From the NCBI RefSeq assembly GCF_000981785.2, contig NZ_CP011304.1, forward strand, positions 2,370,001-2,402,000: a stretch of DNA of 32,000 bases, given 5' to 3'. The notes below the pieces were generated by a model that was not told where the DNA came from, searched no databases, and saw only the letters and a list, made by a program, of their open reading frames with translations. This stretch comes from Microcystis aeruginosa NIES-2549. Its GTDB lineage: Bacteria; Cyanobacteriota; Cyanobacteriia; Cyanobacteriales; Microcystaceae. The translations under genes were made by a program, and so were the position numbers. Of the stretch, positions 1-32,000 are shown piece by piece (positions within the stretch are counted from its first letter, which is position 1; each line of letters opens with the position of its first letter).

Positions 1-10
1 GCAGGACTAC

Positions 11-784
11 TTAAAAATTATCTTTTTTCCCCCGCAGCCGTGCAAACACTTGTATTGGTTCGCTGCTATCCATGGTCATGGCCAAAGCGGGACTATCCCA
101 ACGCAAAAAAGGATTAGTCAGCTTTTCCGTCCCCAAAATTGCCGGAATCGTGGGAATATCTTCAGCGCGATGTTTTTCCACTTCCCGATAACGCTGCTGC
201 AAAGCAGCATTATTAGGGTCAACTGTCAAGGCAAACTTTAAATTATTTAACGTATATTCGTGAGCGCACCAAACCCTAGTCTGGTCAGGCAGCGATCGCA
301 ATTTAGTTAAAGAAGCCACCATTTGGCCCGGTGTTCCCTCAAATAAACGACCACAACCCCCCGAAAACAGGGTATCACCACAGAATAACTCGCCGTAATC
401 TCCGGGGTTAACCGGGGGAAAATAATAGGCAATATGAGCGCGAGTGTGGCCGGGGACAAAGAAAACCTCGGCCCGGCGACCGGCAAATTCCACCCGGTCC
501 CCCTCCTCTAAAAACAGCTGCTGGCCCGGAATGCGACCGCGATCCTCCTTTCCCCCATAAACACAAAGATGGGGATAACGATTAATTAAAGCCTGATTAG
601 CCCCCACATGGTCGCCGTGGTGATGGGTATTAAAAATAGCGACTAAATCCACCTGTAAAGCCTCTAATCGCCTGAAAACGGGTTCAGGTTCCGCCGGATC
701 CACCACGGCCGCGATTTTTTGTGCCGGATCGTAGAGGAGGAAAATATAATTATCGGAAAGGGCGTTAAGACGTTCGATCTCCAT
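11..784 (-). CDS. gloB: hydroxyacylglutathione hydrolase (glyoxalase II), metallo-beta-lactamase fold
   Basis: 257-aa ORF with the THHHGDH metal-binding motif. Further ligand-bearing segments ([20 protein letters not shown]) follow in the order typical of glyoxalase II. Confidence 0.9.
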
Positions 785-947
785 GGTAGAATTTTGGGCT
801 AAGGTTTAACTCGATCATACCTATAGCAGCATCTTTGAGAAATCAGGCTAGAAACCTCAACCACTGGGACAAAATCTTAAATATGGCCGATGTAGAATAA
901 TAACTATAATAAAAGTGTCATAAAAAAGCAGTGAATTTATAGTAGTT

Positions 948-1505
948 ATGACGATCAAATTTCGGTTTCATCCAGAGAAAGCAGTTGAAGCCGCTGCTAT
1001 ACTCTTAAAGCTGCACGGCAAACCGATGAAGTATTTAGGGTTGCTGAAAATGCTCTATATAGCTGACCGTCTTGCTTTAAAAACCATGGATCAACCAATT
1101 ACTGGGGATAGATATGTATCAATGGATTATGGACCGGTTCTCAGGGGTGTTTATGATTTGATTAAAGGACAGCCCGTGGACTCTGCTTTACCCCTGTGGT
1201 CGAAATATATTTCTCCCCGGGATTCTAATTATGTTGACCTGCTGCAATATCCCGGCAATGAAGAACTCTGTGAAGAAGAAGAAATGATTCTTAAACAGGT
1301 TTACAAGACTTTTGGCCATCTCAATCCCTTTCTTGTAGCCGAATGGACTCACGATTTACCAGAATGGAAGGATCCCCATGGTTCGGCTATTCCAATTTTA
1401 GTGGAGGATGTTTTGCGATCTATGGGTAAAACGGAGGAGGAAATCGAAGATATTAGCCAAGAAGCCCAGCGAGAAGCCTATTTAGATGGAGCTTTACATG
1501 GCTAG
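948..1505 (+). CDS. Panacea / DUF4065 (SocA/GepA-like) antitoxin-type protein
   Basis: 185-aa ORF. The core LGLLKMLYIADRLALKTMDQPITGDRYVSMDYGPVLRGVYDLIKG matches my memory of the DUF4065 pattern (LxKLLYxAD...G.PI.GD.Y.A...GPV...VYD). It has an acidic C-terminal tail, and its stop overlaps the next ORF. Confidence 0.7.
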   Translation: MTIKFRFHPEKAVEAAAILLKLHGKPMKYLGLLKMLYIADRLALKTMDQPITGDRYVSMDYGPVLRGVYDLIKGQPVDSALPLWSKYISPRDSNYVDLLQYPGNEELCEEEEMILKQVYKTFGHLNPFLVAEWTHDLPEWKDPHGSAIPILVEDVLRSMGKTEEEIEDISQEAQREAYLDGALHG

Positions 1506-1887
1506 TCTGGTAGTCAAGCTGGGGGATGCCTTTTTAATCGATACACCCCCTAATAAGCAACATCTCTATATTGCGATCGCAAAGACTTCTGAAAATAGAT
1601 ATTTATTTGTCAATGTTACAACTCGAAGAAGCAGTTCGGAAGCTACTTGTGTGCTTTTGCCCGGCCTTGGTGTCCCGAATTTTATCGTCTGTGAATCCGT
1701 GATTGCCTATCAATTTGCCCGGGAGATGGATGCCACGGAATTAGCCAGTTTAATCACTGCGGGTAGTCCGATTCCAAAAGGCTCCTGTTCAGCCACAATT
1801 CTCGCACAGATTCAGCAAGGTGGTCTAGTTTCTCGACGACTGAAAAACAAGTACAAAATTGCTCTTAGAGCTTTCTTAGATACATAG
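1498..1887 (+). CDS. hypothetical protein; candidate toxin partner of the Panacea-domain gene
   Basis: ATG at 1498 overlaps the upstream stop (ATGGCTAG, 8-nt overlap). GGAG at 1488-1491 lies 6 nt upstream. An alternative ATG at 1486 would give the 133-aa form. I do not recognise a family. Confidence 0.6.
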   Translation: MASLVVKLGDAFLIDTPPNKQHLYIAIAKTSENRYLFVNVTTRRSSSEATCVLLPGLGVPNFIVCESVIAYQFAREMDATELASLITAGSPIPKGSCSATILAQIQQGGLVSRRLKNKYKIALRAFLDT

Positions 1888-1922
1888 CTTCAGCCGTTTT
1901 CTGGTTAACAAGTTTTTGTCCC

Positions 1923-3773
1923 CTAACTCCCCGCAGGACAGGAATCGGCGAAAATTACGCAGGGAATCCCCACATGACTAACGGGAACAATATAGGGTTC
2001 TGTGGGGGGAAATAAAGCGACAACGTGGGGAACGGGACGGGGAGTATAATGCACTTGCGACTGGCCCCGATAAGCGAGGGAGGTGCTTGCTCCTGAATCC
2101 AACATCACCGCCTCCCGAAAGCCTGCCTGTACTAATAATTCTCCCAAAGCCATGGAATCGATCGGCTCTCGGGAAACCCCGATTACTGGCTGTCCTGCCT
2201 GATTAATCCCCCAAAAAGCCCGGTGACGCAGGGCATCAAAACCGTAAAGTGTACCAAAGGATTCTCGGGATTGTGGTTGTCCATCTTTGACTAACCAAGC
2301 GGCCGCGACAAAAGCATCCGTCACCTTGAGATCATCTCCAGCCTCCGCTGCGATTCCTTCTAGGGTATTATGACGGGCAGGATCAAAAGGAAGATAACGC
2401 ACCCATTGATCAGTAATGATTACTAAAGGACGACCCTCTAACTTGCCGATTTCCCCTTCATATCCCGGGATAAAGCCGCCATTTTCGCTTAAAACCGGCC
2501 CGATCATCTGATTTGAGTCCAATTCCTTGAGAGAGAAAAAACCGCCATCTACAGCCGCGATCGCTTCTGTGCCAGCGATAATTTCCTCCACTTGATAACG
2601 ACTATCAGCGTGAATAGTTTTGGGAATCCCGCCACTAATCAGAACAAGTGTATTAGTTGGGAATTCCACTTCCCGTTTTTGGATGGTGGTGGCAAAGTTA
2701 AAACCGCCATCGGTACGGGGTAAGGGATCACCTCCCCAAGCTTGCGGGACAACTTCCCTAGTGCGCGATTGCCCAAAGCGTCCAATCGTGAGTAAATCGG
2801 GGGATTGGCCAGCAAAATGCTCATCGAGGTCATTCATCGATAAAGCCGCCCGATAACCCGCTTTTTTGACGAATTCCTTCACTCGATCGTCCGCCTTCCC
2901 TTCCGGATAGGTAAAATAATTAATCGGAATACCCAATTCTTTTTCTAAGATTTGTTTCGATTGCTTGACTTCTTGCTCCAAATCTGCATCGGACAATAAC
3001 CTTAAATCCCGGGGATGACTAACACTATGGGAGACAATCTGTACTAGAGGATCGGCGGCCATTTCCTGGAGTTGTTGCCAAGTGACACTGGTTCGGCCGG
3101 TTTTTTGAGTCATTTTATTGATATAAATCGAGAAAACGGCGGGATAGTTATATTTTCTCAATAAAGGATAGACATACTGGTAATGTCCCCCATAACCATC
3201 ATCAAAAGTCAATAAAACCGGTTTAGCGGGAAGGGGGATACCTGTCCGCAGATGGGAAATTAACCAATCGATACTGATCGGAGTTGCCCCGATTTCCTGC
3301 AAAAATTGAAAATGTGCCTCTAATTCGCCTGGGGTAACGTCAAAAAATACCTCTTTTTCTGGTAAAATGTCGTGATACATTAAAATCGGTACTTTAGTTC
3401 CTTGAGCGCGGGGATGAATTTCCGGCCAGGGGGCTAATTCGATCGCTGTTGTCGAGTTATTTAGCCAATTATCGAGACTAATATCGTTTTTTTGGAGAGA
3501 TAGGGAAAAAATCACTCGATCTGATAAGTTTTTATAGGTTTTACAATCAAAAATTCTCGATATATCCTTAAAAGAACTATTTTCTCGGACATAATCCGCG
3601 CATTCCGGTTGAAACTCCCTAAAAGGTGCGGGGAGAGAATCACCCCCCACCAGAGCATTAGAACGAGGATAGAGAGAAATTGCCCAAATAATCAGACAAA
3701 CGACGATAAATGCCAAAAATCCGTATAGGGGAAGGAAAGAAAAGGAAGATTTTTGCCGAGCTTGCCAACGCAT
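1923..3773 (-). CDS. membrane-anchored polysaccharide deacetylase (NodB domain) fused to a phosphodiester glycosidase-like (DUF2233/NAGPA-like) domain
   Basis: 616-aa ORF. N-terminal hydrophobic segment FLPLYGFLAFIVVCLIIWAISL; NodB-type LLTFDDGYGGHY and HSVSHP; C-terminal AVDGGFF ... MLDSGASTSL reminiscent of DUF2233. Confidence 0.7.
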   Translation of the reverse strand: MRWQARQKSSFSFLPLYGFLAFIVVCLIIWAISLYPRSNALVGGDSLPAPFREFQPECADYVRENSSFKDISRIFDCKTYKNLSDRVIFSLSLQKNDISLDNWLNNSTTAIELAPWPEIHPRAQGTKVPILMYHDILPEKEVFFDVTPGELEAHFQFLQEIGATPISIDWLISHLRTGIPLPAKPVLLTFDDGYGGHYQYVYPLLRKYNYPAVFSIYINKMTQKTGRTSVTWQQLQEMAADPLVQIVSHSVSHPRDLRLLSDADLEQEVKQSKQILEKELGIPINYFTYPEGKADDRVKEFVKKAGYRAALSMNDLDEHFAGQSPDLLTIGRFGQSRTREVVPQAWGGDPLPRTDGGFNFATTIQKREVEFPTNTLVLISGGIPKTIHADSRYQVEEIIAGTEAIAAVDGGFFSLKELDSNQMIGPVLSENGGFIPGYEGEIGKLEGRPLVIITDQWVRYLPFDPARHNTLEGIAAEAGDDLKVTDAFVAAAWLVKDGQPQSRESFGTLYGFDALRHRAFWGINQAGQPVIGVSREPIDSMALGELLVQAGFREAVMLDSGASTSLAYRGQSQVHYTPRPVPHVVALFPPTEPYIVPVSHVGIPCVIFADSCPAGS

Positions 3774-3780
3774 AAGATCA

Positions 3781-3812
3781 AGTAATAAAGTAAAAAGTAA
3801 AAAGTAAAAAAG
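3781..3812. repeat. short heptamer tandem array (AAGTAAA-type)
   Basis: agtaataaagtaaaaagtaaaaagtaaaaaag has period 7. Confidence 0.7.
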
Positions 3813-3952
3813 CAGATAGGCCCTGAGTTACCGAAAAAACTGCCTTTTATCTAGATTTTTGGCTTTTGTTTTCTCGTCAGCAAAGCCCACTGATTACAAG
3901 CTGAGTTTCCCCATAATCCGCTCCCTTGTCAAGTTTTCTAGAACACCCTCAT

Positions 3953-4043
3953 CAGTTATCAGTTATCAGTTATCAGTGAGCAGTGAGCAGTGAGCAGTGA
4001 GCAGATTTGAGTTTTCAGTGGACAGTGGTAATCAGTGAGCAGT
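3953..4043. repeat. heptanucleotide tandem array: (CAGTTAT)3 (CAGTGAG)4, a junction box, then degenerate CAGTGGN copies
   Basis: Period-7 repeats read directly. Perfect copies span 3953-4001, the box CAGATTTGAGTTTT spans 4002-4015, and degenerate copies span 4016-4043. Confidence 0.9.
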
Positions 4044-4078
4044 TGTCAATAGACTACCTTTATTGATTCTCCTTATTT

Positions 4079-4146
4079 CCCCACACCCTACACCCCACAC
4101 CCTACACCCCACACCCCACACCCCACACCCCATCACCCCACACCCC
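4079..4146. repeat. heptanucleotide tandem array (CCCCACA/CCCTACA), about 9-10 copies
   Basis: Period-7 C-rich repeat on the + strand. The complement is (TGTGGGG)n. Confidence 0.9.
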
Positions 4147-4202
4147 TCCTATGTTCACGCGGACTAAGTTGGTAAAGCGTGACACAAAACTGCTAGAGTT
4201 AG

Positions 4203-5387
<1,185 letters not shown>

Positions 5388-5409
5388 TTTATTAGTAAAT
5401 GATAAGTCG

Positions 5410-5442
5410 AGGATGGGTTACTTGCCCATCCTTTCCTTTTTT
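5410..5442 (+). terminator. rho-independent terminator after sqdB
   Basis: 8-bp stem AGGATGGG/CCCATCCT with a 7-nt loop, followed by a T-rich tail (ttcctttttt). Confidence 0.6.
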
Positions 5443-5488
5443 CTAATGTATCGGAATCAAACTCGATCTTAATCGGCACTGATGAGAA

Positions 5489-5989
5489 TTATGGTCGTCC
5501 GCAATTGGGGAAATTAGGGCAACGTTCCCGCATTAACTGGGAAAATTCCGTTCTTTGAGCGGGAGTTAAGACTTGGCGAATTTCCAAAAAACTTTCAAAT
5601 TGCAGGTTACTCATTTCTTGGCGATTGCGAGAGATTTGCTGATGTTTAGCACGGATATCTCGATCGGAAGCATTATTCGATAATAAACTATTTAATTCTT
5701 GTTCGTTGTTTCTAATGGTTTCTCGCAACTTTTTGGTTTTTTCCTGATATTTCTGACGAATAGCGGCAATTTTCGACTTTTGGTCATCGCTAAGGTTTAA
5801 TTGTTCGATTAGTCTTTCTCGAGAATTATTCATCCCACGGGGACGACTCTCAGGACGCTGGGGAGAGCCAGTTTGAGCAGTGAATAGACGATCCTGGGGA
5901 TAGGATAGCACAGTGGCAGTTGGGACTAGGTTAGCCGCCAGAGTTAAAGCCATGGTCGTGCCGAGAATCGAGAGAGTAGAAAGGGACAT
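5489..5989 (-). CDS. periplasmic Spy/CpxP-like LTXXQ-motif protein
   Basis: 166-aa ORF with a signal-like N-terminus, a charged helical body and LTXXQ-like motifs (LSDDQ, LTPAQ). It is the last gene of the ECF sigma operon. Confidence 0.55.
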   Translation of the reverse strand: MSLSTLSILGTTMALTLAANLVPTATVLSYPQDRLFTAQTGSPQRPESRPRGMNNSRERLIEQLNLSDDQKSKIAAIRQKYQEKTKKLRETIRNNEQELNSLLSNNASDRDIRAKHQQISRNRQEMSNLQFESFLEIRQVLTPAQRTEFSQLMRERCPNFPNCGRP

Positions 5990-6009
5990 AATTGACCTCG
6001 ACCAAGAAA

Positions 6010-6384
6010 TTAAGGATTATAGGTAGAATAGGTGAGTTGAGGCTCGTTTAAGCTCATCCAAGGCGAACTATAAACGCTAGGAGCAGCCATCGGTGGAGCG
6101 ATGCTATGGTTCCAACTCTCCACTAAAAAAGCTTCTAACTCCTCATCGGAAATTTGGCCTAGTTGTGGATGAGGATGAGACCAACGATAGGAAGCAAAAA
6201 TCAGCGCCGATAAGGCAGTAATACCAGTTATCCACCCCAATAAAGGCAGCAATTTTGGGCAAGTTACCGGCCTTTCTCCCTTAATCATTTGCATTAACTG
6301 TTCTTCTTGATCTATCGGTCGAGGTGGCAGCGATGGACGATAGCGACGCAGAAAATTAACTACTTTCTCATCTTCCGGGGACAT
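6010..6384 (-). CDS. putative membrane-spanning anti-sigma factor
   Basis: 124-aa ORF. Its start overlaps the sigma-factor stop (TAATG on the minus strand). It has a single central TM segment, LLPLLGWITGITALSALIFASY. The call is positional. Confidence 0.5.
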   Translation of the reverse strand: MSPEDEKVVNFLRRYRPSLPPRPIDQEEQLMQMIKGERPVTCPKLLPLLGWITGITALSALIFASYRWSHPHPQLGQISDEELEAFLVESWNHSIAPPMAAPSVYSSPWMSLNEPQLTYSTYNP

Positions 6385-6977
6385 TAGAGAACTCCTTGTT
6401 TTTGCAAAAATTGACCCATGGTTTTACGCGCATAATGAAGACGTGATTTCACCGTACCGAGGGGAATTTCTAAGATTTGGGCGATTTCCTTTTGGGGTAA
6501 GTCCTCTAGATCGTGAAGGACAAGGACAGCGCGATGTTCTAAACTGAGAATTTCTAACCCTTGCTGGACCACCTCCTCATAATGCAATTGCATCAAATCA
6601 GGACTATCTTGGGGACGGGATTCACTATCAAGGGGGTTTTCCTCATCAGTGCTTTTGGCCATCCTCATTTGTCTTTTGGCTAATTGTCGCCGACCATCGA
6701 TCGCCACATTGCAAGTAATCCGATAAACCCAAGTGGAAAAGTATTCAGGTGAACGCAATTTCGGCAACCCGTGCCACACTCTTAAAAATACCTCTTGGAC
6801 AAAATCCTCTAGGAATTCCCTTCCACAGAGTTGATAGAGAGTAGAGCGGATTTTTGGTTGATAAAGACGGTAAAGGTGACGAAAAGCACCCCTATCACCC
6901 CTTTGACATTTCAAGATTAACTCTCGATCGCTCACACTTGTTTGCTTCTCGGTTATCACCTCGATCATTCCCCTCAC
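6384..6977 (-). CDS. ECF-type RNA polymerase sigma factor (sigma-70 family)
   Basis: 197-aa ORF. Region 2 (FVQEVFLRVWHGL ... STWVYRITCNVAID) and region 4 HTH (LPQKEIAQILEIPLGTVKSRLHYARK). Confidence 0.9.
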   Translation of the reverse strand: MRGMIEVITEKQTSVSDRELILKCQRGDRGAFRHLYRLYQPKIRSTLYQLCGREFLEDFVQEVFLRVWHGLPKLRSPEYFSTWVYRITCNVAIDGRRQLAKRQMRMAKSTDEENPLDSESRPQDSPDLMQLHYEEVVQQGLEILSLEHRAVLVLHDLEDLPQKEIAQILEIPLGTVKSRLHYARKTMGQFLQKQGVL

Positions 6978-7028
6978 CCCTAGCTACTTGTCCCTTTAGA
7001 CTAGGGGGTGTCAAGAATGGTTCATAAC

Positions 7029-7059
7029 CAGTGATCAGTTATCAGTGATCAGTTATCAG
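7029..7059. repeat. heptamer array (CAGTGAT/CAGTTAT) x4
   Basis: Alternating perfect heptamers read directly. Confidence 0.9.
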
Positions 7060-7068
7060 CTTTTTTCT

Positions 7069-7158
7069 CCCCACACCCCACACCCCACACCCCACACCCC
7101 ACACCCCACACCCCACACCCCACACCCCACACCCCACACCCCACACCCCACACCCCAC
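7069..7158. repeat. (CCCCACA)12 plus one partial copy; (TGTGGGG)n on the minus strand
   Basis: Twelve perfect 7-nt units from 7069 and a thirteenth unit with one changed base. The tract ends 5 nt from the stop codon of the GT4 gene and lies 91 nt upstream of the sigma-factor start. Confidence 0.95.
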
Positions 7159-7163
7159 TTCCA

Positions 7164-8333
7164 TCACCGAGGGAGTAATTGTTGATAGAAATCCAATTGT
7201 TTTTGAGCGAGGGCTTTATTAGTATAATTGGTCATTACTCTCTGATAACCCCTCTGGCCTAATTCTTGAGCGAAGCTGGGATTATCTAAGAGAGTTTGTA
7301 TCGATTTAGCCAGTGCATCCCCATCTTTTTCGGGAAAAATTAGACCTGTATCGGCAATAACAAAGGGAATTTCTCCCGAATCAGAACCAATAACAGGAAC
7401 CTGACAGGCCATGGCTTCAATTAAGACATGACCGAATTGTTCTTTCCAACCGACGGCCGTTAAGGTTTTGACCTGATAGGTGGTTTCTGACGGCAAAACT
7501 AAAGTGTTCATCAGGTTAAGATAATTAACTACTTGATCGTGGGGAACACTTTCCACTATCATCAAGCGCTCGCTTATTCCTGCGGCTGTAGCTTCGCTGA
7601 CTATTTTATCTTTCAGGATTCCCCGACCTAACAGTAATAATTTCCACTTACCTGTTAATTTAGCTACAGCTTTAATCAGCGTTAGAATGCCTTTCTCTTC
7701 CACAAAACGACCGATAAAACCAATCACAAATTCATCACTTTCAATACCTAAAGATCGAGCTAAATCGGGTTGCTTGCTGGGGGAAAAAAGAACTTCATCC
7801 ACGCCTAATTGTGGTAAAACGGTGTATTTACCCCTGTAACCCCGTTCTTTTAAAACATCTACCCCGTCCTGATTACCAGCGATTAAACCATCGGTATTTT
7901 TCAGGTTATAAGCTTCTAACCAAGAGATGGGAAATTTAGGAGTATAGGGAAGATTCCACCAAGTAAAAAATACATTTTTAGCCCTAATATTTAAGAGACG
8001 ATTCAGAGTAATAAATTGAGCATAAGCGAGAGATTTAGAACCCTGTTCCACTTGAATAATATCGGGTCTAATTTTTTTTAATAAAGGAATTATATCAGTG
8101 CCAAAAGTTAATAAAGCTTGGTTATTTTGGCTAAAATTAGAGATAGGAATAACTCGGAAATTGTCGGCTATTTTCGGTTGACTTTCAATGATTTTATTTT
8201 GGACTCCTCCCGGTTGCCAACGTTGGGGAACAACAATAGTAACTTCAATATTGGGATTTAATCTTGTCAGGGAGCGCAGTTTCTCACAGTTGAGATCAAC
8301 TATATATGTATGACTAGCGACTAAAATTCTCAT
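7164..8333 (-). CDS. glycosyltransferase, GT4 (GT-B fold) family
   Basis: 389-aa ORF. C-terminal GT1/GT4-type segment (FGHVLIEAMACQVPVIGSDSGEIPFVI). Its start overlaps the upstream GT2 stop (ATGA). Confidence 0.8.
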   Translation of the reverse strand: MRILVASHTYIVDLNCEKLRSLTRLNPNIEVTIVVPQRWQPGGVQNKIIESQPKIADNFRVIPISNFSQNNQALLTFGTDIIPLLKKIRPDIIQVEQGSKSLAYAQFITLNRLLNIRAKNVFFTWWNLPYTPKFPISWLEAYNLKNTDGLIAGNQDGVDVLKERGYRGKYTVLPQLGVDEVLFSPSKQPDLARSLGIESDEFVIGFIGRFVEEKGILTLIKAVAKLTGKWKLLLLGRGILKDKIVSEATAAGISERLMIVESVPHDQVVNYLNLMNTLVLPSETTYQVKTLTAVGWKEQFGHVLIEAMACQVPVIGSDSGEIPFVIADTGLIFPEKDGDALAKSIQTLLDNPSFAQELGQRGYQRVMTNYTNKALAQKQLDFYQQLLPR

Positions 8334-9325
8334 AGATTATCTAGTTTTGTATAAATTTGGCCATCATTCCAGAGGGACTTAACTTGAGTTTTCAAAGCAT
8401 CCAGAAAACCTAAACTATAAAAAATTCCCCTAGAAAGGATTTTAATCGGGGAACCACCTTTATTACAGGGAGGATTGCCAAGAACGTGACAATCAAATAA
8501 TTTAGCGTAGAGTCGCAATTGTTGAGCGAGAGTGAGATTTTTCAGAGCCATCAGAAAGTGATTATGATAAAAAGTCGTCTGATAACTCAGAGAACGAGTG
8601 CTAATATCATGACAGCCGCCGGTTTCTTCCCCTAAATGAACCAGATAAGCGGTGGGAGCGTACCAGACATGATAGGGAGTCTGGCGTAACCTTAAGCAAA
8701 AATCCGATTCCTCGCGCACGGCACTGCCACGAAAGCGTTCATCGAACCAAATGCCGTATTTCGTAAATATATCCTTCCGGAAAGACATATTACAGCCCCG
8801 GGCCGAGATTACCTGCTGGGGTTTAGTGGTGTGAACAAGGTCGATGTAATACCAAGCAATGCCCGGATCCATGGCTTGGGGGGGTAAAAAGTCGATTTCG
8901 TAGGGTTTGCTGGTATCTGTCCCCATTTTTTGGGAGTCACCCAATTTCATGCGATCGAATACCCGACCGGCCACTACACCTATCTCAGGGTTCTTGACAA
9001 AATTCTCACTATGTGCCTTGAGATAATTATCCGGGAGCCGCACATCATCATCGATAAAAAGAACGATATCGCCTTGAGCGCGACGGACTCCATAATTTCT
9101 AGCACCGGGTAAACTCGCCCAATCCAGCCGATACCAGCTAATTTTGTGCTGATTAGCCAGATTTTCTAGATAGGATTGTATTTCGGGGCTGTGGGTAGCG
9201 GTTTGGTCGATAACTAATACCTCAAAATCGGGGTAATCTTGTTTGAGTAGGTCATCGAGGGTATCTTTAAGGGGTTCTTCGCGTCGATAGGTGGGTATGA
9301 TGACAGAAATCGAGGGAAAATTCAT
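8330..9325 (-). CDS. glycosyltransferase family 2
   Basis: 331-aa ORF. ISVIIPTYRREEPL N-terminus and DDD motif (LFIDDDV). Confidence 0.8.
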   Translation of the reverse strand: MNFPSISVIIPTYRREEPLKDTLDDLLKQDYPDFEVLVIDQTATHSPEIQSYLENLANQHKISWYRLDWASLPGARNYGVRRAQGDIVLFIDDDVRLPDNYLKAHSENFVKNPEIGVVAGRVFDRMKLGDSQKMGTDTSKPYEIDFLPPQAMDPGIAWYYIDLVHTTKPQQVISARGCNMSFRKDIFTKYGIWFDERFRGSAVREESDFCLRLRQTPYHVWYAPTAYLVHLGEETGGCHDISTRSLSYQTTFYHNHFLMALKNLTLAQQLRLYAKLFDCHVLGNPPCNKGGSPIKILSRGIFYSLGFLDALKTQVKSLWNDGQIYTKLDNL

Positions 9326-9327
9326 AG

Positions 9328-9399
9328 CAGTAAACAGTAATCAGTGATCAGTAAACAGTAATCAGTAATCAGTGATCGGTAAACAGTAAAAAGACAGTA
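9328..9399. repeat. heptamer array (CAGTAAA/CAGTAAT/CAGTGAT), 9 units plus degenerate tail
   Basis: Period-7 units from 9328. The array starts 3 nt from the GT2 start codon (9323-9325 on the minus strand). Confidence 0.9.
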
Positions 9400-9428
9400 G
9401 GAAACTTCTCTTTAATACTGCACACTTA

Positions 9429-9474
9429 AAAACTCAAATCTGACAACTGATAACTGATAAATGATAACTGAAAA
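9429..9474. repeat. junction box AAAACTCAAATCTG plus an inverted CAGTTAT-type array
   Basis: 9429-9442 is the exact reverse complement of 4002-4015. 9443-9474 is the reverse complement of CAGTTAT/CATTTAT/CAGTTGT units. Confidence 0.85.
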
Positions 9475-9488
9475 AGCTTATAGTAATT

Positions 9489-11216
9489 TCAAGCTAAAGA
9501 AACACCTTTGCGTTTAAATTTTAAGCCCTTTTTGGAGGATATTGTGGCGGTTTCCCCCGCCAGAATTTTGGCTTCTTTTTCCTGTTTTTCGATCACGGGT
9601 AATTTAAAAATTAGACCCGCGAATATCCAATAATAAACCCCCAGAGGATCCGTATCGAGGGCATACCAATAGGGAAGATAGGCAACAAAGAGCAACAAAA
9701 CCCAATAACTACCGGCAAAACCTCGCAGAGTCGGGTCTTTGAGGGAACGATAGGTGCGGAAGGCCAGATAAACTAGATGGGTCATGAATATCATGTACAA
9801 GGTAAAACCAATGTATCCCAACTCGAATAAAACTTTACTGTGATAGGTTTCCACAAAGGAAATATCACCGAAAATCCTAGCAGAAGATGTGGCCACACCG
9901 AGTCCACGACCTAAAATACCGCCCTGATTACGGATAGCAAAATCCAACTGTTCTTGAAGAAAAGCGGTGGGGGGAGCCTGTTGCCAACGGCTGATGGCAC
10001 TATCGTAGCGTTGTTGGACAAAATCGGGGTTAAGGAAAGAAAAACCGATAGCTAGAAGTAAAGTGGTGGCAAAAATGATCGGCAAAAATCGTTTTAAGTT
10101 AGCGATTTGTCCCGTAAGAATCGTCATCAGACCAATAATCATCGGTACAGCAAAGAAAGCTAATCTTTGCCCAGAGACCACTGCATTAATAAAAACTAGG
10201 GTTAAACCCACTAGGGCTGCTATTCGCCATTTTTGGGAAATTTCACTAAAGGCACTGGCATAACAAATTACGGCACTAGAGACCAAAAACCAAGCCCAGT
10301 GCCAGGGGGAAACAAAAGTACCTGGTAAACGGATCATATTCACTTCCGGACTATAGACTAATCCCCCACCGACCAAACACCTTGCCTCTAAGGTGGCTTT
10401 GAATAGTGCATCAGCCACGTAGCCTCTAGTTCCTACACAACGACCAGTTTTCAGCATCCAGTATTGCATTAGTCCTAGGACACAACAAATAATCACTAAA
10501 GTCACTAAAAGACGACCAAAAAATAACAGGGTGGGTTTGTCTTTGATCAAGTAATAAGTGCAGAAGATCAAGGGAACATAACCTAGCAAAACTTTAAACC
10601 CTAATAGTCCTTGTAGAAAAGTCTCACTTGTCCGACAGGGAACTCCGCGCAAACGGCCATCCCTAAACATAGTCATCCCGGCCACGGAATCGCAAGTAGG
10701 CAGAAATTGTCTCTGTAAATTGACGGCTAATAGACAGACCATACAGAAAACAAAGATTAATAATAGAGTTGTGCCTAATTGTTTCGGGACAATAATCGGT
10801 AATCGCTTTTTTCGACATTCTAAAACTAAGGCGATTAAAGCGGGTAGATAAAATATATCTTTACTAAGCTGGAGGATTTGACTACCTCCCAACCAATAGA
10901 TAATAGTGCCAGTGAAGGGGACATAGATAATAAATGCCCAAAGAGCCGCACGGGGATAGCTAAAGGAGAAAACTCCTAAAATCAAGGCTAAACTTACTGC
11001 CGCTCCTATCTTGGGATCAAATAATAAGCTGAGGGGTAATCCGATCAAAATTGCTGCACAAATGGCAAAAATAATCAACCCCGTTAACTTTTGTTTCTTT
11101 TGCCTTTCTTCTTTTTTGAGGGCAAGTTTCTCTTTGATGTTAGGTGGGCGACTATCGGCTTTTGTTTCGCCTTGTTTATGCTTTTTTTTCTTACGATCGA
11201 TACTTAGTCCGGTCAT
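9489..11216 (-). CDS. polytopic membrane protein, O-antigen ligase/polymerase-like (Wzy_C-type architecture)
   Basis: 575-aa ORF with a lysine-rich N-terminus and many hydrophobic segments. The assignment rests on architecture and the glycosyltransferase context, not on a motif I can verify. Confidence 0.45.
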   Translation of the reverse strand: MTGLSIDRKKKKHKQGETKADSRPPNIKEKLALKKEERQKKQKLTGLIIFAICAAILIGLPLSLLFDPKIGAAVSLALILGVFSFSYPRAALWAFIIYVPFTGTIIYWLGGSQILQLSKDIFYLPALIALVLECRKKRLPIIVPKQLGTTLLLIFVFCMVCLLAVNLQRQFLPTCDSVAGMTMFRDGRLRGVPCRTSETFLQGLLGFKVLLGYVPLIFCTYYLIKDKPTLLFFGRLLVTLVIICCVLGLMQYWMLKTGRCVGTRGYVADALFKATLEARCLVGGGLVYSPEVNMIRLPGTFVSPWHWAWFLVSSAVICYASAFSEISQKWRIAALVGLTLVFINAVVSGQRLAFFAVPMIIGLMTILTGQIANLKRFLPIIFATTLLLAIGFSFLNPDFVQQRYDSAISRWQQAPPTAFLQEQLDFAIRNQGGILGRGLGVATSSARIFGDISFVETYHSKVLFELGYIGFTLYMIFMTHLVYLAFRTYRSLKDPTLRGFAGSYWVLLLFVAYLPYWYALDTDPLGVYYWIFAGLIFKLPVIEKQEKEAKILAGETATISSKKGLKFKRKGVSLA

Positions 11217-11273
11217 AATTATCCCTTGCTAGGCTAGGCTAAGGGCATTATAATCCCTATCTCCCTCGATCGA

Positions 11274-12713
11274 CTACAAAAGATAGCTTCGCACCGCTTG
11301 CACTAGCCTTTCTGTCCAACAATTGGCTAATTCTAAGGTTTCTGCTTCCACCATCACCCGAATTAAGGGTTCTGTCCCGGAAGCGCGCACCAAAATTCGG
11401 CCTTTTTCTGCCATGGCTGTCTCCGCTTGGCGGATTTCCAGGCGCAAAGGTTCACATTGCTGCCAATTACGTCGCACTTCTCTATCCTCCACCCGCACAT
11501 TGCGTAAAATCTGCGGATAAGTGACAAAGCTATGATCGACTAAATTAGCCAAGGAAACCCCCGATTTCTGCACTAAAGCCGCTAAATGTAGGGCGGTTTG
11601 CATTCCATCCCCAGAAACTCCGTAATGATGGCAGAGAATATGACCGGATTGTTCGCCCCCTAGCATGGCTCCAGTTTCCCACATTTGCGCCTGAACGTGC
11701 TGATCGCCCACGGCAGTCCGCAAGAATTGGCCCCCCAGTTTTTGCCAAGCGCGTTCAAAGCCTAAATTAGCCATCACCGTCGCCACTAATAACCCATCGG
11801 GTAGCTGTCCTGCTTCTAAGAGGGAACGACCCCAAAAATAGAGGATATAATCGCCATCTACCACTCTACCTTGACTATCCACGGCCATGACCCGATCGGC
11901 ATCGCCATCGAAGGCAAACCCTAAATCCGCTTGCTGATTAATCACCGCCGCCTGTAGGCTTTCTAAATGGGTAGAACCACAATTAACGTTAATGCGATCG
12001 CCATCGGCTCGATCGTGTAGGCAGATAACTTCCGCCCCCAAAGTTTGGAATACTAAAGGTGCTAGGTTAACGGCTGCCCCCCAAGCTAGATCTAAAACTA
12101 TTTTTAATCCCGATAGGTTAATATCCGTCCCGACGGAATCAATCACAGCTTGATAATACTTTTGGATTAATTCGGGACAAAAAGTCGCTTTTCCCCAATT
12201 TTCTGGTTTATCTGCTAATTCTAAATTGCCCCTTAAACCCGCTTCTATCTGTCCTGCTAAACTGCCAGACAATTTTAAACCGCTGCCGTCAAAAAATTTA
12301 ATGCCGTTATCTTCGGGAGGATTATGACTGGCAGAAATCATGATCCCCCCCATCGCTTCGCTTTCTCTGGTTAAATAGGCGACGCAGGGAGTGGGACATA
12401 ATCCCAGTTGCCAGACTTCTATTCCCGCCCAAGTTAAACCCGCAGTGATAGCATTGGCTAACATATCACTGGAATTACGCGAATCTTGACCGATAATTAC
12501 CGGTTTGGTGACACCAGCTTGATTTTTTAATACCTGTCCTGCCCAAAATCCGATTTGTAGCGCTAGGGGGGCAGTTAATAATTCTCCCACTTGACCGCGA
12601 ATTCCGTCCGTGCCGAACAGGGGTGATGACGGTAATTCAATCAAACCCCCTAAGGATAACAGGGGATGCGATCGAGTTTTTTGTCCATTTTGATACGATA
12701 GAGAAGCTACCAT
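11274..12713 (-). CDS. glmM: phosphoglucosamine mutase
   Basis: 479-aa ORF. Phosphoserine loop [15 protein letters not shown], metal loop FDGDADR, sugar-binding GGEQSGH. Confidence 0.9.
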
Positions 12714-12824
12714 GGCCGATTCCTTTCCTCACACAACACATTCAGAGGATAACATGATCACCGATTTTTTAAAATCAATGTTCCCAGTTGACCTTAATCC
12801 TCCTTCCAGGGTTCCTGACAGTCT

Positions 12825-12906
12825 GGGGAGATGGGGTGTGGGGTGTGGGAAGAATAAATAAAAATAATCTCCTGTCTCCTGAATTCTGAATCCTGCCTCC
12901 TGAATG
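12825..12906. repeat. composite repeat: GGGG-heptamers, an AT-rich core, then (TCTCCTG-type) heptamers
   Basis: ggggagatggggtgtggggtgtggg, then aagaataaataaaaataa, then period-7 units tctcctg tctcctg aattctg aatcctg cctcctg. Confidence 0.85.
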
Positions 12907-12972
12907 AAGATTGTTAATTTTTGCCAGAGGTCTAATCATTTGGTAAGCTAAAACGGTAATCTTGACCCCCGA

Positions 12973-13914
12973 ATGCGCGTGCTGATCAGTGTTGTCATCC
13001 CCACCTACAATCGCCAAGCAATCTTAAAAAAATGTTTAATCGCTCTAGAAAATCAGCGTTTAACCGATAATAAGGTGGAAAACTACGAAATAGTCGTTGT
13101 CGATGATGGCTCTACCGATGGGACAATCCCTTGGCTAGAAAGTCAAAAAGCTAATTTACCCCATCTGCAACTGTGGCAACAGGATCACGGCGGACCGGCG
13201 ATCGCTAGGAATCTGGGGGTAGAAAAAGCTCGTGGTGATACGATTATTTTTATCGATAGCGATCTGGTAGTGACAGAAAATTTTCTGCAAGCCCATGCCG
13301 AAGCTTTAACCGCCGGGGCAGCAAGTGTTGGCAGCGATCGCTTATTTACCTACGGCAGCGTCATTAATACCTGTAACTTCGAGCATCCTACCAGTGAACC
13401 CTATAAAATCACCGATTTCTCCGCCGCCTATTTTGCCACGGGCAACGTGGCGATCGCTAAAAAATGGTTATTAGCAGCGGGATTATTCGACACCCAGTTT
13501 CAACTCTACGGTTGGGAAGACTTGGAATTAGGAGTGAGATTGAAGCAATTAGGACTAAAATTAATTAAATGTCCTGAAGCCGTCGGTTATCATTGGCATC
13601 CCCCCTTTAATCTCGCACAAATTCCCAATCTCATCGATAAGGAAATTCAACGAGGACGAATGGGAGTGCTTTTTTATCAAAAACATCCCACCTGGGAAGT
13701 GCGGATGATGATTCAAATGACTTGGATTCATCGACTGTTGTGGGGTTTACTTTCCCTGGGGGGAACCCTGAATGAGCGCAGCCTCTCCCCTCTGTTACAA
13801 TGGCTAATCGATCGAGGTAAACCGCAATTAGCCCTAGAAATTGCCCGCATTTTTCTCAATTGGTACAACGTGCGCGGCGTTTATCAAGCTTATCGGGAAA
13901 TGCAGCCTCAGTGA
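12973..13914 (+). CDS. glycosyltransferase family 2
   Basis: 313-aa ORF. VVIPTYNRQAIL, VVDDGSTDGT and FIDSD motifs. Confidence 0.8.
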   Translation: MRVLISVVIPTYNRQAILKKCLIALENQRLTDNKVENYEIVVVDDGSTDGTIPWLESQKANLPHLQLWQQDHGGPAIARNLGVEKARGDTIIFIDSDLVVTENFLQAHAEALTAGAASVGSDRLFTYGSVINTCNFEHPTSEPYKITDFSAAYFATGNVAIAKKWLLAAGLFDTQFQLYGWEDLELGVRLKQLGLKLIKCPEAVGYHWHPPFNLAQIPNLIDKEIQRGRMGVLFYQKHPTWEVRMMIQMTWIHRLLWGLLSLGGTLNERSLSPLLQWLIDRGKPQLALEIARIFLNWYNVRGVYQAYREMQPQ

Positions 13915-14198
13915 AATGTCTTGCCAAACACCGATGCGGTGTGACAGGATTTAGCATCGACAACCGACTCCCTAAAACCAGAGACTTTGTACCTCACCAT
14001 CGAGATAACTGCCCTAAAGGGCAACATTTGCCCAGAAAAAACTGAATATTTTCTTTCTTTTTCTGATAATTGCTGCCACAATCAAAAGCAATCGGCAGCG
14101 AGAGCGGCGGAAAACACTGACCACCTTTGCCCCTTGTCAATTATCGTCCGAGATTGGGCATATTTAGAAGTAAATTTTCCTAGAGGAGGAATCCCATA

Positions 14199-15368
14199 AT
14201 GAGTATCGTCGATATTTTAATCGGTTTTGTCGGTGGAGGTGCGATCGGGGGTGGGGCTTTATATGCCCTCCAAGAGGGAAAAATCAGGGAAGCACTGCAA
14301 AAATATGAGAAAATTCAGGCGGCTTTAGGTGAAACCGAAGCAGAGTTAAAAGACAGCCAAGGACAGTTTGGCAATATCGAAGCCACCTATAAAGAAGAAG
14401 TGGCTAAACTGCAAAAAGAGTTAGAAGACAGCCAAAGACGTTTACAAGAGCCAGCAGGCGCAAATCCAGTTCAAGCCATGGAAGTTGCCTATAAAACCCA
14501 AATTCAGGAACTTGAACAGGAATACGAAACTAAAATCGAGGAATTGCGCCAAAGCTATCAAAGTCAAATTCGCGAGATTATCGACGGGAAGCAAGCAGAA
14601 ATAGAAGCCCTGCGTCAAAGTCAACAGGCGCAGATTCTAGCATTAGAAAATGGCTATCAGTCACAAATTCAACAACTAGAACAGATTGCTCAAAGCCAAC
14701 TGTTAGAACTACAAAAAGCTCCCCAAGCATTAGTGGCGGAGCCGTCTATTCAAGAAGATGATCAAACCACTCAAATTATTGAACCCTGGGATGATTTCCC
14801 CGATAGCCCCAGTGATGGTTTTATCACCGAAGAAACCCTAGGATTGGAAACGGAATTTGCTCCTGAAAGGCCGCCAGAAAACCCAGTTTCTCAACCAGAA
14901 TTAGCCAGTGACATCAATCCCTTTGATGGTTTTATCACTGAAGAAACCCCAGTATTCGACCCAGAATTCACTCCTGAGATGGAGATGTTTGGCCAAGAGG
15001 AAGAAACTAGAATGATCAGTAGTCTAGGAGAATTATCGGGTAATTATGATCGGATATTCGGTCAAGAAACCGTTAGCAGTGACACCAGTTTCTCTGATTT
15101 ATTAGCCACCGATGCGGAAAAATTCGCTGCTGCCCAAAATTCTCTAGATGACTTATTTGCCGATACTGCTGACAGCGATATACCCGAATTATTCGATCCT
15201 TTTGCCGCAGAAACCCCTAAAGTTGCTTCTGTTCCGAGTGACCAAGAAGAACTAGATTTCTTCAGTATGTGGGATGATGAAGAAATGGGCGATCTAGAAT
15301 CCCTACCTTCTGAGGAAGAACTGCCCCTTGATGATCTATTTAAATTGGAGCAAGAGGACTCCCGTTAA
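14199..15368 (+). CDS. hypothetical membrane-anchored coiled-coil protein with a very acidic repetitive C-terminal region
   Basis: 389-aa ORF. GGAGGA lies 8 nt upstream of the ATG. It has an N-terminal Gly-rich hydrophobic segment (ILIGFVGGGAIGGGALYAL) and a Q/E-rich heptad-like region. A duplicated DGFITEET module is also visible as a 24/25-nt DNA repeat (14814-14838 vs 14925-14949). Confidence 0.7.
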   Translation: MSIVDILIGFVGGGAIGGGALYALQEGKIREALQKYEKIQAALGETEAELKDSQGQFGNIEATYKEEVAKLQKELEDSQRRLQEPAGANPVQAMEVAYKTQIQELEQEYETKIEELRQSYQSQIREIIDGKQAEIEALRQSQQAQILALENGYQSQIQQLEQIAQSQLLELQKAPQALVAEPSIQEDDQTTQIIEPWDDFPDSPSDGFITEETLGLETEFAPERPPENPVSQPELASDINPFDGFITEETPVFDPEFTPEMEMFGQEEETRMISSLGELSGNYDRIFGQETVSSDTSFSDLLATDAEKFAAAQNSLDDLFADTADSDIPELFDPFAAETPKVASVPSDQEELDFFSMWDDEEMGDLESLPSEEELPLDDLFKLEQEDSR

Positions 15369-15622
15369 ACCGCGAAGCGGTTAGCGGGGGAATGTCAAGG
15401 GAGCAGAAGACAGAATTTCTTCCCCGGCCGATTTCTGGCTTCCGACCTTCCTAATCGGCGCAACCATAGGGGGCTGTGGCCATCTCCCCCTATCCCCATA
15501 CCACAAAATAGTTTAAAAACTGTATCAAAAGTAACAGACATGAGAAACAAAAACAAATAAGATGCGCTAGGGTGCCATGCCCCAACTTAACTTTACCCAA
15601 TCTTACCTAAGGAGATTTCCCA

Positions 15623-16288
15623 GTGAAACTCGCTATTAGACCCCTTGTTTTATCCACTGCCACTTTCGGCTTAATGTTGGGTGTGTCACAAAACGCCCAA
15701 GCCGCTGGCCTGATTCCCAGAGTCACTGCCTCAACTGCAAATTCAGCGTCTGGCTGGAATATAGCCAATACCGTCAACGGAGTCGGCCTGCCCTCTAATA
15801 CCCCAAGTCTGACGGAAAATCACAATGTGACAAATAGTACTAATTCTTGGCGGACAAATACGATTCCAGTTGGCACACCATTAAGTTCAGTTACTATCGA
15901 ATTTAACTTCAATCGTATCTACAATCTCGCTGGGTTTAGTTTCTGGAACCTTAGCAGTTCTTCCGCCACTCAAGGGATTAATACCTTGACGATTGAATAT
16001 AAACTAAATACAGGAGCTTGGACTACTCTGACTGGCCCTGGCGTTCCTCTTGCCTTCGCGCAGGGTACTACTTCGACCACTAGCTCTATTTCCCCACAAG
16101 TGTTCAATTTTAGCCCAGTCTATGCGACTAATGTTAGATTTAGCAACATGACTAACCATGGGGGCAGTGGCAATAATCGTCGTCTTGGTTTCTCAGAAAT
16201 TCAATTTCGCTCAATCCCGGAACCTTCTTCCACCCTTGCTCTGTTAGCTTTGGGTTTAGGGGGTGTTGGTTTGAGAAAAAGAGTTTAA
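15623..16288 (+). CDS. PEP-CTERM sorting-domain secreted protein with a discoidin/F5-8-type-C-like body
   Basis: GTG start with AAGGAG 8 nt upstream. Signal peptide ending AQAAG. C-terminal IPEPSSTLALLALGLGGVGLRKRV (PEP motif, TM, basic tail). LGFSEIQF resembles the end of F5/8 type C domains. Confidence 0.8.
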   Translation: MKLAIRPLVLSTATFGLMLGVSQNAQAAGLIPRVTASTANSASGWNIANTVNGVGLPSNTPSLTENHNVTNSTNSWRTNTIPVGTPLSSVTIEFNFNRIYNLAGFSFWNLSSSSATQGINTLTIEYKLNTGAWTTLTGPGVPLAFAQGTTSTTSSISPQVFNFSPVYATNVRFSNMTNHGGSGNNRRLGFSEIQFRSIPEPSSTLALLALGLGGVGLRKRV

Positions 16289-16641
16289 TCTTTAAGATGA
16301 TAGGTTGGGCTATGGGATAACACCATGAAACCAATCTAATTACTTAAAGCAACCAACAGGGAAAAATCTAAATCTTAGGTAAAGTTGCGTCAATGGTCTT
16401 TGCAGCAATAAGCGGGGCAGTGGAATTCTTGGCTAGAGAATAAATCGTTAGCTTCTCACCAATTGAATAAACTGTCCCCCGTCCCTAGCAGATTTGACAT
16501 TTTCCCAATCGTGACGCAAAAAATAAAGGTTTGGTCAGCCCCATGGTTACTCCTTGCAAGGGGGAGTTTTTTGCTGGAAAACCAGTGTTCGCTTGCACCG
16601 CGAAGCGGTTAGCGGGAAATGAATTGCGACCAGTAAAAAAA

Positions 16642-17058
16642 CTAACGCGATAGCGTTTCCTTAGACGGAGTAGCTTGATTCTCAACATATTTTTTTAGTT
16701 GTTCAACAGTTACTCCACCACAAGTAGCGACAAAATAAGAACCAGTCCAAAAATGAGGTTTTCCATAAAAATATTTCTTGGCTAAATCAGGATATTCTTT
16801 TCTAATTAATCGACTACTAACGGTTTTTAAGTTAGCGCTCAAAACCGATAGGTTTTTGTCAGGTTTATACTCGATCAATAAATGAACATGATCTGATTCT
16901 CCATTAAACTCCAAAAGTTGACAATCCCATTTAAGGAGATTTTCAGCAAAAATATCTTTTAATCTTGTCAAAATTTCTGCACTTATAGCTTTTCTGCGAT
17001 ATTTCACCACAAAGACTATAGACAGACCTAAATCCATGATGATAAATACTTGACACAT
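16642..17058 (-). CDS. tnpA: IS200/IS605 family Y1 (HUH) transposase TnpA
   Basis: 138-aa ORF. KYRRK segment, HUH motif (SDHVHLLIEY), C-terminal Tyr region (QLKKYVENQ). The start could instead be the internal MDL codon. Confidence 0.85.
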   Translation of the reverse strand: MCQVFIIMDLGLSIVFVVKYRRKAISAEILTRLKDIFAENLLKWDCQLLEFNGESDHVHLLIEYKPDKNLSVLSANLKTVSSRLIRKEYPDLAKKYFYGKPHFWTGSYFVATCGGVTVEQLKKYVENQATPSKETLSR

Positions 17059-17110
17059 CCAAAGCGGTAAGTGTTATAGTTGTATAGTAGCACTCCGCCG
17101 GTCGGTACTA

Positions 17111-18229
17111 ATGTTAGACGTTGTGAAAGTAAGGATTTATCCGAACAAAGAGCAGGAAATAGCCTGGCTAAAAAACTCAGGCTGCTGTCGATTTGTGTAT
17201 AATTACTATCTTAACAAGAGTAACACACAGTACCGAGAAACGGGAAGAGGTATGTCTTATGTCGATAGGGCCAAAGACTTAACCCAACTCAAAAAAGACG
17301 CCAACTACTCATGGTTAAAAGAGGCTACAGCTACCACATTACAGCAATCTCTAAAAAATTTAGAGACGGCTTGCAAAAATTTTTTCAACCAGACAGGTAG
17401 ATTCCCCAACTTTAAAAGTAAGCAGAAAAAACAATCAATCCGTTACCCTGAGAGTTGTTCAATGAGAAATAAGGGACTAAAGCTTCCCAAAATAGGGATT
17501 GTTAAAGCCAAAATTTCTCAACCAGTCAACGGCACAATTAAATGGGGGACGGTATCTAAAACCAGTAGCGATAAGTATTATGCCTCAATTCTGTTGGCAA
17601 TTGCTGAAAATATCAATCCCCAAATTGGTAAAATTTCAGGAGTTGATTTAGGATTATTAACTTTAGTAACGGTTTATGATGGAGAAAAAGCTGACAAAAT
17701 AGATTCAGTTAAACCGACAAGAAAGTATGCTAAACGTTTAAAACGTAGGCAACAAAAACTCTCTCGGAAGGTCAAGGGATCTAACAATCGTAGAAAGGCG
17801 GTAAAAATCGTGGCTAGAGTCCACGAAAAAATCGCTAACACCAGAGAAGATTTACTCGATAAAATCTCAAGAAAGCTAGTTGATGAAAACCAAATCATAG
17901 TAGCAGAGAGCCTTTGTGTCAAAGGATTAGCCCATACCAAATTAGCTAAATCAGTACATGATGCTAGTTGGGGTATGTTGCTAAATTTCTTAAGCTACAA
18001 GCTAGATAGAGAAGGAGGAAAACTTGTCGAGGTTGACAGATTTTTTCCTAGTTCAAAACTTTGCTCATGTTGTGGATTTAAAAAAGATTCTTTGACGTTA
18101 AGTATTAGAGAATGGCTCTGTCCAGAAGGCAATACTTATCACGATAGAGACGAAAATGCCGCCAAGAATTTAAGAGCAGAAGGACTAAGAATCCTGTCAA
18201 CAAATACTGATGGGCAGTCAGGAGTTTAA
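17111..18229 (+). CDS. tnpB: TnpB (IS605 OrfB) RNA-guided endonuclease
   Basis: 372-aa ORF. N-terminal [11 protein letters not shown]. RuvC residues in ISGVDLGL (D179), IIVAESL (E266) and [10 protein letters not shown] (D347). Zinc-finger CSCCG ... CPEG. Confidence 0.9.
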
Positions 18230-18345
18230 GCTTGTGGAGAGACTGTAAGACTCGTTGGGATTCGTCTCAAAAAGCAGGTTTCTGTGAAGCAAGAATCTCC
18301 CATCACACCGCTTCGCGGTGTGATGGCGAGAGTGTCAAAAAGGTA
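18090..18345 (+). ncRNA. putative TnpB omega RNA (right-end RNA) scaffold; boundaries guessed
   Basis: By analogy with characterised TnpB systems, the guide RNA scaffold overlaps the tnpB 3' end and the right end. The 12-bp hairpin at 18300-18326 lies where the scaffold's 3' end would be expected. There is no direct evidence of transcription. Confidence 0.3.
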
Positions 18346-18378
18346 AATAGTCATTTTGATCGCCTAATCGTCCTAATT

Positions 18379-18900
18379 ATGCCACGCACTCAACGTAACG
18401 ATAATTTTATTGATAAATCCTTTACCGTCATGGCGGATATCATTTTAAAGATGCTCCCCGCCGATAAAAAAGCCAAGGAAGCCTTTGTTTATTATCGCGA
18501 TGGGATGTCTGCCCAAGCTGACGGCGAATACGCCGAAGCCCTCGATAATTACTATGAGGCTTTAACATTAGAAGAGGATCCTAATGATCGCAGTTATATC
18601 CTCTACAATATCGGCATTATCCACGCTAGTAACGGCGAGCATGAAAAGGCTCTGGAATATTACGAGGAAGCTATCCAACTTAATCCCAGAATGCCCTCCG
18701 CCTTGAATAATATCGCCGTTATTTACCATTTTCAAGGGGAAAAAGCCAGAGAAGACGGCCGACAGGCCGAAGCAGAAGCGCTCTACGACAAAGCGGCAGA
18801 ATACTGGAAACAAGCCATCCGATTAGCCCCCAATAACTACATTGAAGCCCAAAACTGGCTGAAAATCACCGGGCGATCGGAAATTGATGTTTTCTTCTAA
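18379..18900 (+). CDS. ycf3: photosystem I assembly protein Ycf3 (TPR protein)
   Basis: 173 aa from the ATG at 18379 ([24 protein letters not shown]...). TPR repeats and conserved C-terminal NWLKITGR. The ORF-track N-terminal extension runs through the IS right end. Confidence 0.9.
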
Positions 18901-18905
18901 ATTGA

Positions 18906-18978
18906 GGAGACAGGAGACAGGAAATTGCTTTTATTTATTCTCCCCACTCCCCAATTCATCATTCATTATTCATCATTA
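18906..18978. repeat. composite repeat: (GGAGACA)2, an AT-rich core, CCCCACTCCCC, then (TTCATCA-type) x3
   Basis: Period-7 units read directly. 18911-18952 is an inverted copy (37/42) of 12840-12881. Confidence 0.85.
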
Positions 18979-18991
18979 CCCCATTTCCCCC

Positions 18992-19288
18992 ATGATCGAT
19001 CGAGCCACAGTTGAAAAAATCGCTCATTTAGCCCGTTTAGAGATTAATAGCGCCGAAGAAGAAGAATTTGCGGGGCAATTAAGCGGGATACTGGATTATT
19101 TCGAGCAGTTAAGCGAATTAGACACGGAAAATGTGCCACCCACCACGCGAGCGATCGAAATGCAAAATATTACTCGCGGCGATAGTAATAGACTTTATCG
19201 CGATCACGAGGTCTTAGTGCAAGAATCGCCGGCCCCAGAAGGGGATTATTTCCGGGTTCCCCGTATTCTCAACAGCGACGAAGACTAA
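18992..19288 (+). CDS. gatC: Asp/Glu-tRNA(Asn/Gln) amidotransferase subunit C
   Basis: 98 aa from the ATG at 18992 ([48 protein letters not shown]). This is a typical GatC N-terminal pattern. Confidence 0.85.
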
Positions 19289-19289
19289 A

Positions 19290-19320
19290 TCAGTGATTAC
19301 TGATTACTGGTCACTGATTT
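19290..19320. repeat. heptamer array (ATTACTG-type, complement of CAGTAAT)
   Basis: cagtgattactgattactggtcactgattt has period 7. Confidence 0.8.
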
Positions 19321-19372
19321 AGATGCCATCTAGGGTTTTTGCTGCTATCTTGGACTAAGATCAGACCTAACA

Positions 19373-19789
19373 ATGGAGACATATATAATGATCGCATCCC
19401 AAGATCTGGCACCATTTCAGCTTATTTCGAGCGTAGAATCGGCGGCAACAGAATTTAGGCCCTGGGGTTCCTTCACTACTTTAGAAGAGGGTCCTGGATA
19501 TAAAATCAAGCGGATTGAGGTGAATCCGGGTCATCGTCTCAGTTTACAGATGCACTACCATCGCAGTGAACACTGGATTGTGGTTTCGGGGACGGCAAAA
19601 GTCACCTGTGGAGATAACGAGGAAATTCTTGGTGCCAATCAGTCCACCTATGTGCCGCAGTGTACCGCTCACCGTCTGGAAAACCCCGGGGTGATCAAAT
19701 TGGTATTAATTGAAGTGCAGAATGGGGAATATTTAGGAGAGGATGATATAGTGCGTTTTCAGGATGATTATGCTCGCCATCAGAGCTAA
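19373..19789 (+). CDS. cupin-domain protein, mannose-6-phosphate isomerase type II C-terminal-domain-like
   Basis: 138-aa ORF. RPWGSF...YKIKRIEVNPGHRLSLQMHYHRSEHWIVVSGTA...HRLENPG is the cupin signature of ManC-type PMI domains. The start may instead be the ATG at 19388. Confidence 0.75.
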   Translation: METYIMIASQDLAPFQLISSVESAATEFRPWGSFTTLEEGPGYKIKRIEVNPGHRLSLQMHYHRSEHWIVVSGTAKVTCGDNEEILGANQSTYVPQCTAHRLENPGVIKLVLIEVQNGEYLGEDDIVRFQDDYARHQS

Positions 19790-20280
19790 GACCGTGTTTA
19801 GGGAGACAGAAGGGCAAGAAACCATATTTTCGCCCAAAAAACCTTTTTAGGTTAGTCTGCCTGACTGTCTTTCCTGTTGGCAAGGCTCGTCAAGTTCTAG
19901 AAAAAATTCCTTTTCCGGCCGGGTAGCGGTTTTCCCCCATCGCCGGTCAACTTTTGACTATCTAAATTACTCGTTAAGATTGCAGGGGGGAAGGGAGCAG
20001 GGAGAGAGGGTTAGAGCATTTGTACTAAAAACCAATAGGCAGTTTAAATGCAGTACAGCTTAAAGGTGCGGGGACGGGGATTTATTTTGATGATGTTGTG
20101 TGCAAAGAACGGGTAAAATCTGTAGAAAAATAAACTTCCCCTAGACCCTGTGTGGGCAGCTTGAGGAAAGCCGGACTAGGGGAAATGATTTATTCCTTTG
20201 CTGGATTAACTTCAGCATATAACTCAAATTTGTCAGGACTATAACAGCCAGATGTCAATTCTGTGACAAATGTGAGTTTT

Positions 20281-20319
20281 CAGTTTACTGATTACTGGTG
20301 ACTGATTACTGGTTACTGT
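20281..20319. repeat. heptamer array (CTGATTA/CTGGTGA-type)
   Basis: cagtttactgattactggtgactgattactggttactg has period 7. Confidence 0.8.
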
Positions 20320-20663
20320 CGTCCACTTATTTTCTGAGAATTCTAGAGGTACTTGTAAATATTTGTTACAACGAGACGAGGAAAAATCTGAGGACAGGGA
20401 GACAAGAAAGGATTATCGACGGGGATCAAGGATTTCAGTAGGAAACTGCATTGGGGATCAAGAGAAACCGATTGTAAAGTTTTCGATACCTCTCGCCGAT
20501 TCTTGTAATAGTTCGATACATATAACATAGATGATCGGCGATGATTGTAAATTTATATTGCGAATAGCTCATCTTCTTCGGTGTTTTTCCTATACTGGTC
20601 TTCATCAACTTTGAGCCGACGTGCAGAAAAGTTAGACCACCAAGTTTGTAAGAGGTCAGGAAG

Positions 20664-21035
20664 ATGCAATTAACCGCAAGAAATAACTGGGGCCACGTTT
20701 CTTTAGCAATGCTAAAAAGCTTTCTTCTCTGGAGTTTCGTCCTCACTGTCTGTTTATTAGTAGTGGGATTTCCTTTAGTAGTATTAATGATGACAGTGGG
20801 AGCATTGTCTGCGATTATCTTACAGTCAGTTTTACCGATTAGTTCCGTGCTTTTAGTTGCGGGAATGATTATTGGTATCAATATTTTGGCTATCCTAATT
20901 AGTGCCGCTTTATTAGCAGCAAAAGGTGTTCATCCCCATGAAGTTAGCTGGTTGCACTGGCTACACGGTGAGGTAAAAACCTCTCATCAAGCTGTTTATG
21001 CTTCTTGTCCCCTAACTTGCGGAGTAGTTCATTAA
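20664..21035 (+). CDS. hypothetical small membrane protein (about 3 TM segments)
   Basis: 123-aa ORF with AGGAAG just upstream of the ATG and three long hydrophobic segments. A strong + strand terminator lies about 100 nt downstream. It competes with an antisense ORF (20435-20881) that looks less protein-like. Confidence 0.45.
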   Translation: MQLTARNNWGHVSLAMLKSFLLWSFVLTVCLLVVGFPLVVLMMTVGALSAIILQSVLPISSVLLVAGMIIGINILAILISAALLAAKGVHPHEVSWLHWLHGEVKTSHQAVYASCPLTCGVVH

Positions 21036-21137
21036 ATCTGATTTTCTTACAGTGGAATTGCTTACCTTTTTTCTATTTAGATTTATTTAAGTTTTCAACT
21101 GCTTTATCGGTTGATTATACACACTCCAAGCTAGTGC

Positions 21138-21161
21138 AACCCGGGGAAACCCGGGTTTTTT
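21138..21161 (+). terminator. rho-independent terminator
   Basis: 8-bp stem AACCCGGG/CCCGGGTT with a GAAA tetraloop, followed by a T run. Confidence 0.7.
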
Positions 21162-21289
21162 CATCATTATTGAGCTAAAGCAGTTATCTGAATAATGGGG
21201 AGTCGGTCTTCGCTCAAATTAGGTTAAACTTGATCTATTATCAGAAAGGCTGTAACTGAATATTAGAAGACAGGGAGACGAGAGCTTTT

Positions 21290-21331
21290 GATAACTGATA
21301 ACTGATAACTGATAACTGATCACTGATAACT
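21290..21331. repeat. heptamer array (GATAACT)4 GATCACT GATAACT (complement of CAGTTAT type)
   Basis: Perfect period-7 units read directly, 37 nt upstream of the mazG start. Confidence 0.9.
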
Positions 21332-21367
21332 AACCGGTATAATGGGCGAGAAAACCGGAAAAAATCG

Positions 21368-22201
21368 ATGTCTAGCCTTCCAGAAACCGACAATCCCAGC
21401 TACAAGGGCATCTTAGCGGCATTAAACCATTTAATCAGCGTTGTTGCCCGTTTACGAGATCCAGAAAGCGGCTGTCCTTGGGATTTAGCCCAAACCCCAG
21501 AAACCCTGATTCCCTACGTTATCGAAGAAGCTTATGAGGTGGTAGCGGCGATTAAAAGCGGTGATAAAACTGCCATTGCCGAGGAATTAGGCGATTTACT
21601 GCTACAGGTGGTTTTACAAGCCCAAATTGCCAGTGATGAGGGTAATTTTAGCCTAGAAGAGGTGGCTAGAGGCATCACCGATAAATTAATTCGTCGTCAT
21701 CCCCACGTTTTCGGGGAGCTATCCTTAGAAAATACCGAACAGGTGCGTCAAAATTGGGAAAAAATCAAAGCTGAGGAAAAAAATGACCCGACTATTAGCG
21801 GCAAATTAACCCGTTATGCCCAAACTTTACCACCCTTGATGGGGGCGATGAAAATTTCTCGGCAAGCAGCGCGAGTCGGTTTTGAGTGGGAAAATATCGG
21901 AGGAGTCTGGGAAAAATTCGACGAAGAGTTAGCAGAATGGCACGATTCCCTCGAATCGGGCGATAAAGAGCATCAACAGGCAGAATTAGGCGATTTACTC
22001 TTTACTATTGTCAATCTTGCTCGCTGGTATAATTTAGACCCCAGTATCGCTTTACAAGAGACTAATCTGCGTTTTATTCAACGTTTTTCCCTAGTGGAAT
22101 CCTTGGCGGAAAAGCCTCTCCATGACTATACACTGGAGGAATTAACAGTTTTTTGGCAGCAAGCGAAAGCTAAGTTAAACCAACCATCATCCGGGCAATA
22201 A
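21368..22201 (+). CDS. mazG: nucleoside triphosphate pyrophosphohydrolase MazG
   Basis: 277-aa ORF with two tandem MazG domains. EEAYEV...ELGDLLLQV and a second ELGDLLF motif, plus RHPHVFG. Confidence 0.85.
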   Translation: MSSLPETDNPSYKGILAALNHLISVVARLRDPESGCPWDLAQTPETLIPYVIEEAYEVVAAIKSGDKTAIAEELGDLLLQVVLQAQIASDEGNFSLEEVARGITDKLIRRHPHVFGELSLENTEQVRQNWEKIKAEEKNDPTISGKLTRYAQTLPPLMGAMKISRQAARVGFEWENIGGVWEKFDEELAEWHDSLESGDKEHQQAELGDLLFTIVNLARWYNLDPSIALQETNLRFIQRFSLVESLAEKPLHDYTLEELTVFWQQAKAKLNQPSSGQ

Positions 22202-22776
22202 TGCAAGAGCAAGAAATTAATAAGGACAAATCCAAGAGTTTTTGGGCTTCTATTCGAGAAAATCTGCAAATTATCGCTATAGCTTTAGTTTTAGCCCTAC
22301 TGATTCGCACTTTTGTGGCTGAACCTCGTTTTATCCCCTCCGATTCTATGTTACCCACTTTAGAACAGGGCGATCGCTTAGTGGTGGAAAAACTTTCCTA
22401 CGATTTCCATCCCCCTCGACGGGGGGATATCGTCGTCTTTGAACCGCCGGCACAATTACAATTACAGGGATATCAAAAGGACCAAGCTTTTATTAAAAGA
22501 GTGATTGCCACCCCAGGGGATGTGATTGCTGTCAAGGAGGGCAAAATTTACCTGAATAATCAACCCTTGTTGGAGGATTATATTCTCGAACCTCCCCAAT
22601 ATAATTTAATGCCTTTGCTCGTGCCGGAAAATAACTTATTTGTCATGGGAGATAATCGCAATAACAGCAATGACTCCCATATCTGGGGGTTTTTACCAGA
22701 AAATAACGTGATTGGTAGGGCGGTTTTTCGCTTTTTTCCTTTTAATCGTTTGGGGATTTTAGGGGGGAATACCTAA
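22201..22776 (+). CDS. lepB: signal peptidase I
   Basis: 191-aa ORF. N-terminal TM, catalytic Ser box SDSMLPTL, Lys box KRVIATPGD, GDNRNNSNDSH box. Its start overlaps the mazG stop (TAATG). Confidence 0.9.
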   Translation: MQEQEINKDKSKSFWASIRENLQIIAIALVLALLIRTFVAEPRFIPSDSMLPTLEQGDRLVVEKLSYDFHPPRRGDIVVFEPPAQLQLQGYQKDQAFIKRVIATPGDVIAVKEGKIYLNNQPLLEDYILEPPQYNLMPLLVPENNLFVMGDNRNNSNDSHIWGFLPENNVIGRAVFRFFPFNRLGILGGNT

Positions 22777-22785
22777 CGGGAATTT

Positions 22786-23274
22786 TTAGTCCTGATGATG
22801 TTGAACAATTAAGACGGAACAGGGGGCATGATGAAGAACATAGTTACTCACACTACCTAAGAATAACTCTCCTAGACCCGATCGCCCACGCCGACCGATG
22901 ACAATTAAATCAATATTTTCCTCTCGCGCCACTTTACAGATAGTTTTGGCGGCATGACCGTAAATTTGCTGGTATTCTCCCTTGACGCCCATTTCTCCCG
23001 CCTGATTAGCTCTTTTTTGCAACATTTCCAGCCCTTTTTGCTCGAATTCTTCCCATTGTTGCCGCCAAAAATCGAGAGTGAGATCATTACCCTGGGCGGG
23101 GTAAATATCGGCTAAATTGGGCGGAATCGGTAAAGGGCTATAATCTTCTTCAGGGGAAAGGACGTGCAGTAATAGGAGGTTAGCTTCATACTTACTGGCT
23201 AAGGATACAGCCTCTTTAAAAACACTCTCCCCCATCTCTGATAAATCTATTGCTATCAAGATTTTTTGATACAT
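22786..23274 (-). CDS. universal stress protein (UspA family)
   Basis: 162-aa ORF. KILIAIDLSE N-terminus and C-terminal IVIGRRGRSGLGELFLGSVSNYVLHHAPCSVLIV ATP-binding motif. Confidence 0.85.
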   Translation of the reverse strand: MYQKILIAIDLSEMGESVFKEAVSLASKYEANLLLLHVLSPEEDYSPLPIPPNLADIYPAQGNDLTLDFWRQQWEEFEQKGLEMLQKRANQAGEMGVKGEYQQIYGHAAKTICKVAREENIDLIVIGRRGRSGLGELFLGSVSNYVLHHAPCSVLIVQHHQD

Positions 23275-23292
23275 TTTTCCACCTCTGCAACC

Positions 23293-24210
23293 ATGCCTTA
23301 TTTAACGGAATCCGACGCTATTAGGAATGCGATCGATCACTTTTCTCATTTTCCCATTCTTTGGTTAGATACGGAAGTAGCCGATTACGATAGCAAGACT
23401 CCCCGTTTGTCTCTGATTCAAATTCTGGCTGATTCCACGGACTTAACGGGGGAGCGGGTGACAATTTTGGATGTTCTCGATCAACCCGATCTTACTGACT
23501 ATTTTATCACTAAAATCATGTTGGTTGACCGGATAGAAAAGGTTTTTCACAATGCTAGTTATGATTGTAAATTTTTGGGCGGTAAGGGCCAAGTTAAAAA
23601 AATTACCTGTACCCTAGAGTTAGCTAAAAAGGTTCCCTACTATATTGCTCCTTTACCCAATTATCAACTAAAAACCCTGGCCGAATGTCTTTGTCATTTT
23701 CCCGCTATTGATAAAAGTGAACAGGGGGGTAATTGGGGCAAAAGACCTTTAACCGCGGCCCAGCTAGAATATGCACAAAAAGACCCCGTATATACGGCCC
23801 AAATCCATCATCGTCTTTTGCAGCTTTCCCATTTAATTACTCCCGATCCTGCTGGTGAGAATCTGGAAAGATTAACTAATCGTTATTGGGAAATTTACCA
23901 GCAATGGAAGATTTTAGATACAGAGATTGAACATCTCAAGGAACGTTTAAAGTCGGCAATGATTAAGCAAGAAGCTGCGGAGATTAACGGGTTTTCGGTC
24001 AGTTACCAAAATCGCACCAGCAAAAAAGTTAAACTGGCCGAATTAGCCAAAGTTGTCTATTTATCGGGCCAGGATAGCCAAATATCTCTTTCCTTGACTA
24101 ATGATCTGCTCAAAGAATTGGGAGATTTAGCCCAAGGGTTAACCATCGAGGAAACTCGCCAAAAAATCAGTCAATTGACCATCAAACAAAGTGAAGCTGA
24201 CTTGAGATGA
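23293..24210 (+). CDS. 3'-5' exonuclease, RNase D/DEDDy-like, with a C-terminal helical extension
   Basis: Start set at the ATG at 23293 (MPYLTE...). Exo motifs LWLDTEV (I), HNASYDCKFL (II), YAQKDPVY (III, Y-x3-D). About 110 extra C-terminal residues are rich in E/K/L. Confidence 0.7.
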   Translation: MPYLTESDAIRNAIDHFSHFPILWLDTEVADYDSKTPRLSLIQILADSTDLTGERVTILDVLDQPDLTDYFITKIMLVDRIEKVFHNASYDCKFLGGKGQVKKITCTLELAKKVPYYIAPLPNYQLKTLAECLCHFPAIDKSEQGGNWGKRPLTAAQLEYAQKDPVYTAQIHHRLLQLSHLITPDPAGENLERLTNRYWEIYQQWKILDTEIEHLKERLKSAMIKQEAAEINGFSVSYQNRTSKKVKLAELAKVVYLSGQDSQISLSLTNDLLKELGDLAQGLTIEETRQKISQLTIKQSEADLR

Positions 24211-24324
24211 TGATAACAGAATTCATCGGATAGGGGATAGGAGTCAATACCAAATTAGGTTATACTTGATGTGGATGAGAAAGGCTGTAATAGCTAGAAA
24301 AAATTGCTTGCGGGGATAATCTAA

Positions 24325-25179
24325 ATGACTGTCAAGATCGCTTATCTGGGGCCAGTGGGAACCTATTCAGAAACAGCCGCTTTAGCATTTGCTAACAGTT
24401 TACCACCCCAGCCTCGTCAATTAATACCCTATCCTAGCATTGCCTTGGCCCTGCGATCAGTTGTCCAAAATCAGGCCGATTTAGCAGTGGTCCCGGTGGA
24501 AAATTCCACCGAAGGAAGTGTGGTAATGACTCTTGATGCTTTATGGCAATTACCCGGGTTAAAGATTCAACAAGAATTAGTTTTACCGATTTCCCATGCA
24601 CTTCTATCTCCCAGACAATCGCTAACAGAAATTAAAACTGTTTATTCCCATCCCCAAGCTTTGGCCCAATGTCAAAAATGGCTAGAAAATAATTTACCTA
24701 CCGTGCCGATTATTCCCACAAATTCTACCACAGAAGCGATTCAAATTCTCGATCGAGAGACTAATTCGGCCGCGATTGCTTCTCCCCGGGCTGCCAAACT
24801 CTATCATGTACCAATATTAATACAACCAATTAATGATTATCCCGATAATTGTACCCGTTTTTGGGTAATGGCTTTAACTTCCCATCCTCAAGGTGAGCGG
24901 ATGTCCCTCGCTTTTCAAGTTTTAGATCAACCGGGTGCTTTAGTCAAACCCTTAGAAGTTTTTGCCAAACGTCAGCTTAATTTATCTCGGATCGAATCGC
25001 GACCAACGAAACGATCTTTAGGTGAATACATATTTTTTATCGATCTAGAAATTAATCCAGATCAACAGCATTTAATCGGGGCAACTTTAGAAGAATTAAC
25101 CAATTATACCGATGCGATCGAGGTTTTTGGTGCTTATCAGGTGGTTAATTTGCCTGTAGAAAGTTTAGAGGAATTATAA
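24325..25179 (+). CDS. pheA: prephenate dehydratase
   Basis: 284-aa ORF. PDT domain (IAYLGPVGTYSE, NCTRFWV) and ACT domain (ESRP motif). Confidence 0.9.
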   Translation: MTVKIAYLGPVGTYSETAALAFANSLPPQPRQLIPYPSIALALRSVVQNQADLAVVPVENSTEGSVVMTLDALWQLPGLKIQQELVLPISHALLSPRQSLTEIKTVYSHPQALAQCQKWLENNLPTVPIIPTNSTTEAIQILDRETNSAAIASPRAAKLYHVPILIQPINDYPDNCTRFWVMALTSHPQGERMSLAFQVLDQPGALVKPLEVFAKRQLNLSRIESRPTKRSLGEYIFFIDLEINPDQQHLIGATLEELTNYTDAIEVFGAYQVVNLPVESLEEL

Positions 25180-25220
25180 ACTAAATTACCTGGAAATTAC
25201 AGTAGTTAAATAGAGATATT

Positions 25221-27146
25221 TTAGCTTTTAAGAGAGGGAAGAATCGGCAAAGATGAGTTTTTCCCTGGGGTAGAATCAAACTTTTTTTCCCCCACCAGAG
25301 GAAGAATAATTTCCACAGTTGTTCCTAAACCTTGACCTTGACTAGAGATAGTAATATCTCCCCCCATCATCTTCATAAAATTCTTGGAAATAGCTAATCC
25401 TAAACCCGTACCGCTAAATTTTCTAGTTGTGGAACCATCAACCATCACGAAAGGACGGAATAATTTTGATTGCTGCTGGGGATCTATACCGATTCCTGTA
25501 TCGATTATAGTCATAATAGCCTGTGGATGTTCTAAGTGAGTTATTAAAGAAATTGTGCCTCTATCAGTAAATTTAATTGAGTTAGAAATAACATTCAAAA
25601 TTACCTGTTTTAATTTAGTGGGATCAGCATAAACTATCAGATTTTCTGGACAGAAAAGTAAATTTAATTTTAAGCACTTAAGTTGCAGCGATGCTGTTTG
25701 TAAATTAATAACTTCATTGATAATTTCGTGTAAATCTATTGGTTCAGGATTAACGGAAAGTTTACCCGCTTCTATTTTAGCAATACTGAGAATATCATCA
25801 ATAATTTCCAAAAGATGTACGGCCGCATTATCCGCTTGTTGCAGATATTCTTTTTCCTCCTGCTCACTACTACAAAATCCATCCATAACGCAACGAATTG
25901 AGCCAATAATACCATTAAGAGGGGTGCGTAATTCGTGGGAAGTATTCGCCAAAAATTGGTTTTTTAATTGATTAGCATTTTCCGCTTCTTGCCAACTCTT
26001 AACTATTTCCTCTCCCCAAAGACGTAAACGTTCGATCATTTCCTCTAAGGCCGAGGCTAACTGATTAATTTCTCGAATATTAAAGTTTTCTGGTCTAATC
26101 TTTTGGGAAGGAATTTTTTGAATATTTAAGGCATAATCTCGCAGTTTTTCTAAAGGTATAGCTAAATCCCTGGCGATCAGTATAATAGCTACTAAATAAG
26201 CTAATAATAAACCAGAAATTAGATAAAAAATTGCCTCCCAAATTTGTTGTAGAGGAGCGAGAGCTTGGGAGAGGGGACTAATGGCTAGAACTACCCATTT
26301 TTGGGATGATTCTCCCGTAACTGGACTTGGGAGGGAACTATAGCCGGCGACTAATTCTTTGCCATCTTTCTCGAAAGAAAATAAATGGAGAAATCTCTGC
26401 TGACCTCTAACAGCATTACTGATGATTATATTGAGGCGTTCAGCATCAGCTTCTTGACTGATCTGGCGACCAATGCGCTCGAAATAGGGATGAGCGAGAA
26501 TAATGCCATTTTCAGAAATAACCACGGGATAACCTGACAAAGAACCGGGTAAAACCTTCTCACTGTAAAGGAGAGAAGCTTGCAGAATCAGACTAGATTG
26601 TAATTGTCCTTGATCATCGTAGATGGGAACGGCAAAAATTAATTCTAATTGACGATTATTATTGGGAGATTTAGTTAGAAATTGCTTGGGTAAACTTCTA
26701 ACTAAAATATTTTCGATATTCCCAGCAAAGCCAGTCCGTTTTTCCGTCCATCTTTCTAGAGGCAAAACTTGGATAACTTCTGGTTCACAGGCTCGATTTA
26801 ATAAAGGCTTCTTGGTCTTAACATCAATTAATCCCACACAGTTAATCTGATTAGGAAGCTGCGCCGTGAATTGTTGTAAAAAAGCTTCTTTTTCGGCTAA
26901 GGTTCCCTGTTTTAAAACCAGACTTTCACCCGCAGTGATAAGATTAGCCTGCAAAAATTGAATTGATTGATCAATATTATCTGCTTTTCTGACGGCACTT
27001 TCGGTAAGATTTTGACGGGCCGTTTCCAAAAAAGCCGAACGCGCCTTACGATAGGTAACATAAACTCCCATTAGTAGTACAGGTACACTGACCAGGAGTA
27101 AGCGAGAGAGCAGAATACGACGAAAGGAGGATTGACCGATAGACAT
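25221..27146 (-). CDS. sensor histidine kinase with an extracytoplasmic Cache-like domain and a HAMP-like linker
   Basis: 641-aa ORF. Two TM segments flank an approximately 270-aa segment. H-box SHELRTPLN; N/G boxes (NSIKFT, DTGIGI, GTGLGLAISK). No adjacent response regulator. Confidence 0.85.
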   Translation of the reverse strand: MSIGQSSFRRILLSRLLLVSVPVLLMGVYVTYRKARSAFLETARQNLTESAVRKADNIDQSIQFLQANLITAGESLVLKQGTLAEKEAFLQQFTAQLPNQINCVGLIDVKTKKPLLNRACEPEVIQVLPLERWTEKRTGFAGNIENILVRSLPKQFLTKSPNNNRQLELIFAVPIYDDQGQLQSSLILQASLLYSEKVLPGSLSGYPVVISENGIILAHPYFERIGRQISQEADAERLNIIISNAVRGQQRFLHLFSFEKDGKELVAGYSSLPSPVTGESSQKWVVLAISPLSQALAPLQQIWEAIFYLISGLLLAYLVAIILIARDLAIPLEKLRDYALNIQKIPSQKIRPENFNIREINQLASALEEMIERLRLWGEEIVKSWQEAENANQLKNQFLANTSHELRTPLNGIIGSIRCVMDGFCSSEQEEKEYLQQADNAAVHLLEIIDDILSIAKIEAGKLSVNPEPIDLHEIINEVINLQTASLQLKCLKLNLLFCPENLIVYADPTKLKQVILNVISNSIKFTDRGTISLITHLEHPQAIMTIIDTGIGIDPQQQSKLFRPFVMVDGSTTRKFSGTGLGLAISKNFMKMMGGDITISSQGQGLGTTVEIILPLVGEKKFDSTPGKNSSLPILPSLKS

Positions 27147-27237
27147 GGGCAGAAATTGGTTTGACTCTTGCTATCAAACTCCAGACCATACTAGCGTATT
27201 CGCCAATCGGACCTGGTGATATTCCTCGTCATTTGCC

Positions 27238-27918
27238 ATGAATCGTCCTCACACCACTGTTATTTTAGCCATGAGTGCCGATGGTAAAATTGCCGACGCC
27301 TACCAGTCAGCGGCCAGATTTGCTTCTGCTACCGATAAAATGCGTCTAGAACAACATTTATCCCCCATGGATGCCGCTTTATTCGGTGCTAACACCCTAC
27401 GCGCTTATCACACCAGTCTTCCTATCCGTCATCCCGATTTTCTCGCATACCGTCAACAACTGGGATTATCCCCGCAGCCGATACAGATCGTTTGTTCTCA
27501 TTCAGGCCAGCTTGATCCCCGGATGAAATTTTTTCAGCAGCCTTTCCCACGCTGGTTAATCACGGCAGCGGAAAAAGTGGCAGCATGGGAAAATCGGGGT
27601 TTATTTGAGCTTGTCTTAGTCTGCGGTGATTGGAAGGCTATTTTTAGTCAATTTACCGCCCTAGGTATTAAAAAGCTGGCGATTCTGGGAGGAGGTGAAT
27701 TAATTGCCTCTCTTTTAGCTGAAGATTTAATCGATGAAATCTATCTAACTATTTGTCCTTTGCTGTTAGGAGGCAATAAAGCGGCAACTCCCCTGGGAGG
27801 CACTGGATTTATGGCTGATTCTGCCAGAAAATTACGACTTTTGAGCGTGGAAACCGTGGAAGAAGAAATTTTCCTACATTATTCCCTTGAACGGGAGTCC
27901 CACAAATCTCAAAACTAG
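27238..27918 (+). CDS. RibD C-terminal domain (diaminohydroxyphosphoribosylaminopyrimidine reductase / DHFR-like) family protein
   Basis: 226-aa ORF. VILAMSADGKIA N-terminus and LGGGELIASLL...DEIYLTICPLLLGG, typical of RibD_C reductases. Confidence 0.7.
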   Translation: MNRPHTTVILAMSADGKIADAYQSAARFASATDKMRLEQHLSPMDAALFGANTLRAYHTSLPIRHPDFLAYRQQLGLSPQPIQIVCSHSGQLDPRMKFFQQPFPRWLITAAEKVAAWENRGLFELVLVCGDWKAIFSQFTALGIKKLAILGGGELIASLLAEDLIDEIYLTICPLLLGGNKAATPLGGTGFMADSARKLRLLSVETVEEEIFLHYSLERESHKSQN

Positions 27919-27954
27919 ATTACCTTAAATAAAAAGGTTGACTTATCTTGTCCC

Positions 27955-29145
27955 ATGGTAGAACAGCTTAAACCTCAATATTCTGTGGCTTGGATTGATA
28001 AAATGAGTGAGATTCCCCAACAAAAATGGGATGCTCTCGCTCAACCCCTAACTACTCCCTTTCTAGAGTGGGAATGGTTACATAATATCGAAACTTCCGG
28101 CAGCGCCACGGGACGCACCGGGTGGCAACCTGCTCATCTCACAGTTTGGCGCGGTGCTGAGTTAATTGCCGCCGCTCCTTTGTATATTAAAAGTCATAGT
28201 TACGGTGAATTTGTCTTTGACCATCAATGGGCGGATCTTTCCCGTCGTTTAGGGATTAGATACTATCCAAAACTGTTAGGAATGACCCCTTTTACTCCGG
28301 CGGTGGGTTATCGTTTTTTAATTGCTCCGGGGGAAAATGAACTGGAAATTACTGCTTTAATGATAGGGGCAATCGATCATTTTTGTGACCAAAATCATCT
28401 GTCGGGTTGTCATTTTCTTTTTGTGGATCCCCAATGGCGAATTTTAATGGAAAATTTTGGCTTTACTCCCTGGTTACACCATAGTTATATCTGGAATAAC
28501 AAAGGTTTTCAAAGTTTTGAAGATTATCTGACGGTTTTTAATGCTAATCAACGGCGCAATATTAAACGGGAACGGAAAGCGGTGACTAATGCGGGGTTAA
28601 TTATTAAAACTCTGGCCGCCGAAGAAATTCCCCATCATTTATTCCCGTTAATTTATCGGTTTTATAGCAGTACCTGTGATAAATTTTACTGGGGAAGTAA
28701 ATATCTGACACAGAAATTTTTTGAACAATTATATCCGAATTATCGTCAGCGAGTGGTTTTGATTACTGCCTACCAAAATGAAAAAGATACTAAACCGGTG
28801 GGTTTATCTTTTTGTATTCGCAAAGATACTAATCTTTATGGTCGTTACTGGGGCAGTTTTCAAGAGTACGACTGTTTACATTTTGAAGCTTGTTACTATC
28901 AACCGATCGATTGGGCAATTAGTCAAGGTATTACCATGTTTGACCCGGGTGCGGGAGGACAACATAAAAAAAGACGGGGTTTTCCCGCCACTGCTAATCA
29001 TAGTTTACACCGTTTTTATCATGGCAAAATGACTCAAATTCTCCGCAATTATATCCAAGAAATTAATCAAATGGAACAGGAAGAAATTGATGCAATCAAT
29101 CAAGATTTACCCTTTTCTAAGAGAGAAATTGAGTTCAATGAGTAA
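27955..29145 (+). CDS. FemAB-like / DUF482 (PF04339-type) GNAT-fold protein
   Basis: 396-aa ORF. PFLEWEWLHNIETSG...GWQPAHL...PLYIKSHSYGEFVFDHQWA...YYPKLL...PFTP matches my memory of the DUF482 family pattern. Confidence 0.7.
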   Translation: MVEQLKPQYSVAWIDKMSEIPQQKWDALAQPLTTPFLEWEWLHNIETSGSATGRTGWQPAHLTVWRGAELIAAAPLYIKSHSYGEFVFDHQWADLSRRLGIRYYPKLLGMTPFTPAVGYRFLIAPGENELEITALMIGAIDHFCDQNHLSGCHFLFVDPQWRILMENFGFTPWLHHSYIWNNKGFQSFEDYLTVFNANQRRNIKRERKAVTNAGLIIKTLAAEEIPHHLFPLIYRFYSSTCDKFYWGSKYLTQKFFEQLYPNYRQRVVLITAYQNEKDTKPVGLSFCIRKDTNLYGRYWGSFQEYDCLHFEACYYQPIDWAISQGITMFDPGAGGQHKKRRGFPATANHSLHRFYHGKMTQILRNYIQEINQMEQEEIDAINQDLPFSKREIEFNE

Positions 29146-29267
29146 TTTAGATAGGGTTTGTCCTTGGGTGCATCTGATTTTTGTAAATCTACTGAGTTGG
29201 GATTTTTACGGGGAAACTATCTTCTAAAATTAGTCATTACTTCCGATTTGATCACTCAATCCAAGCT

Positions 29268-29367
29268 TTTGGGGGGTTCTACCCCCCAAACCCCCCGTTG
29301 GGGACGCAAGCGCGGTCACTGAGCGTGTCGAAGTGCCGTCCCCAAACCCCTCGCGCATTAGTTTTTT
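29268..29367. repeat. GC-rich structured element (two 9-bp-stem hairpins), MITE-like or a bidirectional terminator
   Basis: Hairpin 1 is TTTGGGGGG/CCCCCCAAA (29268-29290). Hairpin 2 is TTGGGGACG/CGTCCCCAA (29298-29345, 30-nt loop). A T run lies at 29362-29367. The element sits between convergent genes. Confidence 0.45.
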
Positions 29368-29485
29368 GGTGGGATGCTTACAGGCAGCTGCTGATATATT
29401 TGTAATAATTTAAGAGTCACTGATAATTGCTAATTGTCCGTATTTCTGCAAATGTGAGCTGCAGCCATTGTCTCTATTAGTGCAA

Positions 29486-30085
29486 TCAACTATGAATACG
29501 AGGTTCCGGGTGCAGATTGGCTAAAATCTCACTTTCGATCGCCGCTAGGGTTTCTAAACGTTGCTCGATCACTGTCCGTTCAAAATAATCCGCTGCTAAT
29601 AGCCAATAAATACCATAATGACGCGCTTCGGAAGCCATTAAACCGCGATAAAATTGAGCTAATTGAGGATCGGGACAATATTCTCCCAATAAACCTAATC
29701 TTTCGTGGGAACGCGCCTCAATTAAAGCTGATATTAACAGAGAATCCAAAAGGCGATCGGGTTCTTGGTGACGAATCTGGGCCTTTAATTTAGCACCATA
29801 GGGGGGAGAATTCAAAGGAGCGAGGGGAATTCCCCATTTATCTAACCATTGATTGACCTGTTCAAAATGTTCTAATTCCTCTTGTGCGATCGCCGTCAAT
29901 TTCCGCACGAGGGAAGCGTAGGAAGGATAACGAAACATGAGATTTAAGGCCACTCCTGCCGCTTTTCGCTCACAATGGGAATGATCGAGCAGAATAATCT
30001 CTAAATTATTAATTGCCTGTTCTATCCAATCCTCAGAGGTGGCAGTGACTAATAAATTAATCTTTCCCATCGTCGCTGATTCCAA
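29486..30085 (-). CDS. miaE: tRNA-(ms2io6A37)-hydroxylase MiaE (ferritin-like di-iron)
   Basis: 199-aa ORF. LLDHSHCERKAAGVAL, QEELEHF and EARSHERL / SEARHY di-iron EXXH-type motifs in the MiaE arrangement. Confidence 0.8.
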   Translation of the reverse strand: MESATMGKINLLVTATSEDWIEQAINNLEIILLDHSHCERKAAGVALNLMFRYPSYASLVRKLTAIAQEELEHFEQVNQWLDKWGIPLAPLNSPPYGAKLKAQIRHQEPDRLLDSLLISALIEARSHERLGLLGEYCPDPQLAQFYRGLMASEARHYGIYWLLAADYFERTVIEQRLETLAAIESEILANLHPEPRIHS

Positions 30086-30202
30086 TGTGCTGCATCTTTC
30101 ACCCTAACCCAAAAAGTCGAACAACACCAGTCAAAAACTAAGGACACGGCTTCTGTGATAGCCTAGATGATTGGTGAAGCATAAACACGGCCAATCAATC
30201 AG

Positions 30203-32000
30203 ATGGATTTTTTACTGGAAGTCGGTACAGAAGAACTACCCGCAGATTTTGTCGATAGCGCGATCGCACAATTGCAGGAAAGAGTTAGCAAGAGTTTAGA
30301 GACGGAATCTCTGGACGCGACTGCTATTCAAGTTTACGGAACCCCGCGCCGTTTGGCCGTGTTAATCACAGGATTACCGAGGGAGCAAGAGGCTCGCAGC
30401 GAGGAGATCAAAGGACCGCCAGTTAGTGCAGCCTACAAAAATGGCCAAATTACCGCCGCTGGTGAGGGTTTTGCTCGAAAACAGGGAGTTAGCACCGACG
30501 CTTTCTCCATTCGTGCCACAGACAAAGGAGAATTTGTCTATATTGAAAAAACGATTCCGGGTCGTCAAACAGCCGAGATTTTAAGCGAATTAATTCCCCA
30601 ATGGATTACCCGTTTGGAAGGAAGACGTTTTATGCGTTGGGGAGATGGAGATTTAAAATTTCCCCGGCCAATTCGTTGGTTATTAACTTTAGTTGATGGG
30701 GAAGTTTTGCCCCTAGAATTAATTAATGGCTCTACCACTTTAACCAGCGATCGATTAACGTTTGGTCATCGCATTCTACACCCGCAATCCCTAGCTATTA
30801 GTCATCCCCAGGCATATTTAACCAGTTTGCGATCGATTTTTGTGGAAGCGGATCCGCAAGTGCGTCAACAGATAATTACTGATCAGATTACCACCCTAGC
30901 CAAAACACTGGAGGGAGTGGCAGAAATTCCCGCAGATTTATTGGCAGAAGTGACTAACTTAGTCGAATATCCCACGGCAATTGTTGGCAAATTTGACGAT
31001 GAATTTCTGGAATTACCCCCAGAAGTAATTATTACTGTGATGGTGACACATCAGCGTTATTTCCCGGTGAAAACTCCCCAGGGTTTGTCACCCTATTTCA
31101 TCACTATTTCCAATGGCGATCCCCAGAAATCTGAGATTATCTCCGCAGGAAATGAAAGGGTTATCCGCGCACGGTTAGCCGATGCCAGATTTTTCTATAC
31201 TGCCGATTGCGATGAACCCTTAGATAGTTTTCTTCCCCAACTGGAAAACGTCACTTTCCAAGAAGAATTGGGAACCATGCGCGATAAAGTCGATCGAATT
31301 ATGGAAATTGCTCAGATGATCGTCGAACAGTTAAATCTCGATGAACAAAGTCGCAGTGATATAGAGTCCACTGCCATGCTTTGTAAAGCGGATTTAGTTA
31401 CCCAAATGGTCTATGAATTTCCAGAATTACAGGGAGTAATGGCCGAAAAATATGCTTTAATTAGTGGTGAATCGGCTATAGTTGCCCGGGGCATTTTTGA
31501 ACATTATCTGCCTCGCAATGCCAGTGATCTACTCCCAGAAACAATAACCGGTCAAGTGGTGGGAATTGCCGACAGATTAGATACTTTAGTCGGTATTTTT
31601 GGACTGGGAATGCTGCCCACTGGTTCCTCGGATCCCTTCGCTCTCCGTCGGGCTGCCAATGCAATAATTAGTATTATCTGGTCAGCCAATTTTAATATCA
31701 ATCTTTTGGCATTAATTGAGCAAATAGCTCAGGATTTTGTCACCAGTCATCCCGATAAACCTAACCCAGCCAATCTGATTAAAGATTTCTTTTTACAACG
31801 TCTGCAAACTCTCTTAATTGATGATTTGAGGATAGATTATGATCTCGTTAATGCAGTTTTAGGGGAAAACGATCCGGAGTATAAGTCTCGCGCTTTAGAA
31901 AATTTATTAGATACCCGTGAACGCGCTCGCTTTTTATCCCAAATTCGTCAGGATGGTCAGTTAGCCAACATCTATGAAACCGTCAATCGCTCGACCCGTT
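30203..32000 (+). CDS. glyS: glycine--tRNA ligase beta subunit (3' end outside the window)
   Basis: Open frame from the ATG at 30203 to the window end. N-terminus [17 protein letters not shown] is the typical GlyS start. It is absent from the ORF track because there is no stop within the window. Confidence 0.9.

Follow-up and report, generated by a model that had tools for sequence, protein, structure and literature searches.

A chromosomal Panacea gene pair of Microcystis aeruginosa NIES-2549 is probably a type II toxin-antitoxin cassette with a MazF-fold toxin of PanT cluster T6

The window, that is, the whole stretch of 32,000 nucleotides of Microcystis aeruginosa NIES-2549 that was analysed, carries two overlapping genes on the plus strand, referred to here as panA (948..1505, 185 aa) and panT (1498..1887, 129 aa). 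The pair is likely a chromosomal type II PanAT cassette, in which a basic, RNase-like toxin of MazF fold (PanT) would be held by an acidic Panacea antitoxin (PanA). Reading of the sequence confirmed the presence of both ORFs, and their products matched exactly the GenBank proteins AKE64721.1 and AKE64722.1. Its toxin family was found to be already listed for this species in a survey published in 2022, and the pair is an ordinary PanAT of cluster T6 rather than the representative of a new toxin family.

The TAG stop codon of panA (1503-1505) and the ATG of panT (1498) fall within the octamer ATGGCTAG (1498..1505, plus strand), the two genes thus sharing 8 nt. This start/stop overlap points to translational coupling. 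The panT ATG is preceded, at a distance of 6 nt, by a GGAG Shine-Dalgarno located inside panA (1488..1491, plus strand), and an alternative in-frame ATG further upstream, at 1486, would extend PanT to 133 aa. No Shine-Dalgarno was read upstream of panA, so a leaderless or near-leaderless panA mRNA is possible. A candidate sigma-70-like promoter (GTGTCA, 17 nt, TATAGT; 915..943, plus strand) ends 5 nt upstream of the panA ATG; it was proposed from a consensus scan and sequence reading, which do not amount to functional evidence. The scan of the window found no terminator-like site downstream of the two genes, and the window contained neither Rfam families nor tRNAs. Domain searches identified the left neighbour as a hydroxyacylglutathione hydrolase gene (gloB, HAGH_C and Lactamase_B domains; 11-784, minus strand) and the right neighbour as a polysaccharide deacetylase gene with a NAGPA domain (1923-3773, minus strand). 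The sequence-only reading had reported the 8-nt overlap, the GGAG and an AT-rich 160-nt spacer preceding the pair, and all three were confirmed at the sequence level.

PanA is an acidic protein (pI 4.95, net charge of about -11) corresponding to a standalone Panacea (DUF4065) antitoxin. The DUF4065 core that had been recognised by eye was substantiated by the match to Pfam PF13274 (SocA_Panacea; E=8e-26, 91.6 bits for a gathering cut-off of 25.7), which aligned PanA residues 32-141 (1041..1370, plus strand) with profile positions 1-113 of 113. A second match was obtained to phrog_1281 (E=1e-23), a PHROG family of unassigned function. The core is followed by an acidic C-terminal extension (residues 142-185; 1371..1502, plus strand) with a net charge of -8 and the conserved motifs SAIP, GK..EEI and REAYLD; the C-terminal segment is duplicated in the PanA proteins of Microcoleus, Tychonema and Lyngbya. 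This extension is a candidate toxin-neutralising tail, comparable to the C-terminus of MazE and to the Phd-C element described for another PanA in the NetFlax paper.

PanT is a basic protein (pI 9.3) that gave no match in Pfam, NCBIfam or PADLOC, so that the difficulty of placing it by eye had been reasonable, and no housekeeping family was matched either. The only match in the family libraries was phrog_19071 (E=2e-7), whose function is unassigned. PDB searches with the PanT sequence and with two profiles returned chance-level matches only, with no sequence relative among them, and tblastn with PanT found no match in the PLSDB plasmids. The family is nevertheless broad, as an exhaustive profile search recovered 712 representative clusters; the ten distant members seen in cluster look-ups were metagenome proteins. 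When the AlphaFold2 alignment combined 32 close cyanobacterial homologs with 116 diverse representatives from the exhaustive search, PanT was modelled with a pLDDT of 93.8 and a pTM of 0.87, whereas the 32 close homologs alone gave a pLDDT of only 42.7. In this model PanT is a MazF/PemK SH3-like barrel. Foldseek comparison with the PDB returned MazF endoribonucleases as all of the top 34 matches (probability 0.99-1.00, TM-scores 0.46-0.69, E=2e-4 to 2e-2), including MazF-mt1 and the MazF proteins of Staphylococcus aureus, Escherichia coli and Bacillus subtilis, and the best matches of the model in the viral structure library BFVD were PemK-like proteins.

The predicted fold agreed with a published classification. 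Dataset S1 of Kurata et al. 2022 (PMC8832971; PNAS 119:e2102212119) lists an M. aeruginosa NIES-2549 pair in the predicted PanT cluster T6 as WP_046662215.1 / WP_008200532.1, in the order A|T, with an overlap of -8 and marked "notest". The same cluster holds the pair of "unicellular cyanobacterium SU3" (our locus L045), members annotated "terminase" and one validated member, the Pseudomonas moraviensis pair of PanA WP_083354365.1 and PanT WP_083201923.1 (PMC8832971). The P. moraviensis PanT is MazF-like by HHpred, is toxic, inhibits the incorporation of 35S-Met, is neutralised by its PanA and co-purifies with it (PMC8832971). The link between the PanT of the window and that of P. moraviensis rests on the published clustering, Pseudomonas entries being absent among the matches of our PanT homolog searches. 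By analogy with this relative, the Microcystis PanT would be toxic, would inhibit protein synthesis and would form a complex with its PanA. The expectation that the partner could be a new, undescribed toxin was not supported, in view of the MazF/PemK fold, the breadth of the family and the prior listing of a NIES-2549 pair in T6.

The association of the two genes was conserved among their relatives. A PanA homolog lay immediately upstream of the PanT homolog in all 78 assessable cyanobacterial loci, and the genes overlapped or abutted in 76 of them, by -8 nt in most and by -1, -2, -4 or -20 nt in the others; the two outliers had gaps of 103 nt and, in a decayed locus, 374 nt. The recurrence of the -8 overlap in most of the 78 related loci places this arrangement far beyond chance. 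The same order was observed in five of five distant relatives from other phyla, with gaps of 3-17 nt between the Panacea gene and the PanT homolog, among them pairs from a Verrucomicrobiota MAG, an Arenimonas MAG and a metagenome contig. Flanking genes varied between loci, the conserved neighbourhood being limited to the pair, and DNA homology of the window to the 77 other cyanobacterial loci was restricted to positions ~946-1880, that is, to the two ORFs. PanA and PanT also co-varied (r=0.85, Mantel p<=0.001, 64 pairs), which is compatible with a complex without being proof of one.

Decay of the pair was found to be one-sided. The panT gene was truncated or carried nonsense or frameshift mutations in 10 of 80 loci, nine of which kept an intact panA, while panA was intact in 77 of the 78 related loci. 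We have counted about 12 independent panT lesions, some of them from MAGs and possibly assembly errors but four from isolate genomes, against none affecting panA alone; with lesions distributed randomly per base, the chance of such asymmetry over about 12 events would be 0.41^12 (~2e-5). Across the loci and Microcystis contigs compared, panA was never lost alone, an asymmetry that indirectly favours a growth-inhibiting PanT neutralised by its PanA.

The gloB/deacetylase site of Microcystis contigs revealed the extent and the alternative states of the cassette. In six contigs gloB adjoined the deacetylase gene with no panA/panT match between them, and in two of these (L093 and L103), compared at base level, homology to the window ran up to position 819 and resumed at 1922, with 9 unrelated nt in between. 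The inserted cassette hence spans 820..1921 (1.1 kb), in line with the compact island that the sequence-only reading had described. We have also considered a 13-nt inverted repeat that brackets the cassette (866-878 / 1910-1922), but rejected it as a terminal repeat because about 0.5 such repeats are estimated to occur by chance in the stretch, because it is absent from other loci and because its left arm lies off the empty-site boundary at 819/820. At the same site, other contigs kept panA with panT disrupted by an 87-bp MITE, shortened by a 74-bp deletion or replaced outright. In the three contigs with the replacement, a segment of 810-879 bp occupies the exact place of the PanT ORF (window positions 1498-1886); its product is XhlA-like and combines a coiled coil with a transmembrane helix at the C-terminus. 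The PanA proteins beside either downstream partner are almost identical (94-99% identity) at the same chromosomal site. It is rather improbable that the XhlA-like protein is a toxin acting on membranes and that the same PanA neutralises it, which would make this a very recent toxin swap in situ; if true, this would offer a natural experiment on the origin of the Panacea "hyperpromiscuity". The four states found at one site (empty, intact, toxin-dead and toxin-replaced) are the textbook pattern of a selfish or addictive module.

Taken as a whole, the synteny in 78 of 78 cyanobacterial and five of five distant loci, the co-variation, the toxin-only decay and the presence or absence of the cassette supported the earlier proposal of a PanAT-like coupled toxin-antitoxin pair, in the form of a mobile cassette of two genes. 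That reading had suggested asking whether partner homologs always adjoin Panacea genes and whether the cassette is polymorphic between gloB and the deacetylase gene, and both proved to be the case.

In the type II PanAT mechanism that we favour, the overlap of the genes would couple their translation, and PanA would neutralise PanT most likely through direct binding, its acidic extension (residues 142-185) plausibly being laid over the RNA-binding surface of the toxin. Once freed from PanA, PanT would inhibit translation, most likely through RNA cleavage, with His22 and Thr41 at about the positions of His28/Arg29 and Thr52 in E. coli MazF. As regards the RNase chemistry, the function of the tail and the trigger, this scheme is pure inference.

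A pair acting primarily in abortive infection or superinfection exclusion, with PanA sensing an infection cue and releasing or activating the MazF-fold effector, is unlikely. The authors of the NetFlax paper have proposed Panacea as a possible sensor, and some of the observed contexts fit such a function: a pair with 76%/70% identity lies directly after the tail tape-measure gene of a 51-kb viral contig (L112), the distant pair of the metagenome contig (L091) follows a cI-like repressor gene, both proteins match PHROG families, and the cassette is variably present among Microcystis contigs. However, neither PanA nor PanT matched any PADLOC-DB 2.0 model at E<=1, tblastn with PanT retrieved no homolog from 50,697 GenBank phage records, and the neighbours, in the window as in other genomes, are housekeeping rather than defence genes, with no defence-island context. 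An anti-phage function would be compatible with the type II toxin-antitoxin explanation and does not really exclude it; a defence or abortive-infection role is, at this point, pure speculation.

The details of the toxin sequence bear on whether PanT is an RNase at all. PanT aligned end to end and in register with MazF, Kid, EndoA and ChpBK by hhalign, with E=0.011 but a weak probability of 3.75%. In this alignment G9-D10 paired with G10-D11, T41 (81% Thr and 9% Ser in the family) fell on T52 of E. coli MazF, H22 on H28 and L23 on R29, a one-residue shift being within the alignment error. R29 and T52 are catalytic residues of E. coli MazF. The residues conserved across the PanT family are G9, H22, L23, V38, N39, T41, D/E48, C51, S67, Y71, I105, G108 and S112, His22 being nearly invariant, whereas the canonical catalytic Arg, aligned with Leu23, does not seem to be conserved. 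The cyanobacterial clade has no His58, a residue present in 74% of the wider family; it carries G-x-G-V-P-x-F-I, with a 2-aa insertion, in place of the common G-(D/E)-H-P-F-I. The apparent lack of conservation of the Arg and the absence of His58 in this clade mean that nuclease activity of PanT is not assured, and the active site of T6 toxins may be His/Thr-based, unlike that of canonical MazF.

These features could also indicate that PanT is a MazF-fold protein other than an RNase, which either poisons gyrase in the manner of CcdB or serves in binding or regulation without being toxic, as part of a conserved non-toxic operon of two genes. Besides the residues above, the absence of matches to Pfam PemK_toxin (PF02452; PanT had no hit at E<=1, nor had any of 117 family members at E<=0.01), the presence of CcdB among the fold matches (rank 39, E=0.048), the unusually high conservation of PanT among cyanobacteria (mean pairwise identity of 68%) and the marking of one predicted PanT, from a phage and in cluster T1, as "not Toxic" (PMC8832971) are compatible with this alternative. 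Yet the MazF matches rank well ahead of CcdB, inhibition by the validated T6 relative is specific to protein synthesis, the conservation of H22, T41, D/E48, S67 and Y71 extends across phyla as it would for an active site, and the confinement of decay to panT is hard to square with a harmless partner. We consider this alternative highly doubtful.

For annotation, these results mean that "hypothetical protein" genes of the WP_008200532 type, found in Microcystis and many other cyanobacteria, can be annotated as MazF-fold PanT toxins of a PanAT module, and the natural toxin-null alleles are available for tests in a bloom-forming cyanobacterium. The biological gain is modest, as no new principle is involved.

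Among known systems, the pair most resembles the T6 PanAT of P. moraviensis, with which it shares a standalone Panacea antitoxin lacking an N-terminal domain and located upstream of a MazF/PemK-like toxin of ~125-130 aa, in overlapping or abutting ORFs; it departs from the family by the cyanobacterial version of the common G-(D/E)-H-P-F-I motif, the kinship being drawn from the published clustering. With MazEF, PemIK (Kid-Kis) and EndoA it has in common the predicted toxin fold, the N-terminal G-D motif, a Thr that the alignment places on T52 of E. coli MazF and an acidic antitoxin encoded upstream of a basic toxin, the PanA C-terminus recalling the MazE tail. Unlike MazF and PemK, PanT falls outside PF02452 by sequence and has a His next to the position of the Arg, and unlike MazE and PemI (AbrB/SpoVT or RHH-type), the antitoxin is a Panacea protein with no recognisable DNA-binding domain. 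A SocAB-like type VI mechanism, in which PanA would be a proteolytic adaptor delivering the toxin to ClpXP instead of a binding inhibitor, is extremely improbable: the Caulobacter SocA is the founding Panacea protein and PanA gave a weak match to NCBIfam SocA_antitoxin (NF047745; E=7e-5), but this match covers only residues 24-75 and, at 22.6 bits where 190 are required, is far below the SocA equivalog threshold, PanT is of MazF fold and cluster T6 and unrelated to SocB, which was placed in T10, and direct complexes were reported for five PanAT pairs, the T6 pair included (PMC8832971). PanA thus shares its domain family with SocA, and it probably acts by direct binding, unlike the adaptor-mediated proteolysis of SocAB.

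The antitoxin-type gene panA (948-1505, + strand, 185 aa) and its partner panT (1498-1887, + strand, 129 aa) lie between the hydroxyacylglutathione hydrolase gene gloB (11-784, - strand) and a polysaccharide deacetylase/NAGPA gene (1923-3773, - strand). The PanA product matched the whole Pfam model PF13274 (SocA_Panacea) over residues 32-141 (E = 8e-26, 91.6 bits, cut-off 25.7). The octamer ATGGCTAG opens with the partner ATG and contains the panA TAG stop (1503-1505), and a GGAG (1488-1491) is located 6 nt 5' of that ATG. The sequence-only reading had thus described the pair correctly in all details: its DUF4065 core, the 8-nt overlap with the GGAG, and the two Pfam-supported neighbours, with the deacetylase gene on the opposite strand. 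A candidate promoter (915-943) has its 3' end 5 nt before the panA ATG, upstream of which sequence inspection revealed no Shine-Dalgarno motif. PanA is without a recognisable DNA-binding domain and has a pI of 4.95 and a net charge of -11, with -8 of that within its 44-residue C-terminal extension. The partner has a pI of 9.3 and a net charge of +4.6, and this combination, as computed from the sequences, is the classic charge pattern.

An alternative in-frame ATG at 1486, 12 nt 5' of the conserved start, would give a 133-aa partner and is used by several GenBank records (e.g., AKE64722.1). We favour the ATG at 1498, because the homologs begin at the MAS... position and the -8 overlap is conserved. 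The adjacent GenBank entries AKE64721.1 (PanA) and AKE64722.1 (the 133-aa form) match the window proteins exactly, and NCBI names the 129-aa form "MULTISPECIES: hypothetical protein [Microcystis]." Microcystis assemblies annotate the pair inconsistently, and the partner's 90%-identity cluster also includes 64-188-aa proteins labelled "Panacea domain-containing" or "SocA family" (e.g., WP_232023843.1, 112 aa; NCR39780.1, 188 aa). These mixed names are likely to reflect gene calls that overlap or are fused, or allelic variants of the locus. Elsewhere in the window, an apparent three-gene operon (5489-6977, - strand) comprises genes for an ECF sigma factor (6384-6977), an otherwise unassigned 124-aa candidate anti-sigma factor (6010-6384, overlapping the former by 1 nt) and an LTXXQ/Metal_resist periplasmic protein (5489-5989), all on the - strand.

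The sequence-only reading had proposed asking whether partner homologs stand beside Panacea genes, and they do. Scanning one genome per prokaryotic species returned 91 stretches, and among the best 80 of these every locus with a named taxon was cyanobacterial (52-100% identity; Microcystis, Nostoc, Microcoleus, Planktothrix, Leptolyngbya, Pseudanabaena, Crocosphaera and others). A PanA homolog was found immediately 5' of the partner, on the same strand, in 78 of the 78 loci with room for one, the other two being cut by a contig end. The overlap was -8 in most loci, -1 in a Pseudanabaena-type clade and -2, -4 or -20 in a few. PanA and partner pairwise identities co-varied (r = 0.85, Mantel p ≤ 0.001, 64 intact pairs). 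The pair of Microcystis sp. T1-4 (L001) has the same flanking genes, with PanA 100% and the partner 99% identical to those of the window. Among the best 80 of 91 loci, only three Microcystis loci, nearly identical to one another, have the gloB/deacetylase flanks; in a further Microcystis genome (L004), a pair of 80% identity lies at a different site, and the Nostoc and Leptolyngbya pairs are neighboured by unrelated housekeeping genes. Inter-locus DNA homology ends where the two ORFs end (~946-1880). When 1.84 billion cluster representatives were searched exhaustively with a profile, 712 relatives were retrieved (E ≤ 1e-3), so the partner family is large and extends beyond cyanobacteria. Five distant members, only ~20-30% identical to the reference member of the alignment, were looked up, and in each of the five a SocA_Panacea gene directly precedes the partner gene; they include a MAG of Verrucomicrobiota, one of Arenimonas and a metagenome contig.

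The latter contig carries an HTH/Peptidase_S24 (cI-like) repressor gene before the pair. In the 51-kb viral contig UViG_3300037420_002479 from IMG/VR (L112, 4436-5390), a PanA-PanT pair (76%/70% identical) lies directly 3' of a gene for a tail tape-measure protein of 1425 aa (phrog_2335, E = 2e-37), with an HNH endonuclease gene nearby. This location suggests that the module can be carried by a (pro)phage. Both contexts would be compatible with a defence or abortive-infection system, which is possible; against it, PADLOC gave no match, GenBank phages were without a match and no defence-island context was seen.

A survey of DUF4065 neighbourhoods by Kurata et al. 2022 (PMC8832971) gave the domain its name, Panacea, and divided the predicted toxin partners among 88 clusters. 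Their Dataset S1 lists M. aeruginosa NIES-2549 PanA WP_046662215.1 with the toxin WP_008200532.1 ("MULTISPECIES: hypothetical protein"), in the order A|T and with overlap -8; the row places them in cluster T6 and is marked "notest". Beyond this row we found nothing on the Microcystis pair in the literature searched. The window pair, which the listed pair matches, is a member of PanAT cluster T6. This cluster also contains "unicellular cyanobacterium SU3", other cyanobacteria, Treponema, Endomicrobium and many Proteobacteria (PMC8832971), and the SU3 pair was among our loci (L045, partner 68% identical, -8 overlap). [quoted passage not shown] The sequence-only suggestion of a new or undescribed toxin is not supported, as the pair belongs to a published, partly validated family.

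That the sequence-only reading could not place the partner by eye was reasonable, since Pfam, NCBIfam and PADLOC gave no match, none of 117 diverse family members matched toxin-related Pfam models, and sequence and profile searches of the PDB returned chance-level matches only. AlphaFold2 reached a pLDDT of 42.7 with 32 close homologs, and of 93.8 (pTM 0.87) with the diverse 117-sequence alignment (A2). The model has strands at residues 10-15, 21-29, 34-42 and 67-78 and helices at 79-85, 99-111 and 117-127. In Foldseek against the PDB, ranks 1-34 were all MazF endoribonucleases (E = 2e-4 to 2e-2, probability 0.99-1.00, TM-scores 0.46-0.69), including M. tuberculosis MazF-mt1, -mt3 and -mt9 and the S. 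aureus, E. coli, B. subtilis and D. radiodurans MazF, with CcdB first appearing at rank 39; this also told against an undescribed toxin. Among predicted viral structures, the best matches were "PemK-like protein" entries. Profile-profile alignment with MazF, EndoA, Kid, S. aureus MazF and ChpBK (five sequences, that of E. coli MazF being identical to PDB 3nfc_A) was weak (E = 0.011), end to end and in register, pairing G9-D10/G10-D11, T41/T52, H22/H28 and L23/R29 (partner/MazF); T52 is a catalytic residue of MazF. Residues conserved family-wide are G9, H22 (98%), L23, V38, N39, T41, D/E48 (97% acidic), C51, S67, Y71, I105, G108 and S112. His58 occurs in 74% of family members; in the cyanobacterial clade this position is Gly and two residues are inserted, so that at residues 57-61 (window ~1666-1680) the common family motif G-(D/E)-H-P-F-I becomes G-x-G-V-P-x-F-I in that clade. 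Based on the fold matches and residue conservation, the partner is a predicted MazF-fold toxin with non-canonical conserved polar residues, for which nuclease chemistry is inferred. The modelled fold independently reproduces the Kurata HHpred assignment, the tie to P. moraviensis PanT being through T6 clustering.

The site between gloB and the deacetylase gene proved polymorphic, as the sequence-only reading had proposed to check. Metagenome contigs scanned with a 24-mer from the gloB start gave 15 Microcystis contigs spanning the exact site: six empty, four with the intact pair, two with a lesioned partner and three with the partner replaced. Base-level comparison of two empty contigs (L093, L103), in which 9 nt join gloB to the deacetylase gene, delimits the cassette to window 820-1921. 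One lesion (L094, 6449-6541) is an 87-bp MITE-like element at window 1616-1618, with GCTAAACGGC/GCCGTTTAGC as its inverted terminal repeats and with TTA duplicated at the target; the other is a 74-bp deletion (window 1607-1680). In L092, L095 (4471-5349) and L096 (8375-9182), an 810-879-bp segment replaces the partner ORF exactly from start to stop codon (window 1498-1886), and a 188-aa PanA (94-99% identical) is retained. The segment begins with a GC-rich hairpin and encodes, 144 nt 3' of panA, an XhlA-like protein of 91-99 aa that combines a coiled coil with a C-terminal TM helix (PF10779, E = 2.5e-8, 34.4 bits, just below the gathering score of 34.7), as well as a convergent 47-78-aa TM ORF. 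Either a toxin swap in situ or mere loss of the toxin could account for the replacement, and a membrane-protein gene in place of the toxin beside a near-identical PanA is a mildly novel lead. A 13-nt inverted repeat GGGACAAAATCTT/AAGTTTTTGTCCC (window 866-878 and 1910-1922, 92% complementary) brackets the cassette, its right arm ending exactly at the empty-site boundary; with ~0.5 expected by chance and no conserved copy in other loci, it is probably coincidental. The only mobile-element gene among the window ORFs scanned encodes an IS200-like Y1 transposase (16642-17058, - strand; PF01797, E = 4e-38), ~15 kb from the cassette.

Partner inactivation was also observed in 10 of the 80 loci (best 80 of 91): a nonsense codon at position 43 (Dulcicalothrix desertica PCC 7102), frameshifts (Komarekiella, a Nostoc MAG, a Chroococcales MAG and Ca. 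Paraprochloron), an internal deletion (Halotia) and truncations (Leptolyngbya PCC 6406 and three MAGs). PanA was intact in nine of the ten, the exception being a genome-decaying symbiont with both genes broken, and none of the 80 loci had a broken panA beside an intact partner. Combining these with the Microcystis-site lesions, ~12 independent events all fell in the shorter gene, for which chance per-base hits give 0.41^12 (~2e-5). Such asymmetry is the expected outcome for an antitoxin/toxin pair. A MazF-fold partner that is non-nuclease or non-toxic would be possible on chemistry alone, but fits this toxin-only decay poorly. The toxin-antitoxin interpretation is supported by Panacea synteny, partner-biased decay, the charge pattern and T6 membership. 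To the published family, the present analysis adds a high-confidence fold, family-wide conserved residues, toxin-biased decay and four allelic states at the Microcystis site.

In the toxin-antitoxin mechanism that we propose, the 8-nt overlap points to translational coupling of panA and panT. PanA would bind the MazF-fold RNase-type toxin and silence it, and PanA loss would free PanT to arrest translation. The NetFlax study found that direct neutralisation by standalone Panacea is possible and that appended elements such as Phd-C neutralise in other PanA proteins. Analogy with these findings and with the acidic MazE tail suggests that neutralisation may fall to the C-terminal extension of PanA (residues 142-185), which is acidic and conserved. 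The acidic-tail segment (window 1422-1495 equivalent; 1470-1488 in L027) is tandemly duplicated in six loci (L008, L010, L012, L014, L018 and L027) from Microcoleus, Tychonema, Lyngbya and an unclassified cyanobacterial MAG, giving PanA proteins of 214-221 aa; in these loci panA and the toxin gene still overlap by 8 nt. PanA is unlikely to act as a SocAB-like adaptor, since the window pair differs from SocAB in a toxin unrelated to SocB and in a PanA scoring far below the SocA equivalog cut-off (22.6 vs. 190 bits).
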